Origin: Escherichia coli
GTDB taxonomy: Bacteria; Pseudomonadota; Gammaproteobacteria; Enterobacterales; Enterobacteriaceae
DNA: 64,000 nt
Reading direction: 5' to 3' (one strand)
Assembly (NCBI RefSeq): GCF_016026235.1
Contig: NZ_CP065613.1
Shown: positions 1 to 64,000 of the stretch, one piece after another
How the letters are laid out: every line of letters begins with the position of its first letter
How positions within the stretch are numbered: position 1 is the stretch's first letter
Made by a program: the position numbers and the translations under genes
The notes under the pieces: generated by a model
Told to the model about the DNA's origin: nothing
The model's input: only the letters and a program-made list of their open reading frames with translations
Database searches by the model: none

Positions 1-847
1 CTTTGCGCTGCTGCTTCTCGCGCCCAGCTTATTACTGCTGGGTGGTCTGGTGGCCTGGCCAATGGTGTCGAATATCGAAATCAGTTTTTTACGTCTGCCG
101 CTCAATCCCAACATCGAGTCAACCTTTGTTGGGGTGAGTAACTATGTGCGTATCCTCTCCGAGCCCGGCTTCTGGCACTCGCTGTGGATGACGGTCTGGT
201 ATACCGCGCTGGTGGTGGCGGGCAGCACCGTCCTCGGGCTGGCAGTGGCGATGTTTTTCAACCGCGAGTTCCGCCTGCGCAAAACCGCGCGTTCGCTGGT
301 GATCCTCTCCTACGTAACGCCGTCCATTTCGCTGGTGTTTGCCTGGAAATACATGTTCAACAACGGCTACGGCATTGTGAACTACCTCGGCGTCGATCTT
401 CTGCATCTCTATGAGCAGGCACCACTGTGGTTCGATAATCCGGGCAGTAGCTTTGTGCTGGTGGTGCTGTTCGCCATCTGGCGCTACTTCCCGTATGCCT
501 TTATCTCGTTTCTGGCGATTTTGCAGACCATCGACAAATCGCTGTACGAAGCGGCAGAGATGGATGGCGCTAATGCCTGGCAACGGTTTCGTATCGTCAC
601 GCTGCCCGCGATTATGCCGGTCCTGGCGACGGTGGTGACCCTGCGCACCATCTGGATGTTCTACATGTTCGCGGATGTTTATTTGCTGACGACCAAGGTC
701 GATATTCTCGGTGTATATCTCTACAAAACCGCCTTTGCCTTTAATGACTTAGGGAAAGCGGCGGCGATCTCGGTGGTGCTATTCATCATTATTTTCGCTG
801 TCATTCTGCTGACCAGAAAACGGGTGAACCTCAATGGCAACAAATAA
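1..847 (+). CDS. ycjO: ABC sugar transporter permease, 5' end outside window
   Basis: ORF runs to window start; multi-TM permease sequence in K-12 ycjO position upstream of ycjP. Confidence 0.88.
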   Translation, partial: FALLLLAPSLLLLGGLVAWPMVSNIEISFLRLPLNPNIESTFVGVSNYVRILSEPGFWHSLWMTVWYTALVVAGSTVLGLAVAMFFNREFRLRKTARSLVILSYVTPSISLVFAWKYMFNNGYGIVNYLGVDLLHLYEQAPLWFDNPGSSFVLVVLFAIWRYFPYAFISFLAILQTIDKSLYEAAEMDGANAWQRFRIVTLPAIMPVLATVVTLRTIWMFYMFADVYLLTTKVDILGVYLYKTAFAFNDLGKAAAISVVLFIIIFAVILLTRKRVNLNGNK

Positions 848-1676
848 ACGCACACTCAGTCGCATCGGTTTTTACTGCGGGCTGGCGCTGTTTCTCATCA
901 TCACGCTATTTCCGTTTTTTGTGATGCTGATGACCTCGTTCAAGGGCGCGAAAGAGGCGATCTCACTGCATCCTACGCTGCTGCCGCAGCAGTGGACGCT
1001 GGAGCATTACGTCGACATTTTTAACCCGATGATTTTCCCGTTTGTCGACTACTTCCGTAACAGTCTGGTGGTGTCGGTGGTTTCATCCGTGGTGGCGGTA
1101 TTCCTCGGCATTCTTGGGGCTTACGCGCTTTCCCGCCTGCGCTTTAAAGGTCGGATGACCATCAATGCCAGCTTTTACACGGTGTATATGTTCTCTGGCA
1201 TTTTGCTGGTGGTGCCGCTGTTCAAAATCATCACCGCGCTGGGCATTTACGACACCGAGATGGCGCTGATCATCACCATGGTGACGCAAACTCTGCCCAC
1301 CGCCGTGTTTATGCTGAAAAGCTACTTCGACACCATCCCCGATGAGATCGAAGAAGCGGCGATGATGGATGGCCTCAACCGTCTGCAAATTATCTTCCGC
1401 ATCACCGTGCCGTTGGCGATGTCCGGGCTGATATCCGTGTTCGTCTACTGCTTTATGGTGGCGTGGAACGACTATCTGTTTGCGTCGATTTTCCTCTCCA
1501 GCGCCAGCAATTTCACCTTACCGGTGGGCCTGAACGCGCTGTTCAGTACGCCAGATTACATCTGGGGACGGATGATGGCGGCCTCACTGGTGACCGCATT
1601 GCCGGTGGTGATTATGTATGCGCTTTCGGAACGTTTTATTAAGAGTGGTTTGACCGCCGGTGGCGTGAAGGGCTAA
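834..1676 (+). CDS. ycjP: ABC sugar transporter permease
   Basis: 280-aa ORF, MalG-type permease features, overlaps ycjO end as in the operon. Confidence 0.9.
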   Translation: MATNKRTLSRIGFYCGLALFLIITLFPFFVMLMTSFKGAKEAISLHPTLLPQQWTLEHYVDIFNPMIFPFVDYFRNSLVVSVVSSVVAVFLGILGAYALSRLRFKGRMTINASFYTVYMFSGILLVVPLFKIITALGIYDTEMALIITMVTQTLPTAVFMLKSYFDTIPDEIEEAAMMDGLNRLQIIFRITVPLAMSGLISVFVYCFMVAWNDYLFASIFLSSASNFTLPVGLNALFSTPDYIWGRMMAASLVTALPVVIMYALSERFIKSGLTAGGVKG

Positions 1677-1706
1677 AGCGGCCAGTTTCTTTACAAGGAG
1701 TTTTAA

Positions 1707-2759
1707 ATGAAAAAGTTAGTAGCCACAGCACCCCGTGTTGCTGCGCTGGTTGAGTATGAAGATCGGGCGATTTTAGCCAATGAAGTGAAAATCCGCGTGC
1801 GTTTCGGCGCACCGAAACACGGAACGGAAGTGGTCGACTTCCGCGCCGCCAGCCCGTTTATCGATGAAGACTTTAACGGCGAATGGCAGATGTTCACTCC
1901 GCGTCCGGCAGATGCGCCGCGCGGCATTGAGTTTGGCAAATTCCAGCTTGGCAACATGGTGGTTGGCGACATTATCGAGTGCGGCAGCGACGTTACCGAC
2001 TACGCGGTGGGCGACAGCGTATGCGGCTACGGCCCGCTCTCCGAGACGGTCATCATTAACGCGGTGAATAACTACAAGCTGCGCAAAATGCCGGAAGGCA
2101 GCTCGTGGGAAAACGCCGTTTGTTACGACCCGGCGCAGTTTGCCATGAGCGGCGTGCGCGATGCCAACGTGCGCGTGGGTGATTTTGTTGTGGTGGTAGG
2201 GCTTGGCGCGATTGGTCAAATTGCCATTCAACTGGCGAAACGCGCTGGCGCGTCGGTCGTGATTGGCGTCGATCCTATCGCCCATCGCTGTGATATTGCC
2301 CGTCGCCACGGCGCGGATTTCTGCCTTAACCCCATTGGTACTGACGTAGGCAAAGAGATCAAAACGCTGACCGGCAAGCAGGGTGCCGATGTGATTATCG
2401 AAACCAGCGGCTATGCCGACGCGCTGCAATCGGCGTTCCGCGGTCTGGCCTACGGTGGCACCATCTCCTATGTCGCGTTTGCCAAACCATTTGCTGAAGG
2501 TTTTAACCTCGGACGCGAAGCGCATTTCAATAACGCCAAAATTGTTTTCTCCCGCGCGTGCAGCGAACCGAACCCGGATTATCCGCGCTGGAGCCGTAAG
2601 CGTATTGAAGAAACCTGCTGGGAACTGCTGATGAACGGTTATCTCAATTGCGAAGATTTAATCGACCCGGTAGTGACCTTTGCCAATAGCCCGGAAAGCT
2701 ACATGCAGTATGTCGATCAGCATCCGGAACAGAGCATCAAAATGGGCGTTACGTTTTAA
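1707..2759 (+). CDS. ycjQ: Zn-dependent sugar dehydrogenase (MDR family)
   Basis: 350-aa ORF with GxGxxG Rossmann motif; RBS aaggag upstream; synteny. Confidence 0.9.
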   Translation: MKKLVATAPRVAALVEYEDRAILANEVKIRVRFGAPKHGTEVVDFRAASPFIDEDFNGEWQMFTPRPADAPRGIEFGKFQLGNMVVGDIIECGSDVTDYAVGDSVCGYGPLSETVIINAVNNYKLRKMPEGSSWENAVCYDPAQFAMSGVRDANVRVGDFVVVVGLGAIGQIAIQLAKRAGASVVIGVDPIAHRCDIARRHGADFCLNPIGTDVGKEIKTLTGKQGADVIIETSGYADALQSAFRGLAYGGTISYVAFAKPFAEGFNLGREAHFNNAKIVFSRACSEPNPDYPRWSRKRIEETCWELLMNGYLNCEDLIDPVVTFANSPESYMQYVDQHPEQSIKMGVTF

Positions 2760-2776
2760 TTCAAAGGAATGAAAAA

Positions 2777-3565
2777 ATGAAAATAGGCACACAGAATCAG
2801 GCATTCTTTCCGGAAAACATTCTGGAGAAATTTCGTTATATCAAAGAGATGGGCTTCGATGGTTTTGAGATTGACGGCAAACTGCTGGTCAACAATCTCG
2901 AAGAAGTCAAAGCAGCAATCAAAGAAACCGGTTTACCGGTGACCACCGCCTGCGGTGGCTATGACGGTTGGATTGGCGACTTTATCGAAGAGCGTCGTCT
3001 TAATGGCTTAAAGCAGATCGAACGCATTCTCGAAGCGCTGGCAGAAGTGGGGGGTAAGGGTATCGTCGTTCCGGCAGCGTGGGGCATGTTTACCTTCCGC
3101 TTACCGCCGATGACCTCGCCGCGTAGCCTGGACGGCGACCGCAAAATGGTGAGTGATTCCCTGCGCGTACTGGAACAGGTCGCCGCGCGTACCGGAACCG
3201 TGGTGTATCTCGAACCGTTAAACCGCTATCAGGATCATATGATCAACACCCTCGCCGATGCCCGCCGTTACATCGTCGAAAACGATCTTAAACATGTACA
3301 GATTATCGGCGATTTCTATCACATGAATATCGAAGAAGATAACCTGGCGCAGGCGCTGCATGACAACCGCGACCTGCTCGGTCATGTGCATATTGCGGAT
3401 AACCATCGCTACCAGCCGGGCAGCGGCACCCTGGATTTCCACGCGCTGTTTGAACAGCTGCGCGCGGATAACTATCAGGGCTATGTAGTGTACGAAGGGC
3501 GTATCCGGGCGGAAGATCCTGCCCAGGCGTACCGTGATTCGTTGGCCTGGTTGCGTACCTGCTAA
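2777..3565 (+). CDS. ycjR: sugar phosphate isomerase/epimerase (xylose isomerase-like TIM barrel)
   Basis: 262-aa ORF; synteny in ycj operon. Confidence 0.88.
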   Translation: MKIGTQNQAFFPENILEKFRYIKEMGFDGFEIDGKLLVNNLEEVKAAIKETGLPVTTACGGYDGWIGDFIEERRLNGLKQIERILEALAEVGGKGIVVPAAWGMFTFRLPPMTSPRSLDGDRKMVSDSLRVLEQVAARTGTVVYLEPLNRYQDHMINTLADARRYIVENDLKHVQIIGDFYHMNIEEDNLAQALHDNRDLLGHVHIADNHRYQPGSGTLDFHALFEQLRADNYQGYVVYEGRIRAEDPAQAYRDSLAWLRTC

Positions 3566-3574
3566 GAGGTCTTT

Positions 3575-4630
3575 GTGAAAAGTGCAATGACAAGCTCTCC
3601 GCTGCGGGTCGCGATAATAGGCGCAGGCCAAGTGGCGGATAAGGTTCATGCTTCGTACTACTGCACCCGCAACGATCTGGAACTGGTGGCTGTCTGTGAC
3701 AGCCGCCTTTCCCAGGCGCAGGCGCTGGCAGATAAATACGGTAATGCATCCGTGTGGGACGATCCGCAGGCCATGCTGCTGGCGGTGAAACCTGATGTGG
3801 TTAGCGTCTGCTCACCTAACCGTTTTCATTACGAACATACCCTGATGGCACTGGAAGCGGGCTGCCATGTGATGTGCGAAAAACCGCCCGCCATGACGCC
3901 AGAACAGGCGCGGGAAATGTGCGATACCGCGCGCAAACTGGGCAAGGTGCTGGCCTACGACTTTCACCATCGTTTTGCGCTCGATACGCAACAGCTGCGT
4001 GAACAGGTGACCAACGGCGTTTTGGGAGAGATTTACGTTACCACCGCCCGCGCCCTGCGTCGCTGCGGCGTTCCCGGCTGGGGCGTCTTTACCAATAAAG
4101 AACTGCAGGGTGGTGGCCCGCTGATCGACATCGGCATTCATATGCTGGATGCTGCGATGTATGTGCTGGGCTTTCCGGCGGTGAAAAGCGTGAATGCGCA
4201 TAGCTTTCAAAAGATCGGCACGCAAAAGAGCTGTGGTCAATTTGGCGAGTGGGATCCGGCAACTTATAGCGTCGAAGATTCGCTGTTTGGCACCATTGAA
4301 TTTCATAACGGCGGCATTCTGTGGCTGGAAACGTCATTTGCACTCAACATCCGCGAACAGTCGATTATGAACGTCAGCTTTTGTGGTGATAAAGCCGGTG
4401 CGACGCTGTTTCCAGCACATATCTACACCGATAACAACGGTGAATTAATGACGCTGATGCAACGGGAAATGGCAGACGACAACCGCCATTTGCGCAGCAT
4501 GGAAGCCTTTATCAATCACGTACAGGGCAAGCCCGTGATGATAGCCGACGCCGAGCAGGGGTACATCATCCAGCAACTGGTGGCGGCGTTGTATCAATCC
4601 GCAGAAACAGGGACGCGTGTGGAATTATGA
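3575..4630 (+). CDS. ycjS: Gfo/Idh/MocA-family NAD-dependent oxidoreductase
   Basis: 351-aa ORF, N-terminal Rossmann motif IIGAGQVA; synteny. Confidence 0.88.
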   Translation: MKSAMTSSPLRVAIIGAGQVADKVHASYYCTRNDLELVAVCDSRLSQAQALADKYGNASVWDDPQAMLLAVKPDVVSVCSPNRFHYEHTLMALEAGCHVMCEKPPAMTPEQAREMCDTARKLGKVLAYDFHHRFALDTQQLREQVTNGVLGEIYVTTARALRRCGVPGWGVFTNKELQGGGPLIDIGIHMLDAAMYVLGFPAVKSVNAHSFQKIGTQKSCGQFGEWDPATYSVEDSLFGTIEFHNGGILWLETSFALNIREQSIMNVSFCGDKAGATLFPAHIYTDNNGELMTLMQREMADDNRHLRSMEAFINHVQGKPVMIADAEQGYIIQQLVAALYQSAETGTRVEL

Positions 4631-6894
4631 CCAGGCCAGTAACGTTATCAGAACCCCATTTCAGCCAGCATACCCTGAACAAGTATGCATCGCTGATGGC
4701 GCAGGGGAACGGCTATCTTGGGCTTCGCGCCAGCCATGAAGAAGATTACACGCGCCAGACGCGAGGGATGTATCTGGCGGGGCTGTATCATCGGGCGGGA
4801 AAAGGTGAAATCAACGAACTGGTGAACCTGCCTGATATCTTGGGGATGGAGATTGCCATAAATGGTGAGGTTTTCTCGTTATCCCGCGAAGCCTGGCAGC
4901 GTGAACTTGACTTTGCCAGTGGAGAATTACGCCGTAGCGTTGTCTGGCGTACCAGCAACGGCACAGGTTACACCATCGCCAGCCGTCGCTTTGTTTCGGC
5001 AGACCAACTGCCGCTCATTGTGCTGGAAATCACTATTACGCCACTGGACGCCGACGCGTCAGTGCTGATTTCAACAGGTATCGACGCTACGCAAACCAAC
5101 CACGGTCGCCAACATCTCGACGAAACCCAGGTGCGGGTGTTTGGTCAGCATCTGATGCAGGGGATCTACACCACCCAGGATGGACGCAGTGATGTGGCCA
5201 TCAGCTGTTGCTGTATGGTGAGCGGTGATGTGCAGCAATGCTATACCGCCAAAGAGCGCCGTTTGCAGCAACATACCAGTGCGCAGCTTCATGCAGGCGA
5301 GACAGTGACGTTGCAAAAACTGGTGTGGATCGACTGGCGGGATGACAGGCAAGCCGTTTTAGACGAGTGGGGCAGCGCGTCGCTTCGCCAGCTTGAAATG
5401 TGCGCGCAGCAGAGTTACGACCAACTTCTTGCAGTATCAACAGAAAACTGGCGTCAATGGTGGCAGAAACGTCGTATCACGGTAAATGGCGGCGAAGCGC
5501 ACGATCAGCAAGCGTTAGATTATGCGCTTTATCATCTGCGCATCATGACGCCTGCCCACGACGAGCGCAGCAGCATTGCGGCAAAAGGCTTAACCGGCGA
5601 AGGCTACAAAGGCCACGTTTTCTGGGATACAGAAGTATTTTTGTTACCGTTTCATCTGTTTAGCGATCCGACGGTTGCCCGAAGTTTACTGCGTTATCGC
5701 TGGCACAACTTGCCAGGCGCGCAGGAGAAAGCGCGACGCAACGGCTGGCAGGGCGCGCTATTTCCGTGGGAAAGCGCGCGCAGCGGCGAAGAAGAGACGC
5801 CGGAATTTGCCGCCATTAACATTCGCACCGGGCTGCGGCAAAAAGTGGCCTCGGCGCAGGCGGAACATCATCTGGTGGCCGATATCGCCTGGGCGGTTAT
5901 TCAATACTGGCAGACCACGGGGGATGAAAGTTTCATTGCGCATGAAGGCATGGCGCTACTTCTGGAAACTGCAAAGTTCTGGATTAGCCGCGCGGTGAGG
6001 GTTAACGACCGTCTGGAAATTCATGATGTTATTGGGCCTGACGAATATACCGAACATGTCAATAATAACGCCTTCACCAGCTATATGGCGTATTACAACG
6101 TCCAGCAGGCGCTGAGTATTGCCCGCCAGTTTGGCTGTAGCGACGATGCGTTTATCCATCGCGCCGAAATGTTCCTTAAAGAACTGCGGCTGCCAGAAAT
6201 TCAGCCCGACGGCGTTTTGCCGCAGGATGATTCGTTTATGGCTAAGCCGGCGATTAATCTGGCGAAATACAAAGCGGCGGCGGGGAAGCAAACCATTCTG
6301 CTGGATTATTCACGCGCAGAAGTGAACGAGATGCAAATCCTCAAACAAGCTGATGTGGTGATGCTCAATTACATGCTGCCGGAGCAGTTCTCAGCGGCAT
6401 CGTGTCTTGCCAATCTGCAATTTTATGAACCGCGCACTATTCACGACTCGTCATTAAGTAAAGCAATCCACGGCATTGTTGCCGCACGCTGTGGCCTGCT
6501 GACCCAAAGTTATCAGTTCTGGCGCGAGGGGACTGAAATCGATCTTGGTGCTGATCCGCATAGTTGTGATGATGGTATCCATGCTGCCGCAACTGGCGCT
6601 ATCTGGCTGGGGGCGATTCAGGGTTTTGCCGGGGTGAGCGTGCGTGACGGTGAATTGCATCTCAATCCGGCGTTACCTGAGCAGTGGCAACAGTTGTCTT
6701 TCCCTCTGTTCTGGCAGGGCTGCGAATTACAGGTCACGCTCGACGCGCAGCGTATTGCGATTCGAACTTCTGCGCCCGTTTCACTGCGTTTGAACGGGCA
6801 GCTTATATCCGTGGCTGAAGAATCTGTTTTCTGTTTGGGTGATTTTATTTTGCCCTTCAATGGGACCGCTACCACACATCAGGAGGATGAATGA
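4627..6894 (+). CDS. ycjT: kojibiose phosphorylase (glycoside hydrolase family 65)
   Basis: 755-aa ORF; GH65 size and sequence; overlapping start/stop with neighbours. Confidence 0.9.
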
Positions 6895-7550
6895 AACTGC
6901 AAGGGGTAATTTTCGATCTGGATGGTGTAATCACCGATACCGCGCATCTGCATTTCCAGGCGTGGCAGCAGATTGCCGCTGAAATTGGCATCAGCATTGA
7001 TGCGCAGTTTAACGAATCCCTAAAAGGGATCAGCCGCGATGAGTCTCTGCGGCGCATTCTGCAACACGGGGGCAAAGAGGGCGACTTTAACTCGCAGGAG
7101 AGGGCGCAACTGGCGTATCGCAAAAATCTGCTCTATGTCCACTCACTGCGCGAGTTGACGGTCAACGCTGTTCTACCCGGCATTCGCTCTTTGCTGGCAG
7201 ATCTCCGTGCACAGCAGATCCCGGTTGGGCTGGCTTCTGTCTCCCTGAATGCGCCGACGATTTTAGCGGCGCTGGAGCTGCGCGAGTTTTTCACCTTCTG
7301 CGCGGATGCTTCCCAACTTAAAAACTCGAAACCGGACCCGGAAATCTTTCTCGCCGCCTGTGCAGGGCTGGGCGTGCCGCCGCAGGCATGTATCGGCATT
7401 GAAGATGCGCAGGCGGGCATTGACGCCATTAACGCCAGCGGTATGCGCTCGGTGGGGATCGGCGCGGGCATAACCGGGGCGCAATTACTATTGCCTTCAA
7501 CGGACTCCCTGACCTGGTCGCGGTTATCGGCCTTCTGGCAAAACGTATAG
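6891..7550 (+). CDS. ycjU: beta-phosphoglucomutase (HAD superfamily)
   Basis: 219-aa ORF with HAD motif [10 protein letters not shown] near N-terminus. Confidence 0.9.
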
Positions 7551-7563
7551 CAAAGGAATCAAC

Positions 7564-8646
7564 ATGGCTCAGCTTTCGTTACAACATATTCAAAAAATCT
7601 ACGATAACCAGGTGCATGTGGTGAAGGACTTCAACCTGGAAATTGCCGATAAAGAGTTCATCGTGTTTGTCGGTCCGTCAGGCTGCGGTAAGTCGACCAC
7701 CCTGCGCATGATTGCTGGGCTTGAGGAGATCAGCGGCGGCGATCTGTTGATCGACGGCAAACGAATGAATGACGTTCCAGCCAAAGCACGCAATATAGCG
7801 ATGGTGTTCCAGAACTACGCGTTGTATCCGCATATGACGGTTTACGACAACATGGCGTTTGGCCTGAAGATGCAAAAAATCGCCAAAGAGGTGATTGATG
7901 AGCGGGTGAACTGGGCGGCGCAAATTCTCGGCCTGCGTGAGTACCTGAAACGCAAGCCGGGCGCGCTTTCCGGCGGGCAACGCCAGCGTGTGGCGCTCGG
8001 GCGGGCGATTGTGCGCGAAGCGGGCGTGTTTTTAATGGATGAACCACTCTCTAACCTTGATGCCAAGCTGCGCGTGCAAATGCGCGCAGAGATCAGCAAG
8101 CTGCACCAGAAGCTGAATACCACCATGATCTACGTGACCCACGATCAGACCGAAGCGATGACCATGGCGACGCGGATTGTGATTATGAAGGATGGGATTG
8201 TTCAGCAAGTTGGTGCGCCGAAAACGGTTTATAACCAACCAGCGAATATGTTTGTTGCCGGATTTATTGGATCACCGGCGATGAATTTTATTCGTGGCAC
8301 GATCGATGGCGATAAATTCGTTACGGAAACGCTTAAATTAACCATTCCCGAAGAGAAATTAGCGGTTCTGAAAACACAGGGAAGTTTGCATAAGCCCATC
8401 GTGATGGGAATACGTCCGGAAGATATTCATCCGGACGCGCAAGAGGAAAATAACATTTCCGCCAAAATTAGCGTGGCAGAATTAACCGGTGCGGAATTTA
8501 TGCTCTACACCACGGTTGGGGGGCACGAGTTAGTGGTCCGTGCTGGTGCGTTAAATGATTATCATGCAGGAGAAAATATCACTATTCATTTTGATATGAC
8601 GAAATGTCATTTCTTTGATGCAGAAACGGAAATAGCAATTCGCTAA
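7564..8646 (+). CDS. ycjV: ABC transporter ATP-binding protein (MalK-like), intact
   Basis: 360-aa uninterrupted ORF with Walker A GPSGCGKST, signature LSGGQRQR, Walker B FLMDEP. Confidence 0.9.
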   Translation: MAQLSLQHIQKIYDNQVHVVKDFNLEIADKEFIVFVGPSGCGKSTTLRMIAGLEEISGGDLLIDGKRMNDVPAKARNIAMVFQNYALYPHMTVYDNMAFGLKMQKIAKEVIDERVNWAAQILGLREYLKRKPGALSGGQRQRVALGRAIVREAGVFLMDEPLSNLDAKLRVQMRAEISKLHQKLNTTMIYVTHDQTEAMTMATRIVIMKDGIVQQVGAPKTVYNQPANMFVAGFIGSPAMNFIRGTIDGDKFVTETLKLTIPEEKLAVLKTQGSLHKPIVMGIRPEDIHPDAQEENNISAKISVAELTGAEFMLYTTVGGHELVVRAGALNDYHAGENITIHFDMTKCHFFDAETEIAIR

Positions 8647-8690
8647 ATACAGGGGGAAGGCATTCCCCCAGAATAATACAAGGAACAATA

Positions 8691-9596
8691 ATGAAAAAGT
8701 TATTACCCTGTACCGCACTGGTGATGTGTGCGGGAATGGCCTGCGCACAGGCCGAGGAAAAGAACGACTGGCACTTTAATATCGGCGCGATGTACGAAAT
8801 AGAAAACGTCGAGGGTTATGGCGAAGATATGGATGGGCTGGCGGAGCCTTCAGTCTATTTTAATGCCGCCAACGGGCCGTGGAGAATTGCTCTGGCCTAT
8901 TATCAGGAAGGGCCGGTAGATTATAGCGCGGGTAAACGTGGAACGTGGTTTGATCGCCCGGAGCTGGAGGTGCATTATCAGTTCCTCGAAAACGATGATT
9001 TCAGTTTCGGCCTGACCGGCGGTTTCCGTAATTATGGTTATCACTACGTTGATGAACCGGGTAAAGACACGGCGAATATGCAGCGCTGGAAAATCGCGCC
9101 AGACTGGGATGTGAAACTGACTGACGATTTACGTTTCAACGGTTGGTTGTCGATGTATAAATTTGCCAACCATCTGAACACTACCGGTTACGCTGATACC
9201 CGTGTCGAAACGGAAACAGGTCTGCAATATACCTTCAACGAAACGGTTGCCTTGCGAGTGAACTATTATCTCGAGCGCGGCTTCAATATGGACGACAGCC
9301 GCAATAACGGTGAGTTTTCCACGCAAGAAATTCGCGCCTATTTGCCGCTGACGCTCGGCAACCACTCGGTGACGCCGTATACGCGCATTGGGCTGGATCG
9401 CTGGAGTAACTGGGACTGGCAGGATGATATTGAACGTGAAGGCCATGATTTTAACCGTGTAGGTTTATTTTACGGTTATGATTTCCAGAACGGACTTTCC
9501 GTTTCGCTGGAATACGCGTTTGAGTGGCAGGATCACGACGAAGGCGACAGTGATAAATTCCATTATGCAGGTGTCGGCGTAAATTACTCGTTCTGA
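8691..9596 (+). CDS. ompG: outer membrane porin OmpG
   Basis: 301-aa ORF with signal peptide and aromatic-rich beta-barrel sequence ending in F. Confidence 0.9.
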   Translation: MKKLLPCTALVMCAGMACAQAEEKNDWHFNIGAMYEIENVEGYGEDMDGLAEPSVYFNAANGPWRIALAYYQEGPVDYSAGKRGTWFDRPELEVHYQFLENDDFSFGLTGGFRNYGYHYVDEPGKDTANMQRWKIAPDWDVKLTDDLRFNGWLSMYKFANHLNTTGYADTRVETETGLQYTFNETVALRVNYYLERGFNMDDSRNNGEFSTQEIRAYLPLTLGNHSVTPYTRIGLDRWSNWDWQDDIEREGHDFNRVGLFYGYDFQNGLSVSLEYAFEWQDHDEGDSDKFHYAGVGVNYSF

Positions 9597-9609
9597 TAAT
9601 GGGCTAAAT

Positions 9610-9700
9610 TGCCGGATGCGGCGCGAGTACTTTATCCGATCTATAAATGTAGGCCGGATAAGATGCGCTAGCATCGCATCCGGCATTCAGGCAAGGTAGC
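9610..9700. repeat. REP (repetitive extragenic palindrome) elements
   Basis: gccggatgcggcg / tgtaggccggataag...gcatccggca palindromic units between convergent genes. Confidence 0.6.
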
Positions 9701-9706
9701 TGGTAT

Positions 9707-10705
9707 TTATTTCAGCGTCATATGCGTGGCAACGGTAATATTCTGTGGTGACGGTTTTCCAGAAATTAAGCGGAATAATAACTCGCAGCTTTTTTGACCT
9801 AACTCCTGCGTCGGAACATCGATGCCGCCTGGTGCAGGCGTTAAAATAAACGACAGCGTTTCATTACTATAACCCACCACCGCTAACTGCTGCGGAATAG
9901 CAATATTTTTCTCTGCCGCCGCACGATAAATGCTCATTAATTTCAGGCTGTCAGTGGCAAACACTGCCTCAGGCAACGGTGACTGACTTAATAATTGCCG
10001 TGCTGCTTGCAGTGCTGTTTCATGGGTATAACCGCCATCAACAATCCATTCATCACGCACTGCAATATTATGCGCGGACAGACTTTGCTTATAGCCATTA
10101 ACGCGGTCAACCGAAACATGGACATCAAGCGACGCATGCAGACAGGCAATATTTTGATGCCCACTTTCAATTAATGCATCGGTCAACGCAATGCTGTCGC
10201 CAAAATTATCGGTATCGACAGAATAAACATGGGCATATTGACCTTCAACTTTGCCAATCACCACCACAGGAATATCGTATTTATCAAGTTGGGCAAAAAA
10301 TGACTCATCCGCTGGCGAACTTAGCATAATAATGCCTTTAATCATTTTCTGCTTAATTTTGCTTTCACATTTTTGTAAGTCTTCTGCCAGGTTGTGCGAC
10401 GTTTGTAATATCACGTCGAAACCTTCTTCTTCCGCTTTGGCGGTGATGGCATGTAGAACTTCTGAGAAAAACGGATTACCCGCCGTAGTTTTGGTCGAAC
10501 GGGTAGAAATCACCATAATGGCATCAAAACCCGAAGAGGTCAGCGCGCGGGCCAGCTTGTTTGGCTGATACTGTAATTCTTCAATGGCCCGTAACACTTT
10601 TTCGCGCGCTTCCGGGGAGATATTAGTTTGCTTATTCAGCACGCGTGATACGGTGGATTTTGATACGCCTGCAACCCTGGCAATATCATAAATAGTAGGG
10701 GACAT
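9707..10705 (-). CDS. ycjW: LacI-family transcriptional regulator
   Basis: 332-aa ORF; N-terminal [27 protein letters not shown]; synteny. Confidence 0.9.
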
Positions 10706-10859
10706 AGGTCAGGAACTCCGTCCGAACGTGAATGCTGCACATCTTATGGAGTTCGCCCGTCGATGACAACACGGGCAGTTGATAATCAATGGCCTGGCCC
10801 CCACATTCATATCCTTACGAATGATTTTTTTCTGGTCTTCAGAGCAGCACAGGACAGCA

Positions 10860-12257
10860 ATGAAGCGACTTAAAAATGAACTTAATGCGCTGGTGAATCG
10901 GGGTGTCGACAGACATCTGCGCCTCGCCGTAACCGGACTAAGCCGCAGCGGCAAAACAGCGTTTATCACTGCGATGGTCAATCAGTTGCTCAATATTCAC
11001 GCCGGAGCACGCTTGCCGCTGTTAAGCGCGGTGCGTGAAGAGCGTCTGCTGGGCGTAAAACGCATTCCTCAGCGTGACTTTGGCATTCCGCGCTTCACAT
11101 ATGATGAAGGACTGGCGCAGTTATATGGCGATCCTCCCGCCTGGCCGACGCCTACGCGCGGCGTCAGCGAAATTCGCCTGGCGCTACGCTATAAATCGAA
11201 CGATTCGCTGCTGCGCCACTTTAAGGATACCTCCACGCTGTATCTGGAGATTGTGGATTACCCTGGCGAATGGCTGCTCGACCTGCCGATGCTGGCGCAG
11301 GATTACTTAAGCTGGTCGCGGCAGATGACAGGCTTGCTCAATGGTCAGCGCGGCGTGTGGTCGGCGAAATGGCGGATGATGTGCGAAGGTCTGGACCCGT
11401 TAGCGCCTGCCGACGAAAACCGACTGGCAGACATTGCCGCCGCGTGGACCGATTATCTCCACCACTGTAAACAGCAGGGGCTGCACTTTATTCAGCCTGG
11501 GCGCTTTGTCTTGCCGGGGGATATGGCAGGTGCGCCCGCGCTGCAATTCTTCCCGTGGCCGGATGTCGATGCCTGGGGCGAGTCCAAACTGGCGCAGGCC
11601 GATAAGCACACCAATGCCGGAATGCTGCGCGAGCGGTTTAATTATTACTGCGAGAAGGTGGTGAAGGGGTTCTATAAGAATCATTTTCTGCGCTTTGACC
11701 GCCAGATTGTGCTGGTGGATTGCCTGCAACCTCTCAACAGTGGGCCACAGGCATTTAATGATATGCGTCTGGCACTGACGCAGCTGATGCAAAGTTTCCA
11801 CTACGGGCAGCGCACGCTGTTTCGCCGCTTATTCTCGCCGGTTATCGACAAACTGCTGTTTGCCGCGACGAAAGCGGACCATGTAACGGTCGATCAGCAC
11901 GCCAATATGGTTTCATTACTGCAACAACTGATTCAGGATGCCTGGCAAAATGCGGCGTTTGAAGGGATTAGTATGGATTGCCTGGGGCTGGCCTCGGTGC
12001 AGGCGACCACCAGCGGCATTATTGACGTCAACGGCGAGAAAATTCCGGCATTGCGCGGTAACCGGCTCAGCGATGGTGCGCCTCTCACCGTTTACCCCGG
12101 TGAAGTTCCTGCGCGTTTGCCCGGTCAGGCGTTCTGGGACAAGCAAGGGTTCCAGTTTGAAGCGTTTCGCCCGCAGGTGATGGATGTCGACAAACCACTA
12201 CCGCATATTCGTCTTGATGCTGCGCTGGAATTTTTAATAGGAGATAAATTGCGATGA
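10860..12257 (+). CDS. ycjX: conserved P-loop protein YcjX
   Basis: Start chosen at [12 protein letters not shown] within longer ORF; Walker A GLSRSGKT; synteny. Confidence 0.85.
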
Positions 12258-13315
12258 CCGAACCGTTAAAACCACGTATTGATTTCGACGGTCCGCTGGA
12301 GGTCGATCAGAATCCAAAATTCAGGGCGCAGCAGACCTTTGACGAAAATCAGGCGCAAAATTTTGCCCCGGCCACGCTCGACGAAGCGCAGGAAGAAGAG
12401 GGGCAAGTCGAAGCGGTAATGGACGCAGCGTTACGTCCGAAACGCAGCCTGTGGCGCAAAATGGTGATGGGCGGGCTGGCTCTGTTTGGCGCAAGCGTTG
12501 TCGGGCAGGGCGTGCAGTGGACAATGAATGCCTGGCAAACTCAGGACTGGGTGGCGCTGGGTGGATGTGCCGCTGGGGCATTGATTATCGGCGCTGGCGT
12601 AGGTTCTGTGGTAACAGAGTGGCGGCGCTTATGGCGCTTGCGACAGCGCGCCCATGAACGCGACGAAGCGCGTGATTTATTGCATAGCCACGGAACCGGC
12701 AAAGGCCGCGCATTTTGCGAAAAACTGGCGCAGCAGGCGGGCATCGATCAGTCACATCCGGCGCTGCAACGCTGGTATGCCTCAATCCATGAAACGCAAA
12801 ACGACCGTGAAGTGGTCAGTTTGTATGCGCATTTGGTCCAGCCAGTTTTAGATGCCCAGGCGCGGCGCGAAATCAGCCGTTCGGCAGCGGAATCAACGTT
12901 GATGATTGCGGTCAGCCCGCTGGCGCTGGTGGATATGGCATTTATCGCCTGGCGCAATCTGCGTTTGATTAATCGCATCGCCACGCTGTATGGCATTGAA
13001 CTGGGGTATTACAGCCGTTTGCGCCTGTTCAAGCTGGTATTGCTGAATATCGCTTTCGCCGGAGCCAGCGAATTGGTGCGCGAAGTGGGGATGGACTGGA
13101 TGTCGCAAGATCTCGCTGCTCGTTTGTCTACCCGCGCAGCTCAGGGGATTGGTGCTGGGCTTCTGACTGCACGACTCGGGATTAAAGCTATGGAGCTTTG
13201 CCGCCCACTGCCGTGGATTGACGATGACAAACCTCGCCTCGGGGATTTCCGTCGTCAGCTTATCGGTCAGGTGAAAGAAACGCTGCAAAAAGGCAAAACG
13301 CCCAGCGAAAAATAA
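12254..13315 (+). CDS. ycjF: inner membrane protein YcjF
   Basis: 353-aa ORF overlapping ycjX stop; hydrophobic central segments. Confidence 0.88.
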
Positions 13316-13374
13316 TGCAATATCGGGTGCTGACCGGATATCTTTACGCCGAAGTGCCCGTTTTTCCGTCTTTG

Positions 13375-13392
13375 TGTCAATGATTGTTGACA
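13375..13392. promoter_or_regulatory. TyrR-box-like palindrome upstream of tyrR
   Basis: TGTCAA-N6-TTGACA palindrome about 70 bp upstream of tyrR start. Confidence 0.45.
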
Positions 13393-13462
13393 GAAACCTT
13401 CCTGCTATCCAAATAGTGTCATATCATCATATTAATTGTTCTTTTTTCAGGTGAAGGTTCCC

Positions 13463-15004
13463 ATGCGTCTGGAAGTCTTTTGTGAAGACCGACTCGGTCT
13501 GACCCGCGAATTACTCGATCTACTCGTGCTAAGAGGCATTGATTTACGCGGTATTGAGATTGATCCCATTGGGCGAATCTACCTCAATTTTGCTGAACTG
13601 GAGTTTGAGAGTTTCAGCAGTCTGATGGCCGAAATACGCCGTATTGCAGGTGTTACCGATGTGCGTACTGTCCCGTGGATGCCTTCCGAACGTGAGCATC
13701 TGGCGTTGAGCGCGTTACTGGAGGCGTTGCCTGAACCTGTGCTCTCTGTCGATATGAAAAGCAAAGTGGATATGGCGAACCCGGCGAGCTGTCAGCTTTT
13801 TGGGCAAAAATTGGATCGCCTGCGCAACCATACCGCCGCACAATTGATTAACGGCTTTAATTTTTTACGTTGGCTGGAAAGCGAACCGCAAGATTCCCAT
13901 AACGAGCATGTTGTTATTAATGGACAGAACTTCCTGATGGAGATTACGCCTGTTTATCTTCAGGATGAAAATGATCAACACGTCCTGACAGGTGCGGTGG
14001 TGATGTTGCGATCAACGATTCGTATGGGCCGTCAGTTGCAAAATGTCGCCGCCCAGGACGTCAGCGCCTTCAGTCAAATTGTCGCTGTCAGCCCGAAAAT
14101 GAAGCATGTTGTCGAACAGGCGCAGAAACTGGCGATGCTAAGCGCGCCGCTGCTGATTACGGGTGACACAGGTACAGGTAAAGATCTTTTTGCCTACGCC
14201 TGCCATCAGGCAAGCCCAAGAGCGAGCAAACCTTACCTGGCGCTGAACTGTGCGTCTATACCGGAAGATGCGGTCGAGAGTGAGCTGTTTGGTCATGCTC
14301 CGGAAGGGAAGAAAGGATTCTTTGAGCAGGCGAACGGTGGTTCGGTGCTGTTGGATGAAATAGGGGAAATGTCACCACGGATGCAGGCGAAATTACTGCG
14401 TTTCCTTAATGATGGCACTTTCCGTCGGGTTGGCGAAGACCATGAGGTGCATGTCGATGTGCGGGTGATTTGCGCTACGCAGAAGAATCTGGTCGAACTG
14501 GTGCAAAAAGGCGTGTTCCGTGAAGATCTCTATTATCGTCTGAACGTGTTGACGCTCAATCTGCCGCCGCTACGTGACTGTCCGCAGGACATCATGCCGT
14601 TAACCGAGCTGTTCGTCGCCCGCTTTGCCGACGAGCAGGGCGTGCCGCGTCCGAAACTGGCCGCTGACCTGAATACTGTACTTACGCGTTATGCGTGGCC
14701 GGGAAATGTGCGGCAGTTAAAGAACGCTATCTATCGCGCACTGACACAACTGGACGGTTATGAGCTGCGTCCACAGGATATTTTGTTGCCGGATTATGAC
14801 GCCGCAACGGTAGCCGTGGGCGAAGATGCGATGGAAGGTTCGCTGGACGAAATCACCAGCCGTTTTGAACGCTCGGTATTAACCCAGCTTTATCGCAATT
14901 ATCCCAGCACGCGCAAACTGGCAAAACGTCTCGGCGTTTCACATACCGCGATTGCCAATAAGTTGCGGGAATATGGTCTGAGTCAGAAGAAGAACGAAGA
15001 GTAA
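13463..15004 (+). CDS. tyrR: transcriptional regulator TyrR
   Basis: Start at MRLEVFCEDR; sigma54-type AAA+ domain GDTGTGKD and C-terminal HTH. Confidence 0.92.
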   Translation: MRLEVFCEDRLGLTRELLDLLVLRGIDLRGIEIDPIGRIYLNFAELEFESFSSLMAEIRRIAGVTDVRTVPWMPSEREHLALSALLEALPEPVLSVDMKSKVDMANPASCQLFGQKLDRLRNHTAAQLINGFNFLRWLESEPQDSHNEHVVINGQNFLMEITPVYLQDENDQHVLTGAVVMLRSTIRMGRQLQNVAAQDVSAFSQIVAVSPKMKHVVEQAQKLAMLSAPLLITGDTGTGKDLFAYACHQASPRASKPYLALNCASIPEDAVESELFGHAPEGKKGFFEQANGGSVLLDEIGEMSPRMQAKLLRFLNDGTFRRVGEDHEVHVDVRVICATQKNLVELVQKGVFREDLYYRLNVLTLNLPPLRDCPQDIMPLTELFVARFADEQGVPRPKLAADLNTVLTRYAWPGNVRQLKNAIYRALTQLDGYELRPQDILLPDYDAATVAVGEDAMEGSLDEITSRFERSVLTQLYRNYPSTRKLAKRLGVSHTAIANKLREYGLSQKKNEE

Positions 15005-15010
15005 GCGCGA

Positions 15011-15042
15011 ATATGCCTGATGGTGCAACACCATCAGGCATA
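15011..15042. terminator. bidirectional hairpin terminator between tyrR and tpx
   Basis: Perfect palindrome atatgcctgatggtg...caccatcaggcatat between convergent genes. Confidence 0.6.
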
Positions 15043-15047
15043 TTAAC

Positions 15048-15554
15048 TTATGCTTTCAGTACAGCCAGAGCTGCTTCGTAATCCGGCTCGGTGGTGATTT
15101 CATCCACCAGCTGACTGAAAATCACATTGTCATTTTCATCAATAACCACAACGGCACGCGCTGCCAGACCTTTCAGTGGGCCATCAGCAATTGCCACACC
15201 GTAGGCTTGCAGGAATTCAGCGTTACGGAAAGTGGAGAGGGTGATAACGTTGTTCAGACCTTCTGCGCCGCAGAAACGAGACTGGGCGAACGGCAGATCG
15301 GCAGAGATACACAGCACAACGGTGTTGTCGATCTCGGTTGCCAGTTGGTTAAACTTACGTACTGATGCGGCGCAAACACCGGTATCAATACTCGGGAAAA
15401 TGTTCAGCACTTTGCGTTTACCCGCAAACTGACCGAGGGTGACGTCAGACAGATCTTTTGCCACGAGAGTAAAAGTCTGCGCTTTGCTACCCGCCTGCGG
15501 GATGGAGTTGGCGACTGTAACCGGGTTGCCCTGGAAATGAACGGTTTGTGACAT
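15048..15554 (-). CDS. tpx: thiol peroxidase
   Basis: 168-aa [17 protein letters not shown]; peroxiredoxin sequence. Confidence 0.95.
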
Positions 15555-15672
15555 GATTATCTTTCCTGTTTACATATAGTTAACGTCACACCTAGTTTAT
15601 GCTAACTGTCAATAACACAGCAAACGCTATTTGCGCTTAATCCGCAGACCACCGCGACAACAAGGAGTAAAG

Positions 15673-16638
15673 ATGAGAACCGTTAAGGTATTTGAGGAAG
15701 CCTGGCCCTTACATACCCCGTTTGTGATTGCCCGGGGAAGTCGCAGTGAAGCGCGCGTGGTGGTGGTTGAACTGGAAGAAGAGGGTATTAAAGGCACCGG
15801 CGAATGCACGCCGTATCCGCGTTATGGAGAAAGTGATGCCTCGGTAATGGCGCAAATTATGAGCGTCGTACCGCAATTAGAGAAAGGGCTGACACGGGAG
15901 GAGTTGCAAAAAATTCTCCCTGCCGGCGCAGCACGTAATGCGCTGGATTGTGCATTGTGGGATCTGGCGGCGCGAAAACAGCAGCAATCGCTGGCTGATT
16001 TGATCGGCATAACGCTTCCCGAGACAGTCACCACTGCACAGACGGTAGTCATCGGTACGCCTGATCAGATGGCCAATAGCGCATCAACACTCTGGCAGGC
16101 CGGCGCGAAATTATTGAAAGTGAAGCTGGATAACCATCTTATCAGTGAGCGGATGGTGGCAATTCGCACAGCTGTGCCCGATGCCACGCTGATCGTTGAT
16201 GCAAATGAATCATGGCGTGCAGAAGGGTTGGCGGCACGTTGCCAGCTATTGGCGGATTTAGGCGTTGCTATGCTTGAACAACCGCTTCCTGCGCAGGACG
16301 ATGCGGCACTGGAGAATTTTATTCATCCGTTACCGATTTGTGCTGATGAAAGTTGTCATACTCGTAGCAATCTGAAGGCGCTGAAAGGGCGCTATGAGAT
16401 GGTTAACATTAAGCTCGATAAAACCGGGGGGCTGACGGAAGCGCTGGCGCTGGCGACTGAAGCACGTGCACAAGGTTTTCGTCTGATGCTGGGCTGCATG
16501 TTGTGTACCTCTCGTGCCATTAGCGCCGCTTTACCGCTGGTGCCGCAGGTCAGTTTCGCCGATCTTGACGGACCGACCTGGCTGGCGGTAGATGTGGAAC
16601 CGGCGCTTCAGTTCACGACGGGCGAATTGCATCTTTAG
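15673..16638 (+). CDS. ycjG: L-Ala-D/L-Glu epimerase (enolase superfamily)
   Basis: Start at MRTVKVFEEAW within longer ORF; synteny. Confidence 0.85.
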   Translation: MRTVKVFEEAWPLHTPFVIARGSRSEARVVVVELEEEGIKGTGECTPYPRYGESDASVMAQIMSVVPQLEKGLTREELQKILPAGAARNALDCALWDLAARKQQQSLADLIGITLPETVTTAQTVVIGTPDQMANSASTLWQAGAKLLKVKLDNHLISERMVAIRTAVPDATLIVDANESWRAEGLAARCQLLADLGVAMLEQPLPAQDDAALENFIHPLPICADESCHTRSNLKALKGRYEMVNIKLDKTGGLTEALALATEARAQGFRLMLGCMLCTSRAISAALPLVPQVSFADLDGPTWLAVDVEPALQFTTGELHL

Positions 16639-17341
16639 GATGCCAGCGCAGCAAGTTTGCCATCGCAAAGAGATATTTTTCGCTGGCTTCGTCGGAGGAG
16701 ATGGGCGGAAACTCTGCGGTGATGCAATGCAAGTTCAGATCTGCACACCAACTGCCGAAAGAGCCAGGCGTTTCATAACCGACGCTGGTTACCAGAGGCA
16801 ATTCAAACGCCTGAGCCAGCCATTCGCCTAATTCGCTGTGTCTGGGATCTTCAATACAGGCCAGTGGATCGTGGAATGAGACCACCCAGGCAGGTTGAAT
16901 GCGGTGTATAAGCTGGCACAGCGCCTGGGTTTCAGGTTCGGAGCCAGGTTTGTCACCAGTCAGTAATACGACATCACGTTCTTCAGCGGCGCTGTTCCAG
17001 CGATAAACCGTTTCACCTTCCTTCCAGTTTGCCGCCGGAAAGTTTCTGTTTAAATCCACACCATTAGCATTGGCCCGTAACCCCAGCTGGCAGCCGTCAG
17101 GATTCACACACAGCACCACATGATGGCGGCGCAAAGAAGGTGTCAAAGTCCGCAGAGCACAGGAGAGCGTGACGACCGAAGAGTTTTCATCACCGTGAGT
17201 GCCAGCCAGAATCAAACCACTTTCGCGACTGGCTGCAGGGGCCGGAAACCAGATTAACGGCGCGCCCAATAATGAACGTCCGTAATGTTCTGTTCCGGGC
17301 GGAAATGCGCCGCGTTCGGCGCGTGGGCGGGTTACGGTCAT
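16613..17341 (-). CDS. mpaA: murein tripeptide amidase (zinc carboxypeptidase family)
   Basis: Start at MTVTRPRAERG; convergent 26-bp overlap with ycjG end. Confidence 0.85.
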   Translation of the reverse strand: MTVTRPRAERGAFPPGTEHYGRSLLGAPLIWFPAPAASRESGLILAGTHGDENSSVVTLSCALRTLTPSLRRHHVVLCVNPDGCQLGLRANANGVDLNRNFPAANWKEGETVYRWNSAAEERDVVLLTGDKPGSEPETQALCQLIHRIQPAWVVSFHDPLACIEDPRHSELGEWLAQAFELPLVTSVGYETPGSFGSWCADLNLHCITAEFPPISSDEASEKYLFAMANLLRWHPKDAIRPS

Positions 17342-17631
17342 GATCGTCTCTGGTTCAGGAAGTATTACAGGCAGTGTTGTGCAAATTTTGCGGATTATCA
17401 AATCCTTTTCTTCAACGCTATGTCATCGATCTTGTATCACTTTTTTGCCGGAAGTTGTTTGTATTTTTATTGATGTGCAGATATTAGAATTGTCGTAATG
17501 TTATATACATGGCGTATTTTATTCTTACTGGTTCTACACATGTTAATCGCATCTGATTGATCAGTTCACCTTAATAAGTTTAATAAATCGTACTGCACAT
17601 AGTACAGTACGATGGTGGCTATATAATTGAT

Positions 17632-18270
17632 TTACATGAAGAATGGCTTATCGCCATCAGTCCCGGGTTGATTGATGCCTATATTCTCATCAATGTGTTT
17701 CTCAGGTTTATCGATGATATCTGTAATTAATGCTGCGACACTCTTACGTGATACGATCGTACCTTTGAATGGTTCATTGCGTGAGGTAAGCTCATAATCA
17801 ATAATATCTTCATCCGTCAGCCAGGCAGGGCGAAGAATTGTATATTCCAGTCCAGAAGCCTCAATTGCATCCGCAGCCCTGCGGAATGGTTTTAGGGGCT
17901 CACCAATAACTGCATTATTCCATTCGCCAAATTTTCCAGGAACTTCATCATAAATGCCGAGGGAAAGAACAAAGATCAGACGTTTAACATCACAGGCTTT
18001 CATCGCAGCGATCACTGAATTTGCCTGAATATCTAAATCTTCCCCCGTAAGGTTGGCATACACAATATCCTGTCCCTGCATGGCCTGCTTCAGTGCTGCA
18101 TGATTCAGTACATCCCCCATAATAATCTGGCTATTAGTTGGATAGGGTTTGTGTATTTTTGCTGGCTGACGAGCAAATAAAGTTTGTTTAATGGTTTGTT
18201 TATCTGCCAGTTGATTAATCACATGGCGGGCTATCTGACCGCCAGCACCAAGAATGAGTACATTTTTCAT
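17632..18270 (-). CDS. NAD(P)-binding NmrA-like protein
   Basis: N-terminal Rossmann motif MKNVLILGAGGQIARH; lies between mpaA and the hydrolase genes. Confidence 0.7.
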   Translation of the reverse strand: MKNVLILGAGGQIARHVINQLADKQTIKQTLFARQPAKIHKPYPTNSQIIMGDVLNHAALKQAMQGQDIVYANLTGEDLDIQANSVIAAMKACDVKRLIFVLSLGIYDEVPGKFGEWNNAVIGEPLKPFRRAADAIEASGLEYTILRPAWLTDEDIIDYELTSRNEPFKGTIVSRKSVAALITDIIDKPEKHIDENIGINQPGTDGDKPFFM

Positions 18271-18870
18271 AATATTTCTCATGAAACTTATCACAGATGG
18301 GTGTTGAAAAAAGGAATAACTTTTTCCAGCTCCTCCTGAACAGCTTCCGGTTTGTCATACAGTTCATAATGTGAGAAATCGGGTAATGAAACTAACTGAC
18401 GATCCTGCGAAACCATCGCCCGGCCATAGACTTCCAGTCCATCACGATAAGCACCGAAGGCACCGACTTTTTCACCAACTACTACCATCACCGGCTGAGT
18501 CAGTAACACTTCAGTAAATGCGAAGGCATCCCAGGCCAGCGTTTTCTGTGCATGTGAGAACAACATTTTTGTCGCACCTCCCGGTTGTTGCCCGCGTGGT
18601 GTTTTATAGTAGTCAGTTGCTTCATAAACATCGCGTTCGGTCAGTCCATGGGCTTTTGCTGCATCCAGGCTGGCGGGAAGTAATTCGTTGATCTGTAATT
18701 CTCCACCACGAGCCTCTTTGGTTCGTTGCGACGCCATTGCATTCAATGCGCCAATCGGATCGTAATTGCTGAAACCTTCCCGAAAAAGACGCCCGATATT
18801 AACACCCGTAATACTCACTACAGCTTTAATTCGTTTTTCTGTCAGCGCGGCATTAATGGCATAGCCACCC

Positions 18871-20320
18871 GTTACTTTATTCGTACCCCTTATAATGGGG
18901 TGTTAGCCAGCCAGACCCGGCATGATTACTGCCCCCAGTCGTCCATGATCCGGGGGGTGATGTCACCGGGTCTGGTGGGGCGCTGGTAACCGCTAATAGG
19001 GGTCAGGTCAGGCACTTTTGCCGGGACCGTCTGTAACGTGGATGCCGGTACCTGCTCCCCGTGGTTATCTGGTTAACCCATATACAAGGGAGACAGAATG
19101 ACCGAATCCAGCGATTACGAATCCGTCCAGGTCTTTATCGGCGTTGATGTCGGTAAAGATACGCATCACGCTGTTGCCATTAATCGTTCAGGTAAACGCC
19201 TGTTCGATAAAGCATTACCCAACGACGAAAACAAACTCAGGTCGCTAATATCTGACCTGAAACAACATGGTCAGATACTGCTGGTTGTTGATCAGCCAGC
19301 TACCATCGGTGCGTTACCTGTCGCCGTTGCCCGCTCAGAAGGAGTCCTTGTCGGATACCTCCCTGGACTGGCCATGCGCCGCATAGCCGACTTACACGCC
19401 GGTGAAGCTAAAACTGATGCTCGTGACGCTGCCATCATTGCCGAAGCTGCCCGTACCCTGCCTCACGCGCTACGCACGCTGAAACTGGCTGACGAGCAAA
19501 TCGCCGAACTCTCCATGCTCTGCGGCTTCGATGATGATCTTGCCGCACAGACAACGCAGGCCAGCAACCGTATCCGCGGCCTTCTGACCCAGATACATCC
19601 GGCACTGGAGCGCGTTCTCGGTCCGAGACTTGAGCACCCGGCGGTACTCGATCTTCTCCAGCGATATCCCTCACCAGAAAAACTCGCTTCGCTGGGTGAG
19701 AAGAAGCTGGCAGCCCAGCTCTGCAAACTTGCGCCTCGTCTGGGTAAACGCCTTGCAGCAGACATAGCTCAGGCACTGGCCGAACAAACCGTCGTCGTTC
19801 CCGGCACGAATGCCGCTGCCGTAGTACTGCCACGTCTGGCACTCCAGCTCATCACGCTGCGTAAGCAAAGAGACGAGGTGGCGCTTGAGGTAGAACAGCG
19901 AGTTCTTGCTCACCCTCTTTACCCGGTCCTGACCAGTATGCCCGGAGTCGGTGTCAGGACCGCAGCCAGACTCCTCACCGAGGTCGCCTGCCGCGCCTTC
20001 GCCTCTGCCGCACATCTCGCTGCTTATGCTGGCCTTGCGCCGGTAACTCGGCGATCCGGCTCGTCAATACGCGGTGAGCATCCCTCGCGACGGGGTAATA
20101 AAGCTCTCAAACGGGCGTTGTTCCTGTCGGCCTTCGCCGCGCTCAGGGATCCGCTCTCCAGGGCTTACTACACCCGCAAAATGAGTCAGGGAAAACGACA
20201 CAATCAGGCGCTTATCGCCCTGGCGAGACGACGCTGCGACGTTCTGTTCGCCATGATGCGCGACGGGACTTTTTATACCCCGCAGGGGTCATAACATGCT
20301 TGACAACTTAATAGGGGCAC
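18871..20320 (+). mobile_element. IS110-family insertion sequence (about 1.45 kb, no terminal inverted repeats seen)
   Basis: Limits set by loss of hydrolase homology on both sides; 227-bp 5' leader, transposase ORF, 26-bp 3' end. Confidence 0.75.
19098..20294 (+). CDS. IS110-family transposase (DEDD N-domain plus C-terminal domain)
   Basis: 398 aa; N-terminal FIGVDVGKDTHHAV and C-terminal MPGVGVRTAARLL motifs; RBS aagggag. Confidence 0.85.
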   Translation: MTESSDYESVQVFIGVDVGKDTHHAVAINRSGKRLFDKALPNDENKLRSLISDLKQHGQILLVVDQPATIGALPVAVARSEGVLVGYLPGLAMRRIADLHAGEAKTDARDAAIIAEAARTLPHALRTLKLADEQIAELSMLCGFDDDLAAQTTQASNRIRGLLTQIHPALERVLGPRLEHPAVLDLLQRYPSPEKLASLGEKKLAAQLCKLAPRLGKRLAADIAQALAEQTVVVPGTNAAAVVLPRLALQLITLRKQRDEVALEVEQRVLAHPLYPVLTSMPGVGVRTAARLLTEVACRAFASAAHLAAYAGLAPVTRRSGSSIRGEHPSRRGNKALKRALFLSAFAALRDPLSRAYYTRKMSQGKRHNQALIALARRRCDVLFAMMRDGTFYTPQGS

Positions 20321-20670
20321 CCCCCCACACACACCCAGCACGCCAATGCGTTCAGCATCAACATATGGCAGAGTTACTGCATAATCGATAACACGGCTAA
20401 TATCCTCTACGCGCTGTGTCGGATCTTCTATCCAACGAGGCTCCCCACCAGATTCTCCCTGGAAACTGGCGTCATAAGCGAGAACGACATAGCCTTTTTC
20501 AGCCAATGCCTTGCCATAGATATTGCCAGACGTCTGCTCCTTACAACTGCCAAAAGGATGGACGCTGATAATCGCCGGATACTGTTTTGACTCATCAAAA
20601 TTTGGTGGAAACTGAATATTGGCAGCAATATGCCAGGCCATATCACTATTGCGGATTTGAATATGTTTCA

Positions 20671-21591
20671 TTACAGAGTTTCCTCAAAGAACGGAGCTAA
20701 TACTGAAATTGCTTCAGCCACATAGGCTTTGCCGTCATAAAGATCCATATGGTTTGCGCCTTCAACAATGTGATAGCGTTTATCCTGGCTTGATGCCCGA
20801 TCGTACAGGTCGTCACTCATCCATTTGCTCCCTGCCTGGCTGCCCGCCACAATCTGCGTCGGCTGAGTCAGGTACACTTCCGCCATATGGTAAGCATCAT
20901 AGGTAATAATCTGGTTAAGGCTGCGCAAAGTAGCGTAACCCGGTGCTGTTGGATACTGCGCGCGAGGGGTGTGGTAATACTCCCAGGCCTGACGCAGTTC
21001 TTCGTTCGGCGCATCGGACTCCTTCATTGGTGCCAGTGGCATAATGGCGTATTCTTCGCTGCTAATATCGCTGGTTCGGGCGTTTGAGCCAGCTTCAATG
21101 TGTGGCAGAGCATCAATAGATTTCACATTGTTTTCCCAACCATTGCGGAACATCGAACCAATATTGACCGCACTAACGGTACCGATGGCCTTGATGCGGC
21201 GATCCTGAATTGCAGCATTGGCTGTATATCCTGCACCGGCACAAATTCCCATCGCACCAATTCGGGTATTGTCGACATAAGAAAGCGTTGTCAGGTAATC
21301 AATCACGGCACTGACGTCTTCAGTACGAATGTATGGGTTTTCTAACTGACGCGGCTCGCCGCCACTTTCACCCTGATAAGATGCGTCATAAGCAATAGTG
21401 ACAAATCCCTTTTCCGCCAGTTTTTCGGCATAGGTCCCGGCCGTTTGTTCTTTAACGCCCCCACCTGGGTGAGATACCACAATTGCCGGATATTGACGGG
21501 TTTCATCAAATTTTGGAGGAAAATAGATCACTGCAGACAAAGAGATGGTTGGATTATTGCTGTTAGTGAAGCTGACTTTATTATTCATCAT
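20671..21591 (-). CDS. ycjY: alpha/beta hydrolase
   Basis: Intact ORF divergent from pgrR; ATGA overlap with the downstream paralog. Confidence 0.75.
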   Translation of the reverse strand: MMNNKVSFTNSNNPTISLSAVIYFPPKFDETRQYPAIVVSHPGGGVKEQTAGTYAEKLAEKGFVTIAYDASYQGESGGEPRQLENPYIRTEDVSAVIDYLTTLSYVDNTRIGAMGICAGAGYTANAAIQDRRIKAIGTVSAVNIGSMFRNGWENNVKSIDALPHIEAGSNARTSDISSEEYAIMPLAPMKESDAPNEELRQAWEYYHTPRAQYPTAPGYATLRSLNQIITYDAYHMAEVYLTQPTQIVAGSQAGSKWMSDDLYDRASSQDKRYHIVEGANHMDLYDGKAYVAEAISVLAPFFEETL

Positions 21592-21728
21592 TCCGTTCCT
21601 CATGGAGTTGTTGGTTCGTTTTAACGGTTGGTGATATCACTATAGATATTGATCATTAAGTTGATTAGACCCAAAATCATGATTAGACCTATCATTTAAA
21701 TGATTAATAGATTGTATGGAGATACTGA

Positions 21729-22628
21729 ATGAAGCGTGAAGAGATCGCTGATCTGATGGCGTTTGTCGTCGTTGCAGAGGAGCGTAGCTTCACTCGCGCA
21801 GCAGCCCGCCTGAGCATGGCGCAGTCAGCTTTAAGCCAGATAGTGCGCCGTATAGAAGAACGATTGGGATTGCGGCTTCTGACGCGAACCACGCGCAGTG
21901 TTGTACCCACTGAAGCGGGCGAGCATCTTTTGTCTGTTCTTGGCCCTATGCTGCATGACATAGATTCTGCCCTGGCATCCCTGAGCGATCTGCAGAACCG
22001 CCCATCCGGGACAATACGTATTACTACTGTAGAACATGCAGCAAAAACGATATTGTTACCAGCCATGCGCACATTCCTGAAATCACACCCTGAAATTGAT
22101 ATTCAGCTTATCATTGATTATGGTTTGACTGATGTCGTTTCTGAACGTTTTGATGCAGGCGTCCGTCTGGGTGGGGAGATGGATAAAGATATGATCGCCA
22201 TTCGAATCGGGCCAGATATACCAATGGCTATTGTTGGCTCACCGGATTATTTTTCTCGCCGAAGTGTTCCAACGTCAGTGTCACAATTAATAGATCATCA
22301 GGCAATTAATTTGTATCTTCCCACATCGGGTACAGCAAATCGCTGGAGATTAATACGCGGTGGACGTGAAGTTCGTGTTCGCATGGAAGGTCAGCTTTTA
22401 CTGAATACGATAGACCTGATCATTGATGCTGCAATTGATGGGCATGGATTGGCGTATCTACCTTATGATCAGGTTGAGCGGGCTATTAAAGAAAAAAAAC
22501 TGATACGTGTTTTGGATAAATTCACACCAGATTTACCCGGTTATCACCTGTACTATCCACACCGTCGACATGCTGGCTCGGCATTCTCATTATTTATAGA
22601 TAGGCTGAAGTATAAAGGTGCTGTTTAG
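21729..22628 (+). CDS. pgrR: LysR-family transcriptional regulator
   Basis: 299-aa ORF; N-terminal HTH LMAFVVVAEERSFTRAAARLSMAQSALSQ. Confidence 0.85.
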   Translation: MKREEIADLMAFVVVAEERSFTRAAARLSMAQSALSQIVRRIEERLGLRLLTRTTRSVVPTEAGEHLLSVLGPMLHDIDSALASLSDLQNRPSGTIRITTVEHAAKTILLPAMRTFLKSHPEIDIQLIIDYGLTDVVSERFDAGVRLGGEMDKDMIAIRIGPDIPMAIVGSPDYFSRRSVPTSVSQLIDHQAINLYLPTSGTANRWRLIRGGREVRVRMEGQLLLNTIDLIIDAAIDGHGLAYLPYDQVERAIKEKKLIRVLDKFTPDLPGYHLYYPHRRHAGSAFSLFIDRLKYKGAV

Positions 22629-23203
22629 CACTACTTGCTGATACATTAATTTAATTCTTCTCTTAACGTATTCTCAGTTCCTTTCAACGTTTTGGTTATT
22701 TTTTATTCTTCGTACAATGGCGACAGATGCTGATTATGATACCGAAAACTGGTTTGAACGTGTGAAGCCCGAACGTAGTGTTCGGTGTTCTATGTGCTTT
22801 GCCGCATTTTGGCGTCTATTATTTACACTAAATCTGATTTAATATATTGATACATAAAACATTTTATGTTTCCTGTGTCACTTTTTTGATGGAAGTTGTT
22901 TGCATTTCTTTAAGGCGAAACAAATAATTACGCATCAATTTTAATGTCGGTTAGAGGGAAACTTATGAAGCACTCTGTTTCAGTCACGTGTTGTGCGCTG
23001 TTGGTCAGCAGCATTTCTCTTTCGTATGCTGCAGAAGTTCCGAGCGGCACAGTACTGGCAGAGAAGCAGGAGCTGGTGCGCCACATTAAAGATGAGCCTG
23101 CGTCGCTGGATCCCGCTAAAGCCGTGGGCCTGCCAGAGATTCAGGTCATTCGCGATCTGTTTGAAGGACTGGTGAATCAGAACGAGAAAGGGGAGATTGT
23201 CCC

Positions 23204-24496
23204 CTGAGGAATCCCCAGAAAACAAGACAGGCATAGTGAGATGTGATCTAATTGATTGTGCTAACAATTTCAAGGAGATCACCACTATGCCTGCACGTTC
23301 ATTATGCCAAAATTTCCTTAACAATATACTGGCCCCTTTGCATCTTTACCGTCAAAAATCACTGATTGACGCAACTAATGCTGTAATAAATGGCGCTTCC
23401 CTCACACTTACCAGTATCGGGCGTCATTTAACCGGTACGGCATCAGTTAAAAACAAAATAAAGCGGGTGGATCGACTGTTGGGGAATCGACATTTGCAAA
23501 ATGAGGTTTCCACCATTTTTCAGCGAATTACCCAAAAGATTACGCGGGGAATGTCTCGTGTTGTGATACTCATTGACTGGAGTGCTTATCATGCCTCTCG
23601 TTTTCAGCTTTTGCGGGCAAGCCTGGCATGTGACGGGCGTTCTTTACCGTTGATGAGTTGTGTCGTTCCATCATCACAGACAGCGAATGCAGATGTACAT
23701 GAGCGTTTTCTGGAATCGCTTGCTGAGTGCTTTTCCCCGGGACTGATGTCATTGTTATTACAGATGCCGGTTTTCAGGGGCGATGGTTCCAACAGCTCCG
23801 CTCCCGTGGCTGGACCTATATTTGCCGGGTACTGGGCAATCATTATTACAATGTTGGTAATGGCTGGGAAAAGGTGTCGGACTCAGGCACAAAAGCATCA
23901 ACGACAGCAATTTATTTAGGTGAAGGCCTGCTGGGTCGAGATAAAAATGCACAACATGAAGGGCATTTTTATCTTTATAAAAGTAAGCCTAAAGGTCGTA
24001 GATTTAAACGCTCGAAGGAAAGAGCAACCAGACCATCGGTGACGGCTAAAGCTCGTACTGCCGGGAAATCACCATGGTTTATTTTCACAAACAGTACTGA
24101 GTTCTCGCCAAAACAGGTAATGAAATTATACAGCCGTAGAATGCAAATTGAGCAAAATTTCAGGGATGAAAAAAATCCTCGCTGGGGATTTGGACTACGG
24201 TTTGGTGCCAGTCATTCATCCGGGCGGGTCACGGTATTGAGTCTGATCGCAACATTAGCCAGTATCATTATGTGGTTAAGCGGTTTCAGCCTGGAAAACA
24301 AAGGGATACATCATAAATATCAGGCAAATACAGTGAAGCACAGGCGAGTCATCTCGTTATTAAAACTGGCGGAGAATGTGATTCGACATTCTCCACTCAT
24401 ACTAAACACACTGTCACTTGACGCAGGGCTGAAAGTTCTACAGCAACGGTATACCAATATGATAATGGTTTACTAAATTTTCTGGGGATCCCTCAG
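23204..24496 (+). mobile_element. IS4-family (IS10-like) insertion sequence, copy 1
   Basis: Terminal inverted repeats CTGAGGAATCCCCAGAAAA / TTTTCTGGGGATCCCTCAG; 10-bp direct repeat AGATTGTCCC on both flanks. Confidence 0.85.
23287..24476 (+). pseudogene. IS10-like transposase, frameshifted in copy 1
   Basis: One C missing from the C5 run near 23747 relative to copies 2 and 3; ORF splits into 23197-23919 and 23727-24476. Confidence 0.8.
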
Positions 24497-25931
24497 AGAT
24501 TGTCCCCGGCGTTGCGACTCAGTGGAAAAGTAATGACAACCGTATCTGGACTTTTACCCTGCGCGATAACGCAAAATGGGCGGATGGCACACCGGTAACG
24601 GCGCAAGATTTTGTCTACAGCTGGCAACGTCTGGTGGACCCGAAAACGCTATCGCCATTTGCATGGTTTGCCGCGCTGGCGGGAATCAACAACGCACAGG
24701 CGATTATTGATGGTAAAGCTACGCCAGACCAGCTTGGCGTCACCGCAGTTGATGCCCATACTTTGAAAATTCAGCTTGATAAACCGTTGCCGTGGTTTGT
24801 GAATTTAACCGCTAACTTTGCCTTCTTCCCGGTGCAAAAAGCCAACGTAGAAAGCGGTAAAGAGTGGACGAAACCCGGAAATCTGATCGGCAATGGCGCT
24901 TATGTTCTTAAAGATCGCGTAGTCAATGAAAAACTGGTCGTGGTACCGAATACCCATTATTGGGATAACGCCAAAACGGTGCTGCAAAAAGTGACTTTCC
25001 TGCCAATTAATCAGGAATCCGCAGCCACTAAGCGTTACCTCGCGGGGGATATTGATATCACCGAATCCTTCCCGAAAAATATGTATCAGAAGCTGTTGAA
25101 GGATATTCCGGGGCAGGTTTATACGCCGCCGCAGCTCGGGACCTATTATTATGCGTTTAACACGCAAAAAGGGCCGACGGCAGATCAGCGCGTTCGCCTG
25201 GCATTAAGTATGACGATAGATCGCCGCCTGATGACCGAAAAAGTGTTGGGAACGGGCGAAAAGCCAGCGTGGCATTTTACACCAGATGTTACCGCCGGAT
25301 TTACGCCGGAACCTTCGCCGTTTGAACAAATGAGTCAGGAAGAACTGAATGCGCAGGCAAAAACTTTGTTGAGCGCAGCTGGTTATGGTCCGCAAAAACC
25401 GCTGAAGCTGACGCTTTTGTATAACACTTCAGAAAACCATCAAAAAATTGCGATTGCTGTAGCATCGATGTGGAAAAAGAACCTTGGCGTAGATGTTAAA
25501 TTGCAAAATCAGGAATGGAAAACCTATATCGATAGCCGTAACACCGGCAATTTTGATGTTATCCGCGCCTCGTGGGTGGGGGATTATAATGAACCCTCCA
25601 CTTTCCTGACATTATTAACGTCAACGCATTCAGGAAATATTTCACGCTTTAACAATCCGGCATACGACAAAGTTCTGGCCCAGGCATCGACGGAAAATAC
25701 CGTTAAAGCGCGTAATGCCGATTACAACGCGGCAGAAAAAATCCTCATGGAGCAAGCACTGATTGCACCAATTTATCAATATACCAATGGACGATTAATC
25801 AAGCCGTGGCTGAAAGGTTATCCCATTAATAACCCGGAAGATGTGGCGTACAGCCGGACTATGTATATTGTGAAGCATTGATGTGATGGGAACTGGCGTT
25901 ACCCTTGTGGATAACGCCAGTGATGTCTGAT

Positions 25932-26963
25932 TTAGCGCCCCTGTTCCGGCGGTGTAATGTTATCCATATACAGCGTCTGGCTGGGGAAGGCAAAGTCCGC
26001 GCCGTGTGACTGCACAATATCGATAATCTTCAAATAAACGTCTTGCTGTGCAGCAAGCCATTCAGCCCATACCGTGGTTTTGGTAAAGCAATAAACCATA
26101 ATATTCAATGACGAGTCGGCAAACTGGTTGAAATAAACCAGTAAGGTTTGTCGCTGGTCGATGGCCGGGTGATTTTTCAGCATCTCACGTACGGCTTCGA
26201 CAATAACGCCCACTTTTGCCGCATCCTCATAACGTAAACCAATGGTCGTGGTAATGCGGCGGTTGGTCATTCGTCCTGGGTTTTCTACGCTGATCGACGA
26301 AAACAGCGAGTTCGGTACGTACAATGGACGATTATCAAAGGTCGTAATTTTGGTAATTCGCCAGCCAATTTCCGCTACTGTACCTTCGATATTTCTGTCC
26401 GGTGAACGGATCCAGTCGCCAATACTGAAAGGACGGTCGAAATAGAGCATGATCCCGGAAAAGAAATTGCTCAGAATATCTTTACCGGCCATACCGACAG
26501 CCAGACCACCAATACCACCAAAGGTCAGCAAGCCAGAAAGGCTCATGCCGAAATGTTCGCCATAAAGCAGAACAAGCACCACAATAATGGTGATTTTGAT
26601 AATGCGCGACATAATCCGCGCACTGGTGATATCGCGACCTTTTTTAATCTGCTGTTTTTCAAACTGATTAATCAGCAAAAATAGCTTAATCGTCAGAATA
26701 ACCGCAATCAGGGACGTACAGATAAAATCGATAACGCCTGGGGTGATAAATTTGAGTTTATAGTTTTCTATAACATAATTAATAATGCTACCAACAGCAC
26801 TGATAATTATGGTGTAGATTAAAAATTGCACCGCATGGAATAAAAAACCTTTTCTTTTACGATTTCCGCGGCGAAACCAAAAGCTCATCAGAATCAATGC
26901 TGCGCAGCTACCGAAAATAATGACCAGATTAAGCGCATTATTTGTAAACAGTTCAGCGATCAT
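25932..26963 (-). CDS. ynaI: small-conductance mechanosensitive channel (MscS family)
   Basis: 343-aa membrane protein ORF; synteny after mppA. Confidence 0.9.
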
Positions 26964-27206
26964 TGTTTTATCAGGCTCCTCCAGATAATTGTCGTCATGC
27001 CGGAAACCCCTGGCGGGGCTATTTTACCGCGACAATTCATTCAGATCATCAATAGTCAGGGAAGGAAGTAGCAACATTAGCTAACTAATCAATGCGTTGA
27101 TTGTAAATCCAGCTAAGAGGTGAGGTTTTCAGAGCAGACAACGGTGAAATGTCATGGTATTGTTACGTTTAGGTAACAAGAAATTTGTCTGCACAAGGAT
27201 TACATC

Positions 27207-27464
27207 ATGATTATGGCGAAACTGAAGTCAGCGAAAGGGAAGAAATTTCTCTTTGGTTTGTTGGCGGTTTTCATTATTGCGGCGTCGGTTGTGACTCGCG
27301 CGACTATCGGCGGCGTTATAGAACAGTACAATATTCCGCTGTCTGAGTGGACGACATCAATGTATGTGATTCAGTCATCGATGATTTTTGTTTATAGCCT
27401 GGTTTTTACTGTGTTGCTGGCAATCCCGTTAGGAATTTATTTCCTTGGTGGCGAAGAGCAGTAA
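27207..27464 (+). CDS. ynaJ: small inner membrane protein
   Basis: 85-aa ORF with two hydrophobic segments; synteny. Confidence 0.85.
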   Translation: MIMAKLKSAKGKKFLFGLLAVFIIAASVVTRATIGGVIEQYNIPLSEWTTSMYVIQSSMIFVYSLVFTVLLAIPLGIYFLGGEEQ

Positions 27465-27469
27465 GTAAA

Positions 27470-27500
27470 AAATAGGCCCGATAACTCGGGCCTTGTCAGT
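27470..27500. terminator. hairpin terminator between ynaJ and uspE
   Basis: aggcccgataactcgggcct stem-loop between convergent genes. Confidence 0.5.
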
Positions 27501-27513
27501 TATTGAAGAGTCG

Positions 27514-28464
27514 TTAATCGTCTTCTTCGTCATCCAGCTCAACGGGTGTCTGATACTGGTCAGGTTTAATGACCAGCAGGTCGCAGCGAAGATGATCAAT
27601 CACCTGTTCCGCCGTGTTGCCGAGGAATGCTGCTGAAATACCGGTACGTCCTACCGTGCCCAGAACCACAATCCCCGCCTGTAAGTGCTCCGCCAAATCA
27701 GGAATCACCTCTTCTGGCAGACCTTTTTCTACGTGCGTCATGTTTTCATTAATGCCGAATTTCTGCCGCAGAGCTTTCATTGCCAGCAAATGTTGCCCAC
27801 GAATGGCATCGTTATAAACGCTCGGATCAAATTCCGGCAGTTCAATCGCGATATTAATTGGCGTTACTGGGTAAGCGCCAACCAGATGAACTTCGGTATG
27901 GTTGACTTGTTCTGCCAGTTCGATCGTCTCTTTGACCAGTTTTTCATTGAGCGCATTATGATACGGCTCTTCACTGGCGAGATTCACCGCCACCAGCGCC
28001 TTACCTCCTTCCGGCCACGGCTGGTCTTTCACCATCCACACCGGGCTTGGGCATTTGCGTAACAGATGCCAGTCCGTTGGCGTAAAAATCACCGCTTCCA
28101 GACGGTCATGTTGGTGCGCCATTTTTAGCACCAAATCGTGCCCGCCGCTGATCACTTCCTGAATGATGGCTTCGAAAGGACGGTTATGCCAGACCACTTT
28201 AATTTCAATGGGAACGCCAGCATTGAGATAATATTTTGCCTGCTCGTGGATCCAGGCTGTACGCTGGCTGATGACGCCCTGACGCATAGCCGTACGTTCG
28301 TCCGGGGAGAGCAGGGTGGTCATTTCGTATGAGAAGTCATAGATCGGCAAAAAGGCTTTAATTTTGCCACCAATCCGTTGATGTAAATAAACAGCTCGCC
28401 GCAATGCTGGTTGGTCGTCCTGGTTAGGATCGATAACAACGAGCATGTTCTGATACATAGCCAT
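27514..28464 (-). CDS. uspE: tandem-domain universal stress protein E
   Basis: Start at [15 protein letters not shown] within longer ORF; two Usp domains. Confidence 0.9.
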
Positions 28465-28615
28465 ACAGGGTCTCCTTACAACAACTGTCAACGCAGTTTG
28501 TAATTAAAAGATTAACCCATATCTGGTGAATGAAACAGTGATGAACCTTCTGCCAGATCAATAAATCAGAAAAATTTAATGATATGACAGAAGGATAGTG
28601 AGTTATGCGGAAAAA

Positions 28616-29368
28616 TCAGGCAACGTTACGCGTATGACCAGCAAGCTGGGCCAGCGCATCGTTATTTTCGATGGTGATGTATTTACCTTTGACTGCCAGC
28701 ATACCGCTTTTCTGGAAGCGACCTAGCAGACGGCTGATGGTTTCTACCGTCAGGCCCAGATAGTTACCGATATCGCCACGAGTCATCGTCAGGCGGAATT
28801 CACGAGGGGAGAAGCCGCGTTGGGCAAAACGACGGGACAGGTTGTAGATGAATGCAGCCAGACGTTCCTCGGCATTTTTCTTCGACAACAGCAAGATCAT
28901 GTCCTGATCGCCTTTGATTTCACCGCTCATCAGACGCATCATCTGCTGACGCAGATTCGGCATTTTACCGGACAAATCGTCCAGCGTTTCGAACGGGATT
29001 TCACATACCATCGAGGTTTCCAGCGCCTGAGCGAAGCTCGGGTGATGGCCGCTGCCGATGGCGTCAAATCCCACCAGGTCGCCAGCTAAATGGAAACCAG
29101 TGATTTGCTCGTCGCCTTGCTCAGTGATGGTATAACTTTTAATCGTACCGGAGCGGATGGCATAAAGCGATTTAAGTTCATCACCAGCCTTAAACAGCGT
29201 CTGGCCTTTCTGAATAGGCTTCTTCCGCTCAATGATATTATCAAGCTGATCAAGCTCATGTTCGTTGAGTGTGAACGGGATGCAAAGCTGGCTGATGCTG
29301 CAATCCTGGCAATGGATAGCACAACCGCCAGACTGAATGCGCCGTATAATTCGCTTTTCCGGGATCAT
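28616..29368 (-). CDS. fnr: fumarate/nitrate reduction regulator FNR
   Basis: Start at [23 protein letters not shown]; N-terminal Cys cluster and CRP-family HTH. Confidence 0.95.
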
Positions 29369-29562
29369 AGGTCTGCTCAAGCCGTAATTGATATTTGTCA
29401 ATTTTAACATCTTTTTAGGGAGCAAGTAAGTCTAAGCAAACCTTAACAGCAGAGAATTCCGATATTAGATGTAAATATATGTCTATCTATTTGAAAACCC
29501 TTAAGTTGTTAAGGGTAACTTTACATAAAAGTGTGAACAAGCTGGCACAAATTGTTTAATGT

Positions 29563-30078
29563 TTACAGCAAAAGATAACCTTCGTGGCGCAATAACCACT
29601 CTTTTCGCTGAACTCCGCCTGCATATCCGGTCATGGTGCCGTTTCGGCCAATAACCCGATGGCAAGGTACGACGATGCTGATGGGATTCGATCCGTTTGC
29701 CGCACCAACGGCACGCGCCGCGCCAGGGCGGCCCAATTGTTCAGCCAGTTGGCCGTAATGCATTACCTGCCCGCAGGGGATAGTGCGTAGAGTTTTCCAG
29801 ACTTCGCGCTGAAATGGCGTCCCCCCTGTGGCAGTGGGAAGCGTATCAATAATGCTAAGATTACCGGCAAAATAATCACGAAGCTTGTCGCTTAAACCGC
29901 CTGGGTTGGTGGCAGAAATGCGCTCATAGCCTTCTTTGCGATAATGGATGTCCAGCAGCTGCACCATGCGTTCGCTGTACTCTTCCCATTCAACCGCCCG
30001 CAGGCGAAATTGCTCATCGCAAATCACCCACAGTGGACCCAGTGGCGTGGCAATTTTTTCTTCAAGTAATCTCAGCAT
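29563..30078 (-). CDS. ogt: O6-methylguanine-DNA methyltransferase
   Basis: 171-aa ORF with active-site motif VPCHRVIG. Confidence 0.95.
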
Positions 30079-30112
30079 CCGTTCTCTCTTAAGACAAACG
30101 TGGGTAAATCCC

Positions 30113-31406
30113 CTGAGGAATCCCCAGAAAACAAGACAGGCATAGTGAGATGTGATCTAATTGATTGTGCTAACAATTTCAAGGAGATCACCACTATGCC
30201 TGCACGTTCATTATGCCAAAATTTCCTTAACAACATACTGGCCCCTTTGCATCTTTACCGTCAAAAATCACTGATTGACGCAACTAATGCTGTAATAAAT
30301 GGCGCTTCCCTCACACTTACCAGTATCGGGCGTCATTTAACCGGTACGGCATCAGTTAAAAACAAAATAAAGCGGGTGGATCGACTGTTGGGGAATCGAC
30401 ATTTGCAAAATGAGGTTTCCACCATTTTTCAGCGAATTACCCAAAAGATTACGCGGGGAATGTCTCGTGTTGTGATACTCATTGACTGGAGTGCTTATCA
30501 TGCCTCTCGTTTTCAGCTTTTGCGGGCAAGCCTGGCATGTGACGGGCGTTCTTTACCGTTGATGAGTTGTGTCGTTCCATCATCACAGACAGCGAATGCA
30601 GATGTACATGAGCGTTTTCTGGAATCGCTTGCTGAGTGCTTTTCCCCCGGGACTGATGTCATTGTTATTACAGATGCCGGTTTTCAGGGGCGATGGTTCC
30701 AACAGCTCCGCTCCCGTGGCTGGACCTATATTTGCCGGGTACTGGGCAATCATTATTACAATGTTGGTAATGGCTGGGAAAAGGTGTCGGACTCAGGCAC
30801 AAAAGCATCAACGACAGCAATTTATTTAGGTGAAGGCCTGCTGGGTCGAGATAAAAATGCACAACATGAAGGGCATTTTTATCTTTATAAAAGTAAGCCT
30901 AAAGGTCGTAGATTTAAACGCTCGAAGGAAAGAGCAACCAGACCATCGGTGACGGCTAAAGCTCGTACTGCCGGGAAATCACCATGGTTTATTTTCACAA
31001 ACAGTACTGAGTTCTCGCCAAAACAGGTAATGAAATTATACAGCCGTAGAATGCAAATTGAGCAAAATTTCAGGGATGAAAAAAATCCTCGCTGGGGATT
31101 TGGACTACGGTTTGGTGCCAGTCATTCATCCGGGCGGGTCACGGTATTGAGTCTGATCGCAACATTAGCCAGTATCATTATGTGGTTAAGCGGTTTCAGC
31201 CTGGAAAACAAAGGGATACATCATAAATATCAGGCAAATACAGTGAAGCACAGGCGAGTCATCTCGTTATTAAAACTGGCGGAGAATGTGATTCGACATT
31301 CTCCACTCATACTAAACACACTGTCACTTGACGCAGGGCTGAAAGTTCTACAGCAACGGTATACCAATATGATAATGGTTTACTAAATTTTCTGGGGATC
31401 CCTCAG
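30113..31406 (+). mobile_element. IS4-family (IS10-like) insertion sequence, copy 2
   Basis: Same terminal inverted repeats; 10-bp direct repeat GGTAAATCCC on both flanks; 1294 bp. Confidence 0.85.
30196..31386 (+). CDS. IS10-like transposase (IS4 family), intact
   Basis: 396 aa from MPARSL; NKIKRVDRLLGNRHL and IEQNFRDEKNPRWGFGLR regions resemble the IS10 transposase. Confidence 0.85.
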   Translation: MPARSLCQNFLNNILAPLHLYRQKSLIDATNAVINGASLTLTSIGRHLTGTASVKNKIKRVDRLLGNRHLQNEVSTIFQRITQKITRGMSRVVILIDWSAYHASRFQLLRASLACDGRSLPLMSCVVPSSQTANADVHERFLESLAECFSPGTDVIVITDAGFQGRWFQQLRSRGWTYICRVLGNHYYNVGNGWEKVSDSGTKASTTAIYLGEGLLGRDKNAQHEGHFYLYKSKPKGRRFKRSKERATRPSVTAKARTAGKSPWFIFTNSTEFSPKQVMKLYSRRMQIEQNFRDEKNPRWGFGLRFGASHSSGRVTVLSLIATLASIIMWLSGFSLENKGIHHKYQANTVKHRRVISLLKLAENVIRHSPLILNTLSLDAGLKVLQQRYTNMIMVY

Positions 31407-31545
31407 GGTAAATCCCCGGACCTATCGGCAGACCAACAAGATACCACGCCAGCAACATCAGCAGCCATACCACCAAAAAGATAAGCGGATAGGGCAAGAC
31501 TAACGAATAGTAAGTACCCAGTTTCGCGTCTGGTTTGTCGCAGTC
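31407..31545 (-). pseudogene. abgT: 3' remnant of aminobenzoyl-glutamate transporter gene abgT
   Basis: Hydrophobic C-terminal tail KPDAKLGTYYSLVLPYPLIFLVVWLLMLLAWYLVGLPIGPGIY; the flank before the IS completes it as GIYPRLS-stop next to ogt. Confidence 0.5.
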
Positions 31546-31923
31546 TGATAGCATAAAGCGATTTTTTGATTTTTCTGCCTGAAGAAATGAGGGCAAGCCA
31601 TCACATGGATCGAGGGTGGGATAATTCCAGTCAGTGAAATTTTACCGTAGGCTATCTGTTATTTGATTCTGTGGCGTGATAGCCGCCAGACACCACTGAA
31701 CTCGTCACTCATTCCCCAATCCCGGCGAGAATGTGGTTATTTACAGAGCTAAAAATGAATAAAAAATAGAGCCTGTCGACATCCGCCAGACTCTACAGTA
31801 CACACAGCAGTGCATCCTCGTCTTAAATCCGGCCTGGGGTCCTTGTGACCGGTGACAGTGTTATAACGGTTTTACCCATCCGTTGCCAATTTTCTTCAGT
31901 GACAGATTTCACGAAAATATAAG

Positions 31924-32724
31924 TTAAATCATTTGTCTTGTGATTGCATAATCATGCATCGTTAATCGACGAGTAAATTTACCGGGCGAGTAGCCCGTTC
32001 GACGCTTAAACATATTGCCGAACGATTCAGCTGAGGCATAGCCCAGACGATGGGCAATTTTGGTCAACGAATATCCATCATCAAGAAGCGTCACTGCAGA
32101 AATAACGTGCATTTGCTGAACCCAGTGGCGAAATGTTAATCCCGTCTCTTTAACAAATAAGCGCATGAGTGTACGGCTACTGACGTTAATTTTATCCGCT
32201 AGATTATCCAGTGTTGGCAGATACCCTTGGTTGTTTAGCAAATTCTCACAAAGCTGCTGTAGCCGCTCATCATTTGGCCAAGGGAGTTCAAGTGACATTT
32301 TCACCCCCATTTTTATTTCCTGAAGTATCAGTGTCTCGAGGGCTGAAAAACGTAACTGTTGTTTATCTGTGGTACTTTGCGACGGTGGAAGTTGGTTAAT
32401 TGCAATTAGTAATTCCCTTAACAGGGGTGAAATACCCGTCATGAAGCAAACTGTTCCCAGCGTTTCACTTTCCGCTTCTGAAACCAGTACGGTTTTTAAA
32501 AGTACGTTGCCTGTCGCAACAAACTTATGCGGCATTTGTGGGGGCAGCCAAAGCGCGCTGCTGGCATGGACTCCAGCCCATACACGAACGACTCCTTCAG
32601 CCGGGTAAAGCAACTGGGCATAGAGATGTTTATGCCAGGGAACTGTACCTCCATTCAGATGTTCCGAATCCAGTCCGATAATGTGATGCCCTGGTGATGC
32701 TTTGGGTTGCAGTATAATTGTCAT
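31924..32724 (-). CDS. AraC-family transcriptional regulator
   Basis: 266-aa ORF; C-terminal AraC HTH region LTKIAHRLGYASAESFGNMFKRRTGYSPGKF. Confidence 0.8.
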   Translation of the reverse strand: MTIILQPKASPGHHIIGLDSEHLNGGTVPWHKHLYAQLLYPAEGVVRVWAGVHASSALWLPPQMPHKFVATGNVLLKTVLVSEAESETLGTVCFMTGISPLLRELLIAINQLPPSQSTTDKQQLRFSALETLILQEIKMGVKMSLELPWPNDERLQQLCENLLNNQGYLPTLDNLADKINVSSRTLMRLFVKETGLTFRHWVQQMHVISAVTLLDDGYSLTKIAHRLGYASAESFGNMFKRRTGYSPGKFTRRLTMHDYAITRQMI

Positions 32725-32817
32725 TTACAGTAGGTATTTTGTCAGAAATCATCAAATAAGCCATGTTAAATTTTAAATATGACGTATGCAAGTTTCCGGA
32801 TATATACGGTGTAAAGA

Positions 32818-33849
32818 GTGATGATAATTTCTAAAAAACAGCTTATTGGGGTGGTAGCGATCGGTATTCTTTTGACTGGCGTTGTCTTTTTTATCTGGTG
32901 GGTAAGCAAAGGAAGATTTATACAGACGACGGATGATGCTTACATTGGTGGTAATATCACCACGGTGGCAAGTAAAGTTTCTGGTTATATTTCTGCTATA
33001 GAGGTGCGCGATAATCAGAGCGTAAAAAAAGGCGATATTATCCTGCGTCTCGATGATCGGGATTATCGTGCAAATGTCGCCAGGCTTGAGGCAAAAATAA
33101 AAAGTAGCAAAGCCAATCTCGAAGGCATTCAAGCCACTATTGCGATGCAGCAGTCGATAATTCAAAGTGCCAGTGAAACATGGCAGGCAGTAAAACATGA
33201 GGAGCAAAAGCGCCTGCGAGATACTGAACGTTATGAAAAACTCGCACAATCAGCGGCAATATCGCAACAAATTATTGATAACGCCAGGTTTGACTACCAG
33301 CAGGTCGCAGCAAAGGAGCGCAAAGCCGCGAACGATTTCCTGGTGGAGAAGCAACGGCTGGCAGTTTTATCTGCTCAGGAAGAAAACGTACGTGCGAGTA
33401 TCGAAGAAGTTCAGGCCGCTTTGACTCAGGCACTACTGGATCTGGAATATACCCTTGTGCGTGCGCCGATTGATGGCATTGTCGCAAACCGCAGCGCCCA
33501 TACAGGCAGTTGGGTGGAAGGCGGCACATCGTTAGTTTCACTAGTACCAGTCAGTGAGTTGTGGGTTGATGCAAATTATAAAGAAAACCAAATAGCGGGA
33601 ATGAAGCCAGGAATGAAGGCTGAGATCCGTGCTGATATTCTCAAAGGGGAAGTGTTTCACGGTCACATTGAAAGCCTTTCCCCAGCGACAGGAGCCAGTT
33701 TCAGCTTGATTCCGATAGAAAATGCCACTGGCAATTTCACCAAAATTGTTCAGCGTGTCCCGGTACGGATTGCATTTGACGACGCAAAGGAATTAAAGCA
33801 ACTTCTTCGCCCGGGACTGTCCGTCACCGTCAGTGTTGATGAGAGATGA
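32818..33849 (+). CDS. HlyD/EmrA-family membrane fusion protein
   Basis: 343-aa ORF with N-terminal TM segment, coiled-coil middle and beta-barrel C-terminus. Confidence 0.8.
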   Translation: MMIISKKQLIGVVAIGILLTGVVFFIWWVSKGRFIQTTDDAYIGGNITTVASKVSGYISAIEVRDNQSVKKGDIILRLDDRDYRANVARLEAKIKSSKANLEGIQATIAMQQSIIQSASETWQAVKHEEQKRLRDTERYEKLAQSAAISQQIIDNARFDYQQVAAKERKAANDFLVEKQRLAVLSAQEENVRASIEEVQAALTQALLDLEYTLVRAPIDGIVANRSAHTGSWVEGGTSLVSLVPVSELWVDANYKENQIAGMKPGMKAEIRADILKGEVFHGHIESLSPATGASFSLIPIENATGNFTKIVQRVPVRIAFDDAKELKQLLRPGLSVTVSVDER

Positions 33850-35359
33850 TGTCTATGCGTAAACATATTGCTTTCGCCAGTATGTGTATGGGATTATTTA
33901 TTGCTCAGCTTGATATTCAAATTGTATCGTCATCCCTAAATGAAATAGGTGGTGGTTTGTCCGCAGGTAAAGACGAAATGGCCTGGCTTCAGACCAGCTA
34001 TTTAATTGCTGAGATTATTGTTATTCCGCTCTCTGGGTGGCTGTCACGGGTATTTTCCACTCGTTGGCTTTTTACTCTATCCGCGGGAATATTTACTTTA
34101 ATGAGTATCGCGTGTGGACTTGCATGGAATATTCAGATCATGATTTTGTTTCGTGCTTTACAGGGAGCTGCTGGCGCATCCATGATCCCTTTAGTTTTCA
34201 CGACGGCGTTTATTTATTACCAGGGTAAAGAGTTGGGGTTGGCTGCTGCGGTAGTCAGTGCGCTGGCCTCACTGTCACCGACGCTAGGGCCAACTCTGGG
34301 GGGCTGGATCACTGATAACCTCGACTGGCGATGGCTATTTTATATCAATATATTACCTGGCATATATTTAGTTTTGAGTATTCCTTTTCTGGTTAATTTT
34401 GATAAACCTGATCTCTCTTTACTGAAAGTTGCTGATTATCCGAGTATTATCCTGTTGGCCATGACTCTGGGATGTCTGGAATATACCCTTGAAGAAGGAG
34501 CGCGCTGGGGATGGCTGGATGATAATACTATTTTGCTGACATCAGTTCTGGCATTGGTGAGTTTTATTTTATTTGCTGCGCGTACACTTACAATATCCAA
34601 TCCGATAATGGATCTTCATGCTTTTAAGGATAAAAATTTCACTCTGGGATGTTTTTTTTCTTTTTCTGGAGGGGTTGGGATATTCTCTACTGTATATTTA
34701 ATACCTGTGTTTTTGGGGCAGATTCGCGGATTAAATGCCGAAGAGATAGGTTTTGCCGTTTGCACAACAGGTATTTTCCAGTTATTTTCTGTTCCCTTTT
34801 ACTTCTGGTTAAGTAAAAAAATAAATCTGCGATGGCTGTTGATGGCGGGGCTGGGCGGATTTGTGTTTTCAATGTATCTTTTTACCCCTATAACCCACGA
34901 ATGGGGATGGCAGGAATTACTGTTTCCACAGGCAATTAGAGGGATTTCGCAGCAGTTTGCGATGGCCCCATCGTAACATTAACGCTAGGGGGAATTCCAA
35001 AAGAACGGCTGAAGTTAGCCTCTGGTGTATTTAATTTAACACGTAATCTTGGGGGCGCGATTGGTATTGCCCTGTGTGGCTCTATTCTCAATAATCGAAC
35101 TAATTTTCATTTTTCGCGAATGGGTGAAAAAATGGTTTCTGTTCCCCATACGGTGAATGACTTCATTTCCAGAAGTGCTTTATTTTTTAATCGCAGTGGA
35201 AGTGACCAGACATCGGAAATACTGGCTTCAACCAAATTATTGAGTCAATTGATGCTGAGGGAGGCGCAAACTATGGCATTTTCGGATACCTTTCTGCTAA
35301 TCAGTGGTCTGTTATTTATCGCATTTTTGTTGGTTCCTGCTATGAATAAATCATCCTGA
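33846..35359 (+). pseudogene. MFS efflux transporter (EmrB-like) with apparent frameshift
   Basis: ORF 33846-34976 stops early; the protein continues in another frame through 35359. Confidence 0.65.
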
Positions 35360-35553
35360 TCGGAGCCTGTGCTGAATTAAACTCGGGCTAAACTGTTCGA
35401 TACTGCTAACAGGCTAGTATAAAATGCCCCGCCTGCGCAGATACTCACAGGTATGAAGTAGAGTATTGTTTCAATCTGTGAAGGGAACGATGCAGTAAGT
35501 ATGAACAATTAACCCGTCTGAATCACGACGTGTGAAGGTGCATAGGAGGTTAC

Positions 35554-36117
35554 ATGAACCTTGACGACAAATCGCTGTTTCTTGACGCCATGGAAGATGT
35601 CCAGCCGCTGAAACGAGCTACAGATGTCCACTGGCATCCAACGCGTAACCAACGTGCGCCGCAGCGTATCGACACGCTGCAGCTTGATAATTTCCTCACC
35701 ACCGGATTTCTCGACATCATCCCGCTAAGTCAGCCGCTGGAGTTTCGGCGGGAAGGGTTGCAACATGGGGTGCTGGATAAGCTGCGCAGTGGTAAATATC
35801 CGCAACAGGCGAGCCTGAATCTTTTGCGCCAGCCGGTGGAAGAGTGCCGCAAAATGGTGTTCAGTTTCATTCAACAAGCCCTGGCGGATGGTTTGCGTAA
35901 TGTGCTGATTATTCATGGTAAAGGGCGGGAAGATAAATCGCATGCCAATATTGTCCGCAGCTATGTGGCGCGCTGGCTGACCGAATTTGATGATGTTCAG
36001 GCATATTGCACCGCGCTACCGCATCATGGCGGCAGCGGGGCGTGTTACGTCGCACTACGTAAAACGGCGCAGGCGAAGCAAGAAAACTGGGAGCGCCACG
36101 CTAAGCGCAGTCGTTGA
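35554..36117 (+). CDS. smrA: Smr-domain DNA endonuclease
   Basis: 187-aa ORF with Smr motif LIIHGKG; synteny. Confidence 0.85.
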   Translation: MNLDDKSLFLDAMEDVQPLKRATDVHWHPTRNQRAPQRIDTLQLDNFLTTGFLDIIPLSQPLEFRREGLQHGVLDKLRSGKYPQQASLNLLRQPVEECRKMVFSFIQQALADGLRNVLIIHGKGREDKSHANIVRSYVARWLTEFDDVQAYCTALPHHGGSGACYVALRKTAQAKQENWERHAKRSR

Positions 36118-36137
36118 TCTCGAGACGCATCCGCGGC

Positions 36138-37370
36138 TTATGCCGCCAGCACGCGGTTGCGTCCATCATTTTTCGCCCGATACAAAGCATCATCAACGCG
36201 TTTAAACAGTTCATCGATGCTTTCATTTCCTTCGTGATGCGCCACACCAATGCTGACGGTAAAGCGTGGTAAGCCCGAAATACTCACTTTTGCCACGCTT
36301 ACGCGGATAGTTTCAGCCAGCGAAAGCGCGGTATCCAGTGGGGTTCTTGGTAGCAATAAGACAAACTCTTCGCCTCCCCAACGAAACACCAAATCGCCTT
36401 TGCGAGCGCAACTTTCGAGGGTGCGGGCGAGGGCGCATAACACCTCATCACCTTTAGAATGCCCATAGAGATCGTTAATGTGTTTAAAACGATCGGTGTC
36501 GATGAGCAACAAGCTGTAATCCTGAGCGATGGCGAGATGCTGCATTTGGCCTGGCTCGGTAATGTGATAAAACTGTCGCCGATTCAGTAATCCGGTCATC
36601 GCGTCATGGTGAGCAGCATGTTCCAGCTGCTCCTCCAGCCGTTTTTGCTCAGTAATATCATGCACAATACATAACATGAGCTTGTCGCCATAAATTTCAA
36701 TCGGTCCGGCATAGGTCTGCACATGACGAGTAGATCCATCCGCCAGTTTATGAACAAAATTCAAAGGTTTATGACCGCCGGGTAAATGCGAAATTTCATG
36801 CATGATAGGCATGACGCGACGCCCGAGCATATTTATTTCCCAGGTATGTTTCTGGCACATCGTTTCATGGTTATAACCATAGAAATTGAGCGCGGCGAGG
36901 TTAGCATCGACGATTTGTCCATCTCGTGACGGGTCAATCAACAACATTGGTGCAGAGTTAGTCAGAAAAAAGCGCGCATAAAAACCTTGTTTTTTGCGCT
37001 GATAATTTGCCGAGCGACTGGCTTTTAAACCCAGCGTTGCCGGCGCTTCGATACCTTCGAAAATAATCACCGGTTCTGTTTCTGTCAGCTCTCGCAAAAC
37101 AAGCCGACAGCTTAATGCTGTTTCCTCTTCTTTACGCTGAACAGTGAGGATTTCGATAATATCGTGTTGGTTTTGCAGATCGGAGAGGTATTTCGGCAGT
37201 TCTTTTTGTGAGGAGACGGAATAGGGACCGGTTCGTAGCTGACTAAACGTGAGGTCTTGCATCAACAGTCGCGCCGCGCTATTGGCATAAATTAACTGTT
37301 CCTCAAAGGGCGAAACGATCCAGACAGGACTGGTGAGTAAGTCCAGGGTATTGAAGTTGTGCGTAATCAT
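36138..37370 (-). CDS. dgcM: diguanylate cyclase (PAS-GGDEF)
   Basis: GGDEF active site RWGGEEF; start chosen at MITHNF within longer ORF. Confidence 0.85.
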   Translation of the reverse strand: MITHNFNTLDLLTSPVWIVSPFEEQLIYANSAARLLMQDLTFSQLRTGPYSVSSQKELPKYLSDLQNQHDIIEILTVQRKEEETALSCRLVLRELTETEPVIIFEGIEAPATLGLKASRSANYQRKKQGFYARFFLTNSAPMLLIDPSRDGQIVDANLAALNFYGYNHETMCQKHTWEINMLGRRVMPIMHEISHLPGGHKPLNFVHKLADGSTRHVQTYAGPIEIYGDKLMLCIVHDITEQKRLEEQLEHAAHHDAMTGLLNRRQFYHITEPGQMQHLAIAQDYSLLLIDTDRFKHINDLYGHSKGDEVLCALARTLESCARKGDLVFRWGGEEFVLLLPRTPLDTALSLAETIRVSVAKVSISGLPRFTVSIGVAHHEGNESIDELFKRVDDALYRAKNDGRNRVLAA

Positions 37371-37603
37371 TGAGATCCCATTATTTTTATCAATTTTTGT
37401 TGCTATCCGATCGCAAAAAAGCCACGTCATATGATCAGATAATTCTGATAATGATAGACGCTATTTAACACTTCACACGGTTTGTATACGGAAAAGCATT
37501 TTGCTTTTTGTATTCAATTTAGACAGAATTTTATTAATCATTTCAGGGTAATGGGGTGATGAGATGTTGCGTAACAGGGCCAGAAGGCTAGACTACAAAA
37601 TAA

Positions 37604-38608
<1,005 letters not shown>

Positions 38609-38654
38609 CAAAAGCAATTTTTCCGGCTATCTGTATACAAAAACGCCGCAAAGT

Positions 38655-38668
38655 TTGAGCGAAGTCAA
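38655..38668. promoter_or_regulatory. FNR-binding site upstream of fnrS
   Basis: TTGAG-N4-GTCAA close to the TTGAT-N4-ATCAA consensus, about 40 bp upstream of the sRNA start. Confidence 0.6.
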
Positions 38669-38703
38669 TAAACTCTCTACCCATTCAGGGCAATATCTCT
38701 CTT

Positions 38704-38826
38704 GCAGGTGAATGCAACGTCAAGCGATGGGCGTTGCGCTCCATATTGTCTTACTTCCTTTTTTGAATTACTGCATAGCACAATTGATTCGTACGACGCC
38801 GACTTTGATGAGTCGGCTTTTTTTTG
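38704..38826 (+). ncRNA. fnrS: FNR-regulated small RNA FnrS
   Basis: GCAGGTGAATGCAACGTCAAGCGATGGGCG... ending in GCCGACTTTGATGAGTCGGC hairpin plus T-run; zntB-dbpA intergenic position. Confidence 0.8.
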
Positions 38827-38882
38827 CCTGTTATTTATCAGCGTCTACCCTTTAAGAGTCCACCCAATGACCGGAGGGAAAT

Positions 38883-39053
38883 ATGACGACACTTATTTAT
38901 TTGCAAATTCCTGTCCCTGAACCGATTCCTGGCGATCCTGTTCCAGTGCCCGATCCGATCCCTCGCCCGCAACCCATGCCTGACCCACCACCCGATGAAG
39001 AACCGATTAAATTGTCGCATCGTGAGCGTAGATCTGCGAGGATACGCGCCTGA
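38883..39053 (+). CDS. small proline-rich protein (56 aa), unknown function
   Basis: ATG preceded by ggaggg RBS; translation MTTLIYLQIPVPEPIPGDPVPVPDPIPRPQPMPDPPPDEE... Confidence 0.4.
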   Translation: MTTLIYLQIPVPEPIPGDPVPVPDPIPRPQPMPDPPPDEEPIKLSHRERRSARIRA

Positions 39054-39085
39054 TGACTTTGCGTCGATGACCACGAGAATAGATT

Positions 39086-40459
39086 GTGACCGCTTTTTCT
39101 ACCCTGAATGTTTTGCCTCCCGCCCAACTCACGAACCTTAATGAGTTGGGTTATTTAACCATGACGCCGGTGCAGGCCGCCGCGCTTCCGGCGATCCTTG
39201 CCGGAAAAGATGTTCGCGTGCAGGCGAAAACTGGCAGCGGCAAAACGGCGGCTTTTGGCCTCGGCTTGTTACAGCAAATTGATGCGTCGCTATTTCAAAC
39301 CCAGGCTTTAGTGCTGTGTCCTACGCGTGAACTGGCGGATCAGGTGGCAGGTGAATTGCGTCGGCTGGCGCGTTTTCTGCCAAATACCAAAATTTTGACG
39401 TTGTGCGGTGGTCAACCGTTCGGTATGCAGCGTGATTCGTTGCAACATGCGCCGCATATTATCGTGGCAACGCCGGGGCGTTTGCTGGATCACCTGCAAA
39501 AAGGCACGGTATCACTGGATGCGTTGAATACGCTGGTGATGGATGAGGCCGACCGCATGCTGGATATGGGATTTAGCGATGCCATTGATGATGTCATCCG
39601 TTTTGCGCCAGCATCTCGACAGACGCTTCTGTTTTCGGCAACCTGGCCGGAAGCCATCGCTGCAATCAGCGGACGAGTGCAACGCGATCCTTTGGCGATT
39701 GAAATTGACTCAACAGATGCTTTGCCACCCATTGAACAACAATTTTATGAGACATCCAGCAAAGGCAAAATTCCTCTGTTGCAACGGTTATTAAGCTTGC
39801 ATCAGCCATCCTCTTGCGTGGTGTTTTGCAATACCAAAAAAGATTGTCAGGCTGTCTGCGACGCGCTGAATGAAGTAGGGCAAAGTGCATTGTCGTTACA
39901 CGGCGATCTGGAGCAACGCGATCGCGATCAGACCCTGGTACGTTTTGCTAACGGTAGCGCCCGTGTACTGGTCGCGACTGATGTTGCTGCGCGTGGTCTG
40001 GATATAAAATCGCTTGAGCTGGTGGTGAACTTTGAGCTGGCGTGGGACCCTGAAGTTCATGTACATCGCATCGGCCGTACAGCTCGTGCAGGAAATAGCG
40101 GTCTGGCGATCAGTTTCTGTGCTCCGGAAGAAGCACAGCGGGCCAATATCATTTCTGACATGTTGCAGATAAAACTTAACTGGCAAACACCGCCAGTTAA
40201 TAGTTCCATTGTGCCGCTGGAAGCAGAAATGGCAACGTTGTGTATCGATGGCGGGAAAAAAGCCAAAATGCGCCCGGGTGATGTATTAGGTGCACTGACA
40301 GGAGATATCGGGCTTGATGGCGCAGATATTGGCAAAATCGCCGTGCATCCGGCGCATGTCTATGTCGCGGTCCGTCAGGCTGTTGCTCATAAAGCATGGA
40401 AACAGTTACAGGGCGGGAAGATTAAAGGAAAAACGTGCCGGGTGCGGTTATTAAAATAA
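39086..40459 (+). CDS. dbpA: ATP-dependent RNA helicase (DEAD-box)
   Basis: 457-aa ORF with AKTGSGKT, DEAD and SAT motifs. Confidence 0.92.
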   Translation: MTAFSTLNVLPPAQLTNLNELGYLTMTPVQAAALPAILAGKDVRVQAKTGSGKTAAFGLGLLQQIDASLFQTQALVLCPTRELADQVAGELRRLARFLPNTKILTLCGGQPFGMQRDSLQHAPHIIVATPGRLLDHLQKGTVSLDALNTLVMDEADRMLDMGFSDAIDDVIRFAPASRQTLLFSATWPEAIAAISGRVQRDPLAIEIDSTDALPPIEQQFYETSSKGKIPLLQRLLSLHQPSSCVVFCNTKKDCQAVCDALNEVGQSALSLHGDLEQRDRDQTLVRFANGSARVLVATDVAARGLDIKSLELVVNFELAWDPEVHVHRIGRTARAGNSGLAISFCAPEEAQRANIISDMLQIKLNWQTPPVNSSIVPLEAEMATLCIDGGKKAKMRPGDVLGALTGDIGLDGADIGKIAVHPAHVYVAVRQAVAHKAWKQLQGGKIKGKTCRVRLLK

Positions 40460-40499
40460 TGAAATGTTGAATTGCCGGGTGCAAGAGTAAACATCTTAT

Positions 40500-40565
40500 T
40501 CGGGATTGCCGGATGCGACGCTGGCCGCGTCTTATCCGGCCTCCATAAGAGTAGCCCGATACGCT
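40500..40565. repeat. REP (repetitive extragenic palindrome) elements
   Basis: gccggatgcgacgctggccgcgtcttatccggcc palindromic units after dbpA. Confidence 0.55.
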
Positions 40566-40587
40566 TGCGCATCGGGCGCTATCCTGG

Positions 40588-41523
40588 TTATTTCACTTCA
40601 ACCACATTCAGCCGTAACTCATCCAACTGATTTTCATCTTCTTCTGGCTGCCAGCCCGCCGGTTGTAGTGGGATCTCTTCGCGATCAAACGCCAGATCAC
40701 CCCCGTTAACCACTTCAGAACCGTGGGTGATGCCTTTGAAATCGAACAGGTTGGTATCGCACAGATGCGACGGCACCACATTCTGCATCGCGCTGAACAT
40801 CGTCTCGATACGCCCTGGATAACGTTTATCCCAGTCCCGCAACATGTCAGCAATCACCTGACGTTGCAGGTTAGGCTGTGAACCGCACAGGTTGCACGGA
40901 ATAATCGGGAACGCTTTTGCATCGGCAAATCGCTGAATATCTTTCTCGCGGCAGTAGGCCAGCGGACGAATAACGATATGTTTGCCATCATCGCTCATCA
41001 GTTTCGGAGGCATACCTTTCATCTTGCCGCCGTAGAACATATTTAAGAACAACGTTTGCAGGATATCGTCACGATGGTGGCCCAACGCGATCTTCGTCGC
41101 CCCCAGTTCCGTTGCGGTGCGATAAAGGATACCGCGACGTAGCCGAGAACACAGTGAGCAAGTGGTTTTGCCCTCTGGAATCTTCTCTTTCACGATACCG
41201 TAAGTGTTCTCTTCAACAATCTTGTACTCAACGCCCAGCTTTTCAAGATACTCGGGCAGAACGTGTTCCGGGAAGCCCGGTTGCTTTTGATCGAGGTTAA
41301 CAGCCACCAGCGAAAAATTGATTGGCGCGCTTTGCTGCAAATTGCGCAGAATCTCCAGCATGGTATAGCTGTCTTTACCCCCGGAGAGGCAAACCATGAT
41401 GCGATCGCCTTCTTCAATCATATTGAAGTCAGCAATGGCTTCGCCCACGTTACGACGCAGACGTTTTTGTAATTTGTTCAGATTGTATTGTTCTTTCTTT
41501 GTAATTTGTTGATTTTCTTGCAT
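40588..41523 (-). CDS. ttcA: tRNA 2-thiocytidine biosynthesis protein
   Basis: 311-aa ORF with PP-loop SGGKDS and CxxC pairs; followed directly by the prophage integrase. Confidence 0.9.
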
Positions 41524-41574
41524 TATTTCAGTTCTCTGGTACTAAATGGGGCAAATTGGGGGCAAACTTTGCAA

Positions 41575-42810
41575 CTACGATAACCGCGCATTCAACATGG
41601 CTATCTGTTCGTCGTTCATGTCATCAATCCACATACCGTAAATTTCATACACCATTTGCGCAGTTTCATGCCCCATCTGGCTGGCTATAAATGCCGGGTT
41701 CGCTCCTGCCGTCAACAGCCAGCAGGCAAAAGTATGTCGCGTATGGTACGGATTACGGCGGCGAATACCAGCACGTTTTACTGCTGCATTCCATCTCGCA
41801 CCCAAACTGCTTACCGAGTAATAAGGTTTCTGTTTTCCGTTACACATCCTGGGCATGAAAACAAAATGCAGTTTTTGCTTTTCGGTTCTGCCGTACTCCC
41901 GATGATAAAAAGTGATTTCGCTTTTGCGATGATGCCCGGTCAGTTTGTATTGCTCCTTCAGTGCTTCAAGAGCTGGCTGTAGTAATGTTACCGTCCGGAT
42001 CCCGGCATTTGTTTTTGGGGGACCGAACATATCAAGTATCGTCAGGTTTCTTCTGACATTCACAATTCCCTTCTCGAAATCCACATCCTCCCACGCCAGA
42101 GCTGCCAGTTCCCCGTGACGAAGCCCGGAGTAAACGGCAAATTTCCACAAGTTTTGGCTCTGTCCTTTTTCACTTTCCATTAATGCATTGAATTCTGTTT
42201 TAGATAACGGGTCAGGCTTTATTCTGTTTCGCTGTAATTTTTTTACTCCTTCAAATGGTTTGGTTGATATAAATCCCGACTGATACGCAAAACGTAACAG
42301 CGAACAGAGCAGGGCGATATAGTTATCAACTGTGCGCACGGTTCTTCCTTTTTTGTTGGATCTTGGATTATCCAGGTAAAGCGTTTCTCCATGCAGCAGT
42401 TCATTCCGGTAGTTTAAGATATCGCTATAACGAATATATGATATCGGGGTACTTTCACAAATTATTATTCTGAGTGTTTTTAATTGTGATTTCGTTTTCT
42501 TCATTGTGTTTGTTGTTAACTCTGTCTCTTTAATTTTTGTCCAGATATCACAAAGCTCCCCGAACGTTTTTATGACTCTCGTTGTCACCATTTTTGCCCC
42601 AGTGCTGGACTGGGGAAAACGTCTTAAATACTCAAATTCACCGGAGTTTATTTCATGAACTATCAGCGCTCTTAAATTTCCGGCCTTTTTAATATTACTG
42701 TTTGTAATCTCCCAGCCTTTTAATGTTTCCCGACATCGTTTTCCTCGAAACATGAACCAGATGCGAATGTTTCTACCTCTAATCTCGACACCTGTTGGTA
42801 ATTTAGACAT
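41575..42810 (-). CDS. intR: prophage tyrosine integrase (Rac IntR-like)
   Basis: 411-aa ORF; C-terminal catalytic region with HTRHTFA and terminal Y-containing box. Confidence 0.9.
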   Translation of the reverse strand: MSKLPTGVEIRGRNIRIWFMFRGKRCRETLKGWEITNSNIKKAGNLRALIVHEINSGEFEYLRRFPQSSTGAKMVTTRVIKTFGELCDIWTKIKETELTTNTMKKTKSQLKTLRIIICESTPISYIRYSDILNYRNELLHGETLYLDNPRSNKKGRTVRTVDNYIALLCSLLRFAYQSGFISTKPFEGVKKLQRNRIKPDPLSKTEFNALMESEKGQSQNLWKFAVYSGLRHGELAALAWEDVDFEKGIVNVRRNLTILDMFGPPKTNAGIRTVTLLQPALEALKEQYKLTGHHRKSEITFYHREYGRTEKQKLHFVFMPRMCNGKQKPYYSVSSLGARWNAAVKRAGIRRRNPYHTRHTFACWLLTAGANPAFIASQMGHETAQMVYEIYGMWIDDMNDEQIAMLNARLS

Positions 42811-42811
42811 A

Positions 42812-43051
42812 TCATGAGTCTTTGATAAACTGATTTATCTTTGGATAGTTGTACCAGATAATCCCTCGTTTGCTGTCTGGCTTACCTAAAGGAGATACTC
42901 GTTTGAAGTGGAAGCCCTCCACCCAACAGTTCTGGCGGTATGCTTCAATTTGTCTGGCCCCCAGACCAGTGCGAAGCATCAGGCCGTATTCAACCATCCA
43001 CTCTTCATTAAAGATTACTTGTGCCATCGCATCACCTCTGGCAGGCGCCAA
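42812..43051 (-). CDS. phage excisionase
   Basis: 79-aa ORF immediately upstream of int; Xis-like sequence. Confidence 0.75.
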
Positions 43052-43126
43052 TGTTAGACTGAAATTGACGCCTGATGTTGATTATTAATAATCAGCTATG
43101 AAGTTCTAATCTGGATATAATGAAAT

Positions 43127-43348
43127 TCACGAGGACTGAAGTTTCTCGCAATTAAAATTTATCAGTTTTACTTTCTGCTCTCTGGAAACGCCTGCTTCTT
43201 TTTCCCCTGAGAGCATTTTTTCGCATTCTGATTTCGTTAGTTTTGTCTTTGAGTATCTTGTCCAGCTGGCAGGAGAACCACCTTCCTTTTCAATAGTGGC
43301 TGTAATTTTATACATGAACACCTCCATTAATATTTTCCCAAAATGCAC
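43127..43348 (-). CDS. hypothetical prophage protein (73 aa)
   Basis: ORF in the early-left operon, same strand as neighbours; no recognisable domain. Confidence 0.4.
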   Translation of the reverse strand: MHFGKILMEVFMYKITATIEKEGGSPASWTRYSKTKLTKSECEKMLSGEKEAGVSREQKVKLINFNCEKLQSS

Positions 43349-43354
43349 TTGGTT

Positions 43355-44452
43355 TTACACCGGAATATTCTCATCGTATCCTGCTTGTTGCGTTTCGTTT
43401 TGTGTTTGTGGATCCGGGAATGCATATTCAACGCCTTCCAGTTCAATCCATAGTGCATTACGACCAGCTTTGATTGTCGGCCAGTCCATACCTTTGATTC
43501 TTTCCCATGAGCGGGAGGTGAATGTTTTTTCCAGCAAATCAGCTTTTGCGCGTTTGGCGTCGTTACTGGTGCCCCCATGGTGCTTGTTGAGCAACTCGAT
43601 AATTTCATCAAGTGCGATTTCTTTTGCACGCTTTTCTTTTAGCCATGTCGGTGTACCGTCGTTGGCAAATAATTCACTGTTATCCCGTGAGGTATCGATG
43701 CCGAGGTGTTCACCTCCCAGGTTAAGAAACTCGATATGAGGAAGAAAGTTTTTAAATGTTGGGTTTGAAAATACCTGTCCATCAATACGGGTGGAGCGAT
43801 CTTTTAGTATTCTGGCGGTGCGCCACACCTGACCGGTTTCTATGTTCATTTGCTTCTCCATCTGGATCAGGATGGAGGGTTCATAACCGGTTTCTGTTTC
43901 TGCTTTCATTTTTATACCGGTTTTTGCCAACTGGCGTTTGCCATCATCACCTTCGAAAAAGTCATACTCATATCCTGCACGCCCGCACATAATAATGTGC
44001 GCCTGACTGTTAACAAATCGATCGGTAAAGCGTCGCCACTCCTGTTTGAGCCACGCCCAGTCTGAAAATTCCAGTCCTCGTTTACGGTTTCGGCGTCTGG
44101 CATACTCGTCGCATAATCCGGTCCAGAAGTGACTGATGGAGTCGATGATCATTACGGAACCGCTGCTTTCCGCTTCATTAATGGCTTCAAGCAGATCAAC
44201 AAACGAGCGGGTTTTTGCCGTAAATAATTCGATATTTTCCGCATCAAAGCGGGGTTTAACCCAGTCAGAGCCTGTTTCTGTGTCCAGAAACATTACCGGG
44301 CGGTTACCAGCTTCAATTCCCCGTTGCCGCATAAGCATTACCAGACCAATAGCCAGTTCGCTTGCTGTGTAGGTTTTGCCGTCGCCAGCAAACCCCATAA
44401 TTCCTGCTTTTAGATAGGCCTGTGTGTTTATTGCTCGTTGAAAAAGCGCCAT
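43355..44452 (-). CDS. P-loop NTPase, RecA-like fold (possible Sak4-type recombination ATPase)
   Basis: 365 aa; Walker A GFAGDGKT at residues 20-27 and Walker B-like MIIDSISH; sits in the recombination-module position. Confidence 0.55.
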   Translation of the reverse strand: MALFQRAINTQAYLKAGIMGFAGDGKTYTASELAIGLVMLMRQRGIEAGNRPVMFLDTETGSDWVKPRFDAENIELFTAKTRSFVDLLEAINEAESSGSVMIIDSISHFWTGLCDEYARRRNRKRGLEFSDWAWLKQEWRRFTDRFVNSQAHIIMCGRAGYEYDFFEGDDGKRQLAKTGIKMKAETETGYEPSILIQMEKQMNIETGQVWRTARILKDRSTRIDGQVFSNPTFKNFLPHIEFLNLGGEHLGIDTSRDNSELFANDGTPTWLKEKRAKEIALDEIIELLNKHHGGTSNDAKRAKADLLEKTFTSRSWERIKGMDWPTIKAGRNALWIELEGVEYAFPDPQTQNETQQAGYDENIPV

Positions 44453-44457
44453 AGATT

Positions 44458-44757
44458 TTAGTCCTCCAAATCAATATCAACCTGGTGGTGGGCAATGGTT
44501 TCAGCCATGTACCGGATGTGTTCTGCCATGCGCTCCTGAAACTCAACATCATCATCAAATGCGTGGCTGATTGCCTGTTTATTGGCACCGTGGCGTTGCA
44601 AATGGTCGATGCAGAGCGATTCAAACAGGTGCTGAGGCAGACCTTTTTCCAGGTCGTCCGCCAGTTCCGTTTCTTTTTCTTCACGAACGATCTGCTGGTA
44701 GTGGCGAGCCCATGCCATTTCTTCAATACGATCAAAAATCGGGTAAGCGCTCATCAC
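44458..44757 (-). CDS. hypothetical prophage protein (99 aa, acidic)
   Basis: ORF with ATGA-type overlap to the upstream gene; no recognisable domain. Confidence 0.4.
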
Positions 44758-45106
44758 TGGTCACTCCAAAATTTTCAAGCTTGTTGGCAATCATCATTGC
44801 GATGTCAGGGATTGCAGGCGCATAGGCTATGCACGCAGGATTCGCACATAAACCGTAAACCGCCGCAATCAACACCTGTTTTTTCCAGTTGAGTTCATCT
44901 TCGCCAGTTTCATTATTGCTATCATTATGCTGATCGCTGCCAGCGTTCTCCGGTAACAAATCATCAGCTTTTCCGTTTTCTTCGGCTCTTCTTCCTGTGC
45001 TTCATCTGGTTTTTTTTCGTCAAAAGTTTCCTGATAAGTTGCGTCTCCCATCACCGCGCCACAGTCAGGGCAGTTATCCTCGCCAGTCTGATTGCAGGGT
45101 GTTCCC

Positions 45107-46400
45107 CTGAGGGATCCCCAGAAAATTTAGTAAACCATTATCATATTGGTATACCGTTGCTGTAGAACTTTCAGCCCTGCGTCAAGTGACAGTGTGTTTA
45201 GTATGAGTGGAGAATGTCGAATCACATTCTCCGCCAGTTTTAATAACGAGATGACTCGCCTGTGCTTCACTGTATTTGCCTGATATTTATGATGTATCCC
45301 TTTGTTTTCCAGGCTGAAACCGCTTAACCACATAATGATACTGGCTAATGTTGCGATCAGACTCAATACCGTGACCCGCCCGGATGAATGACTGGCACCA
45401 AACCGTAGTCCAAATCCCCAGCGAGGATTTTTTTCATCCCTGAAATTTTGCTCAATTTGCATTCTACGGCTGTATAATTTCATTACCTGTTTTGGCGAGA
45501 ACTCAGTACTGTTTGTGAAAATAAACCATGGTGATTTCCCGGCAGTACGAGCTTTAGCCGTCACCGATGGTCTGGTTGCTCTTTCCTTCGAGCGTTTAAA
45601 TCTACGACCTTTAGGCTTACTTTTATAAAGATAAAAATGCCCTTCATGTTGTGCATTTTTATCTCGACCCAGCAGGCCTTCACCTAAATAAATTGCTGTC
45701 GTTGATGCTTTTGTGCCTGAGTCCGACACCTTTTCCCAGCCATTACCAACATTGTAATAATGATTGCCCAGTACCCGGCAAATATAGGTCCAGCCACGGG
45801 AGCGGAGCTGTTGGAACCATCGCCCCTGAAAACCGGCATCTGTAATAACAATGACATCAGTCCCGGGGGAAAAGCACTCAGCAAGCGATTCCAGAAAACG
45901 CTCATGTACATCTGCATTCGCTGTCTGTGATGATGGAACGACACAACTCATCAACGGTAAAGAACGCCCGTCACATGCCAGGCTTGCCCGCAAAAGCTGA
46001 AAACGAGAGGCATGATAAGCACTCCAGTCAATGAGTATCACAACACGAGACATTCCCCGCGTAATCTTTTGGGTAATTCGCTGAAAAATGGTGGAAACCT
46101 CATTTTGCAAATGTCGATTCCCCAACAGTCGATCCACCCGCTTTATTTTGTTTTTAACTGATGCCGTACCGGTTAAATGACGCCCGATACTGGTAAGTGT
46201 GAGGGAAGCGCCATTTATTACAGCATTAGTTGCGTCAATCAGTGATTTTTGACGGTAAAGATGCAAAGGGGCCAGTATGTTGTTAAGGAAATTTTGGCAT
46301 AATGAACGTGCAGGCATAGTGGTGATCTCCTTGAAATTGTTAGCACAATCAATTAGATCACATCTCACTATGCCTGTCTTGTTTTCTGGGGATTCCTCAG
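45107..46400 (-). mobile_element. IS4-family (IS10-like) insertion sequence, copy 3
   Basis: Same inverted repeats; 10-bp direct repeat GGGTGTTCCC on both flanks; 1294 bp. Confidence 0.85.
45127..46317 (-). CDS. IS10-like transposase (IS4 family), intact
   Basis: Translation identical to the copy 2 transposase. Confidence 0.85.
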   Translation of the reverse strand: MPARSLCQNFLNNILAPLHLYRQKSLIDATNAVINGASLTLTSIGRHLTGTASVKNKIKRVDRLLGNRHLQNEVSTIFQRITQKITRGMSRVVILIDWSAYHASRFQLLRASLACDGRSLPLMSCVVPSSQTANADVHERFLESLAECFSPGTDVIVITDAGFQGRWFQQLRSRGWTYICRVLGNHYYNVGNGWEKVSDSGTKASTTAIYLGEGLLGRDKNAQHEGHFYLYKSKPKGRRFKRSKERATRPSVTAKARTAGKSPWFIFTNSTEFSPKQVMKLYSRRMQIEQNFRDEKNPRWGFGLRFGASHSSGRVTVLSLIATLASIIMWLSGFSLENKGIHHKYQANTVKHRRVISLLKLAENVIRHSPLILNTLSLDAGLKVLQQRYTNMIMVY

Positions 46401-47998
46401 GGGTGTTCCCTCCTCCGGTTCGCTGTTCTGGTGCTGTTTATCTTCAGTCTGTCGCACTTCATTTTCCGTTTTTTTGACTTCATTTGAGGAGATATGATGA
46501 CCGGGAATCCATTTCGGATCATTCGGGTCGCTAATCCCTTCAACAAATTCTCCGCGAGAGGCAGCCAGTAATTTGTCTGCATCGACAGGATTTTTGGGCG
46601 GAATGTTTTTCCGGGCTTCATGGAGTTCTGCCCGCAGTTCCTGATATTTCTCATCAACAGCATTTACCTGTGACTGAGCATCCAGCGGCTGCGTGTCCTG
46701 ATGATGTTCAGTTGCATCCGGTTCCACTGTTTCAGCCGTTGCCTGTTCATCTGCCATTGCGCAAGATGGTTGCGGTTTTTCTTCATCATCCTGTTTTCCT
46801 TCTTCTGTTACTCGCTGCGGCATCGGGGCAGAGGAGCGACCGCAGGCAATATCCACGATTTCCGGATCAGGGTTGGCATGATCGGTTTCAGTCAGTACCT
46901 TGTTCAGATATTCAGTGACGTGCGCGGGGATGACCTCGATACCAATCGGTGCTTCTTTCACTGACGCAACCACGATGGCGCGGGAATAATCCATCCCGCC
47001 AGGCATGGTGATGAATTTGTCGCGGAAAACAGAAAAGGGCGGTTTATTTTCAGTGATAATTTCCTCAATGCGTTTAGCGTGTGCCGGATGAAGATTATAA
47101 ATATCCACGTCCATTGAACGGGCCAGTACGCCAGTGGCTACGTCGCGCGCCAGCGACGTCAGATCGTGGACGAAACCTTCGCCGCGATCGGTGAGGTTCC
47201 CGCCGCCAGCATTAGCACCGGAAGCCGTGCGAGTGATACGCGAAACACGATTTCCTTTCATCCACTCTTTTGTCAGCAGACCGCGATCGGTGTAGTTGGC
47301 ATCCAGATATGCTTCGAAAAAAGCAGTCATCAGTCCCAGATTTGAATTGCCAGGATTAGGGAAAACTTTGTCAGTATCACGCACGAGTTTGTGGAGGTCG
47401 CGAATCTCCAGCGGGTCGAGCAGACTGGTTTTATGCGAAACAGCCAGAGCAGTAACAGCCGGTAGTTCTTCATCCCGAGCAATGTGTAATGCCTGGAGTT
47501 CGTCGCGTGAAACGTGCGTTACCGGTTTTTCGCTGCCGTGTTGCGCAAGCCAACGAATGGGCAGTTCCTGACCGGAAACTGGCAGGAGCATGTTCTCCTC
47601 AATTTCTGTCATGTCTTCGCCGTTGACGTTGGTATTGTCAGTGCTGGCTGGTTTGTCCTGAACAGAGGGAGAAGATGCGATAAATACCATTGTGATGCCA
47701 TCTTCCCCGCCTTTTTCGTAACGGTTGCAGAATTCCGTATCAAACACGCCTTCTGGTGGGAGGTCATCAACAACGGGCAAATTGACGCGAACAGGTTTTT
47801 TAAAGTCATCTTCATCGTAGCCAGCATCGTCAATCGCAACAGCACCACGGGAGATGGCAATGGATAATTTTTTCGCTTCAGCCCAGTAAAAACCGCCTTT
47901 AATACCGAGGCGTTTTCTTACTTTGTCATTTTTTGCTTCGTAATACAGTGGGTAAACTTGTTTATCGGTGCTCATTGTTTTTTAACCTCAACTCATAT

Positions 47999-48343
47999 TC
48001 AGATTGCATAAAAGAAACGAACTGATGATGCGATATGAGAGAGTTCTTTCAGTCGTTGATAACTGATACCGTATTTCTTGTCAGCCTCTTCAATGCGAGC
48101 TGTGAGTAATGCAATTTCTTTAATGGCACATACACAACAATCAAATGTTCCCAGAACGTAACCGTCATCAATAATTACCGTGACGTTTTCTTTTTGGGAA
48201 ATCTGAATGAAACTATGTAATGTATTCCCACATTTAAATTCGGCGAGAGAATCGTTAATAACATCAAGTTCAATTTCACATTCAATAATGCTCATTGCTG
48301 TTTCCTTTTTTAAGGTTGAGTGAATCCCTGCCATTGCTGGCAT
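47999..48343 (-). CDS. hypothetical prophage early protein
   Basis: ORF in the early-left operon; start may lie at the internal MSIIECEIE. Confidence 0.4.
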   Translation of the reverse strand: MPAMAGIHSTLKKETAMSIIECEIELDVINDSLAEFKCGNTLHSFIQISQKENVTVIIDDGYVLGTFDCCVCAIKEIALLTARIEEADKKYGISYQRLKELSHIASSVRFFYAI

Positions 48344-48369
48344 AAATTCAGTTTCGAATATTCAGTTAA

Positions 48370-48657
48370 TTAAAGTTCGTGTGCCATCTTGTCTTTTTCG
48401 GCACAAGCTGCACTGCAATATTTTCGTTTCTTTCTGGCAATCATGTTTCCATGCATATAAATAAGCTCGCCAGTAAAAGCTTTTTCAGGTAAAAACTGTT
48501 TATTGCAGAGATGGTAATCACATTGTATTAAATCCAGGTCACCTTTTTGCTGGAGAATTTTTCTGATTCTCCACAGCCATTTTTTAATCCCGGTATGACT
48601 GATGGTCTGCCTGAGGGCAGGTGTAAAACAATAATCAAGCATGGGGTTCATATCCAT
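48370..48657 (-). CDS. hypothetical Cys-containing prophage protein (95 aa)
   Basis: CDYHLC and CSAAC pairs suggest possible metal binding; early-left operon. Confidence 0.45.
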   Translation of the reverse strand: MDMNPMLDYCFTPALRQTISHTGIKKWLWRIRKILQQKGDLDLIQCDYHLCNKQFLPEKAFTGELIYMHGNMIARKKRKYCSAACAEKDKMAHEL

Positions 48658-48667
48658 AGCTCCATTT

Positions 48668-49212
48668 TTATTTTAAGGAAAGCAACTGCTCTACGGTCAT
48701 GTTTTTAATTGCGCCCCGGTTTACAAGAGTCCAGCCCTGTTTTTCCAGATAAAACCGGAAAGTCTCCAGGGTACAGACCAGTGCGCCATCAGGAACGGTT
48801 TCGGTGAATTCGACATTGCCGAATTTGTCGAAGTGAACAACCAGAGTGCGACCATCACCCGGAATCATCTTGTCAGCAGGTGGGGTGTTATTCTGGCGCA
48901 GTTCGGCCTCCATGCGGTCGAACTCAGCAATGTAGGCTTCCTTGAATGTGGCGGCTTTTTTGCCCGTGAAGCCCATCACCAGGAAAACGAAGCCGTTTTT
49001 GGTGATTTGGTAGGCGTTATAAGAATTGCCGCGGTGTTCGAATTTAACCCGCGAAAAGTTGCTGGTTAAAAATAGTTCAGAACATTCGAGGGATTCTATT
49101 TTTTGAACAACATGGTGATGCTGCTTGCCAAAAAACTCAGCAATCGAAATAGAAGTAGTGACGGCGCGACCATTTTCGATGGTTACGTCAGGGTGAGAAA
49201 GGGTAGTAGCCA
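48668..49212 (-). CDS. Rha-family phage regulatory protein
   Basis: Start at MATTLSHPDV with gagga RBS; Phage_pRha-like block GRAVTTSISIAEFFGKQHHHVVQKIESL. Confidence 0.7.
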
Positions 49213-49914
49213 TAATGACATCCTCAAGTGATAAGTTAATTAACTCACCAGCAGAGGTGCTAATCTCATGGGTGGTGAGACGCACAGGGTTAGCACTACC
49301 GGTCACTCGAGAACCCGGCCAGCCTTGCGGCTGCCCCGCACGCCTCACCATAATTTGAATGTGGCTGTGCATTACGCATAAAAAAACCGCTTCAGCGCGG
49401 TTATGCGCTCGAGTAACTTTCGGGGTGCTAATCCCGGCACCCGTTTTATGAGGTGCAGGTGCACTATAATTCCACCCGTTCTGGTTTTCAATAGCTACAT
49501 TCAACATTTTCTCTTTCCTTTCATCACCGAAGTGAATTTTGTGATGCGGTGCCTGGTGCCTCCAGGTGACGTTAACCAGTTAACAATTACAGTCGGCTTT
49601 CCCACCCAAAACAATAAGGACTAACATGACTTTTAACTGTGCCGCGTGCGCTTAGCCGCATTCACCGCATCACAAAATTCACTTTAAAAAGGGCGGACAT
49701 CAGCCAGCAATTAAACCGATGCCGCCAACTGGTACTTCACACAGCAATGTCGTTATTTACAACCGGAAGCGCACTCCCACCATTTAAATTTCACAGACAA
49801 GACCGACTCTTTATGAATACCGGAAATGCGCCTTCGTGTTGTGCCCGGTTTTATTTCACCACCTCCGGGCTTTGGTGGTATCTTTACTGAAGTTCTCACA
49901 CAACCAGTAAGGAA

Positions 49915-50238
49915 ATGAATATGCCAACGTATCTCGCCAGAGTAGAACTATATAATGCTGAGCCAGAGGATTACGAAGGGCTTCATAAATATATGCTCTC
50001 ACTAGGATTCAGGAGAACGATCCCCCATGGAGATGGTTCGTATAATCAACTCCCGGACGGAACTTATGTTTCCGAAAAGGGCGGTGATATTTATCAAATT
50101 CGCAGCCAGATATCTGACTATGCAGACCGACTATCCGGGTATCGCGCGTCTGTTTTGTTTGCGAATTCAGTCAATGCGCATGGTATTTATACCCCGCCAA
50201 GACCCGGTGAATATCCTGCACGGCCTTCTGCTTTGTAG
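49915..50238 (+). CDS. hypothetical prophage protein (107 aa)
   Basis: aaggaa RBS 7 bp upstream of ATG; transcribed against the early-left operon; no TM segment. Confidence 0.5.
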   Translation: MNMPTYLARVELYNAEPEDYEGLHKYMLSLGFRRTIPHGDGSYNQLPDGTYVSEKGGDIYQIRSQISDYADRLSGYRASVLFANSVNAHGIYTPPRPGEYPARPSAL

Positions 50239-50390
50239 AAGGCTTCTTCGCTATCATAATCGCCAGATTCCAGCGCTTCTTTAGCCAGCCAGATGCGTGC
50301 CCCAGTGCCTGCATTTGGCTCCAGTTGCTGGAGGCGTTTTGCATCTTCTAGGAGTAGAGCGATAACGTGTTTTAATTCTGTCTCGTTCAT
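50187..50390 (-). CDS. YdaG-like small prophage protein
   Basis: MNETELKHVIALLLEDAKRLQQ; overlaps the 3' end of the 107-aa gene by about 50 bp. Confidence 0.45.
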   Translation of the reverse strand: MNETELKHVIALLLEDAKRLQQLEPNAGTGARIWLAKEALESGDYDSEEAFYKAEGRAGYSPGLGGV

Positions 50391-50391
50391 T

Positions 50392-50547
50392 TTACTCACC
50401 TGAATGTCTTCCCAACCAACGACGTGCGCCAGCTTCGGTTTTAAACGTTTTGCTTTTGGTATACGTCATGGCGGTGAATGTGCCGTCTTGATTGGGAAAC
50501 ACGCCACATACCAGAGATTCGTTGTTGCCAAGATCGATAGTATTCAT
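50392..50547 (-). CDS. YdaF-like small prophage protein (51 aa)
   Basis: MNTIDLGNNESLVCGVFPNQDGTFTAMTYTK...; immediately downstream of the repressor. Confidence 0.5.
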   Translation of the reverse strand: MNTIDLGNNESLVCGVFPNQDGTFTAMTYTKSKTFKTEAGARRWLGRHSGE

Positions 50548-50852
50548 GTTGACCCCATTTCCCCTTAACGCCGGGTGGCGGAACGTTTTATCTACTGCGC
50601 TTTGTATCAATCAACAACTGCCGTCATGTTCGTATGCCTCAGGCTGGCTACTTAGCCCTGTTCAGTGACTGGATAACTCGAGGTATTGTCCTGCCGTTCT
50701 CTGGTGGGGCGTTGTTTGGATATGCTTATTAAACACAATTTGTTTTCTTATGTCAACACGTAATGTGTTTTATGGTGGGTGTCATATGATGATGCTACAA
50801 AAAAGCCCGCTGATAGCGGGCTGATTGGCATATTACTGTGATAGCAAGATCA

Positions 50853-51272
50853 TTATTCCGGTGGGGGATTATCTTTAATCCTGCCTCTCAAATATTTTTC
50901 TACATACTCATCGATTTCTTTTAGCCGGACTTCAAATAGCTCAATCATTCGTTGTTGTTCTGAGCCCGGTAGCTGGTTAAACAACTCAAGAAGTTTTCGT
51001 TGGGATTCATTTAACCACAATTCAGAAGATTCCTGTTCTCCAAAGAGGAGCTCAGGAGGAGATATGCCAAGTGCCTTTCCCAATACGACAGCGTCATGTA
51101 CTCCAACATTTCTGCTGCCCGCCTCATAGTTACCTATACGCGATTGCGTCCATCCGCAGATTTCAGCAAGTTTTCCTTGAGATAAACCAAGCTTCTGCCT
51201 GCGCTCTTTAAGACGCATTGCAATTTTGTCATTGAGCCTACTAGCGGCAATTTTTTCGTTTTCTTTTTCCAT
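50853..51272 (-). CDS. prophage repressor (XRE-family HTH, RacR/cI-like)
   Basis: HTH LGLSQGKLAEICGWTQSRIGNYE; divergent from a cro-like gene. Confidence 0.8.
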   Translation of the reverse strand: MEKENEKIAASRLNDKIAMRLKERRQKLGLSQGKLAEICGWTQSRIGNYEAGSRNVGVHDAVVLGKALGISPPELLFGEQESSELWLNESQRKLLELFNQLPGSEQQRMIELFEVRLKEIDEYVEKYLRGRIKDNPPPE

Positions 51273-51368
51273 TGCATCCTTGTATCACGAATCGTGATTT
51301 ACATAAAACACAAAACAGCTTGACTATATAACACAAGGTGTGTTTAAAATTGTCATCGGAGGTTTTCA
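51273..51368. promoter_or_regulatory. immunity-region operator/promoter between repressor and cro-like gene
   Basis: Palindrome TCACGAATCGTGA plus TTGACT-17 bp-TAAAAT rightward promoter. Confidence 0.5.
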
Positions 51369-51611
51369 ATGAACAAAATTTCAACATATCGAAAACAGCT
51401 TGGGCTGTCTCAAAGACAACTTGCTGTTCAGTTAGGGTGGATACAAAGCCGACTGGCAAATTACGAAGCAAATTTTCGTACCCCTGGACTAGAGGAGTGC
51501 AGAAAAATTGTTTCTACCCTTAATCGGCTTGGCGCTCATTGTGGACTTGACGATGTATTCCCCCCAGACGGTAAGCATAGCGAAAACAGCATAGGAGCGG
51601 TTGATTCATGA
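51369..51611 (+). CDS. Cro/HTH-type regulator (YdaS-like)
   Basis: 80 aa; HTH LGLSQRQLAVQLGWIQSRLANYE. Confidence 0.75.
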   Translation: MNKISTYRKQLGLSQRQLAVQLGWIQSRLANYEANFRTPGLEECRKIVSTLNRLGAHCGLDDVFPPDGKHSENSIGAVDS

Positions 51612-52030
51612 AAATCAGGCATGAGCACATCGAATCAGTGTTGTTAGCCCTGGCAGCCGAAAAAGGGCAGGCGTGGGTCGCTAACGCAATTACTGAAGAA
51701 TATCTGCGCCAGGGGGGAGGTGAATTGTCTCTGACACCAGGCAAGGACTGGAATAATCAGCAGAACATCTATCATCGTTGGTTAAAAGGTGAAACGAAAG
51801 CGCAAAGGGAAAAAATTCAGAAACTGATCCCTGCGGTTCTGGCAATTCTTCCGCGCGAGCTGCGTCACCGACTCTGCATCTTCGATACCCTGGAACGCCG
51901 TGCATTACTGGCGGCGCAGGAAGCGTTGAGTACGGCAATTGATGCGCATGATGATGCAGTCCAGGCCGTTTACCGGAAAGCGCATTTCAGCGGCGGCGGG
52001 TCTTCCGACGATTCTGTCATTGTTCATTAA
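51608..52030 (+). CDS. YdaT-like prophage protein
   Basis: 140-aa ORF overlapping the ydaS-like stop. Confidence 0.65.
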   Translation: MKIRHEHIESVLLALAAEKGQAWVANAITEEYLRQGGGELSLTPGKDWNNQQNIYHRWLKGETKAQREKIQKLIPAVLAILPRELRHRLCIFDTLERRALLAAQEALSTAIDAHDDAVQAVYRKAHFSGGGSSDDSVIVH

Positions 52031-52093
52031 GCAAAAGTTTCCATGCTGTTTGTGCTTATTCTAAGCAACCGGGCAGCATCATACGGGGCAATT

Positions 52094-53242
52094 ATGGCCG
52101 CATTACCATACATGCAACTGTACATAGCTGATTACCTGGCTGACACCATGCATTTGTCAGCAGAGGAGCACGGCGCGTATTTGTTGCTGATGTTCAATTA
52201 CTGGCAAACAGGAAAGCCAATACCCAAAAACAGGTTGGCAAAAATTGCCCGTCTGACTAACGAGCGATGGGTTGATGTTGAACCATCCTTGCGGGAGTTT
52301 TTTTGTGATAACGGCGACGAATGGATGCATCTTCGGATTGAGGAAGATCTGGCATCTGTCAGAGAAAAATTAACCAAAAAATCAGCCGCAGGAAAAGCAT
52401 CTGTTCAGGCCAGAAGAAGCAGAAAGGAAGCAGATGTTCAAACAAAACAAGAGAGAAATTTAACAGGTGTTCAAACAGATGTTGGAGTGATGTTCGAACA
52501 TGATGCCAACACAAAGGCAACTAATAAAGATACAGATAAAGATCTAAAAACAGATCTAACCCATCCCAAACCCTTCCCTTCCGGAAGGGAGTTTCGGGAT
52601 TTTGTGGCTGGAGTGCTTGAGGGGAGATTATCTGGCGGTACTGCAGCGGAATTTTGTAATTCTGCGGTGGTTGCGTTGCAGGCTGCTGGCCTGGATGTCT
52701 GTCGTGAGTATCCGGTGCCAGAGCGTGGTGACGGTTGCGGAGGGCGGATTGATATCGTCGTGACTGACAGGAACGGTGTCCGGTGTGGGATCGAGCTTGA
52801 CCGAAATTCTCCGCGACAGAAATCACTGCTCAAAATCGGTGCTGTTGAAACCGGGATATGTGTCTTGCGGCGCAGTGATATCGCAAGGCACACCGAGCAG
52901 GGAATTCTGGTTATCGGTGGGGCTGTTCGCCAGAAAAAATTTGACCCGTTGTCAGTTGATCTGCCCGACTGGTTGCCAGAAACACTCTGGCATGAGTGGG
53001 TCCAGTTCAGGCAGGCATTGCGAAAACCGATTCGAACGGAGCAGGGCGCTAACGGGGCGATACGGGAACTGGAAAAATTCCGTCAGCAGGGTTTTACACC
53101 TGAGCAGGTGATTCGACACAGCATCGCCAATGAATACCAGGGTCTGTTCGCGCCGAAAGGTGTTCGGCCTGAGACGTTGCTCCGACAGGTTAACACCGTC
53201 TCGTTGCCGGACAGTGCGATCCCGCCAGGCTTCAGGGGGTAA
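52094..53242 (+). CDS. prophage replication protein (YdaU/DUF1376-like)
   Basis: Start at MAALPYMQLYIADYL; precedes the DnaC-like gene. Confidence 0.7.
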   Translation: MAALPYMQLYIADYLADTMHLSAEEHGAYLLLMFNYWQTGKPIPKNRLAKIARLTNERWVDVEPSLREFFCDNGDEWMHLRIEEDLASVREKLTKKSAAGKASVQARRSRKEADVQTKQERNLTGVQTDVGVMFEHDANTKATNKDTDKDLKTDLTHPKPFPSGREFRDFVAGVLEGRLSGGTAAEFCNSAVVALQAAGLDVCREYPVPERGDGCGGRIDIVVTDRNGVRCGIELDRNSPRQKSLLKIGAVETGICVLRRSDIARHTEQGILVIGGAVRQKKFDPLSVDLPDWLPETLWHEWVQFRQALRKPIRTEQGANGAIRELEKFRQQGFTPEQVIRHSIANEYQGLFAPKGVRPETLLRQVNTVSLPDSAIPPGFRG

Positions 53243-53248
53243 CAGACC

Positions 53249-53995
53249 ATGAAAAATATTGCGACAGGAGGCGTTCTGGAGCGTATCCGCAGACTGACCC
53301 CACCACATGTAACCGCCCCATTCAGAACGGTTGCGGAGTGGCGCGAGTGGCAACTTGCTGAAGGCCAGAAACGTTGCGAGGAGATCAACCGCCTGAATCG
53401 TCAGTTGCGGGTGGAAAAAATCCTGAACCGCTCCGGCATCCAGCCGTTGCACCGGAAGTGTTCGTTTGCGAATTACCGGGCGCAGAACGACGGTCAGCGA
53501 CATGCACTGAGTCAGGCGAAATCCATAGCTGACGAACTGATGACAGGCTGTACGAATTTTGTGTTCAGCGGTAAGCCCGGCACCGGAAAAAATCATCTTG
53601 CAGCCGCGATTGGCAACCGGCTGATGGCGAAGGGGCGTAGCGTGATTATCGTCACCGTGTCCGATGTCATGAGCGTGTTGCATGAGAGCTACGACAACGG
53701 CAAATCCGGTGAAAAATTTTTACAGGAGCTTTGTGGTGTTGACCTGCTGGTCCTGGATGAAATTGGCATGCAGCGGGATACGAAAAACGAGCAGGTGGTA
53801 CTGAACCAGATTGTTGATCGCCGGACGGCATCGTTACGCGGTGTGGGGATGCTGACAAATATTAACCATGCAGCGATGAATACACTTCTCGGCGAGCGGG
53901 TGATGGATCGCATGGTCATGAACGGCGGGCGCTGGGTGAATTTTAACTGGGAGAGCTGGCGTCCGAATGTTAGCCATTCGAGGGTTGTTAAGTAG
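53249..53995 (+). CDS. DnaC/IstB-like replication ATPase (YdaV-like)
   Basis: Walker A GKPGTGKNH and Walker B LLVLDEIG. Confidence 0.85.
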   Translation: MKNIATGGVLERIRRLTPPHVTAPFRTVAEWREWQLAEGQKRCEEINRLNRQLRVEKILNRSGIQPLHRKCSFANYRAQNDGQRHALSQAKSIADELMTGCTNFVFSGKPGTGKNHLAAAIGNRLMAKGRSVIIVTVSDVMSVLHESYDNGKSGEKFLQELCGVDLLVLDEIGMQRDTKNEQVVLNQIVDRRTASLRGVGMLTNINHAAMNTLLGERVMDRMVMNGGRWVNFNWESWRPNVSHSRVVK

Positions 53996-54009
53996 TTTCA
54001 GGAGGATTT

Positions 54010-54432
54010 ATGGCGAAACCTTTTACTCCCGAACAGCGGGAAGAACTGAAGACGCGAATTGTGGAACTCGTGCATCAGGACGGTCGGGTCACGATTCGGC
54101 AGTTGTCAGATGAAACAGGTATCAGTCGTGCGTCTGTCGGTCGCTTATGCATGGAACTGGTCGCAAGTGGTGATGTATATAATTCTGGCTACGGGGTATT
54201 TCCCTCTGAACAGGCTCATAAAGACTGGCAAAACGCCCGCAAAAAGCTATCGAGGGTAAAGGTGAAGAAACCGGTTGTGGTTGATCCTGACCTTATCTGG
54301 TCATTACCAGACGGAGAAATACGCCGCTACGACAGGCGCCTGAATATAATCTGTCGCGAGTGCCGGAAGAGCGAAGCTATGCAGCGCGTGCTGGCGTTTT
54401 ATCAGGGGAAATTTCAGGAGGCGGTACTGTGA
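54010..54432 (+). CDS. hypothetical prophage protein with HTH-like segment
   Basis: 140-aa ORF; TIRQLSDETGISRASVGRL resembles an HTH. Confidence 0.5.
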   Translation: MAKPFTPEQREELKTRIVELVHQDGRVTIRQLSDETGISRASVGRLCMELVASGDVYNSGYGVFPSEQAHKDWQNARKKLSRVKVKKPVVVDPDLIWSLPDGEIRRYDRRLNIICRECRKSEAMQRVLAFYQGKFQEAVL

Positions 54433-54475
54433 GTAAAATTAGCTATGAAGTGGTCAACAAAAACTGGCCACCGAG

Positions 54476-55623
<1,148 letters not shown>

Positions 55624-55742
55624 TATGGCACCTGTGTTGTTCTGAGGTGAGCATATCACCTCTGTTCAGGTGGCCAAATTCAGTAAACCACTTCACTATC
55701 AGGCTTCAATTACCGCTGGTATTCGCATCAAAGGAGAGGAGC

Positions 55743-56099
55743 ATGGAAATAAAACCAGAAGATGAGTTAAGCAATATCGTTTTATTTCCGGTAAAAGAGG
55801 ATGACCCACGTAATCAGGTTAATTTTCTTTATGAACCATCGGAAAGACCATATTGCCATCACGCCTCTGTCCGGGTTGACGAAAAAGAGCGTCAGGTCCG
55901 CTGTAAAATCTGCGGTGCGGTTGTGGAGCCGTTTGACTGGATGCTCTCTGTGGCAAAAAGAGAAACCAGACTGGCAGATGATGTAAGGCTATTGCGCCAG
56001 GAGGAACAGGAAAGGCGGAGAAATATAGAAAAGCTGATACAGATTGAGCGTAACGCGAAAGCGCGGATACGCAGGGCGACAAAATCCAGAACTGAATAA
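55743..56099 (+). CDS. hypothetical prophage protein with zinc-ribbon-like Cys/His cluster
   Basis: Start at MEIKPEDE with gagagga RBS; CHH...CKIC then a basic coiled-coil tail. Confidence 0.5.
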   Translation: MEIKPEDELSNIVLFPVKEDDPRNQVNFLYEPSERPYCHHASVRVDEKERQVRCKICGAVVEPFDWMLSVAKRETRLADDVRLLRQEEQERRRNIEKLIQIERNAKARIRRATKSRTE

Positions 56100-56191
56100 T
56101 TAAATTTAGCACTGTTAAAAATTTAATCCTTAACCGGAGGGATTTCTGCACCCTCAAATCATCAGGAGACCGCCCGAAAGGGCGGTAATGA

Positions 56192-56410
56192 ATGGTTACA
56201 TTATTTAGAAAAAAATATCCGCGAAAGAGTAGAACAACAGAATTCCTGTTTCTCATTCTGTTTATCGTGTTGATGACACCGATATCCCCACTAATTTTTG
56301 TCTGGATAATCGGAAAAATAATTGAGCCAGTTATTGAATTGTATAACGACGTGGTATGGGCGTCATTCAACACACTGCACAATAAAATTAATCCGTATAA
56401 GGAAAGCTGA
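56192..56410 (+). CDS. small hydrophobic prophage protein (72 aa)
   Basis: ORF with one strongly hydrophobic segment. Confidence 0.3.
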   Translation: MVTLFRKKYPRKSRTTEFLFLILFIVLMTPISPLIFVWIIGKIIEPVIELYNDVVWASFNTLHNKINPYKES

Positions 56411-56411
56411 T

Positions 56412-56777
56412 ATGGCACTGACGAAAAAACAACGTGCAGAACTGCGCATGAAGTTCGGTGGTCGCTGCGCTTATTGCGGCTGCGAACTTGGCGAAAAGTG
56501 GCATGCAGACCATGTAAAACCGGTCATTCGTTTTGATGGAAATATGCTTCACCAGGAACGTGACGATATATCCAACATGGTACCAGCATGCCACCCATGC
56601 AATCTGCACAAGCATTGCAGTAGCCTGGAAGATTATCGACGAATTATCAGTGATGGTCGTCGTGAATTCCTTGCGTCCGGGAAAGGCAAAGCGCTGGTTC
56701 GTATGGGATTGGTTGAAATGAAATCTGACCCGGTTGTGTTCTGGTTTGAAAAATATCAAGAAGGGGCTACGGCATGA
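56412..56777 (+). CDS. HNH endonuclease
   Basis: CAYCGCEL...HADHVKPV...PACHPCNLHK motif set. Confidence 0.75.
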   Translation: MALTKKQRAELRMKFGGRCAYCGCELGEKWHADHVKPVIRFDGNMLHQERDDISNMVPACHPCNLHKHCSSLEDYRRIISDGRREFLASGKGKALVRMGLVEMKSDPVVFWFEKYQEGATA

Positions 56778-57439
56778 CCACTATTACCAAAGAGCGACTG
56801 CAATGGCTGGCTAACATTTCTGGCCGCGATGATATTGACGATATAGACGGCGGTGAAATTCGTGAACTGGCGCTTATCGCTCTGGCATCACTGGAAGCAG
56901 AGCCTGTAGCGGAATGCATTGTTGAAGATGGGGGCATGTGTATTGACGGGTTCGGTGAGTATGTGGGTCACTCGCTGCCTGATGGAATGCATGAGCTTTA
57001 TGCTGCCCCGCGAATGCGACAACCTGATGGATGGAAAGCCGTAGCTGTAGCGTGGAAGGTGACGTTTACTCAAGTTGACCAGGAATCTAATACGTTCACT
57101 GCTATATATTTTGACAAAGCGGAAGTTGAGCGTTGGGTACGACTGCATAAAGCATGTGATTTTCGGGCAGATATAACACCGCTTTACGCAGCGCCGGCAG
57201 TGCCGGTTGCAGTAAACGACGACATGGCTTACGCATTCCATCACGCACTGTCAGATTCATCGCTTGGCTCTGATGAAATCGAAGAAATTAAAACCGGTTT
57301 GCGTGCTGCCTTTGCCAACGTCACTATCCAACCAGAGCCGATAGTGCCGGATGAAATCGGGCCAAACGATAGTAATACGTTTGATTATGTTGATGGCTGG
57401 AACGCCTGCCGCGCTGCCATGCTTAAGGGAGATAAATAA
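56774..57439 (+). CDS. hypothetical prophage protein (221 aa)
   Basis: ORF with overlapping start/stop to neighbours; no recognised domain. Confidence 0.5.
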   Translation: MTTITKERLQWLANISGRDDIDDIDGGEIRELALIALASLEAEPVAECIVEDGGMCIDGFGEYVGHSLPDGMHELYAAPRMRQPDGWKAVAVAWKVTFTQVDQESNTFTAIYFDKAEVERWVRLHKACDFRADITPLYAAPAVPVAVNDDMAYAFHHALSDSSLGSDEIEEIKTGLRAAFANVTIQPEPIVPDEIGPNDSNTFDYVDGWNACRAAMLKGDK

Positions 57440-57804
57440 TGATTAATCGAACCAAACTGGAGCACATTCTCGAATATGCCAGGCAGCAGAAATGTATTGG
57501 GCAACTTTGTAAAATTCCACCAGGAGATATGGTTGAAATCGTGGAAATGGCCATGCGTAAGGCTGGCAACTCTCCGGTAACTCCGGCTGGCTGGATAAGC
57601 TGTAGTGATGCAGTTCCTGCTGAATATTGCGATGTGATTCTTCTCGATGATCTCGGGAATGTATTCCCCGGTTCCTGGGATAAGGTTTTTTGCCCCACTC
57701 GTGGCGGGAATAAGATGGCTTTTGTGGACAAAGACGGCGTTGAAGTAGAGAGCTCAACTCACTGGATGCCGCTACCGGAACCACCGCAGGAGGTGAATCA
57801 ATGA
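57439..57804 (+). CDS. DUF551-like phage protein
   Basis: C-terminal HWMPLPEPP motif typical of this phage family. Confidence 0.6.
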   Translation: MINRTKLEHILEYARQQKCIGQLCKIPPGDMVEIVEMAMRKAGNSPVTPAGWISCSDAVPAEYCDVILLDDLGNVFPGSWDKVFCPTRGGNKMAFVDKDGVEVESSTHWMPLPEPPQEVNQ

Positions 57805-57884
57805 CCTGGCCTGAGGCATTCACCACGGTAGGAATTGCGATGGCGGTGGCGCTGGTGGTGTATTCGATTTGCCGTTGGGGTTAA
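57801..57884 (+). CDS. 27-aa hydrophobic peptide
   Basis: MTWPEAFTTVGIAMAVALVVYSICRWG, ATGA overlap with upstream gene, terminator follows. Confidence 0.3.
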   Translation: MTWPEAFTTVGIAMAVALVVYSICRWG

Positions 57885-57890
57885 CAAACA

Positions 57891-57920
57891 AAAACCCCGG
57901 ATTGATGGTCCGGGGTTTTT
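57891..57920 (+). terminator. rho-independent terminator
   Basis: aaaaccccggattgatggtccggggttttt. Confidence 0.65.
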
Positions 57921-58258
57921 GAAGGAAACAAAACAGAAACAGCAATTGCCGTTACCTGTTGTTACCATGGCAAGTAAACGTATCTCAGGCGAGCGCATTG
58001 CGCCGTTCTGACGCAGATAAACTAGCCTGGATAGATGGTGCTGGCAATAAAAAATAGCGTTTTCTTATCGGTGTCGGTAAGATTGCTGCGGGTGCTTGAG
58101 GCTGTCTGCCTCGGGCATGTCACTGTAAGGCAGACAGAGAAAAGCCCCAGTTAACATTACGCGTCCTGCAAGACGCTTAACATTAATCTGAGGCCCAATC
58201 TATGTCTCACAAATGTAGGTTAGCCTCTTACGTGCCGAAAGGCAAGGAGAAGCAGGCT

Positions 58259-58414
58259 ATGAAGCAGCAAAAGGCGATGTTAATCGCCCTGATCGTCATC
58301 TGTTTAACCGTCATTGTGACGGCACTGGTAACGAGGAAAGACCTCTGCGAGGTACGAATCCGAACCGGCCAGACGGAGGTCGCTGTCTTCGTAGACTACG
58401 AATCTAGAGAGTAA
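58259..58414 (+). CDS. Hok/Gef-family type I toxin
   Basis: MKQQKAMLIALIVICLTVIVTALVTRKDLCEVRIRTGQTEVAVFVDYESRE; aaggag RBS. Confidence 0.8.
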   Translation: MKQQKAMLIALIVICLTVIVTALVTRKDLCEVRIRTGQTEVAVFVDYESRE

Positions 58415-58692
58415 GAGTGACCAGGCGGGAGAGTAATCTCCCGCCACCTTTGATGTGTCAGGCATCCTCAACGCACCCGCACTTAACCCGTTTCGGCGGT
58501 TTTTTTTGTTGCGTGCTGAATACGCAGGGTGAAAAATAACCATATATTTGATTATATACACAACAAAAAATAAAAGTCATTGTACTTGCACATTAAACAA
58601 TCAAATATACGGCGTGAAATAAATGTTTTTCAGATTAATATTTTTGTCTCTATGTGGATATAACCGTTTGTACTTATAAACCTGGAGGCATC

Positions 58693-58905
58693 GTGGAAAA
58701 AATAAAGAAACTATTTAGTAGCAAATACGCAGTCATACGTCGTGATGACCTGTCAGTTATAGTCGAAATGGATTACTTCCCTGAAACCCCAAAATCAATA
58801 ATGTATCGTAATGGTCGAAAGGCAATTTTTTTACCGATGAGGGTAAGTGACATTATGGGAAATGATAAACTGCTGGATGAATTGCGAGTCAGAGCATCCT
58901 GTTAG
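58693..58905 (+). CDS. hypothetical prophage protein (70 aa from GTG)
   Basis: ctggagg RBS before GTG at 58693; no recognised domain. Confidence 0.35.
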   Translation: MEKIKKLFSSKYAVIRRDDLSVIVEMDYFPETPKSIMYRNGRKAIFLPMRVSDIMGNDKLLDELRVRASC

Positions 58906-58976
58906 TATTGGCATTAATTCTGGTATACTACATAACGGGCTGAACACCCATTCTACTGCGCCAGCGGAGAACTACG

Positions 58977-59576
58977 ATGGCGCATATACAACTGGTCAAA
59001 CAAACCTCTTCCGGATTACTTCTCCCGGCGACGCCGGAGAGTTGCGATTTTTTGCATCAAATCAAAATAGGTGAGTGGATACACGCAGACTTTAAGCGTG
59101 TGCGTAACTACGCATTCCACAAGCGTTTTTTCAAACTCCTGCAACTGGGATTTGATTACTGGACTCCGGTCGGTGGGGCGATCACGCCTCGCGAACGAAA
59201 ACTGGTATCAGGCTTCGTTGATTACCTGTGCGAATCAGTAGGTCGGGAACACACTCCAGCCCTGAGTGATGCCGCAGAGCAATACCTTAATACAGTTGCG
59301 ACATGCAGAACCCGGGATACGGCATTGCTAAAGTCGTTTGACGCTTTCCGCGAGTGGGTAACCATTCAGGCCGGATTTTACACCGAGCATATTTATCCTG
59401 ATGGTAGTCGTGGGCGCAGGGCAAAATCTATCGCATTTGCGAACATGGACGAAACCGAGTTTCAGCAGGTTTATAAATCTGTACTGAATGTGCTGTGGAA
59501 CTGGATCCTGTTCCGTAAATTTTCCTCTCCGGAACAAGTCGAAAATGTGGCCGCGCAGCTACTGGAGTTTGCGTAA
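58977..59576 (+). CDS. hypothetical nin-region prophage protein (199 aa)
   Basis: ORF directly upstream of the YbcO-like gene. Confidence 0.5.
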   Translation: MAHIQLVKQTSSGLLLPATPESCDFLHQIKIGEWIHADFKRVRNYAFHKRFFKLLQLGFDYWTPVGGAITPRERKLVSGFVDYLCESVGREHTPALSDAAEQYLNTVATCRTRDTALLKSFDAFREWVTIQAGFYTEHIYPDGSRGRRAKSIAFANMDETEFQQVYKSVLNVLWNWILFRKFSSPEQVENVAAQLLEFA

Positions 59577-59866
59577 TGGTGGATTTACGTAAAGCGGCGC
59601 GGGGGCAGATGTGCACCGTCAGAATTCCTGGCTACTGCAATCACGATCCGGAAACGTCTGTGCTGGCGCATTACCGACTGGCGGGAACGTGCGGAACAGC
59701 GACAAAACCACACGATATGCAGGCGGCGATTGCCTGTAGCTCATGCCACGATTTAATCGACGGGCGGGTAAAAACAAGCGATTACACCAAAGAAGAATTA
59801 CGCCTGATACATGCAGAAGGTGTTTTTCGCACGCAAGAAATCTGGAGAAAGGAAGGTTATTTATGA
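59576..59866 (+). CDS. YbcO-like protein (DUF1364, putative nuclease)
   Basis: Cys-rich 96-aa ORF resembling DLP12 YbcO. Confidence 0.7.
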   Translation: MVDLRKAARGQMCTVRIPGYCNHDPETSVLAHYRLAGTCGTATKPHDMQAAIACSSCHDLIDGRVKTSDYTKEELRLIHAEGVFRTQEIWRKEGYL

Positions 59867-60417
59867 TTTACCCAACAAATACAGGCAAAAGCGGGGAACA
59901 CCTTCGTCTCACCACGCTGGAAAGTGTCTGGATTCAGGGAAAACTGCGCATGTGGGGGCGCTGGTCGTATATTGGCGGCGGTAAGACGGGGAATATGTTC
60001 AACCAGTTGTTGGCCTCTAAAAAGCTGACAAAAACGGCAATTAACGAGGCGCTCCGGAGGATGAAAAAAGCAGGTCTGGACAAACCTGAACTTGAGGCTT
60101 TTTTGCGGGATATGATCAACGGCAAGCAAAAAAGCTGGCTGGTGCATTGTACTGACGCAGAGGCGTTATGCATTGATCGGGTGATTAGTGAAGTGCTGGC
60201 AGAACACCCAGGATTGATTTGTATCCTCCGGCAACGATATGAAGGGAGTGGGATGACTAAGCGAAAAATGGCTGAATTGCTGAATGATTCACACCCTGAG
60301 TGGTGTTATCGGACGTGTTGCAGTCGGGTTGATGTATGGCTAAATCTTGCTGAATATATGCTCTATCTACCGATGCGTGATGCATTCTCTTCCGGGGATC
60401 TAAAAACCGTCTGTTGA
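59863..60417 (+). CDS. candidate late-gene antiterminator (Q-like by position)
   Basis: 185-aa ORF whose stop overlaps the -35 of a strong promoter followed by a terminator. Confidence 0.45.
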   Translation: MIYPTNTGKSGEHLRLTTLESVWIQGKLRMWGRWSYIGGGKTGNMFNQLLASKKLTKTAINEALRRMKKAGLDKPELEAFLRDMINGKQKSWLVHCTDAEALCIDRVISEVLAEHPGLICILRQRYEGSGMTKRKMAELLNDSHPEWCYRTCCSRVDVWLNLAEYMLYLPMRDAFSSGDLKTVC

Positions 60418-60443
60418 CTCAATCTGTTATCCGGGGCTATATT
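60414..60443 (+). promoter_or_regulatory. pR'-like late promoter
   Basis: TTGACT-18 bp-TATATT immediately after the Q-like stop. Confidence 0.5.
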
Positions 60444-60504
60444 CCTCACGCGCCAGCAAAATCTGGCGTCGGGATTGGCGTCCCGGATGTTTACGGAGCG
60501 ATAT

Positions 60505-60526
60505 GAGACGCGCCCGCGTCTTTTTT
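60505..60526 (+). terminator. tR'-like terminator
   Basis: gacgcgcccgcgtc hairpin plus T6, about 70 bp downstream of the promoter. Confidence 0.55.
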
Positions 60527-60689
60527 CATATCGTTTGCACAGTCTCATTCGCGATTTATGGCGGGCTGTGTGGGGGAGCCGAAAGGCTCGCCGGTTTCCG
60601 TACCCGGTTACGCCAACCCTGCACAGTTCGCCACCAGTTCGATTGGCGTCGTCGGTGGCGATAATTTCCAAATGTACGGAGTTATCGTT

Positions 60690-61247
60690 ATGACCACTCA
60701 AATCTCTGTTGAAACTCTCTCCCCGATCACCCATAACCAGATTCCTGTTATTACCACCGAACTTTTGGCGCAGCTTTACGGCACTGAGCCGGTGCGTATT
60801 CGCCAGAATCATCATGAGAACAAAGTACGCTTCGTTGAAGGGAAACACTTTTTCAAAGTTGTTGGTAATGACCTTAAAGAATTGCGGGTAGCTTTAAACT
60901 ACTCACAAAATCCCATCTCTCCCAAAGCCCGCTCCCTCATCCTCTGGACAGAACGAGGCGCAGCACGCCACGCCAAAATGCTCGAAACCGATCAGGCGTG
61001 GGATGTGTTCGAAAAACTGGAAGACTGCTATTTCAGTCAAAAGGATCCGTCAACGCCAGTTTCATGCCAGAAAAGTTACGACACGCGAGTTCTCTGTTAT
61101 CAGAGAGGCGGTGTCACTGTTTCCACAATTCAGTTACGGGATGATGATATTGTTATTTCCCTTGAGTCATGGCTGGAACTGGCGAGAGCCAATGGTTGGT
61201 TTGTTGTTCGCAGAGATAAACTGGTGGAAAGGTTGATGCAGCTTTAA
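60690..61247 (+). CDS. ORF6N-domain protein (KilA-N/Bro-N superfamily, antirepressor-like)
   Basis: ITTELLAQLYGTEPVRIRQNHHENKVRFVEGKHFFKVVGNDLKEL block; ggag RBS. Confidence 0.6.
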   Translation: MTTQISVETLSPITHNQIPVITTELLAQLYGTEPVRIRQNHHENKVRFVEGKHFFKVVGNDLKELRVALNYSQNPISPKARSLILWTERGAARHAKMLETDQAWDVFEKLEDCYFSQKDPSTPVSCQKSYDTRVLCYQRGGVTVSTIQLRDDDIVISLESWLELARANGWFVVRRDKLVERLMQL

Positions 61248-61344
61248 AAAAGTTCTTGCATTTTTGCACATAAACTGCTTCAATTCCGGTAAGCTTCGCA
61301 AAGCTGTATCGCGAGGCGAATAGCAGACATGGACATTTGAAAGA

Positions 61345-61367
61345 GCCCGCTTTATGCGGGTTTTTTT
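61345..61367 (+). terminator. rho-independent terminator
   Basis: agcccgctttatgcggg hairpin plus T7. Confidence 0.55.
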
Positions 61368-61455
61368 ATACCTGAAAAACGGCACAGGACGTTAAACGTG
61401 CTGGTGGTCAGATGAGTTTGCAGATGTGATGACATATGGTTATTATTCTGCCTCC

Positions 61456-61532
61456 GGCCCTTTAGCTCAGTTGGTCAGAGCGAGCGACTCATAATCGCCA
61501 GGTCGCTGGTTCAAGTCCAGCAAGGGCCACCA
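61456..61532 (+). tRNA. tRNA with anticodon CAT (Ile2/Met type)
   Basis: Manual cloverleaf: GGCCCTT acceptor, loop CTCATAA, T-arm GCTGG/CCAGC, CCA end. Confidence 0.8.
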
Positions 61533-61533
61533 A

Positions 61534-61610
61534 CCACCACTAGCTCATCCGGATAGAGCATCAACCTTCTAAGTTGACGGTGCGAGGTTCGAGTCCTCGG
61601 TGGTGGGCCA
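61534..61610 (+). tRNA. tRNA-Arg (anticodon TCT)
   Basis: Manual cloverleaf: CCACCAC acceptor, loop CTTCTAA, T-arm CGAGG/CCTCG, CCA end. Confidence 0.8.
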
Positions 61611-61612
61611 GC

Positions 61613-61688
<76 letters not shown>

Positions 61689-61691
61689 TAT

Positions 61692-61766
<75 letters not shown>

Positions 61767-62058
61767 GTCAGAGTCTTTCAGTCTGCGATGATGGGAAATC
61801 CCGGAGTGACTGAAAGACGTTTAAGTTATGAATGATCGCCTTTTTTTGCAAAATTGCTGTGCAGAAATACTAACCTTCGGGCGTGCGATCATTCATAAGC
61901 ACTCTGCTTTTATTCCGATTAACTGTGGGTGGTTTGTTGGATAGAGTGCTTTCCTTACTGTATATATCGTTTCGCCCGCTTTTGCGTTTTTTTCTTTTCA
62001 AATCCCTTTCATTTCTCAGTGTAAAACTACGCCATCCGTTATTTGCGGAGGTGAGGCT

Positions 62059-62274
62059 ATGAAATCCATGGACAAAATTTCAACGGGCATTGCCTACGGC
62101 ACCTCCGCCGGCAGTGCCGGCTACTGGTTTTTGCAGTGGTTGGATCAGGTCAGTCCATCACAGTGGGCTGCGATTGGTGTGCTGGGAAGTCTGCTTCTGG
62201 GGCTTCTGACTTATCTGACGAATCTGTATTTCAAAATAAGAGAAGACAAGCGTAAGGCTGCACGGGGAGAGTAA
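62059..62274 (+). CDS. class II holin (phage 21 S-like pinholin) with dual-start motif
   Basis: [28 protein letters not shown]...; Met1 and Met4 starts; two TM segments. Confidence 0.85.
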
Positions 62275-62277
62275 ATA

Positions 62278-62907
62278 ATGAAGCATGAAGAAATGAATCA
62301 GCGATTCAATCACCTGGAAAATGAAATCACTGAGCTTAATAAAAAATTGTCGGCGTTGGTGAGTTCTGAAGATGAAAACAAACGCCGCGATGAGCATTAT
62401 GCGGCGATTTACGATTACTGCCACAAAGTCGCTCACGAGACTTTTATGAAGTTTTTGCAGGAAAAGTTTTTACCGGCCGCATTGTCAGAAAAAGAGGCGG
62501 CTTACCTGCGGCCTGAGTACGTCATTACGGTTAACAGTGCCGGAGAGGAAGAGCATAAAAGTGATTTTATTGCGTCTGCACCGGATAAAGACCAGGAACC
62601 CCGTCGGCCTTTCAGGGTTTCCTGTGAAGAGGGTGAGTTCGTCGTTTATGAGAACGGAAAACCTGTCCGGGCATCGCATCATCACTGCCTGAAAATTATT
62701 AATCTCGCTATCAGATGCCTGAAAGACGAAAACACCAGAGTTATGAAACGCATTGGCCGTTGCATGGGGTATTTGCAGGTGGCGGCAGAGATTGAAGCAC
62801 TTGCCAGTGGTGCAGACATGGATGCTGCGGTGCGGGAGGCTCTTCTTCGTGATTTCAATACTCCCCCTTTAAGAAAGAGCCTGATGACTGGATCCAGCCG
62901 GGGCTGA
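62278..62907 (+). CDS. hypothetical protein (209 aa) between holin and endolysin
   Basis: Uninterrupted ORF starting 4 bp after the holin stop; coiled-coil N-terminus, no TM segment, no recognised domain. Confidence 0.6.
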   Translation: MKHEEMNQRFNHLENEITELNKKLSALVSSEDENKRRDEHYAAIYDYCHKVAHETFMKFLQEKFLPAALSEKEAAYLRPEYVITVNSAGEEEHKSDFIASAPDKDQEPRRPFRVSCEEGEFVVYENGKPVRASHHHCLKIINLAIRCLKDENTRVMKRIGRCMGYLQVAAEIEALASGADMDAAVREALLRDFNTPPLRKSLMTGSSRG

Positions 62908-62972
62908 CTTATCTTAAAAGGCGTATATAAGTTGGCTCGTTATTTGTTGCCGATAAATCCTGATAAATATCC

Positions 62973-63506
62973 ATGAGCGCAAAAATCAAATACGGCCTGT
63001 CGGCTGCTGTTCTGGCGCTGATTGCCGCAGGCGCGTCTGCTCCCCAGATACTTGACCAGTTTCTGAACGAAAAAGAGGGTAATCACACAACGGCATACCG
63101 TGATGGTTCTGGCATATGGACCATCTGTCGTGGTGCCACAATGGTGGATGGTAAGCCTGTCATACCGGGAATGAAGCTGTCGAAGGAAAAATGTGACCAG
63201 GTTAACGCTATTGAACGTGATAAGGCGCTGGCATGGGTGGAGCGCAATATTAAAGTACCTCTGACCGAACCACAAAAAGCGGGTATAGCGTCATTTTGCC
63301 CCTATAACATTGGCCCCGGTAAGTGTTTCCCGTCGACGTTTTATAAGCGGCTGAATGCCGGTGATCGTAAGGGCGCATGCGAGGCGATTCGCTGGTGGAT
63401 AAAAGATGTTGGGCGCGATTGCCGCATACGTTCAAATAACTGCTATGGACAGGTTATTCGTCGTGACCAGGAAAGCGCATTAGCCTGTTGGGGGATAGAT
63501 CAATGA
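62973..63506 (+). CDS. SAR endolysin (lysozyme, phage 21 R-like)
   Basis: N-terminal signal-anchor-release segment [18 protein letters not shown]; lysozyme sequence. Confidence 0.85.
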
Positions 63507-63970
63507 GCAGAGTCACCGCGATTATCTCCGCTCTGGTTATCTGCATCATCGTCTGCCTGTCATGGGCTGTTAATCATTACCGTGATAACGCCATTACCTA
63601 CAAAGAGCAGCGCGACAAAAACGCAAGAGAACTGAAGCTGGCGAACGCAACCATTACTGACATGCAGCAGCGCCAGCGTTCTGTTGATGCACTCGATGCT
63701 AAATACACGAAGGAGTTAGCTGATGCGAAAGCTGAAAATGATGCTCTTCGGCGCAAGCTTGATAATGGTGGTCGGGTGCTCGTCAAAGGAAAATGCCCTG
63801 TGCCAGCCTCAGCCAAAACCTCCAGCGCCTCCGGCATGGGCAATGATGCCACCGTCGAACTCTCTTCAGTTGCTGGACGAAACGTTCTCGGTATCCGGGA
63901 CGGAATTATCCGCGACCAAACAGCACTGAGAACGCTTCAGGAATACATCAATACGCAATGCCTGAATTAA
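63503..63970 (+). CDS. i-spanin Rz
   Basis: N-terminal TM segment then coiled coil; overlaps the endolysin end. Confidence 0.75.
63723..63929 (+). CDS. o-spanin Rz1 (lipoprotein embedded in Rz in the +1 frame)
   Basis: Lipobox LIMVVGCSS and proline-rich PPAPPAW. Confidence 0.7.
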
Positions 63971-64000
63971 TCCCTCTGTATCAAAAACGAACTCAATTTG

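Follow-up and report, generated by a model that had tools for sequence, protein, structure and literature searches.

A PD-(D/E)xK-fold domain inserted in the YdaU-type replication initiator of a Rac-like prophage belongs to a domain family of phage replication modules

The ydaU-type gene of a Rac-like prophage, found in a 64,000-nucleotide stretch of Escherichia coli DNA (hereafter the window), encodes a three-module, beads-on-a-string replication initiator, the middle module of which adopts a nuclease fold and is carried by an in-frame cassette. Taken as a whole, the data are best explained by a three-module initiator with an inserted DNA-processing nuclease-fold domain, a reading to which we assign a probability of roughly 60%. 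That a strongly conserved module separates the DNA-binding part from the helicase-recruiting part in many unrelated initiators suggests that some phages start replication with an additional step not yet described.

The gene lies on an uninterrupted plus-strand open reading frame that ends at position 53242. Translation from the ATG at 52043, the start chosen by PGAP and by the GenBank submitters, yields 399 aa, and translation from the internal ATG at 52094, used in the first-pass annotation of this DNA, yields 382 aa; residues are numbered throughout according to the 382-aa form. The exact 399-aa protein is deposited in GenBank from E. coli under the name 'DUF1376 domain-containing protein', and its 90%-identity cluster comprises 408 members, including proteins of Shigella sonnei, Shigella flexneri and Salmonella. 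The allele of E. coli VL40 is 99.9% identical to the window gene. The gene, its modules and its immediate neighbours are arranged as follows.

51608..52030, plus strand: ydaT (CII-like), directly upstream in the operon (phrog_163 'CII-like transcriptional activator', E 1.1e-36)
52043..53242, plus strand: ydaU-type replication initiator gene with cassette, 399 aa from ATG 52043
52106..52465, plus strand: N-terminal module, DUF1376 plus a long helix (80–124), folded residues 11–124 (Pfam, PHROG, AlphaFold2)
52472..52561, plus strand: linker, disordered, low-complexity and AT-rich, residues 127–156 (pLDDT, GC content)
52556..52933, plus strand: cassette, 378 bp in frame, residues 155–280 (DNA and protein alignments with canonical ydaU and the M19 allele)
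52583..52918, plus strand: PD-(D/E)xK-fold core, residues 164–275
52742..52822, plus strand: motif GRIDIVVTDRNGVRCGIELDRNSPRQK, quoted in the first-pass annotation, residues 217–243 (column conservation in the family, HMMER alignment)
52961..53239, plus strand: DnaT-CTD-like C-terminal module, residues 290–382 (PDB, PHROG, AlphaFold2)
53249..53995, plus strand: ydaV, the next gene, a DnaC-like helicase loader (phrog_50 'DnaC-like helicase loader', E 5.3e-83)

A DUF1376-like N-terminus and a replication-protein-like C-terminus had been proposed from the sequence, and both assignments held. Pfam DUF1376 matched residues 5–87 (E 6.7e-25, 87.7 bits against a cut-off of 30.1), which places the protein in the YdaU/DUF1376 family, and the best PHROG was phrog_6451 'primosomal protein' (E 2e-116), which aligned in two separate parts flanking the cassette. 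The N-terminal module is the presumed origin- or DNA-binding part of the protein, for which we infer DNA binding. The C-terminal module consists of a three-helix bundle (296–345) followed by a flexible conserved tail ending in PPGFRG, and residues 290–382 aligned both with the C-terminal domain (CTD) of DnaT (PDB 2ru8, E 1.8e-4; 9zbt, E 7.4e-4) and with the YdaU/O-type PHROGs phrog_18589, phrog_678 and phrog_2509. Together with phrog_6451 and a DNA identity of 96% in both flanks, the DnaT CTD match defines a collinear full-length correspondence to YdaU-type initiators. The full-length AlphaFold2 model had a mean pLDDT of 85.6 and a pTM of 0.52; local confidence was high in the N-terminal module (mean pLDDT about 89–98 per 10-residue block), in the nuclease-fold domain 164–275 (about 87–96) and in the C-terminal bundle (93–98), and fell below 50 in the linker 127–156. 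High local confidence at a low pTM is consistent with modules that are strung together but independent of one another.

The segment in the middle is an insertion or replacement, as an alignment with YdaU, proposed along with the first-pass annotation, established: the linker of canonical YdaU (285 aa) comprises 12 Pro-rich residues, PPLNPPRGNRGV, encoded by 36 bp, compared with 126 codons (378 bp) in the window allele. The segment did not align along ordinary YdaU, since canonical ydaU alleles (e.g. of FDAARGOS_497 and H7) and the phrog_6451 profile match in two pieces and skip the middle of the window gene. Among 5,426 complete E. coli genomes, 39 contained the cassette, in each case as one full-length chromosomal copy, compared with 1,505 carrying ydaU-like DNA, and a match to the window gene from end to end was found in VL40 only. 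In M19 and other E. coli strains, a near-identical cassette (99.5%) and the same C-terminus stand behind an unrelated N-terminal module, which belongs to phrog_2509 'replication initiation protein' (E 2.8e-73), a profile that itself lacks the cassette. The inserted domain is thus an optional module, absent from most YdaU alleles and present in a second, unrelated E. coli initiator backbone of the phrog_2509 type. Divergence from the canonical ydaU allele extends over approximately 85 bp 3' of the cassette, and the divergence pattern at the cassette fits that expected of mosaic recombination between phage lineages. No promoter or terminator above the shuffled expectation was detected inside the cassette.

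At the exact cassette site, the cassette-free allele carries a C7-TAAAT-C7-G5 tract (locus L003, ~4463–4498; equivalent to window position 52556), which could be a recombination hotspot or merely the coding sequence of the Pro-rich linker. An intein was rejected as the nature of the cassette, which begins with LTHPKP and ends with GGAVRQ|KK without splice-junction residues, matches no intein family in Pfam and has a PD-(D/E)xK fold.

A selfish homing-type cassette, which would cut cassette-less ydaU linkers, be copied in by repair and be tolerated in the disordered linker with no role in replication, would account for this sporadic distribution, for the presence of a 99.5%-identical cassette in two different initiator backbones, for the existence of standalone forms of the domain (see below) and for the unusual tract at the exact insertion point. 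However, the cassette has neither a start codon nor a promoter of its own and is found in a single copy per genome, and M19 shares with the window allele not only the cassette but also the entire C-terminal module at 98.7%, so that it was the N-terminal module which was exchanged, by ordinary lambdoid mosaic recombination. The unlikeness to the canonical allele beyond the downstream end of the cassette, the unchanged middle position of the domain alongside at least 22 N-terminal families of distantly related taxa, and the fixed syntenic slot of standalone members upstream of a helicase and a primase likewise argue against homing, which we regard as improbable.

The RefSeq annotation suggests yet another reading, namely that ydaU is a disrupted pseudogene whose middle is foreign or junk DNA in frame by chance. 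In all five cassette-bearing loci inspected (L001 5950–7149, L002 3574–4704 and L013–L015 ~2057–3187, equivalent to window 52043–53242), PGAP either labelled the flanks as two 'incomplete' pseudogene fragments, as in VL40, or left the cassette unannotated, and the prophage is partly decayed, with recE split by an insertion sequence (IS) in VL40 and putative IS-like ORFs in the window. Against this, the reading frame was open in five of five cassette-bearing alleles, pairwise dN/dS of the cassette was 0–0.04, and 15 of its 18 variable sites were third codon positions; between the window and UMNF18 cassettes, 11 changes were synonymous and one nonsynonymous (binomial p = 3.5e-6). In addition, the segment folds at a pLDDT of 95 and has 296 homologous cluster representatives, and the GenBank submitters annotated an intact protein. 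The cassette is translated and under strong purifying selection, and we attach next to no probability to the pseudogene reading, which the open frame and the dN/dS values rule out. The PGAP split looks like an annotation artefact of a family model aligning in two pieces, and in the cassette initiators inspected this labelling hides an intact, selected gene as well as a family that lacks a Pfam model.

The central segment had been likened, on the strength of GRIDIVVTDRNGVRCGIELDRNSPRQK, to a PD-(D/E)xK nuclease core, and AlphaFold2, Foldseek and profile searches concur. Searches with the single segment sequence gave only MTES_1575 at E 0.2 in Pfam and nothing significant among PDB sequences, and profile and structure methods were thus needed to assign the fold. 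Modelled from a 102-sequence alignment, the domain had a pLDDT of 95.1, a pTM of 0.89 and an alpha-alpha-beta-beta-beta-alpha-beta-beta topology that contains the alpha-beta-beta-beta-alpha-beta core of the superfamily. Foldseek, which had been suggested as a check on this segment, returned PDB and BFVD lists that agree on the PD-(D/E)xK fold, and in a HMMER profile search of PDB sequences D220 and E234 aligned with the catalytic-motif Asp and Glu of AF1548 and Upx. We consider the fold assignment secure, and it is nearly certain that the inserted segment represents a PD-(D/E)xK fold in an insertion.

Within GRIDIVVTDRNGVRCGIELDRNSPRQK, beta2 (strand 217–224) bears D220, the 'PD' Asp, at its N-terminal end, beta3 bears E234-L-D236, and R241-x-K243 follows. 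These include the most conserved columns of the family (G217 100%, D220 97%, E234 99%, D236 99%, R241 98%, K243 92%). The motif is no chance pattern, because the segment finds 296 relatives and the motif contains those columns. Near-invariant in the 102-sequence alignment were E205, R211-G-D-G214, G217, D220, E234, D236, R241, K243, S244, K247 and R259, all of which are intact in the window copy; departures were confined to two moderately conserved positions, H188C and R215C. The E. coli/Shigella cassette has Cys at 188 (52655–52657; usually His or Gln) and at 215 (52736–52738; usually Arg) among five Cys in the domain, and C188/C215, if adjacent in the fold, would be candidates for a disulfide or metal site or for a degraded active site.

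The (D/E)-x-K element on beta3 departs from the consensus, as its third position has Asp instead of Lys; R241, K243 and K247, on the loop and helix after beta3, are candidate replacement basic residues. Active enzymes with an acidic third residue exist, namely BamHI with E-x-E and the Vsr/DUF559 type with E-x-D. The E-x-D in place of (D/E)xK is thus a known variation that bears on activity and not on fold membership, and it neither proves nor excludes catalysis. The main rival to the preferred reading holds that the domain is an exapted, catalytically dead nuclease fold that serves only in DNA binding (e.g. of an ss/ds junction or distorted origin DNA) or as a dimerization or oligomerization hub, its conserved charged residues being kept for binding and folding and not for hydrolysis. 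We judge this unlikely, though by far not negligible, and put actual phosphodiesterase activity of the inserted domain slightly above even odds.

The Pfam family nearest to the domain, MTES_1575 (PF18741), was matched below its threshold of 38.2 bits both by the whole protein (13.9 bits, E 0.06) and by the segment alone (12 bits). Lenient Pfam scans of the 102 family members gave sub-threshold matches only, to MTES_1575 (27), Mrr_cat (5), Hjc (4) and BamHI (3), and even the best MTES_1575 match, at E 2.9e-5, stayed below the cut-off. MTES_1575 was described as a domain of Vsr-family restriction endonucleases (PMC3710099); the present family is akin to it but distinct.

With the segment alone as query, phmmer was run exhaustively against 1.84 billion cluster representatives and retrieved 296 of them at E ≤ 1e-3; a word-indexed protein search retrieved few family members. 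The window domain matched PHROG 1347, of 'unknown function', at E 5.2e-22 (profile positions 161–266 of 417), and so did 102 of the 102 family members (best E 3.2e-48). Source records name the relatives 'hypothetical protein', or 'DUF1376 domain-containing protein' in the case of partial sequences of the window protein's cluster, and give no domain annotation. The family is a distinct PD-(D/E)xK branch outside Pfam. Among the best 150 of the 296 relatives, 59 were standalone (≤170 aa, mostly 100–140) and 91 embedded in larger proteins (mostly 300–500 aa), and Pfam scans of these 150 revealed fusions to HTH_36, DUF1376, Phage_rep_O, DUF6291, MarR, other winged helices, DnaD_N and Phg_2220_C, the last being a phage C-terminal module and the others initiator-type modules. 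In 67 proteins, BLAST clustering separated the N-terminal flanks into at least 22 clusters and the C-terminal ones into at least 30, in 51 different combinations, the commonest partner being a DnaT-like C-terminus (n = 27). Given so many flank combinations, the nuclease-fold domain is the fixed centre of a three-module architecture whose flanks have been extensively shuffled. Context was checked for five embedded members (the window, Providencia phage PSTCR7lys, P0012, P0011 and P0016); each lies in a phage early operon and has a DnaC/IstB-like loader gene, a DnaB helicase gene or both directly behind it.

Many of the PD-(D/E)xK relatives found are defence nucleases (Upx, Can2, Card1, McrC, Shedu, HamA, Cas4), exclusion genes are common in prophage early regions, and the neighbouring gene at 54010–54432 matches a 'Ren-like exclusion protein' PHROG; the nuclease might hence act in inter-phage or host conflict, attacking competitor or host DNA (exclusion, anti-defence) while merely riding on replication proteins. 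Nevertheless, the window domain matched none of the known defence proteins in PADLOC-DB, and among the 102 family members PADLOC gave only weak matches to Cas4 (8/102, best E 1.6e-4) and DruK, which reflect the shared fold; membership of a defence system was rejected on these grounds. The fusion partners, moreover, are initiator modules and not sensors or toxin partners, and their fixed order, with the domain between the modules that bind DNA and those that recruit the helicase, favours action in cis, so that a conflict role appears very improbable.

In its standalone form, the domain occupies a slot that is fixed in the Stx2a phage P13374 and in Salmonella and Xenorhabdus prophages: cI, cro, a small ORF (phrog_852), a gap of ~210–250 bp, the domain, an SF2 DEAD/ResIII helicase and a Zn-ribbon/Toprim primase, followed by Q directly (Salmonella, Xenorhabdus) or by nin-region genes and then Q (P13374). 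The Salmonella protein matched PHROG 1347 at E 9.3e-46. The member in P13374 is the following.

L004 4926–5303: ORF35 of phage P13374, standalone member directly upstream of the eru1A helicase gene

Homology of ORF35 to the window domain was supported by hhalign (probability 98.8%, E 5.5e-17), and the phi191 protein matched the domain in Foldseek at E 3e-9; the same ORF lies upstream of eru1A in TL-2011c and phi191. Eru1 phages (TL-2011c, P13374, phi191) are described as lacking O and P and as carrying a unit of eru1A (helicase), eru1B (Toprim) and eru1C instead, and this replication region has been associated with unstable lysogens (Llarena et al., 2021, PMC8044961). That paper, in the passages on which this account draws, neither names nor discusses the ORF preceding eru1A, which may be a fourth component of the Eru1 unit or its initiator. 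The domain thus recurs as an overlooked ORF that heads the Eru1 unit in the Stx2a phages responsible for the Norwegian outbreak of 2006 and the German one of 2011.

Other standalone members follow a repressor/Cro pair or lie close to genes of recombination, among them those for a RuvC-like resolvase, YqaJ, RusA and VRR-NUC. The non-coding gap 5' of the standalone gene (L016 5751–6000, L018 5771–6000, L004 4719–4925) could be an origin or regulatory region; it contains inverted repeats (e.g. L018 5789–5807 with 5966–5984; L004 4725–4759), and no origin-like iterons were found in these gaps. The idea of a split initiator, in which separate N- and C-module genes flank the standalone copies, was rejected on weak support: one upstream neighbour was MarR-like at E 5e-4, another was a RuvC-like resolvase, and the downstream genes matched nothing.

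These data show that the family is large and unannotated and is devoted to phage replication modules, where it forms the middle part of initiators or stands alone in the initiator slot. The protein sequence itself (in databases) and the fold superfamily are already known. The family, with no Pfam model and a PHROG of unknown function, appears to be undescribed, as do its dedicated tie to phage replication modules as a middle domain of initiators and its occurrence in the Eru1 unit as an ORF that has been overlooked; among open-access papers and preprints, none was found that describes a nuclease fold in YdaU or in O-type initiators.

Characterized lambdoid-type initiators recognize and melt the origin and recruit the helicase, and we know of none with a nuclease-fold module. 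Helicase loading has been divided into localization, DNA processing that exposes single-stranded DNA, and recruitment of the helicase or its loader (PMC13377028). In the three-module initiator proposed here, the DUF1376 module would localize the complex at the origin, and the inserted domain would supply the DNA-processing step between origin localization and helicase loading. Its basic residues R211, R241, K243, K247 and R259 would bind origin-proximal DNA, and the putative metal-binding acidic cluster of E205, D213, D220, E234 and D236, in which the catalytic motif takes an E-x-D/E form like that of BamHI or Vsr, would most probably nick or cut a single strand; as an alternative minimum, the domain would clamp a distorted or branched structure. 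On the single-stranded DNA so exposed, the DnaT-like domain would form filaments and YdaV would deliver the host DnaB. It is the placement of the domain between a localizing module and modules handling single-stranded DNA and DnaB that leads us to favour metal-dependent nicking or cutting of DNA at or near the origin, or at the least the clamping of a structure. That the role of the inserted domain lies in replication is, in our view, highly probable. We would further advance, as a tentative idea at clearly less than even odds, an unrecognized class of origin-processing nucleases with the window protein as its first example. In this class, a PD-(D/E)xK nickase within or beside theta-type phage initiators would cut or distort origin DNA to create a single-stranded entry site for helicase loading (or a 3'-OH), and the standalone form in Eru1 Stx2a phages would be the missing initiator or origin-recognition factor of their replication module, which has been linked to unstable lysogeny and high virulence.

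The early operon of the window is of the Rac type, with a cI-like repressor, a cro-like gene, ydaT, the ydaU-type gene and ydaV; in relatives, ydaV is annotated as 'ATP-binding protein' or ydaV, and ydaT likewise as ydaT. Inside ydaU, just 5' of the cassette, lies an AT-rich patch (52440–52559, GC 0.325), and TGATGTTSAA-like words occur at 52188, 52273, 52432 and 52488 (cluster 52188–52497), with a palindrome at 52480–52511. Patch and words (52186–52559) recall the lambda origin inside gene O and might be related to Rac oriJ. The words were rejected as iterons, their window-wide count (18 versus 11.8 ± 3.3) not being above chance. Upstream, an ORF of 107 aa (49915–50238, plus strand), beginning MNMPTYLARVELYNAEPEDYEGLHKYM, lies between the genes for a Rha-family regulator and DUF1391; it had no Pfam match, and PGAP left this stretch unannotated in the near-identical VL40 locus. 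Downstream, two consecutive minus-strand ORFs at 54476–55659 (112 and 272 aa) form a putative IS3-family orfA/orfB pair, which directly follows the DUF977/Ren-like gene and breaks the prophage early region; VL40 has a DUF4406 gene there. A 151-aa protein encoded at 56322–56777 (plus strand) in a nin-like region matches Pfam HNH at E 3.2e-6 and represents a second, unrelated nuclease gene in the prophage.

Canonical Rac YdaU (DUF1376; phrog_6451) resembles the window protein in its N-terminal and distal C-terminal modules, at ~96% DNA identity, and in its operon (racR/cI-like, ydaS/cro-like, ydaT, ydaU, ydaV), but has the 12-residue Pro-rich linker in place of the 126-residue cassette with its folded nuclease-like domain; the function of ydaUVW is listed as undetermined (PMC11014345). 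The CTD of E. coli DnaT aligns with residues 290–382 and has an identical C-terminal PDSxIPPGFRG tail, whereas DnaT has neither DUF1376 nor a nuclease-fold domain, and with 15.6 bits against the NCBIfam DnaT cut-off of 201 the window protein is no DnaT orthologue. Lambda O-type and other modular phage initiators share with it an N-terminal origin-binding domain, a flexible linker, a C-terminus that recruits the helicase or loader, and an adjoining helicase or loader gene. To our knowledge, the linker of lambda O and of the other characterized theta-type initiators contains no domain with an enzymatic function. Phage_rep_O itself occurs in some family members (e.g. that of Providencia phage PSTCR7lys), whereas the window protein has no Phage_rep_O match.

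With the PD-(D/E)xK superfamily, in which the nearest named relatives are MTES_1575 (Vsr-type restriction endonuclease), Mrr_cat (AF1548, Upx) and BamHI, the inserted domain shares the alpha-beta-beta-beta-alpha-beta core, the Asp at the start of beta2 and the Glu on beta3. Its G-D-x-G-x-x-D stretch is similar to the Mrr-like motif in Upx and AF1548, and its acidic third position on beta3 resembles the E-x-E of BamHI and the E-x-D of Vsr/DUF559. The family differs from Pfam families, none of which matched at the gathering threshold, by its own signature, RGDG...D...ExDR..PRxKS..KL, and by its dedicated phage-replication context. Finally, the Eru1 ORF is a member of the same domain family but, unlike the window domain, is a separate 125-aa protein that accompanies an SF2 helicase and a Toprim primase instead of being fused to DUF1376 and DnaT-like modules, and it differs in residues by E205N, K243R and a two-residue deletion in the RGDG loop.

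Follow-up and report, generated by a model that had tools for sequence, protein, structure and literature searches.

The six small genes at positions 55743-57884 of the window, as the whole analysed stretch of 64,000 nucleotides of Escherichia coli DNA is called here, very probably constitute an ordinary, already known mosaic set of accessory early genes of lambda-like E. coli and Shigella prophages and not a dedicated nuclease system. The hypervariable array fills the slot between the YdaU/YdaV/DUF977 genes and hok/sok plus the nin/Q module, and its members are six independent cassettes from the pool that Stx phages carry in the early-left exo-xis ('ea') region. The cassettes are exchanged where one gene meets the next, the 3' end of the first supplying the ribosome-binding site of the gene behind it. 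The bacterium carrying the prophage is probably Shigella or an enteroinvasive E. coli. The region comprises the following features.

53249-53995, plus strand: YdaV/DnaC-like ATPase of the replication module (Pfam IstB_IS21, 1.2e-18)
54010-54432, plus strand: DUF977 winged-helix protein of the replication module (Pfam, 6.5e-34)
54446-55695, minus strand: IS911-like element of the IS3 family, 1250 bp, with orfA/orfB on the minus strand
55743-56099, plus strand: ORF1, 118 aa, CHCC zinc ribbon with a long basic C-terminal helix (phrog_1621, 3e-56)
56164-56191, plus strand: translation-initiation region of ORF2, with the Shine-Dalgarno (SD) sequence AGGAG at 56164-56168 and a hairpin at 56169-56186, then the ATG
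56192-56410, plus strand: ORF2, 72 aa, DUF4014, single-pass membrane protein (PF13198, 1.3e-25; phrog_1832, 1.5e-44)
56412-56777, plus strand: ORF3, 121 aa, predicted nuclease of the HNH (beta-beta-alpha-metal) type (PF01844, 2.2e-6; phrog_2118, 8.8e-57)
56774-57439, plus strand: ORF4, 221 aa, modular Ea22-type protein of about five short blocks with piecewise PHROG matches
57439-57804, plus strand: ORF5, 121 aa, DUF551-domain protein (PF04448, 3.4e-19; phrog_924, 4.5e-44)
57801-57884, plus strand: ORF6, 27 aa, single-helix membrane peptide and last gene of the array, MTWPEAFTTVGIAMAVALVVYSICRWG
57889-57921, no strand assigned: intrinsic terminator hairpin of 16 bp (13 pairs as reported by the scan), which closes the array
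58090-58414, plus strand: hok/sok toxin-antitoxin locus directly downstream of the array (sok 58090-58264, Hok CDS 58259-58414)

All six ORFs named in the initial annotation were present on the plus strand and had been placed correctly, with the IS911-like element on one side and the strong hairpin terminator on the other. Their identities had also been given correctly (a zinc-ribbon-like protein, a hydrophobic protein of 72 aa, an HNH protein, a 221-aa unknown, a DUF551 protein and a hydrophobic peptide of 27 aa). The tight packing described there applies to ORF2 through ORF6 and not to ORF1, which lies 92 nt apart from ORF2. The stop/start overlaps were found in the sequence as ATGA (4 nt) between ORF3 and ORF4, TAATG (1 nt) between ORF4 and ORF5, and again ATGA between ORF5 and ORF6; ORF2 and ORF3 are separated by a gap of 1 nt (TGAtATG). 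Ribosomes would be able to pass from ORF2 through to ORF6, and the products would act separately, not as one machine. When the ORFs were searched for domains, DUF4014, HNH and DUF551 all exceeded the Pfam cut-offs. ORF1 to ORF5 each matched a PHROG family (1e-21 to 1e-57), and identical copies of the proteins occurred on public contigs numbering from hundreds to over 1000. Chance ORFs were ruled out by the family matches, conservation and pN/pS, and none of the antisense ORFs of 100-199 aa had a match in Pfam.

The best E. coli match was VL40, a prophage at ttcA with the gene order ydaS/T/U, DnaC-like, DUF977, array, hok, DUF1367/DUF1364/DUF1133, lysis genes and Nu1/gpA terminase. The replication-gene region at 53249-54432 is collinear with VL40 and with ydaU/ydaV of K-12 Rac. 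As judged from sequence, the element that carries the array belongs to the Rac family of lambdoid prophages and sits at ttcA, with the array flanked by the replication genes of the prophage and by hok/sok. The sok RNA was identified with Rfam RF01794 (118 bits, E = 2.6e-27), and Hok/Gef is annotated by PGAP in VL40. In a scan of 53000-60000 with Rfam, sok was the only match and no retron ncRNA was found.

The element upstream of ORF1 agrees with the pattern of IS911 (about 1250 bp, orfA/orfB with a frameshift, 3-bp target duplication) and is 94% identical to an element that PGAP names IS911-family. Its terminal repeats start TGAAGTGG, and it is flanked by the 3-bp target duplication CTA (54443-54445, 55696-55698). 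The insertion is intergenic, starting 14 nt past the DUF977 stop codon and ending 47 nt before the ATG of ORF1. The empty site ...AATTAGCTATCAGGC... was found in locus L050, and the identical occupied site in locus L026. Truncation or deletion of genes by the element was rejected, given that the insertion is simple, has a target duplication and has an empty counterpart elsewhere. This lineage never had the DUF4406 and Ea22-like genes that VL40 carries.

No sigma-70-like site was found on the plus strand in 54000-59000 in a scan for sigma-70 consensus sites. Lacking its own promoter-like site, the array would be read as part of the early-right operon, with transcription stopping at the terminator at 57889-57921. 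This hairpin has a dG of -23 kcal/mol (z = -5.0), and none of 200 shuffles folded as well; with an A-tract on the 5' side and a U-tract on the 3' side it is bidirectional in form. IS911, 47 nt upstream of ORF1, would cut the array off from the early-right promoter, and because of this separation the array is probably poorly expressed in the IS911-bearing copy.

The distribution of the genes was compared across genomes. Of 5426 complete E. coli genomes, 2508 contain some part of the 2.25 kb but just one contains at least 80% of it. The locus samples were the best 80 matches of 458 and of 280; they are biased to close relatives, and the counts are descriptive only. Among the best 80 HNH loci, 54 were fully flanked and had 25 different arrangements. 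DUF4014 stood directly upstream of the HNH gene, with the 1-nt spacer, in about 70% of these best matches (56 of 79 loci). Seen from DUF4014, again in the best-80 sample, the next gene was the HNH gene in 35 of 78 loci and another gene in 43; the slot was also filled by 87-aa, 95-aa and modular genes. Each cassette junction lies exactly at the ATG, behind an SD/stop sequence that hardly varies, and identity drops abruptly once the HNH stop codon is reached. Of the best 80 HNH loci, 58 had YdaV/DUF977 upstream and/or hok downstream, and 5 adjoin int/xis or DUF2303. A related Rac-like prophage carries entirely different genes between DUF977 and hokD.

In the phages ArgO145 and 933W these genes are found with the recombination genes on one side and int on the other. 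ArgO145 gp17, gp12 and gp11 are homologues of the set ORF1, DUF4014 and HNH gene, and an unannotated ORF6 is also present. In 933W, L0067 (DUF4014) and an ORF6 homologue adjoin an Ea22-like gene, and in BP-4795 an ORF6 homologue follows a DUF551 gene. The early-left and early-right operons draw on one common ea gene pool. The region exemplifies the known accessory mosaicism of lambdoid phages, with exchange at gene boundaries and the ribosome-binding site travelling with the preceding gene, and it matters little for new biology.

Two known regions resemble the array. The nin region of lambda occupies the same position, with the replication genes on one side and Q on the other. HNH homologues in prophages of Yersinia and Klebsiella adjoin NinB, YbcO, RusA, NinE and NinG, and ORF3 has the His-Me finger core in common with NinG. 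None of the six proteins, however, belongs to a characterised Nin family. The initial annotation had named a match of all six to characterised nin proteins as the result that would contradict it; the count was 0 of 6, Pfam and NCBIfam showed no Nin family above cut-off, and tblastn of the six against K-12 Rac, DLP12 and Qin gave nothing under E = 0.1. The exo-xis region of lambda and Stx phages (Ea22, Ea8.5, orf60a/61/63; Ead/Ea22-like and DUF551 variants) draws on the same gene families as the array; homologues occur in the early-left region of reference phages, as expected of members of the lambdoid ea/exo-xis accessory pool. ArgO145 carries homologues of ORF1, DUF4014, HNH and ORF6, and 933W of DUF4014 and ORF6, in both cases among Ea22-like genes, and the genes are likewise small, overlapping, early and mosaic. 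The modular Ea22/DUF551 architecture found in the array proteins has been described (PMC10834534). The array differs from the exo-xis region in its place, which is behind the replication genes in the early-right operon instead of between exo and xis, and this copy is without a canonical Ea22 (PF13935) gene.

ORF3 was the gene for which the initial annotation had considered a possible homing, packaging or defence role, as an HNH nuclease with small partners. Its PF01844 score was 28.2 bits against a gathering cut-off of 21.4, and its motifs are intact, with CxxC...CxxC zinc ligands and a DH...N...N catalytic motif. Across 24 diverse homologues, C19, C22, H31, D33, H34, N55, C60, C63, N64 and K67 did not vary. 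The Pfam assignment is limited to residues 19-68, the HNH core, and the C-terminal half matches no known DNA-binding family. The nearest solved structure in a profile search of the PDB was 4H9D, for the core only (E = 1e-4); a PDB search with the single sequence found nothing. ORF3 would be an HNH nuclease that depends on zinc and makes nicks or cuts in DNA during the early phase of lytic growth, and its role would most likely be accessory, in phage recombination/replication or against competing DNA. The proposed roles for an HNH protein with small partners were not supported: the genes are independently reshuffled cassettes, and the DUF4014-HNH adjacency is frequent, not obligatory, and is missing around diverged HNH homologues. 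A search of the literature joining the exo-xis region and HNH found only unrelated phage-genome papers.

A more specific function is rather unlikely, namely that ORF3 is an accessory structure-specific nuclease for recombination or replication intermediates, like lambda NinG/Rap or T4 endonuclease VII. The gene neighbourhoods are suggestive: a 74%-identical HNH homologue in Yersinia lies between NinB and YbcO/RusA, a homologue in Klebsiella lies upstream of NinE/NinG, and one in Comamonas lies in a region with RdgC. However, the homologues co-occur with NinG and RusA and do not replace them. The core of ORF3 has a weak similarity to NinG (18.2 bits in Pfam; 28% over 54 aa in BLASTP, E = 2e-4), and phrog_1035 'endonuclease VII' matches ORF3 at 2.8e-12. 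Nevertheless, the score for NinG (PF05766) is below the cut-off of 25.4 and covers only profile positions 93-147 of 193, the flanks of the NinG core are absent, and the similarity is confined to the common His-Me finger core.

It is improbable that the HNH gene is a selfish homing-like cassette, which would cut HNH-less phage genomes near the junction of DUF4014 and the next gene and be copied during repair. Free-standing phage HNH homing endonucleases include the T4 Mob proteins and I-HmuI. The HNH gene would resemble these in being intergenic, cassette-like and present or absent between related phages. The polymorphism is precise from ATG to ATG: HNH-less loci read ...GCTGAtATGACCACTATTACC, with the junction sequence ...GCTGATATGACCACTATTACC..., and in the window the stretch between TGAt and ATGACC is exactly the 362 nt that start with the HNH ATG. 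The gene occurs in both early operons and follows different genes. Moreover, the HNH gene and the last ~90 nt of DUF4014 are near-identical where the 5' part of DUF4014 is only 80-87% identical, which resembles a co-conversion tract. Yet the 3' boundary is abrupt and not graded, and the non-nuclease neighbours are equally mobile and behave as cassettes too. The slot after DUF4014 takes the 87-aa, 95-aa and modular genes, which points to replacement and not insertion. At 121 aa, ORF3 is also much smaller than the phage homing endonucleases, and the region outside its core, with the C-terminal half, matches no known DNA-binding family.

A module of DUF4014 and the HNH gene, possibly with ORF1, that serves in prophage defence, exclusion or toxin immunity is very improbable. 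DUF4014 and the HNH gene are adjacent in most of the best-80 loci (56 of 79) and share a ribosome-binding site, lambda carries ren in the slot after the replication genes, and the PADLOC PtuB models match the HNH core (best 3.2e-8). But another gene follows DUF4014 in 43 of 78 loci of the best-80 sample, and diverged HNH homologues are without a DUF4014 neighbour. The likeness to the HNH effectors of Septu (PtuB) and retrons is confined to the core, which matches the PtuB models and, weakly, TIGR02646, and it stays below cut-off (TIGR02646, 21.8 vs 52.15); the IscB score was likewise too low (23.8 vs 175). ORF3 has about half the length of PtuB, and no PtuA-type ATPase or retron partner is present at the locus. 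PADLOC gave no match for the other five proteins, and a defence system was rejected on the restriction of the PADLOC matches to the HNH core.

The reading of the HNH protein as a packaging cofactor of the prophage terminase, like HK97 gp74, is effectively refuted: both are small stand-alone phage HNH proteins of similar size (121 vs 119 aa), and the nearest solved relative, 4H9D, is a small stand-alone HNH nuclease, but BLASTP gave no alignment to gp74 at E <= 100, and every locus examined has the HNH gene in an early operon. In VL40, the closest relative, some 8 kb separate it from the terminase genes, and the VL40 terminase is of the lambda type, with Nu1 and a gpA that has its own GpA_nuclease domain, then gpW. 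The suggested pairing of the HNH gene with a terminase was checked in VL40; the window stops before the terminase. An HNH gene in the early region of a prophage should not, by itself, be taken as a homing, packaging or defence element.

The other genes of the mosaic accessory set were analysed individually. ORF1 starts at an ATG with the Shine-Dalgarno sequence AAAGGAGAGGAGC, and M1 was invariant across homologues. C38, H40, C54 and C57 were invariant in 44 homologues from Enterobacterales, and the basic C-terminal helix was highly conserved. In the AF2 model (pLDDT 77), residues 43-54 form a beta-hairpin and residues 63-117 a helix. Because the score against Zn_Ribbon_TF (PF08271) was 21.5 bits, under the Pfam cut-off of 29, ORF1 is placed outside the TFIIB-type family and regarded as a generic zinc ribbon only. 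Foldseek with the model was uninformative, the best matches being TFIIB-type ribbons, all at E > 0.27. ORF1 would be a zinc-ribbon/coiled-coil protein, and ORF2 and ORF6 are predicted to be small membrane proteins.

ORF2 matched DUF4014 with 90 bits (cut-off 23.2) over profile positions 1-71 of 72. The protein has a basic N-terminus and one hydrophobic helix at residues 19-37 (Kyte-Doolittle mean 2.68). The hairpin between its SD and ATG has 7 bp and a GAAA tetraloop, and the fold of 56095-56215 had a z of -3.1. The order SD-hairpin-ATG recurs upstream of most DUF4014 genes inspected, behind at least 3 different upstream genes; stem changes were single, and no compensatory changes were seen. 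A boxB/nut-like site is disfavoured for this hairpin, which has a GAAA tetraloop and not the boxB pentaloop, and its position between SD and AUG fits translation initiation better. The 3' end of ORF2 holds the SD for whatever gene comes next, and the end junction ...TATAAGGAAAGCTGAtATG is nearly invariant ahead of several alternative downstream genes. No mention of DUF4014 was found in the literature. The adjacency of DUF4014 and the HNH gene in about 70% of the best-80 HNH loci could mean a functional pair and not common descent, which counts against the main view.

ORF4 had no match in Pfam. Its piecewise PHROG matches were to phrog_60, 3323, 660, 17148, 12449 and 5117, and many of its 3284 relatives share just 35-40% of the length at 80-90% identity. 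The block structure was visible in the alignment, and the blocks recombine elsewhere with DUF551 or Ead/Ea22 domains. The AF2 model was of poor confidence (pLDDT 48.6), too low for a fold search. The DUF551 match of ORF5 (residues 51-117) had 69.9 bits against a cut-off of 22, and a PDB search with DUF551 found nothing. By analogy with lambda Ea22 and YfdS (PMC10834534, PMC4776307), ORF4 and ORF5 might modulate the lysis-lysogeny decision or host stress physiology.

The sole mildly new point concerns ORF6, a conserved membrane peptide gene omitted by standard RefSeq annotation. The gene was without annotation in the six RefSeq records inspected, while some GenBank records list it as 'bacteriophage protein'; no paper was found with the peptide string. 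The DNA was present in 1296 of 5426 E. coli genomes. The best 80 loci contained 55 copies, in which substitutions were mainly synonymous and at the third codon position, and pN/pS was 0.27 in frame compared with 0.81 and 1.85 in the other frames. ORF6 is, on these values, conserved and under purifying selection. Within the best 80 loci it occurred in at least 4 upstream and at least 4 downstream contexts, each with a GGAGG-type SD, and the same terminator followed 23 of the 55 copies. In the window the SD of ORF6 lies inside the C-terminal codons of ORF5 (...PQEVNQ), and the tail PEPPQEVNQ is common to otherwise unrelated genes upstream of ORF6.

It is somewhat favoured that ORF6 stands for a family of membrane peptides, each with 27 aa, a single helix and the motif M-x-W-P-E-A-F...Y-S-x-x-R-W, and that this family is systematically absent from RefSeq annotation. 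Such peptides would close lambdoid 'ea' arrays, often directly upstream of hok/sok, in about one quarter of the complete E. coli genomes, with 933W-type Stx phages among the carriers, and would have a translation coupled to the preceding gene and a selectable membrane function. An unannotated gene of 27 codons beside hok/sok in RefSeq records of E. coli, Shigella and Stx phages is a candidate for small-protein catalogues. The order ORF6 then hok was also found in 933W, AVS0096 and F6667.

The six plus-strand ORFs of the initial annotation were all present at 55743-57884, and the IS911 element and strong terminator described on either side of them were both found. The features were as follows.

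54446-55695, IS911-like element, 1250 bp, terminal repeats beginning TGAAGTGG
55743-56099, + strand, ORF1, 118 aa, zinc-ribbon protein
56192-56410, + strand, ORF2, 72 aa, DUF4014
56412-56777, + strand, ORF3, 121 aa, HNH
56774-57439, + strand, ORF4, 221 aa, modular Ea22-type
57439-57804, + strand, ORF5, 121 aa, DUF551
57801-57884, + strand, ORF6, 27 aa, membrane peptide
57889-57921, terminator hairpin, -23 kcal/mol, z = -5.0
58090-58264, sok, Rfam match, 118 bits
58259-58414, Hok CDS, 51 aa

The tight packing and start/stop overlaps held for ORF2 to ORF6, with junctions TGAtATG (ORF2/3, a 1-nt gap), ATGA (ORF3/4), TAATG (ORF4/5) and ATGA (ORF5/6), and did not extend to ORF1, which lies 92 nt from ORF2. 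Antisense ORFs across the array had no family matches, and an Rfam search around it gave nothing besides sok. Since a promoter scan of 54000-59000 returned no plus-strand sigma-70-like site, we infer that array expression relies on read-through out of the early-right operon. The Shine-Dalgarno sequence of ORF2 is separated from its AUG by a 7-bp hairpin with a GAAA tetraloop (56164-56194). Most of the inspected DUF4014 loci share this layout, with several different genes preceding DUF4014. Variation in the stem was limited to single changes and gave no covariation support. The arrangement resembles that of T4 gene 38, whose ribosome-binding site is split.

The prophage in the window, located at ttcA, belongs to the Rac family of lambdoid elements. 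Its best complete E. coli relative, VL40 (97.5% identity across 83% of 24 kb), has the order intR, recE, ydaS/T/U, DnaC-like ATPase, DUF977 and the array, followed by hok, DUF1367/DUF1364/DUF1133, tRNAs, lysis genes and Nu1/gpA/gpW packaging genes. Most named records of the exact array proteins were those of Shigella sonnei and S. flexneri, and relatives are rich in IS600, IS911 and IS2, so that a Shigella or enteroinvasive E. coli origin is probable. An apparently complete hok/sok-type toxin-antitoxin locus (58090-58414) lies directly 3' of the terminator and matches the K-12 Qin hokD region at 92% DNA identity.

The IS911-like element shares 94% identity with an IS911-family copy annotated by PGAP and sits in the DUF977-ORF1 spacer, 47 nt upstream of the ORF1 ATG, with a CTA target duplication on both sides (54443-55698 inclusive). 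The IMG/VR locus L050 carries the uninterrupted empty site ...AATTAGCTATCAGGC... with one CTA only, and five IS-free loci aligned collinearly over the DUF977-hok interval (98-99% identity); the element therefore truncated nothing, and gene truncation was ruled out in favor of a simple insertion. Another locus, L026, was 100% identical to the window, IS included. The insertion probably lowers array expression.

Above the Pfam cut-off, DUF4014 (ORF2), HNH (ORF3) and DUF551 (ORF5) were matched; the zinc-ribbon match of ORF1 was sub-threshold, and ORF4 had no Pfam match. All five larger proteins fell into PHROGs phage families (phrog_1621, 1832, 2118, 60 and 924). The ORF1 family spans Enterobacterales, with C38, H40, C54 and C57 invariant and the C-terminal helix almost invariant; in its AF2 model (pLDDT 77) a small zinc ribbon leads into a 55-residue helix, and Foldseek returned only TFIIB-type ribbons, none significant. 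In VL40 (L001 11418-12387) an Ead/Ea22-like gene overlaps the start of ORF1 by 23 nt, and Ea22-like/ORF1 fusions of 202 aa occur among database proteins (P0077), possibly as frameshift or annotation variants. ORF2 is a membrane protein with one helix. ORF4, whose AF2 model was unreliable, is pieced together from about five short blocks, which in 3284 relatives are reshuffled among themselves and with DUF551 or Ead/Ea22 domains. DUF551 is described as a portable module at the C-terminus of Ea22 variants and of YfdS (PMC10834534, PMC4776307).

At least 80% of the 2.25-kb region was present in only one of 5426 complete E. coli genomes, some part of it in 2508, and the HNH gene alone in 702. The surroundings were compared in loci anchored on the HNH gene or on DUF4014, taken as the best 80 of 458 and of 280 matches, samples skewed to close relatives whose counts are descriptive. 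Among these best matches, 54 fully flanked HNH loci showed 25 arrangements, DUF4014 lay directly upstream of the HNH gene in 56 of 79, and DUF4014 was followed by HNH in 35 loci and by another gene in 43. The alternatives were genes of 87 aa or 95 aa, the latter as in 933W L0066, or directly a modular MTTIT... gene. The junction after DUF4014 was always at the ATG following ...TATAAGGAAAGCTGA(t/a); identity to other loci dropped abruptly at the HNH stop codon and, on the 5' side, fell off within DUF4014. In Klebsiella, diverged HNH homologues follow replication genes and precede a DUF551 gene and NinE/NinG/Q; in Yersinia they are flanked by NinB on one side and YbcO/RusA on the other, and in Comamonas xis/int are close by. 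DUF4014 was next to none of them. In phages ArgO145 and 933W the array's gene families sit instead in the early-left exo-xis region. The six genes thus do not form one system. The array follows the classical lambdoid mosaic pattern of exchange at gene boundaries, reportedly established by Hendrix, Juhala, Clark and colleagues.

The alternative genes after DUF4014 open with similar codons (MALTKKQRA..., MATLTKKERA..., MATLQEL...; compare window 56412-56440), and such short common sequences at gene starts suggest possible recombination joints. In the related Rac-like prophage of E. coli VL7S7 (L174 18164-20120), unrelated genes, a TRM11-family methyltransferase and one hypothetical, occupy the DUF977-to-hokD slot, which is thus a general cargo site.

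Homing, packaging or defense had been raised as possible roles of the HNH protein and its partners. Every HNH catalytic and zinc residue is conserved in ORF3; its closest solved relative, 4H9D, is alike in the core only. A NinG-like recombination nuclease is a possible but weak reading, as likeness to NinG does not extend beyond the core and both NinG and RusA are found alongside the gene. A homing-like element would fit the exact presence/absence polymorphism of the gene but is unlikely, because non-nuclease neighbors behave identically and ORF3 matches no known DNA-binding family beyond the HNH core. Defense was unsupported: matches were confined to the HNH core, below cut-off, and no partner gene was at the locus. 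Packaging was ruled out, as this is an early-region gene without similarity to HK97 gp74 and the terminase of VL40 (the window stops short of its own) is of the lambda type and has a nuclease domain itself.

None of the six had homologues in K-12 Rac, DLP12 or Qin, which share only ydaT/U/V, hok and lysis genes with this prophage; identity with characterized nin proteins was therefore not the explanation. The array is ordinary for another reason, consisting of widespread, already-catalogued domain-of-unknown-function cassettes. The initial observation was confirmed and its interpretation supported in part; mosaic accessory arrays of this kind are already known.

Its newest defensible point is the 27-aa ORF6 family, conserved yet routinely unannotated. 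Among the 80 best-matching HNH loci there were 55 copies, with changes mostly synonymous at third codon positions; pN/pS was 0.27 in frame versus 0.81 and 1.85 out of frame. At least four different genes precede ORF6, each giving a GGAGG Shine-Dalgarno sequence, and at least four different sequences follow it; it usually lies just 5' of hok/sok. Diverged homologues occur in 933W (MTWPEAFANVGTVMAVVLVVYSICRWR, L162 2501-2581) and BP-4795 (MNWPEAFTAVGVAIAVAFILYSLFRWG, L163 2501-2581), and further copies in loci L175 and L176 (about 1501-1584). Of the 5426 complete E. coli genomes, 1296 carry ORF6 DNA. Annotation was absent from all six RefSeq records inspected, and some GenBank records have it entered.

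Otherwise unrelated genes upstream of ORF6 end in ...PEPPQEVNQ or ...MNQ (here 57780-57804), because their last codons are the ORF6 ribosome-binding site CAGGAGGTGAATCA. Conservation of these protein tails is imposed by the translation signal of the next gene.

Follow-up and report, generated by a model that had tools for sequence, protein, structure and literature searches.

The locus at 58078-58507 (~430 nt) of the window, by which we mean the whole 64,000-nt stretch of Escherichia coli DNA analysed here, is very probably a complete hok/mok/sok type I toxin-antitoxin module, judging from its sequence elements, and its assignment to the chromosomal/prophage hokC-hokD-hokW subgroup can be made with the same high confidence. 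Modules of this kind are already known and widespread, and the present one is apparently intact and ordinary. With RNA ends that were all transferred by homology, it is also likely to be functional, at a somewhat lower level of confidence. The original prediction, which was made from the letters of the window, had placed a Hok/Gef-family type I toxin at 58202-58500 in a nin-like prophage region. Both the family and the setting were borne out by the results described below. The interval itself contains the two reading frames and a hairpin but covers only part of the module and is too narrow at both ends. Its start at 58202 leaves out the 112-nt leader and the -10 element of the promoter (58078-58201), and its end at 58500 is the first base of a T8 run, so that the T tract of the terminator is cut off.

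The chromosome of E. coli VL40 matched a 501-nt query (58040-58540) with 100% identity, and the same query found hok-related DNA there at three places. Of 5426 complete E. coli genomes, 4720 contained related DNA, and in those the number of places had a median of two and a maximum of nine. RefSeq annotates only the 51-aa coding sequence at the locus (WP_000813259.1, 'Hok/Gef family protein'). The genes upstream of hok, all on the plus strand, are ydaT, ydaU, a DnaC-like ATPase gene, DUF977, DUF4406, an Ea22-like gene, DUF4014, HNH, a hypothetical gene and DUF551. Downstream, on the same strand, are a 70-aa ORF, DUF1367 (PHROG 'NinB/Orf'), DUF1364, DUF1133 (Q-like), tRNAs, holin, lysozyme and an Rz-like gene. 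The hok gene thus sits between the DUF551 gene and the DUF1367/NinB-like gene, upstream of DUF1364, DUF1133, the tRNAs and the lysis genes. Because of this plus-strand gene order and the presence of RalA, the antitoxin RNA of RalR in Rac, which an Rfam search located at 43131-43309, the locus is placed in a Rac-like lambdoid prophage of E. coli VL40, in its nin-type region. An enrichment of hok genes in prophages has been documented (bioRxiv 10.1101/2025.08.07.668861). As a separate observation, 51 of 79 loci, phage 933W among them, have a hydrophobic 27-aa ORF ahead of the hok module (57801-57884 in the window), which is conserved between the window and 933W.

The hok toxin gene (58259-58414, plus strand) encodes a 51-aa protein, MKQQKAMLIALIVICLTVIVTALVTRKDLCEVRIRTGQTEVAVFVDYESRE, which is 96% identical to Hok of VT2-Sakai/Sp5. 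Its match to Pfam PF01848 (HOK_GEF, E = 4.3e-23) covers the full 42-position profile, as expected for a Hok/Gef peptide of ~50 aa with an N-terminal hydrophobic helix, and it also matches PHROG 251 'MokW-like host killing' (E = 1.3e-32); the 51-aa protein and a 70-aa form that starts upstream both match PF01848 and PHROG 251. NCBIfam Hok models were matched as well, but under their curated cut-offs (53 bits vs 73). A Shine-Dalgarno sequence (AAGGAG, 58244-58249) precedes the ATG at 58259 by 9 nt and is the first base-for-base conserved stretch that the window has in common with the truncated hokD of K-12.

The Tyr47 codon of hok falls within CUACGAA (58396-58402), a heptamer that tRNA-Arg(ACG) has in its anticodon loop. 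TadA has been reported to edit HokC, HokD and HokE so that Cys takes the place of this Tyr (PMC12214031), and the heptamer in the window is a possible editing site consistent with that report. A tRNA-like presentation of the Tyr47 codon was rejected, as the local minimum free energy (MFE) structure prefers another hairpin, and the identity of the heptamer is kept as a side note only.

The mok reading frame (58202-58414, plus strand) has its own Shine-Dalgarno sequence (GAGG, 58190-58193), 8 nt upstream of the ATG at 58202 and with the same GAGG motif as mok of plasmid R1. It starts upstream of hok, and its 70 codons cover the hok start at the internal ATG (58259), remain in frame with hok and end at the same stop codon, as in mokC/hokC and mokW/hokW. 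Both ORFs are intact, each with its Shine-Dalgarno sequence. The original prediction had correctly recognized the 51-aa ORF and its in-frame extension to the ATG at 58202, but it had regarded this leader as atypical and had been unable to delimit a mok frame. The leader is mok itself, and an equal 19-codon extension occurs in K-12 mokC/hokC and in 933W mokW/hokW. To compare relatives, we aligned 50 distinct full-length sequences from IMG/VR plus reference loci. The mok ATG was conserved in 49 of them and stood in frame with hok, at an offset of 57 nt, in 45. The others comprised two with mok in the +1 frame (68 codons), two with a 19-codon mok frame ending at the hok start and one with ACG in place of the ATG. 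Since the 57-nt in-frame offset is found in so many relatives, the in-frame layout is the norm for the hokC/hokD/hokW subgroup. Only in R1-type plasmid loci is mok out of frame, and in the R1-type locus compared here it is annotated as DUF5431 and starts 97 nt upstream of hok.

Because the mok ATG is in frame, ribosomes that start there must make a Mok-Hok fusion, in the window as in the 45 relatives that share this layout, which raises the question of whether the 70-aa product is a functional, N-terminally extended Hok isoform, beyond a by-product of coupling translation. The extension does keep a conserved RLASYVPKGKEKQA segment. This conserved part, however, overlaps the Sok promoter, the dcb box and the hok Shine-Dalgarno sequence, so that its conservation is explained at the DNA level, whereas codons 2-5 are hypervariable. 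Moreover, hok is intact in the four relatives in which mok is shifted out of the hok frame or has no more than 19 codons. These frame changes agree with the finding for R1 that translation of mok matters and the Mok product does not (PMC9841398). We therefore consider a functional isoform unlikely and regard mok as a frame whose translation would be coupled to that of hok.

The antisense Sok RNA, which the original prediction had expected near the 5′ end but could not delimit, was placed as a candidate gene of ~71 nt on the minus strand, running from 58210 to 58140. Its coordinates were taken over from the 933W sokW annotation (L006 1559-1629, with a 9-nt overlap with mokW), and K-12 sokC has the same geometry. 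The 5′ end would be the G at 58210, which corresponds in position to the 5′ ends annotated for sokW and sokC. The candidate RNA folds with a free energy of -29.2 kcal/mol (z = -5.3) into a 14-nt single-stranded 5′ tail and a long terminator hairpin followed by a U-run. This architecture is kept in 28 sequence variants, and the hairpin is supported by covarying pairs, as are two hairpins of the hok mRNA described below.

The Sok promoter (58217-58245, minus strand) is predicted to consist of a -35 element TTGCCT (58245-58240), a 17-nt spacer and a -10 element TAACCT (58222-58217), and the region from 58214 to 58261, in which it lies, is identical to that of sokW in 933W. Takada et al. mutated the -10 element of sokW, and antitoxin activity was lost (PMC8621323). 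The sequence of their primer YO-421 (AGGTTA to CGGCTC) shows that the mutated hexamer was the TAACCT of the Sok promoter. A consensus promoter/terminator scan of 57850-58750 flagged neither the hok promoter, nor the Sok promoter, nor the hok terminator. The Sok promoter was missed because it matches only 7 of 12 consensus positions, and we did not accept the scan as evidence of absence, since the identical Sok promoter region has been validated experimentally in Sp5. Promoter prediction on the minus strand, which had been suggested as a check, thus failed in the form of a consensus scan, but comparison with sokW located the promoter. The original prediction had also reasoned that the lack of an antisense promoter or RNA fold would point to a decayed locus; we found instead a promoter region identical to that of sokW and the candidate Sok fold given above.

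The other suggested check, a covariance-model search for hok/sok elements, matched the leader to Rfam RF01794 with 118.4 bits (E = 2.4e-26, model positions 1-157; gathering score 59). Besides RF01794, a sub-threshold Rfam search of 57600-58800 returned terminator-driven noise only. RF01794 is named 'sok antitoxin' but matches the hok-sense strand, which is opposite to the annotated sokC in K-12 and to sokW in 933W. A reading of the plus-strand match as a plus-strand antitoxin was rejected because the model hits the strand opposite to annotated sokC in K-12. An RF01794 match should accordingly be read as the hok-sense leader, the complement of which contains Sok, and not as the antitoxin strand.

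The conserved GGGUGC 5′ end follows 7 nt downstream of the putative -10 element of the hok mRNA promoter (TAAGAT, 58078-58083, plus strand), and homology to other loci sets in at this element. At the same alignment position, 933W and Rac have TAGAAT, and K-12 hokC has TATAAT. No convincing -35 element could be recognized upstream of TAAGAT. Homology with hokW and R1 suggests that the full-length hok (mok_hok) mRNA extends over 58090-58507 on the plus strand (~418 nt). Because the block of homology begins at 58090 in nearly all of ~80 loci, just after TAAGAT, and ends at the terminator, the mobile unit is essentially the transcript.

The full-length RNA (58090-58507) has a predicted MFE of -164 kcal/mol, and the segment 58090-58498 adopts a closed 5′-3′ fold with an MFE of -161.6 kcal/mol (z = -5.6 vs shuffles). 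The full-length structure closes with a 12-bp helix between the tac (translational activator) element at the mRNA 5′ end (58090-58101), which is invariant in the 50 relatives, and the fbi (fold-back inhibition) element CCUCAA-C-GCACCC (58466-58478). All 11 tac/fbi pairs are invariant in the 50 sequences, and the helix is therefore conserved without covariation. Next to tac, 5′ leader hairpin 1 (58102-58137) forms a 10+3 bp helix in every fold and occupies the position of the metastable hairpin in R1; its pair 15:47 covaries, being AU in 32 and GC in 18 sequences. The ucb, or anti-SD, box (58142-58150), which takes its named function from the analogy with R1 (PMC9841398), is paired in the full-length fold with the mok Shine-Dalgarno region (58144-58150 with 58188-58194), so that the mok Shine-Dalgarno sequence is sequestered. 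When the leader was folded alone, tac paired instead with ucb (58142-58148), and the same tac/ucb helix is part of the RF01794 consensus. The full-length and leader-only folds correspond to the closed and open forms described for R1. In folds of truncated mRNAs, removal of 47 nt gave the tac/ucb pairing, while removal of 39 nt left tac with a substitute 3′ partner; as the truncation points were arbitrary, these folds are no proof of the switch.

A further hairpin (58190-58227), which contains the mok Shine-Dalgarno sequence and the dcb target, holds the mok AUG in its stem, presents its loop to the Sok tail and is part of the Rfam consensus structure. In isolation it folds at -12.1 kcal/mol, and all 17 of its sequence variants fold at -11.8 to -14.6 kcal/mol, although the MFE structure of the leader favours a shorter local alternative. 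In a fixed-column covariation test on the 50 sequences, 84.7% of the cells were paired, compared with 27-59% in slid controls, but double-sided changes were absent, and shuffles did at least as well. Indels shift the register in the hypervariable stem, and folding of each variant was used in place of this test.

The 3′ UTR contains a 9-bp hairpin with a GUAA loop (58424-58445, GGCGGGAGA-GUAA-UCUCCCGCC). Two of its pairs covary (GC/AU/GU; 8 and 15 double changes), and by analogy with R1 it is probably the protective terminal stem of the processed mRNA. The original prediction had described a 3′ stem-loop followed by a T-run. The stem-loop exists, but only ACCTTTG follows it. The T8 run (58500-58507) lies 55 nt downstream, after fbi and a second, weak 4-bp hairpin (58488-58499), and together with this second hairpin it constitutes the presumed hok mRNA terminator (58488-58507, CCGU-UUCG-GCGG plus T8). 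The terminator hairpin has a free energy of -4.6 kcal/mol, which is not better than that of shuffles, and its stem departs from the family consensus CCCGC-TTCG-GCGGG-T6 by two substitutions. The same terminator variant is found in three other distinct sequences (L026, L032 and L033).

The hokW-mokW-sokW module of 933W/Sp5 (VT2-Sakai) is 93% identical to the window over 58082-58488 (query 43-449). The 933W record lists a mokW of 70 codons and a hokW of 51 codons with the same stop, and a 71-nt sokW on the opposite strand; the window shares the near-identical Hok, the 70-codon in-frame mok, the Sok promoter region and the 71-nt Sok geometry. HokW is toxic, and sokW transcribed from its own promoter neutralises it (Takada et al., PMC8621323). 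The two loci differ in the Sok 5′ tail and mok codons 2-5, where CCCAATCTATGTCTCACAAATG in the window is aligned with CTCAATCCATGCTGAACACATG in 933W, and at the C-terminus of Hok, which is SRE in the window and SEK in HokW. Whereas the window locus is in the nin region, that of 933W is found close to the right-hand end of its phage genome (at 58.4-58.7 kb of 61.7 kb). 933W diverges after fbi and does not have the CCCG..CGG-T run terminator, and upstream of the promoter the window, unlike 933W, contains an insert of ~190 nt that includes a terminator.

The K-12 locus hokC(gef)/mokC/sokC has the same in-frame 19-codon mok extension (57-nt offset, shared stop), its sokC overlaps the mokC start by 9 nt as in the window, and its leader gives the same RF01794 match (118 bits). 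Nucleotide identity to the window is nevertheless only 74%; SokC is 59 nt long, and its hairpin is without the 18-nt extension found in the window. K-12 hokC is flanked by IS186, and it ceases to be homologous to the window within its 3′ UTR, before the position of fbi is reached. The hok/mok/sok (parB) locus of plasmid R1 shows the same regulatory logic and the same elements, namely tac/fbi, ucb, dcb, the GAGG Shine-Dalgarno sequence of mok, the 3′ hairpin and the antisense Sok (PMC9841398), and R1 Hok belongs to the same Pfam family as Hok of the window. HokW and R1 Hok, however, are 44% identical, and the R1-type locus falls below the RF01794 threshold. Because the R1-type locus has an out-of-frame mok at the 97-nt offset and only ~47 nt of detectable DNA similarity to the window, the window locus, as judged by these comparisons, is a member of the same family as R1-type plasmid hok/sok (parB) but of a different subgroup.

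A comparable slot in the cryptic prophage Qin of K-12 is occupied by hokD (relF), which is followed by rem and ydfU, where the window has the small ORF and the DUF1367/NinB-like gene. K-12 hokD is 92% identical to the window over 261 nt, from the hok Shine-Dalgarno sequence to the terminator, but it has no promoter, tac, ucb, mok start or Sok gene, all of which are replaced by relBE. Because K-12 hokD aligns only from the hok Shine-Dalgarno sequence onward, the window holds in full the locus of which Qin keeps a truncated version. K-12 hokD demonstrates that a hok gene behind relBE can persist, and hok in the window points the same way as the early genes on either side; hok might thus be a passenger of the early-right operon of the prophage without antisense control. 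This explanation is very improbable, given that a 13-bp bidirectional terminator (57889-57921), detected in the promoter/terminator scan, separates hok from the upstream genes and that the window has a full leader together with mok and the Sok gene, whereas K-12 hokD keeps only the part from the hok Shine-Dalgarno sequence onward.

The module could also be a decayed or silent relic, in which the elements are recognizable but expression or killing has been lost, as reported for K-12 chromosomal hok loci. The weak, twice-substituted terminator stem and the hok promoter without a recognizable -35 element agree with such a relic, and RefSeq marks ydaU, the replication gene of the host prophage, as a split pseudogene. 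In addition, the chromosomal hokA, hokB and hokC gave no post-segregational killing, according to earlier work as cited in bioRxiv 10.1101/2025.08.07.668861. On the other hand, the two ORFs and their Shine-Dalgarno sequences are preserved, tac and fbi form a perfect helix, the functional sokW has the same promoter region, and the locus with 93% identity to the whole module has been shown to be active. At least three further distinct sequences have the same terminator variant, and nothing is interrupted here, unlike in K-12 hokA, hokC and hokE, which carry IS insertions, or hokD, which has lost its leader. Decay is consequently an improbable explanation, and we favour an intact and functional module.

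The only hypervariable stretch of the transcribed module, the terminator end aside, is a 21-nt patch at 58196-58216, which comprises the Sok 5′ tail and discriminator and also mok codons 1-5. Upstream of the terminator, it has the highest entropy within the transcribed module. Nucleotide diversity in the patch was 0.355, compared with 0.058 at hok third codon positions, and it is six to eight times that of hok synonymous sites. In two genomes with two copies each, the co-resident copies carry different patches. The diversity of the patch and the differences between co-resident copies fit a specificity determinant for Sok recognition. We tentatively suggest, as a possibility that falls short of being probable, that the patch is under diversifying selection and acts as a specificity or 'immunity' determinant that would keep the hok/sok copies of polylysogenic E. 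coli from mutual silencing, with compensatory changes preserving the hairpin.

The sequence elements of the following mechanism are those located in the window, and its steps are modelled on R1 hok/sok and Sp5 hokW-sokW. A weak promoter with its -10 element at 58078 would produce a stable mRNA of ~418 nt. Because tac is paired with fbi and ucb sequesters the mok ribosome-binding site, the full-length RNA would be neither translated nor bound by Sok. Slow 3′ trimming towards the 58424-58445 hairpin would remove fbi, which would allow tac to pair with ucb and expose the mok Shine-Dalgarno/AUG hairpin. Ribosomes starting at the mok start (58202) would then read through the hok start and thereby permit Hok synthesis. 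As long as the short-lived, ~71-nt Sok is made, its 5′ tail would pair with the mok start region and block translation of mok and hence of hok, and the Sok-mRNA duplex would be marked for RNase III. Once Sok synthesis stops, the 51-aa Hok would insert into the inner membrane and kill or permeabilise the cell.

In Sp5, sokW disappears upon prophage induction, HokW appears in the inner membrane, and deletion of the locus halves phage release (PMC8621323). By analogy with hokW-sokW, the leading candidate for the role of the module, which we put forward with some reserve, is that prophage induction serves as the trigger and Hok aids lysis and phage release. Because ydaU is marked as split, the prophage may not be inducible, in which case an induction-linked role may be moot here. 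Stabilisation of the prophage through post-segregational killing is a less probable role, the absence of any role at present is somewhat less probable again, and abortive-infection defence is the most doubtful of the four.

The discovery value of the locus is small, since hok/sok is a textbook type I toxin-antitoxin system whose prophage form, hokW-sokW, has already been characterised and whose enrichment in prophages is on record. Its value lies in annotation: where RefSeq names only the 51-aa coding sequence, the mok frame, the Sok RNA, the mRNA ends and the switch elements can now be positioned with single-base precision. The locus further shows the form that K-12 hokD/relF had before relBE took the place of its leader.

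The match to RalA, the RalR antitoxin RNA of Rac (43131-43309; Rfam, well above the gathering score), together with the ydaT/ydaU genes, identified the prophage that carries the hok module as Rac-like. Its ydaU-family replication initiator is annotated in RefSeq as two incomplete pseudogene pieces (~52479-52991 and 53370-53678) lying ~380 nt apart, and the prophage may be defective. Rfam also detected two C4 antisense RNA/isrK pairs in opposite orientations, one on the minus strand (49268-49456) and one on the plus strand (60437-60638), the latter with a c4-a1b1 target match as well. Downstream of the Q-like gene, the prophage has a tRNA cluster (61456-61766) with the anticodons CAT, TCT (Arg), TGT (Thr) and TCC (Gly); the CAT tRNA is assigned to Ile by RefSeq and to Met by ARAGORN. 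Directly past the lysis genes, a ParD-like/RelE-ParE-family type II toxin-antitoxin pair is annotated from ~63768 to 64000 and beyond the window end, and constitutes a second toxin-antitoxin module of the same prophage. Elsewhere in the window, the sRNA genes McaS (31758-31853) and FnrS (38704-38821) scored well above the gathering threshold.

Upstream of the hok module, a hydrophobic 27-aa ORF (MTWPEAFTTVGIAMAVALVVYSICRWG; 57801-57884, plus strand) overlaps the stop of the DUF551 gene. This ORF is not annotated in RefSeq and had no match in Pfam, PHROG or NCBIfam. Of 79 loci, 51 carry a homolog at a distance of 42-315 nt ahead of the hok module, among them that of the Stx2 phage 933W. Between the ORF and the hok -10 element lies a ~190-nt insert (57885-58077), which is absent from 933W. 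The insert contains a bidirectional terminator hairpin of 13 bp (57889-57921) that, barring antitermination, would keep transcription of the early operon upstream from reaching hok.

The Rfam model RF01794 ('sok antitoxin') matched the hok-sense leader strand, both in the window (58090-58264) and in L003, one of the compared hok loci (602-754). Because this is opposite to the annotated strand of sokC of K-12 and sokW of 933W, the strand of the match should not be taken for the antitoxin strand.

Within hok, the heptamer CUACGAA (58396-58402), which includes the Tyr47 codon (58397-58399), has the same sequence as the E. coli tRNA-Arg(ACG) anticodon loop. Its flanks (UAGA/UCUA) could pair; the local minimum free energy favours another hairpin over the tRNA-like one. 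This context is consistent with the TadA A-to-I editing (Tyr to Cys) reported for HokC, HokD and HokE (PMC12214031).

A hypervariable patch (58196-58216) comprises the 5′ tail of the candidate Sok RNA and mok codons 1-5. Nucleotide diversity was 0.355 in the patch versus 0.058 at hok third codon positions, and folding of the surrounding hairpin was retained in all 17 variants. The patches also differed between hok copies within one genome (two genomes, two copies each). The patch may be a specificity determinant of Sok.

What the first reader, a model, noticed from the sequence alone, without database searches (positions are those of the whole stretch)
60414..60528. Strong promoter and terminator immediately after the Q-like gene
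TTGACT-18 bp-TATATT overlaps the stop of the 185-aa gene, followed about 60 nt later by a GC hairpin and T6. This matches the pR'/qut/tR' layout that gives a short terminated late RNA unless Q modifies RNA polymerase, and it supports calling the upstream gene the antiterminator although its sequence is not lambda-Q-like.
Basis: partly seen in the sequence, partly recalled or inferred. Interest (0 to 1): 0.3.

Follow-up and report, generated by a model that had tools for sequence, protein, structure and literature searches.

The report
IsrK/C4 antirepressor cassette after Q
The promoter and terminator are real, but they make a known prophage small RNA (IsrK) that heads an antisense-RNA switch for an antirepressor gene; this cassette sits between a phage-21-type antiterminator gene and what looks like that gene's own late promoter about 850 bases further on.

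Summary
TTGACT(60414-19)-18 bp-TATATT(60438-43) overlaps the TGA stop of a 184-aa gene, and a GC hairpin plus T6 follows at 60505-60526.

The upstream gene is a Q-type antiterminator: Pfam DUF1133, profile match to the Q21 structure at E 1.5e-8, and a predicted fold that matches only Q21.

The promoter-terminator unit, however, is a full-length IsrK sRNA gene (Rfam RF01394, 75.6 bits). It overlaps a c4-a1b1 motif and is followed by a C4-type antisense RNA (60554-60638) and an ORF6N antirepressor gene (60690-61247). The same cassette, with the same promoter, follows an unrelated Q82-type gene in Gifsy-1. In Stx phage PA28 it lies 2.8 kb upstream of Q.

In 44 related prophages without the cassette, the DUF1133 gene is followed directly by another conserved unit. 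In this window that unit lies at 61256-61367. It has a phage-21-like layout: a promoter, the pause hexamer TAAGCT, a terminator, then tRNAs and an S21-type holin. Its -35/spacer sequence tracks the recognition-helix class of the Q protein, whereas the IsrK promoter does not change.

The finding is a known kind of element. The likely true late promoter lies 850 bp downstream.

The parts
59863..60417 (+). Q21-type antiterminator homologue (Pfam DUF1133), 184 aa. The presumed DNA-recognition helix lies around residues 150-167 (RTCCSRVDVWLNLAEYMLY).
   Evidence: Pfam DUF1133 at E 1e-105 and PF06530 at 26.4 bits against a cut-off of 26. PHROG 753 'anti-termination protein Q-like' at E 5e-79. The profile of alignment A1 hits Q21 chains 6jnx/6p18 at E 1.5e-8. 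The ten best Foldseek hits of the AF2 model are all Q21 chains, probability 1.0, TM 0.57-0.64.
60414..60443 (+). IsrK-type sigma-70 promoter: -35 TTGACT 60414-19 (contains the TGA stop of the Q-like gene), 18-bp spacer, -10 TATATT 60438-43.
   Evidence: Homologous to the Gifsy-1 isrK promoter (TTGACA-18-TATATT) and to the PA28 copy (TTGACG-18-TATATT). Identical in 37 of 39 related loci. Promoter activity of the Salmonella homologue was measured (PMC4825925, Table 1A).
60450..60526 (+). IsrK-like sRNA: hairpin 1 at 60450-69, hairpin 2 carrying b1 (GGGAUUGGCGU) at 60470-85, a1 (UACGGAG) at 60492-98, and the intrinsic terminator at 60505-22 with a U-run to 60526.
   Evidence: Rfam RF01394 at 75.6 bits, positions 1-77 of 77. 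c4-a1b1 RF03163 at 52.2 bits on 60437-60489. Fold. a1 and b1 located.
60554..60638 (+). C4-type antisense RNA: a' loop UUCCGUAC at 60596-603 and b' ACGCCAACCC at 60610-19.
   Evidence: Rfam RF01695 at 77.6 bits, positions 1-87 of 87. Fold at -45.9 kcal/mol, z = -4.6.
60641..60681 (+). C4 target in the antirepressor leader: b2 GAUUGGCGU at 60641-49, and a2 GUACGGAG at 60674-81, which contains the Shine-Dalgarno GGAG of the ORF6N gene.
   Evidence: Complementarity to a' and b'. a', a1 and a2 change together in five cassette types.
60690..61247 (+). ORF6N-domain antirepressor, 185 aa, homologue of Gifsy-1 AnrP.
   Evidence: Pfam ORF6N at E 3e-20. PHROG 2379 'anti-repressor' at E 3e-94. 56% identity to Gifsy-1 STM2616/AnrP at E 1e-65.
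61256..61321 (+). Candidate cognate late promoter of the Q-like gene ('element B'): TTGCAT 61256-61, 17 bp, TGcTTCAAT 61276-84, -10-like TAAGCT 61290-95 (the same hexamer as the phage-21 pause element), AAAGCT 61300-05, and an invariant transcribed segment to 61321.
   Evidence: It directly follows the DUF1133 gene in 44 of 44 cassette-less loci and lies after the cassette in 34 loci. Its -35/spacer class matches the Q helix class in 78 of 78 loci. The layout was compared with the curated phage 21 pR'. The transcription start is not determined.
61343..61367 (+). Intrinsic terminator of element B (candidate tR').
   Evidence: Fold of 61289-61370 at -30.2 kcal/mol, z = -4.1, 0 of 200 shuffles as stable. 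Related loci carry different hairpin sequences, always followed by a T-run.
61456..61766 (+). Four tRNA genes (Met, Arg, Thr, Gly) between the candidate tR' and the lysis genes, in the position tRNAs occupy in phage 21.
   Evidence: Phage 21 layout.
62059..62274 (+). S21-type holin, first lysis (late) gene downstream.
   Evidence: Pfam PF04971 'Bacteriophage P21 holin S' at E 1e-35.

Best explanation
The flagged promoter and terminator are the gene for an IsrK-type small RNA. It is the first part of a self-contained cassette, about 840 bp long (60414 to about 61250): promoter, IsrK, C4-type antisense RNA, antirepressor gene.

Proposed mechanism, with the basis for each step:
- The promoter fires constitutively in the lysogen. 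Most transcripts stop at the hairpin/T6 and give a ~77-nt IsrK. Some read through. (Shown for the Gifsy-1 homologue; inferred here.)
- Read-through RNA contains the C4-like RNA. Its loop a' and single strand b' pair with a2/b2 over the Shine-Dalgarno site of the ORF6N antirepressor and keep it untranslated. (Pairing and three-way co-variation shown here; repression inferred from the P1/P7 c4 paradigm.)
- IsrK carries copies of the same two targets (a1, b1). It therefore acts as a decoy that titrates C4, or opens the folded leader, and turns antirepressor translation on. (Consistent with the Gifsy-1 genetics; inferred here.)
- Antirepressor then inactivates the prophage repressor, and early transcription reaches the Q-like gene. 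(Supported by the Gifsy-1 data; inferred here.)

The cassette is inserted between a phage-21-type Q gene (DUF1133) and that Q's own late promoter-pause-terminator unit, which now lies at 61256-61367 in front of the tRNAs and the S21-type lysis genes. The Q protein most likely loads there, not at the flagged promoter (inferred).
For: 1. Identity. Three Rfam families score above their gathering scores, full length and in the canonical order: c4-a1b1 (60437-89, 52.2 bits), isrK (60450-526, 75.6 bits) and C4 (60554-638, 77.6 bits). An ORF6N antirepressor 56% identical to AnrP follows.

2. Antisense logic. The C4 loop is complementary both to a site in IsrK and to the antirepressor Shine-Dalgarno region, and the three sites change together in five cassette types: window TTCCGTAC/TACGGAG/GTACGGAG; Gifsy-1 TCGGTGAT/TCACCG/ATCACCGG; PA28 CCTTTTTC/GAAAAAGG/GAAAAAGGA; L020 type TGTTTCGA/TCGAAACG/TCGAAACG; L019 type CGGTTTC/GAGACCG/GAAACC (the L019-type a2 GAAACC was read by eye from the leader printed, whose automatic best match for that leader was a different 6-mer).

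3. Independence from Q. The same promoter and RNAs follow a Q82-type gene in Gifsy-1. In Stx phage PA28 they sit in the nin region, 2.8 kb upstream of a Q933W-type gene.

4. Insertion. In all 39 loci that have the 184-aa CCSRVDVW- or CRNRIDAW-class variant, the IsrK promoter sits at the stop codon, and element B reappears 880-940 nt later in 34 of them. All 44 loci without the cassette have element B directly after the stop.

5. Cognate site. The four recognition-helix classes of the protein pair one-to-one with four -35/spacer classes of element B in 78 of 78 loci. This holds across at least 10 cassette clusters, and one cassette cluster occurs with both helix classes. The IsrK promoter is the same in both cassette-bearing helix classes.

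6. Layout. Element B followed by a terminator, tRNAs and an S21-type holin mirrors the curated phage 21 pR' (QBE in the spacer, pause element TAAGCTG just after the start, tR', tRNAs, S21).

7. Parallel case. In Gifsy-1 the IsrJ promoter that follows anrP directly abuts Q82-type genes in two phages that lack the cassette.

8. Experiments on the Gifsy-1 homologue. These show promoter activity, the short and long isoforms, IsrK pairing with the 'orf45'/STnc1160 region, AnrP-dependent antQ induction and prophage induction (PMC4825925).
Against: No transcription data exist for this window. Neither the start at 60450 nor any start in element B has been mapped.

The element B -10 candidate TTCAAT lacks the usual A at position 2. 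Its promoter register is ambiguous, because TAAGCT could itself be the -10.

No clear 8-bp direct-repeat Q-binding element like that of phage 21 is visible in the element B spacer.

The helix/spacer association rests on only four classes and could partly reflect shared ancestry of the flanking backbone.

The IsrK transcript has a -10-like CAAAAT at +8 to +13, so a sigma-dependent pause, and thus some Q action at this promoter, cannot be excluded. One paper (PMC7547250) describes IsrK as coming from an antitermination-regulated promoter.

The decoy role of IsrK is an inference. The Gifsy-1 authors interpret their data as refolding of the leader rather than C4 titration, and constitutive STnc1160 did not relieve IsrK toxicity in their hands.
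Confidence: 0.78

Rival explanations
1. The unit at 60414-60526 is the late promoter pR' with its qut site and tR'. The 184-aa Q protein loads on polymerase paused just after this promoter and carries it through the hairpin, the antirepressor gene and all later terminators into the lysis genes. IsrK is simply the '6S-like' by-product.
For: It sits immediately after a genuine Q-type gene, with the -35 overlapping the stop codon, as pR' does in phage 21. It gives a short terminated RNA. A -10-like CAAAAT lies at +8 to +13. The 184-aa cassette-linked variants differ from the 180-aa variants in the recognition-helix region. PMC7547250 calls IsrK's promoter antitermination-regulated.
Against: The promoter, spacer and transcribed region are the same behind two different recognition-helix classes of this Q and behind an unrelated Q82-type protein. 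They also occur with no adjacent Q gene in PA28. Every conserved base downstream of the start is accounted for by the RNA structure and the a1/b1 targets. A second unit that does co-vary with Q is retained intact downstream.
Confidence: 0.1
2. Dual use. Q loads at element B, but insertion at this exact site is adaptive because transcripts entering from upstream (early rightward transcription through the Q gene) override the IsrK terminator. That would change the IsrK:C4 ratio and couple antirepressor output to induction. Q itself might also act weakly at the IsrK promoter.
For: The cassette occupies the same Q|pR' junction in two unrelated Q systems. The long Gifsy-1 transcript runs from isrK to the isrJ terminator (PMC4825925).
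Against: The same cassette works from the nin region in Stx phages, so the junction is not required. No data bear on transcription entering from upstream.
Confidence: 0.1
3. Chance promoter-like and terminator-like matches with no function.
For: The counts of such sites in 56-64 kb equal those of shuffled sequence.
Against: A full-length Rfam match at E 2e-16, conservation across 39 loci, compensatory changes in the terminator and in a1, and experimental data on the homologue (PMC4825925).
Confidence: 0.01

Closest known systems
isrK-orf45(STnc1160)-anrP-isrJ locus of Salmonella prophage Gifsy-1 (Hershko-Shalev et al. 2016, PMC4825925; Padalon-Brauch et al. 2008, PMC2330248)
   Same: The promoter is homologous from the -35 onward. 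There is a 77-nt IsrK with the same two 5' hairpins and a terminator, a C4-like RNA, an ORF6N antirepressor (56% identity), then a second short promoter-terminator unit, tRNA(s) and lysis genes. The cassette sits directly after a Q gene.
   Different: The upstream Q is of another family (Q82-type AntQ there, Q21-type DUF1133 here). The a'/a1/a2 specificity sequences differ. The unit after the antirepressor is IsrJ there and the unrelated element B here. Here the ORF over the C4 RNA runs in frame into the antirepressor gene.
immI region of phages P1 and P7: c4 antisense RNA with a1/b1 and a2/b2 targets controlling icd-ant (established knowledge: Citron and Schuster 1990; Biere, Citron and Schuster 1992; Rfam RF01695 and RF03163; Weinberg et al. 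2010, PMC2864571)
   Same: The order is promoter, a1/b1, C4 RNA, a2/b2 over a ribosome-binding site, antirepressor. Specificity is set by short complementary loops that differ between phages.
   Different: Here a1/b1 are released as a separate terminated sRNA (IsrK). The antirepressor is ORF6N-type rather than P1 Ant. No icd-like ORF was identified. The host is a lambdoid prophage.
Phage P4 CI RNA with seqA/seqC (same Rfam clan CL00128 as C4)
   Same: A processed antisense RNA lies between two copies of its own target on one transcript. The Gifsy-1 authors noted the likeness.
   Different: P4 CI causes transcription termination of replication genes. Here the target overlaps a Shine-Dalgarno site, which suggests translational control.
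Phage 21 Q-pR'-QBE-SDPE-tR' cassette (Yin, Kaelber and Ebright 2019, bioRxiv 10.1101/651190; annotation of OL657228)
   Same: The gene before the finding is a Q21-fold protein. Element B at 61256-61367 shares the layout: a -35 just after or overlapping the Q stop in cassette-less relatives, TAAGCT after the -10, a short terminated RNA, tRNAs, then S21 holin, endolysin and Rz.
   Different: The flagged unit (60414-60526) shows no Q-specific feature. Element B has no obvious 8-bp direct repeat, and the protein has a shorter loop in the helix-turn[loop]-helix region.
Lambda 6S RNA and StxS (Sy et al. 2020, PMC7547250): short RNAs from pR' terminated at tR'
   Same: A short, constitutively made, terminated RNA lies next to a Q gene, and it can have an sRNA function.
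   Different: Those RNAs start at the Q-loading promoter. IsrK starts at a cassette promoter that is found independently of Q.

Membership tests
Rfam isrK (RF01394) | Covariance-model score at or above the gathering score, full-length match | tested here: met
   75.6 bits against 50, model positions 1-77 of 77, at 60450-60526.
Rfam isrK (RF01394) | Own sigma-70 promoter and intrinsic terminator giving a ~77-nt RNA | tested here: inconclusive
   A promoter lies 7 nt upstream of model position 1 and a terminator at the 3' end. The transcript itself has been observed only for the Salmonella homologue (PMC2330248, PMC4825925).
C4 antisense RNA system (RF01695 with c4-a1b1 RF03163; P1/P7 immI type) | C4 RNA and a1/b1 motif both above gathering score, in the order a1b1 then C4 | tested here: met
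   C4 at 77.6 bits against 45 (60554-60638). c4-a1b1 at 52.2 bits against 46.7 (60437-60489).
C4 antisense RNA system | C4 loops complementary to an upstream target and to a downstream target over the ribosome-binding site of the controlled gene, co-varying between phages | tested here: met
   a' 60596-603 pairs with a1 60492-98 and with a2 60674-81 (which includes the GGAG). b' 60610-19 pairs with b1 and b2. Three-way co-variation is seen in five cassette types.
C4 antisense RNA system | Controlled gene is an antirepressor | tested here: met
   ORF6N domain, PHROG 'anti-repressor' at E 3e-94, 56% identity to AnrP. Antirepressor activity is shown only for AnrP (PMC4825925).
C4 antisense RNA system | C4 represses translation, and the decoy relieves it | not testable with these tools
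   Needs translational fusions with compensatory mutations.
Q-dependent late unit (pR'/QBE/SDPE/tR') - applied to the flagged unit 60414-60526 | Lies directly after the Q gene | tested here: met
   The -35 overlaps the stop codon of the Q-type gene.
Q-dependent late unit - flagged unit | Promoter region carries a binding element specific to the adjacent Q, so promoter and Q type go together | tested here: not met
   The same promoter occurs with two recognition-helix classes of DUF1133 Q, with an unrelated Q82-type protein, and with no adjacent Q gene in PA28.
Q-dependent late unit - flagged unit | -10-like sigma-dependent pause element in the first ~25 transcribed bases | tested here: inconclusive
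   CAAAAT at +8 to +13 (60457-62) matches 4 of 6 positions, but it is the conserved loop of IsrK hairpin 1.
Q-dependent late unit - flagged unit | Intrinsic terminator before the late genes | tested here: met
   Hairpin at 60505-22 plus T6. The next gene, however, is an antirepressor, and a second terminator follows at 61343-67.
Q-dependent late unit - applied to element B 61256-61367 | Directly follows the Q gene where nothing is inserted | tested here: met
   44 of 44 cassette-less DUF1133 loci.
Q-dependent late unit - element B | Promoter sequence co-varies with the Q DNA-recognition region | tested here: met
   Four helix classes pair with four -35/spacer classes, 78 of 78 loci, independent of the cassette type in between. 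Only four classes exist, so ancestry is not excluded.
Q-dependent late unit - element B | Functional sigma-70 promoter, pause element and terminator | tested here: inconclusive
   TTGCAT-17-TGcTTCAAT, where the -10 lacks A at position 2. TAAGCT is identical to the phage 21 pause hexamer. The terminator has z = -4.1. No transcription-start data exist.
Q21/Q933W antiterminator family (PF06530) - the 184-aa protein | Sequence and fold homology to Q21 | tested here: met
   PF06530 at 26.4 bits against a cut-off of 26. Profile against PDB hits Q21 at E 1.5e-8 over residues 95-180, plus the N-terminal WLxGxLxxWGxW motif. The ten best Foldseek hits are all Q21 chains and the next hit has E > 1. The model is of low confidence overall (pLDDT 59.7; 70-94 for residues 110-175).
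Q21/Q933W antiterminator family - the 184-aa protein | Antitermination activity | not testable with these tools
   Needs in vitro transcription or a reporter assay.

The most novel reading that the evidence does not exclude
DUF1133 proteins are a distinct branch of Q21-fold antiterminators with their own, so far undescribed, late promoter/qut unit (element B). That unit has TTGnnn-17-TGcTTCAAT, tandem -10-like hexamers TAnGCT and AAAGCT, an invariant 32-nt start of the transcript and an exchangeable terminator. Its -35-proximal spacer co-evolves with the protein's recognition helix.

C4-type antirepressor cassettes have repeatedly landed exactly at the Q|pR' junction of unrelated Q systems. 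It follows that IsrJ, not IsrK, is the pR'-tR' RNA of Gifsy-1, and that IsrK's published description as a product of an antitermination-regulated promoter needs revising.
Probability: 0.55. Interest if true: 0.45.

Novelty: new member of a known kind. Interest (0 to 1): 0.3.

Why it matters
For annotation, a promoter and terminator right after a Q gene is not enough to call pR'/tR'. Here that rule would mislabel a small-RNA gene and miss the probable late promoter 850 bp downstream.

For phage biology, the window gives an E. coli counterpart of the Salmonella IsrK switch. It shows by three-way co-variation that the switch is a C4-type antisense system with exchangeable specificity, which is a form of heteroimmunity for antirepressor control.

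It also provides a testable candidate qut site for DUF1133 antiterminators. Sequence relatives of this query turned up in about a third of complete E. coli genomes (1801 of 5426).

Tried and rejected
1. Whole-length RNAduplex of IsrK or the leader against C4 was not informative. The observed energies fell inside the shuffle distribution (62 of 300 and 38 of 300 shuffles were as good), because long GC-rich RNAs pair non-specifically. I replaced it with a search for contiguous complementarity to the C4 loop across cassette types.

2. phmmer of the single protein against PDB gave only E 0.05 to Q21. The exhaustive representative search found a small family (71 clusters, mostly fragments) and did not reach Q21 relatives. 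The profile search and the fold search settled the homology.

3. I looked for a phage-21-like pair of 8-bp direct repeats (Q-binding element) in both promoters by eye. There was nothing convincing. The window variant has TTGCAT..TTGCAC, but the other classes lack a repeat.

4. tblastn of lambda Q, Q21, Q933W and Q82-type proteins against the whole window found no second Q gene.

5. A literature search for DUF1133/PF06576 found nothing about the family.

6. The alternative promoter registers for element B (TAAACT or TAAGCT as the -10) lack a plausible -35. They are not excluded, only less likely.
Full report
**1. The observation.** The window reads TTGACT (60414-19), an 18-bp spacer, then TATATT (60438-43). 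The TGA stop of a 184-aa ORF (59863-60417) lies inside the -35 hexamer. Sixty-one bases after the -10 comes the hairpin GAGACGCGCCCGCGTCTT (60505-22), followed by a T6 run to 60526. The hairpin folds at -11.6 kcal/mol with z = -5.2. Consensus matching alone is not significant: promoter-like and terminator-like sites in 56-64 kb are as frequent as in shuffled sequence. Homology is what makes the pair real.

**2. What it is.**
- Rfam places three families here, all full length and above their gathering scores: c4-a1b1 (60437-89, 52.2 bits), isrK (60450-526, 75.6 bits, model positions 1-77 of 77) and C4 antisense RNA (60554-638, 77.6 bits).
- The isrK match begins 7 nt after the -10, where a start is expected.
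- The next gene (60690-61247) is an ORF6N antirepressor, 56% identical to AnrP of Gifsy-1.
- This is the isrK locus described in Salmonella prophage Gifsy-1. There the promoter was shown to be active, to give a 77-nt terminated IsrK plus a read-through mRNA, and to control AnrP translation through pairing of IsrK with the 'orf45'/STnc1160 region (PMC4825925; PMC2330248).
- Rfam confirms the same triplet in Gifsy-1 and in Stx phage PA28.

**3. How the cassette works.**
- The C4-like RNA folds into the family's shape at -45.9 kcal/mol, z = -4.6. This leaves a hairpin loop a' (UUCCGUAC, 60596-603) and a single-stranded b' (ACGCCAACCC, 60610-19).
- a' is complementary to GUACGGAG (60674-81), which contains the GGAG Shine-Dalgarno of the antirepressor gene, and to UACGGAG (60492-98) inside IsrK.
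- b' matches GAUUGGCGU both in the leader (60641-49) and in IsrK hairpin 2 (60471-81).
- Across five cassette types the loop, the IsrK site and the Shine-Dalgarno-proximal site change together. This three-way co-variation is direct evidence for the pairings.
- By analogy with P1/P7 c4 (established knowledge), C4 blocks antirepressor translation. IsrK carries the same targets, so it would compete for C4 or open the leader. This fits the Gifsy-1 finding that IsrK in trans raises AnrP translation more than 100-fold.
- The pairings are shown here. The regulatory outcome is inferred.

**4. The upstream gene is a Q protein.** Pfam calls it DUF1133 (E 1e-105), with a marginal PF06530 hit (26.4 bits against a cut-off of 26). 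PF06530 is the Q21/Q933W family according to Yin et al.. A profile of 25 family members hits the Q21 chains in PDB at E 1.5e-8, covering the N-terminal WLxGxLxxWGxW motif and residues 95-180, including the helix-turn[loop]-helix region. The AlphaFold model is weak overall (pLDDT 59.7; 70-94 for residues 110-175). Even so, its ten best Foldseek hits are all Q21 structures (probability 1.0, TM 0.57-0.64) and the next hit has E > 1. PHROGs agrees. No lambda-, 82-, 933W- or 21-type Q gene lies elsewhere in the window.

**5. The flagged unit is not specific to this Q.**
- In Gifsy-1 the homologous promoter (TTGACA-18-TATATT, with the same spacer GTTATCCGGGGC) follows a Q82-type AntQ that shares no similarity with the DUF1133 protein.
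- In Stx phage PA28 the same promoter (TTGACG-18-TATATT), IsrK, C4 and an antirepressor sit in the nin region, 2.8 kb upstream of the Q933W-type gene. About 160 other Stx-phage records give the same partial match; only PA28 was inspected.
- Among 39 loci with the 184-aa cassette-linked variants (CCSRVDVW or CRNRIDAW), two different recognition-helix classes occur, yet the IsrK promoter is the same.
- A Q-binding element must be specific to its Q, so this defining feature of pR' is not met.

**6. Where the cognate unit is.**
- I collected 80 viral contigs and 3 E. coli loci encoding DUF1133 proteins.
- All 44 loci without the cassette have, directly at the stop codon, a conserved 'element B'. 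It consists of TTGnnn, 17 bp ending in TGc, TTCAAT, 5 bp, TAnGCT, then the invariant TCGCAAAGCTGTAyCGCGAGGCGAA, a variable stretch, and an intrinsic terminator whose sequence differs between loci.
- All 39 loci with the 184-aa cassette-linked variants have the IsrK promoter at the stop. Element B reappears 880-940 nt downstream, right after the antirepressor gene, in 34 of them; the other loci end early or differ.
- In the window, element B is at 61256-61321 and its terminator at 61343-67 (z = -4.1). Four tRNAs follow, then an S21-type holin, endolysin and Rz.
- The curated phage 21 record shows the same order: Q, a -35 seven bases after the stop, the Q-binding element in the spacer, the -10, the start, the pause element TAAGCTG, tR', two tRNAs and S21. 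TAAGCT is the same hexamer in both.

**7. Co-variation with the protein.** The segment that aligns with the second helix of the Q21 helix-turn[loop]-helix occurs in four classes: CEKRIANW, CCSRVDVW, CRNRIDAW and CERRIEHW. Each goes with its own version of the element-B -35 and first ten spacer bases:

| Recognition-helix class | Element-B -35 + spacer start |
|---|---|
| CEKRIANW | TTGATT-TyTTACGyrT |
| CCSRVDVW | TTGCAT-TTTTGCACAT |
| CRNRIDAW | TTGCAA-TTTTAGCCAT |
| CERRIEHW | TTGCTT-TTTGACGTAA |

There is no exception in 78 loci. The link holds although the cassette between them falls into at least ten sequence clusters. One cluster occurs with both helix classes, and element B follows the helix, not the cassette. 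Terminators to the right of the invariant segment are shuffled among classes, so recombination is frequent here. With only four classes, shared ancestry cannot be excluded, but the pattern is what a Q/Q-binding-element pair predicts.

**8. A parallel in Gifsy-1.** After anrP comes TTGCAA-17-TATATT and the 74-nt IsrJ, which has its own promoter (PMC2330248; Rfam isrJ 100 bits). The same promoter and the first ~50-90 nt of its transcript directly abut or overlap the 3' end of Q82-type genes (60-69% identical to AntQ) in Klebsiella phage ST11-VIM1phi8.1 and E. coli phage PhiR47_2. Both lack the cassette, and in PhiR47_2 only 310 bp separate Q from the holin gene. The same kind of cassette therefore sits between Q and the -35 of the likely pR' in two unrelated Q systems. 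IsrJ, rather than IsrK, looks like the pR'-tR' RNA of Gifsy-1. This differs from a remark in PMC7547250 and is an inference, not a demonstrated fact.

**9. Caveats.**
- No transcript ends are known for this window.
- Element B's -10 candidate TTCAAT lacks A at position 2. The upstream TG may compensate, or TAAGCT may be the real -10 with AAAGCT (61300-05) as the pause element.
- No clear direct-repeat Q-binding element is visible.
- CAAAAT at +8 to +13 of IsrK could act as a pause element, so weak Q action there is not excluded.
- The Gifsy-1 authors explain IsrK action by leader refolding rather than C4 titration, and their co-expression test of STnc1160 did not support simple titration.

**10. 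Verdict.** The gene call is supported by other evidence. The pR'/qut/tR' reading of these coordinates is not supported. The feature is an E. coli-prophage member of the known IsrK/C4 antirepressor cassette. The modest added value lies in the insertion model and in the candidate late promoter of DUF1133-type Q proteins at 61256-61367.

Noticed in passing
window 58090-58414: hok/sok type I toxin-antitoxin: Rfam sok RF01794 at 118 bits on 58090-58264, and a Hok-like ORF (MKQQKAMLIALIVICLTVIVTALVTRKDLCEVRIRTGQTEVAVFVDYESRE) within 58202-58414.
   Followed up: no
window 61417-61766: Four tRNA genes (Met-CAT, Arg-TCT, Thr-TGT, Gly-TCC) are preceded by their own promoter-like site, TTTGCA-18-TATTAT (61417-46). 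They might therefore be expressed in the lysogen independently of late transcription.
   Followed up: no
window 60558-61247: An ATG at 60558 opens an ORF that overlaps the C4 RNA and here continues in frame into the antirepressor gene (229-aa ORF). In Gifsy-1 the equivalent 'orf45' is a separate, translationally coupled ORF whose nucleotide sequence, but not its peptide, is conserved. That fits the region being primarily an RNA.
   Followed up: partly
window 61279-61321: Element B carries three -10-like hexamers at a 10-11 nt period (TTCAAT 61279, TAAGCT 61290, AAAGCT 61300). An invariant segment, TCGCAAAGCTGTATCGCGAGGCGAA, follows. Why these 32 nt are invariant while the rest of the short RNA is exchangeable is unexplained. 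Rfam has no family for it; only a 19.9-bit isrK-like hit was found at 61293-61366.
   Followed up: partly
window 59863-60417 (nt 445 of the gene, about 60307): Megablast similarity of the Q-like gene to most E. coli prophages stops at nt 445 (about aa 148), the start of the helix-turn[loop]-helix-like region. This is a mosaic joint inside the gene that separates a conserved N-terminal part from variable DNA-recognition parts.
   Followed up: partly
window 59863-60700 versus PP818812.1: 'Actinobacillus phage vB_Apl-pPE4' is 96% identical over the whole Q-IsrK-C4 region. That is an unexpected host label for a module otherwise seen in E. coli and Salmonella prophages.
   Followed up: no
window 62278-62907: A 209-aa gene sits between the S21-type holin and the endolysin. 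It has no Pfam match and only PHROG 1085 (unknown function). It is an unusual occupant of a lysis cassette.
   Followed up: no
L001 (Gifsy-1) 3841-3947; L088 1495-1600; L089 1495-1600: The IsrJ promoter (TTGCAA-17-TATATT) and the 5' part of IsrJ directly follow or overlap Q82-type genes in phages that lack the IsrK cassette. This suggests IsrJ is the pR'-tR' transcript of Q82-type phages.
   Followed up: partly

Follow-up and report, generated by a model that had tools for sequence, protein, structure and literature searches.

In the Qin prophage of Escherichia coli K-12 the lysis genes follow the order essQ(essD)-ydfR-rrrQ-rzpQ. The slot between holin and lysozyme is thus filled by ydfR, which starts 4 nt after the holin stop codon and encodes a protein of 103 aa (P76160, PF07041). 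Residues 1–72 of K-12 YdfR, which make up the DUF1327 domain, bind the N-terminal (catalytic) half of RNase E in bacterial two-hybrid and pull-down experiments, RNA co-purifies with this domain, and overexpression of YdfR has little effect on the transcriptome (PMC13232886, 2026). Longer members of the YdfR family occupy the same slot and are catalogued as phrog_1085, including gp05 of Stx2-converting phage 86 (YP_794052.1, 268 aa), a 268-aa protein of HUSEC2011 and 296-aa forms in E. coli. In these long forms a YdfR-type DUF1327 domain is joined to a further module, consisting of a coiled coil and a C-terminal domain (C-domain). The literature found on DUF1327 and YdfR, which comprises the RNase E study and one mention in a genomics paper, does not treat this module.

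Soluble regulators are encoded beside holins in other lysis systems. P1 LydB and T4 RIII are small cytoplasmic proteins which are co-expressed with a holin and act as soluble antiholins or lysis regulators. Their likeness to the gene described here is one of position and logic only, as we found no sequence or fold similarity between them and its product in PHROGs, Pfam, the PDB or AFDB.

Here we describe a gene encoding the coiled coil and C-domain of the long YdfR proteins, found between holin and lysozyme in a 64,000-nucleotide stretch of E. coli DNA (the window). A reading made from the letters of the window, without database searches (the sequence-only reading), had presented it as an unrecognised gene breaking up a lysis cassette which normally runs uninterrupted. 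Neither part of this description held: the gene belongs to phrog_1085, being homologous to the C-terminal two-thirds of long YdfR proteins, and in E. coli lambdoid prophages the slot is usually filled by a YdfR/DUF1327-family gene, as seen in Qin, in a sample drawn from 4606 genomes and in all 80 viral loci that we surveyed. The sequence family is therefore already known and catalogued, and the gene, far from being a singular insertion, is frequently met in what is a standard slot.

Gene order and expression signals

All genes of the cassette lie on the + strand. The upstream neighbour is a class II (S21-like) holin at 62059–62274 (71 aa, with the dual-start motif MKSMDK); the corresponding gene in the identical locus of E. 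coli CFSAN029787 is annotated as 'class II holin family protein'. The slot ORF follows at 62278–62907, with an ATG start and a TGA stop at 62905–62907; both the ORF list and direct reading of the sequence give a product of 209 aa, placed between holin and SAR endolysin just as the sequence-only reading had it. Downstream are an RrrQ-like SAR lysozyme at 62973–63506 (177 aa) and the spanins, with Rz (i-spanin) at 63503–63970 and Rz1 (o-spanin) embedded in it at 63723–63929.

The holin stop codon (62272–62274) lies 3 nt ahead of the slot-ORF ATG, which is nearly the same spacing as in Qin. A GGAG Shine-Dalgarno sequence at 62266–62269, 8 nt before the ATG, falls within the end of the holin gene, and this placement suggests that translation of the slot ORF is coupled to that of the holin. 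A consensus scan found no terminator-like or + strand promoter-like sites above chance between holin, ORF and lysozyme. The absence of a terminator makes the ORF part of the late transcript, in agreement with the earlier proposal that it is co-transcribed with the lysis genes; with its own Shine-Dalgarno sequence and no flanking terminator, the protein would be made late, alongside the lysis proteins. Rfam searches found no RNA element inside the ORF, with matches limited to four upstream tRNAs.

These signals bear on the suggestion, also made in the sequence-only reading, that the gene is moron-type cargo serving defence or superinfection exclusion. The late region from Q to the lysis genes is known to house accessory genes, stx, bor and nanS-p among them, and the gene is variable and mosaic, as such cargo would be. 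However, the scan found no + strand promoter-like site within or between the holin gene and the slot ORF, and the gene is accordingly not expected to be expressed in the lysogen; PADLOC returned no match, and neither an enzymatic nor a sensor domain is present in the protein. We consider a defence function very improbable.

The four tRNA genes stand in tandem at 61456–61766, between a Q-like region and the holin, and were called by ARAGORN as Met(CAT), Arg(TCT), Thr(TGT) and Gly(TCC); in the identical CFSAN029787 locus the CAT tRNA is given as tRNA-Ile by RefSeq. Upstream of the tRNAs, positions 56000–62000 are mosaic relative to CFSAN029787 and include a DUF1133 Q-like ORF at 59743–60417 and an ORF6N-domain ORF at 60558–61247. 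There was no end-to-end match to 56000–64000 among the complete E. coli genomes in the collection, the best having 80% coverage at 96% identity. It should also be noted that the lysozyme (62973–63506) differs from that of HUSEC2011 within an 11-residue stretch, which reads WWIKDGGRDCR in HUSEC2011 and in K-12 RrrQ.

Family identity and distribution

A search against PHROGs matched residues 1–209 to positions 117–288 of the 296-position phrog_1085 profile (hmmscan, E = 3.9e−74), a family labelled as of unknown function, and at the level of sequence this assignment is unambiguous. The same DNA and protein are present in E. coli CFSAN029787, where the product is a 'hypothetical protein' (WP_001300760.1) in a holin-X-lysozyme-Rz context, and the exact 209-aa protein occurs in 379 public contigs from E. 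coli (e.g. O28ac) and Shigella flexneri. Its relatives include many E. coli proteins of 268–333 aa named 'YdfR family' or 'DUF1327 domain-containing', and in homologues of 287–333 aa an N-terminal PF07041 domain is followed by the coiled coil and C-terminal domain of the window protein. The coiled coil is shared with the long YdfR proteins, as is the C-domain, the latter at 43–84% identity, Stx2 phage 86 gp05 being one example of a protein whose C-terminal two-thirds are homologous to the window protein. Judged from these alignments, the window protein corresponds to a long YdfR-family protein minus DUF1327 and is encoded by a gene of its own. It has no sequence overlap with K-12 YdfR, which consists of DUF1327 and a short helix, the window protein being all but DUF1327. 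Relative to the long forms it lacks the N-terminal DUF1327 and, through a 1-bp deletion, an invariant C-terminal tail.

DUF1327 is missing from the window as a whole: Pfam gave no PF07041 match in the protein, tblastn with DUF1327 against the entire window found nothing (best E = 0.18), and there is no room for the domain upstream because the holin stops only 3 nt before the ATG. The architecture is not peculiar to this gene. E. coli 'hypothetical proteins' of 185 and 213 aa (e.g. P0030, P0064) and of 217 aa (P0002, P0006) have the same coil, linker and C-domain at 50–90% identity and, like the window allele, start directly after the holin.

The family is very narrow. Searches with phmmer and hmmsearch returned 132–231 family clusters, the 231 coming from the profile search at 90% identity. 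There were 37 matches among 1.84 billion representative proteins, and among 50,697 phage genomes the family was present in only five records, all of them Stx2 phages. All of the named members come from Escherichia, Shigella or Salmonella and are prophage-borne. DNA of the 3′ C-domain was found in 786 of 5426 complete E. coli genomes (~14%).

Searches for a described function returned nothing. No Pfam match below E = 0.01 was found with either the protein or the C-domain alignment, NCBIfam and PADLOC gave no match to the window protein, PADLOC matched the long form only at chance level (E = 0.018), and sequence searches of the PDB with the single protein and with the profile found nothing. A HEAT-repeat match (P0140) and a repeat protein (P0150) in the representative search were judged to be spurious low-complexity or helical matches. 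The earlier remark that the protein carries no recognised signature is thus accurate for Pfam, NCBIfam, PADLOC and the PDB, by sequence or by fold, and inaccurate in that the gene is catalogued as phrog_1085 and WP_001300760.1. Its description as a gene of undescribed function stands, as there was no match to a characterised family by sequence or fold.

We also examined selection on the gene. The dN/dS ratio was 0.15–0.4 in the C-domain and 0.45–1 in the N-terminal region. Together with the 379 contigs and 231 clusters, the C-domain values mark a real gene family and not a chance ORF, and they indicate purifying selection on the family, which acts most strongly on the C-domain and tail. Homology blocks in other prophages begin at ~62743 (inside the C-domain, at MKRIGRCMG) or at ~62942–62963 (just before the lysozyme), and dS is far lower in the tail (0.1–0.17) than in the C-domain core (up to 2). 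These block starts and the contrast in dS across 62743–62972 look like mosaic recombination boundaries.

Protein architecture and predicted structure

The 209-aa protein is hydrophilic (GRAVY −0.64). Kyte-Doolittle hydropathy over 19 residues peaks at 0.76, which leaves no transmembrane segment, as the sequence-only reading had noted, and the protein is predicted to be soluble and cytoplasmic. We found that it comprises three parts: a coiled coil, a variable acidic linker and a conserved alpha/beta domain of ~110 residues.

The helical heptad coiled-coil module, residues 1–63 (62278–62466, + strand), was delimited by PHROG sub-hits, AF2 helices, heptads and alignment. The coiled coil that had been proposed for the N-terminus is borne out by a 3-4 heptad pattern over residues 6–27 (M6, F10, L13, I17, L20, L24 and L27) and by AF2 helices at residues 3–27 and 33–63. 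This module is common to long YdfR proteins and to proteins made up of DUF1327 and the coil (phrog_2091, phrog_15975 and phrog_36381). The acidic variable linker, residues 64–110 (62467–62607, + strand), was delimited from alignment and AF2; with pLDDT values of 24–50 it is probably disordered, and depending on the homologue it is kept, missing or swapped for other sequence. The C-domain core occupies residues 111–197 (62608–62868, + strand), as defined by alignments, the AF2 model and dN/dS, and contains the invariant residues H136, I145, L148, G160, R161, L166, Q167, A169, E173, L190 and P197.

Cysteine and histidine residues in the C-terminal half had drawn attention in the sequence-only reading. 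They are present, but they do not form a conserved motif: C116, H134, H135, C137 and C147 vary, C162 is A or S in several homologues, and H136 alone is invariant. A zinc-finger reading was therefore rejected and a metal-binding site is unlikely.

A full-length AF2 model, built on the sequence with the frame repaired and a 19-sequence alignment, had a mean pLDDT of 62 with disorder at residues 72–108, and the C-domain modelled alone reached a pLDDT of 75.7 and a pTM of 0.70. These models are of moderate confidence and the alignment underlying them is shallow (18–19 sequences). In the predicted C-domain fold a three-strand beta-meander leads into three helices, with a further short helix at the end. 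A Foldseek search of this domain against AFDB50 recovered only the members of the family itself, which are uncharacterised 'phage proteins' of E. coli, Shigella and Salmonella, some of them named 'DUF1327', and nothing else below E = 0.8. The modelled fold thus has no relatives outside the family.

A frameshift has removed the conserved C-terminal tail

In a DNA alignment (A1) the window allele carries a 1-bp deletion relative to all other alleles. The site is a run of five C at 62863–62867 (+ strand), identified by DNA alignment and tblastn, where relatives have CCACCC and the window has CCCCC; the surrounding DNA reads ACGCCACCCTTTAAG in relatives and ACTCC-CCCTTTAAG in the window. As a result the invariant tail PPFKKEPDDWIQPGLTYLKRRI is replaced by 12 out-of-frame residues, encoded by the last 12 codons before the stop. 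Other alleles, the short forms among them, end in frame in ...DFNTPPFKKEPDDWIQPGLTYLKxRI, whereas the window protein ends in ...DFNTPPLRKSLMTGSSRG and its near-identical copies in O28ac and Shigella flexneri have likewise lost the tail frame.

The ancestral tail can still be read in the −1 frame at 62868–62930 (+ strand) as FKKEPDDWIQPGLTYLKRRI, followed by a TAA stop at 62928–62930, and tblastn recovers tail residues 193–217 in another frame. This relic carries seven of the 18 family-invariant residues (F198, K199, W205, P208, G209, Y212 and L213), with an eighth, P197, at the junction.

In every other allele the tail has an invariant basic and aromatic consensus, PPFKxxPxxWxxPGxxYLKxRI. Of the 18 positions that are invariant across 19 aligned sequences (33–83% identity), 8 fall in the tail, which is also conserved in the most divergent homologues, including Salmonella proteins at 35–48% identity. 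The motif P-F-K-x2-P-x2-W-x2-P-G-x2-Y-L was in frame in 68 of the 80 loci that we surveyed, the 12 exceptions being the window allele. Compared with E. coli relatives the tail gave dN/dS values of 0–0.25, and compared with the Stx2-86 gene a value of 0.65. The deletion is carried by every allele which shares more than 99% identity with the window, and the ORF differs by at most 1 nt across the 12 viral contigs with this allele, so the deletion is recent or tolerated.

The deletion raises the possibility that the ORF is a decaying, inactive pseudogene, an N-terminally shortened and C-terminally frameshifted remnant which NCBI still calls as a CDS. Eight of the 18 invariant residues have been removed with the tail, DUF1327 is absent, 9 of the 80 related loci have other disruptions, and the allele is common in Shigella flexneri, a host whose prophages are often degraded. 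Several observations make this reading rather doubtful. Residues 1–197, the entire folded core, are intact, and none of 12 independent contigs has a second lesion. The missing N-terminal domain is not a sign of decay, since short forms without DUF1327 (185–213 aa) are a common and intact architecture (25 of the 80 loci). In addition, a shifty heptamer at the deletion could yield some full-length product.

This heptamer, C_CCT_TTA, lies at 62865–62871 (+ strand) in the zero frame of the ORF, as read directly from the sequence. The deletion sets CCCTTTA exactly in X_XXY_YYZ register, and a −1 slip there would restore the frame of the ancestral tail. Sharma et al. (PMC4066793) list C_CC.U_UU.A among the heptamers at which −1 frameshifting in E. 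coli exceeds 0.1% even when no stimulator is present. The window allele could be read as a programmed −1 frameshift gene which yields a zero-frame protein of 209 aa and, by slippage at C_CCU_UUA, a second isoform of 217 aa with the tail: E. coli genes contain this shifty heptamer less often than expected (PMC4066793), and the −1 frame reads the intact conserved tail through to its stop codon. We regard such programming as exceedingly unlikely. There is no stimulatory RNA structure downstream of the heptamer (z = +0.35) and no Shine-Dalgarno-like stimulator at the right distance, no other allele needs a frameshift, and CCCTTTA is found in all alleles only because it encodes Pro-Phe-Lys. The expected efficiency is basal, and we consider nothing beyond basal 'saviour' slippage at C_CCU_UUA plausible. 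Lacking both DUF1327 and the tail, the window copy is probably functionally impaired, unless low-level −1 slippage restores some full-length protein. It should be noted that the frameshifted allele, which is nearly invariant across the 12 viral contigs and present on 379 public contigs, carries a lesion that is recent or tolerated and does not imply loss of function.

The holin-lysozyme slot in related prophages

We compared the slot across prophages in two ways. The holin-lysozyme region has matches in 4606 E. coli genomes, and a sample spread across these repeatedly showed a gene named 'YdfR family' or 'DUF1327 domain-containing' between holin and lysozyme. In 80 IMG/VR viral loci fetched with the C-domain profile, the family gene was directly upstream of the lysozyme in all 80 and downstream of a holin in 78, the contigs of the other two lacking that stretch; the gene is thus present in the holin-lysozyme slot of related prophage cassettes. 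The DUF1327-fused architecture was found in 34 of these loci (296 aa in 28, 328–385 aa in 6), intact short forms in 25 (185 aa in 23, 213 aa in 2), the 209-aa allele of the window in 12 and a disrupted or partial family gene in 9. Salmonella prophages carry the homologue between Q and holin, immediately upstream of the holin.

In Stx2-converting phage 86 the order is S, gp05 (268 aa, YdfR-family), a small convergent ORF and R. The O104:H4 strain HUSEC2011 has an intact 268-aa family ORF in its Stx2a prophage. At this locus (L012, 1183–1989) the PGAP annotation ('YdfR family protein, incomplete') stops after the first 336 nt, and a single 268-aa ORF spans the whole. Of the 786 genomes with C-domain DNA, many of those without an annotated feature over it are likely to share this partial annotation, and the idea of widespread unannotated 3′ 'remnants' was dropped, the HUSEC2011 case being an intact ORF.

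This small convergent ORF (~105 aa), which is conserved and directly follows the family gene, belongs to phrog_1853, which is labelled as of unknown function and has no Pfam match. It was found in Stx2-86, in E. coli A34, in two divergent metagenomic homologue loci and in 3 of the 80 IMG/VR loci (− strand; L007 3843–4157, L004 2902–3258, L005 2378–2713 and L006 585–902), and is absent from the window; its product may be a functional partner of the family. Some prophages have a short form (coil and C-domain) followed by a separate DUF1327-only ORF, at 3170–3397 in L003 and ~30 nt after the short form in L029, L030 and L036. These neighbouring genes correspond to the halves of the long protein in swapped order.

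The constancy of this neighbourhood is the main argument for a cytoplasmic regulator of lysis timing, which, by analogy with the soluble antiholins P1 LydB or T4 RIII, would tune the lysis trigger by binding either the SAR endolysin before its release or the cytoplasmic C-terminal tail of the S21-type pinholin. Wherever the family occurs, its neighbours are a class II holin and a lysozyme (it lies between the two in E. coli and immediately before the holin in Salmonella), the slot ORF appears to be translationally coupled to the holin, and the protein is soluble and cytoplasmic. We nevertheless hold this function to be unlikely. The protein has no sequence or fold likeness to any known lysis regulator, and a check for known lysis accessory proteins by transmembrane segment, lipobox or signal sequence, profile and fold found none. 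The dual start MKSMDK of the holin already provides an antiholin, and shared synteny may just reflect common descent of lambdoid late regions. Furthermore, in otherwise identical cassettes the gene is often missing, truncated or swapped for a DUF1327-only YdfR, from which it follows that it is dispensable for lysis. The lysis-regulator and defence roles offered by the sequence-only reading were guesses from position.

Discussion

Our best explanation is that the window gene is a short-form, frameshift-truncated member of phrog_1085, at 62278–62907, whose family most likely acts together with DUF1327 in host RNA metabolism, and that this copy is probably impaired. We give this reading a probability of about 0.5. 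Its functional part relies on domain fusion: about half of the intact family members carry the module joined to DUF1327 through the same coiled coil, and the fusion recurs in divergent homologues of the Salmonella type, whose N-termini weakly resemble YdfR (pairwise E = 4e−4). This fusion suggests that the module and DUF1327 serve a common process. What has been reported on RNase E and RNA maps to the DUF1327 of K-12 YdfR, a domain which is absent from the window, and domain fusion points to a functional link without specifying its kind.

Within a coiled-coil oligomer that targets host RNA metabolism late in infection, the module would most likely form the partner or effector end. The oligomer would be held together by the coiled coil, leaving the C-domain with its tail to bind a further partner. 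The module probably does not belong to the holin-endolysin-spanin machinery itself. That it is linked to a class II holin and a lysozyme in E. coli as well as in Salmonella nonetheless suits a lysis-related role equally well.

A bolder version of this proposal would make the C-domain and tail the effector half of an undescribed phage system that reprograms host RNA decay, or couples decay to lysis, late in lambdoid and Stx-phage development. In such a system the short forms would be split subunits joining DUF1327-coil proteins of co-resident prophages, and a saviour −1 slip would supply the tail in the window allele. This is speculative, and we give it only a small chance of being correct.

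Returning to the reading that we prefer, in which the module works with DUF1327 in host RNA metabolism, the value of the finding lies at the level of the family, in its link to RNase E and RNA, and not in the window allele. As the window copy has no tail it is a poor choice for functional work, for which the intact short forms (185, 213 and 217 aa) or long forms (268 and 296 aa) are preferable. The slot between holin and endolysin in E. coli lambdoid prophages is routinely filled by a modular YdfR-family gene, including in Stx2 phages and the prophage of the O104:H4 outbreak, and the fusion of this module to an RNase E-binding domain provides a concrete hypothesis for the role of these late-operon genes.
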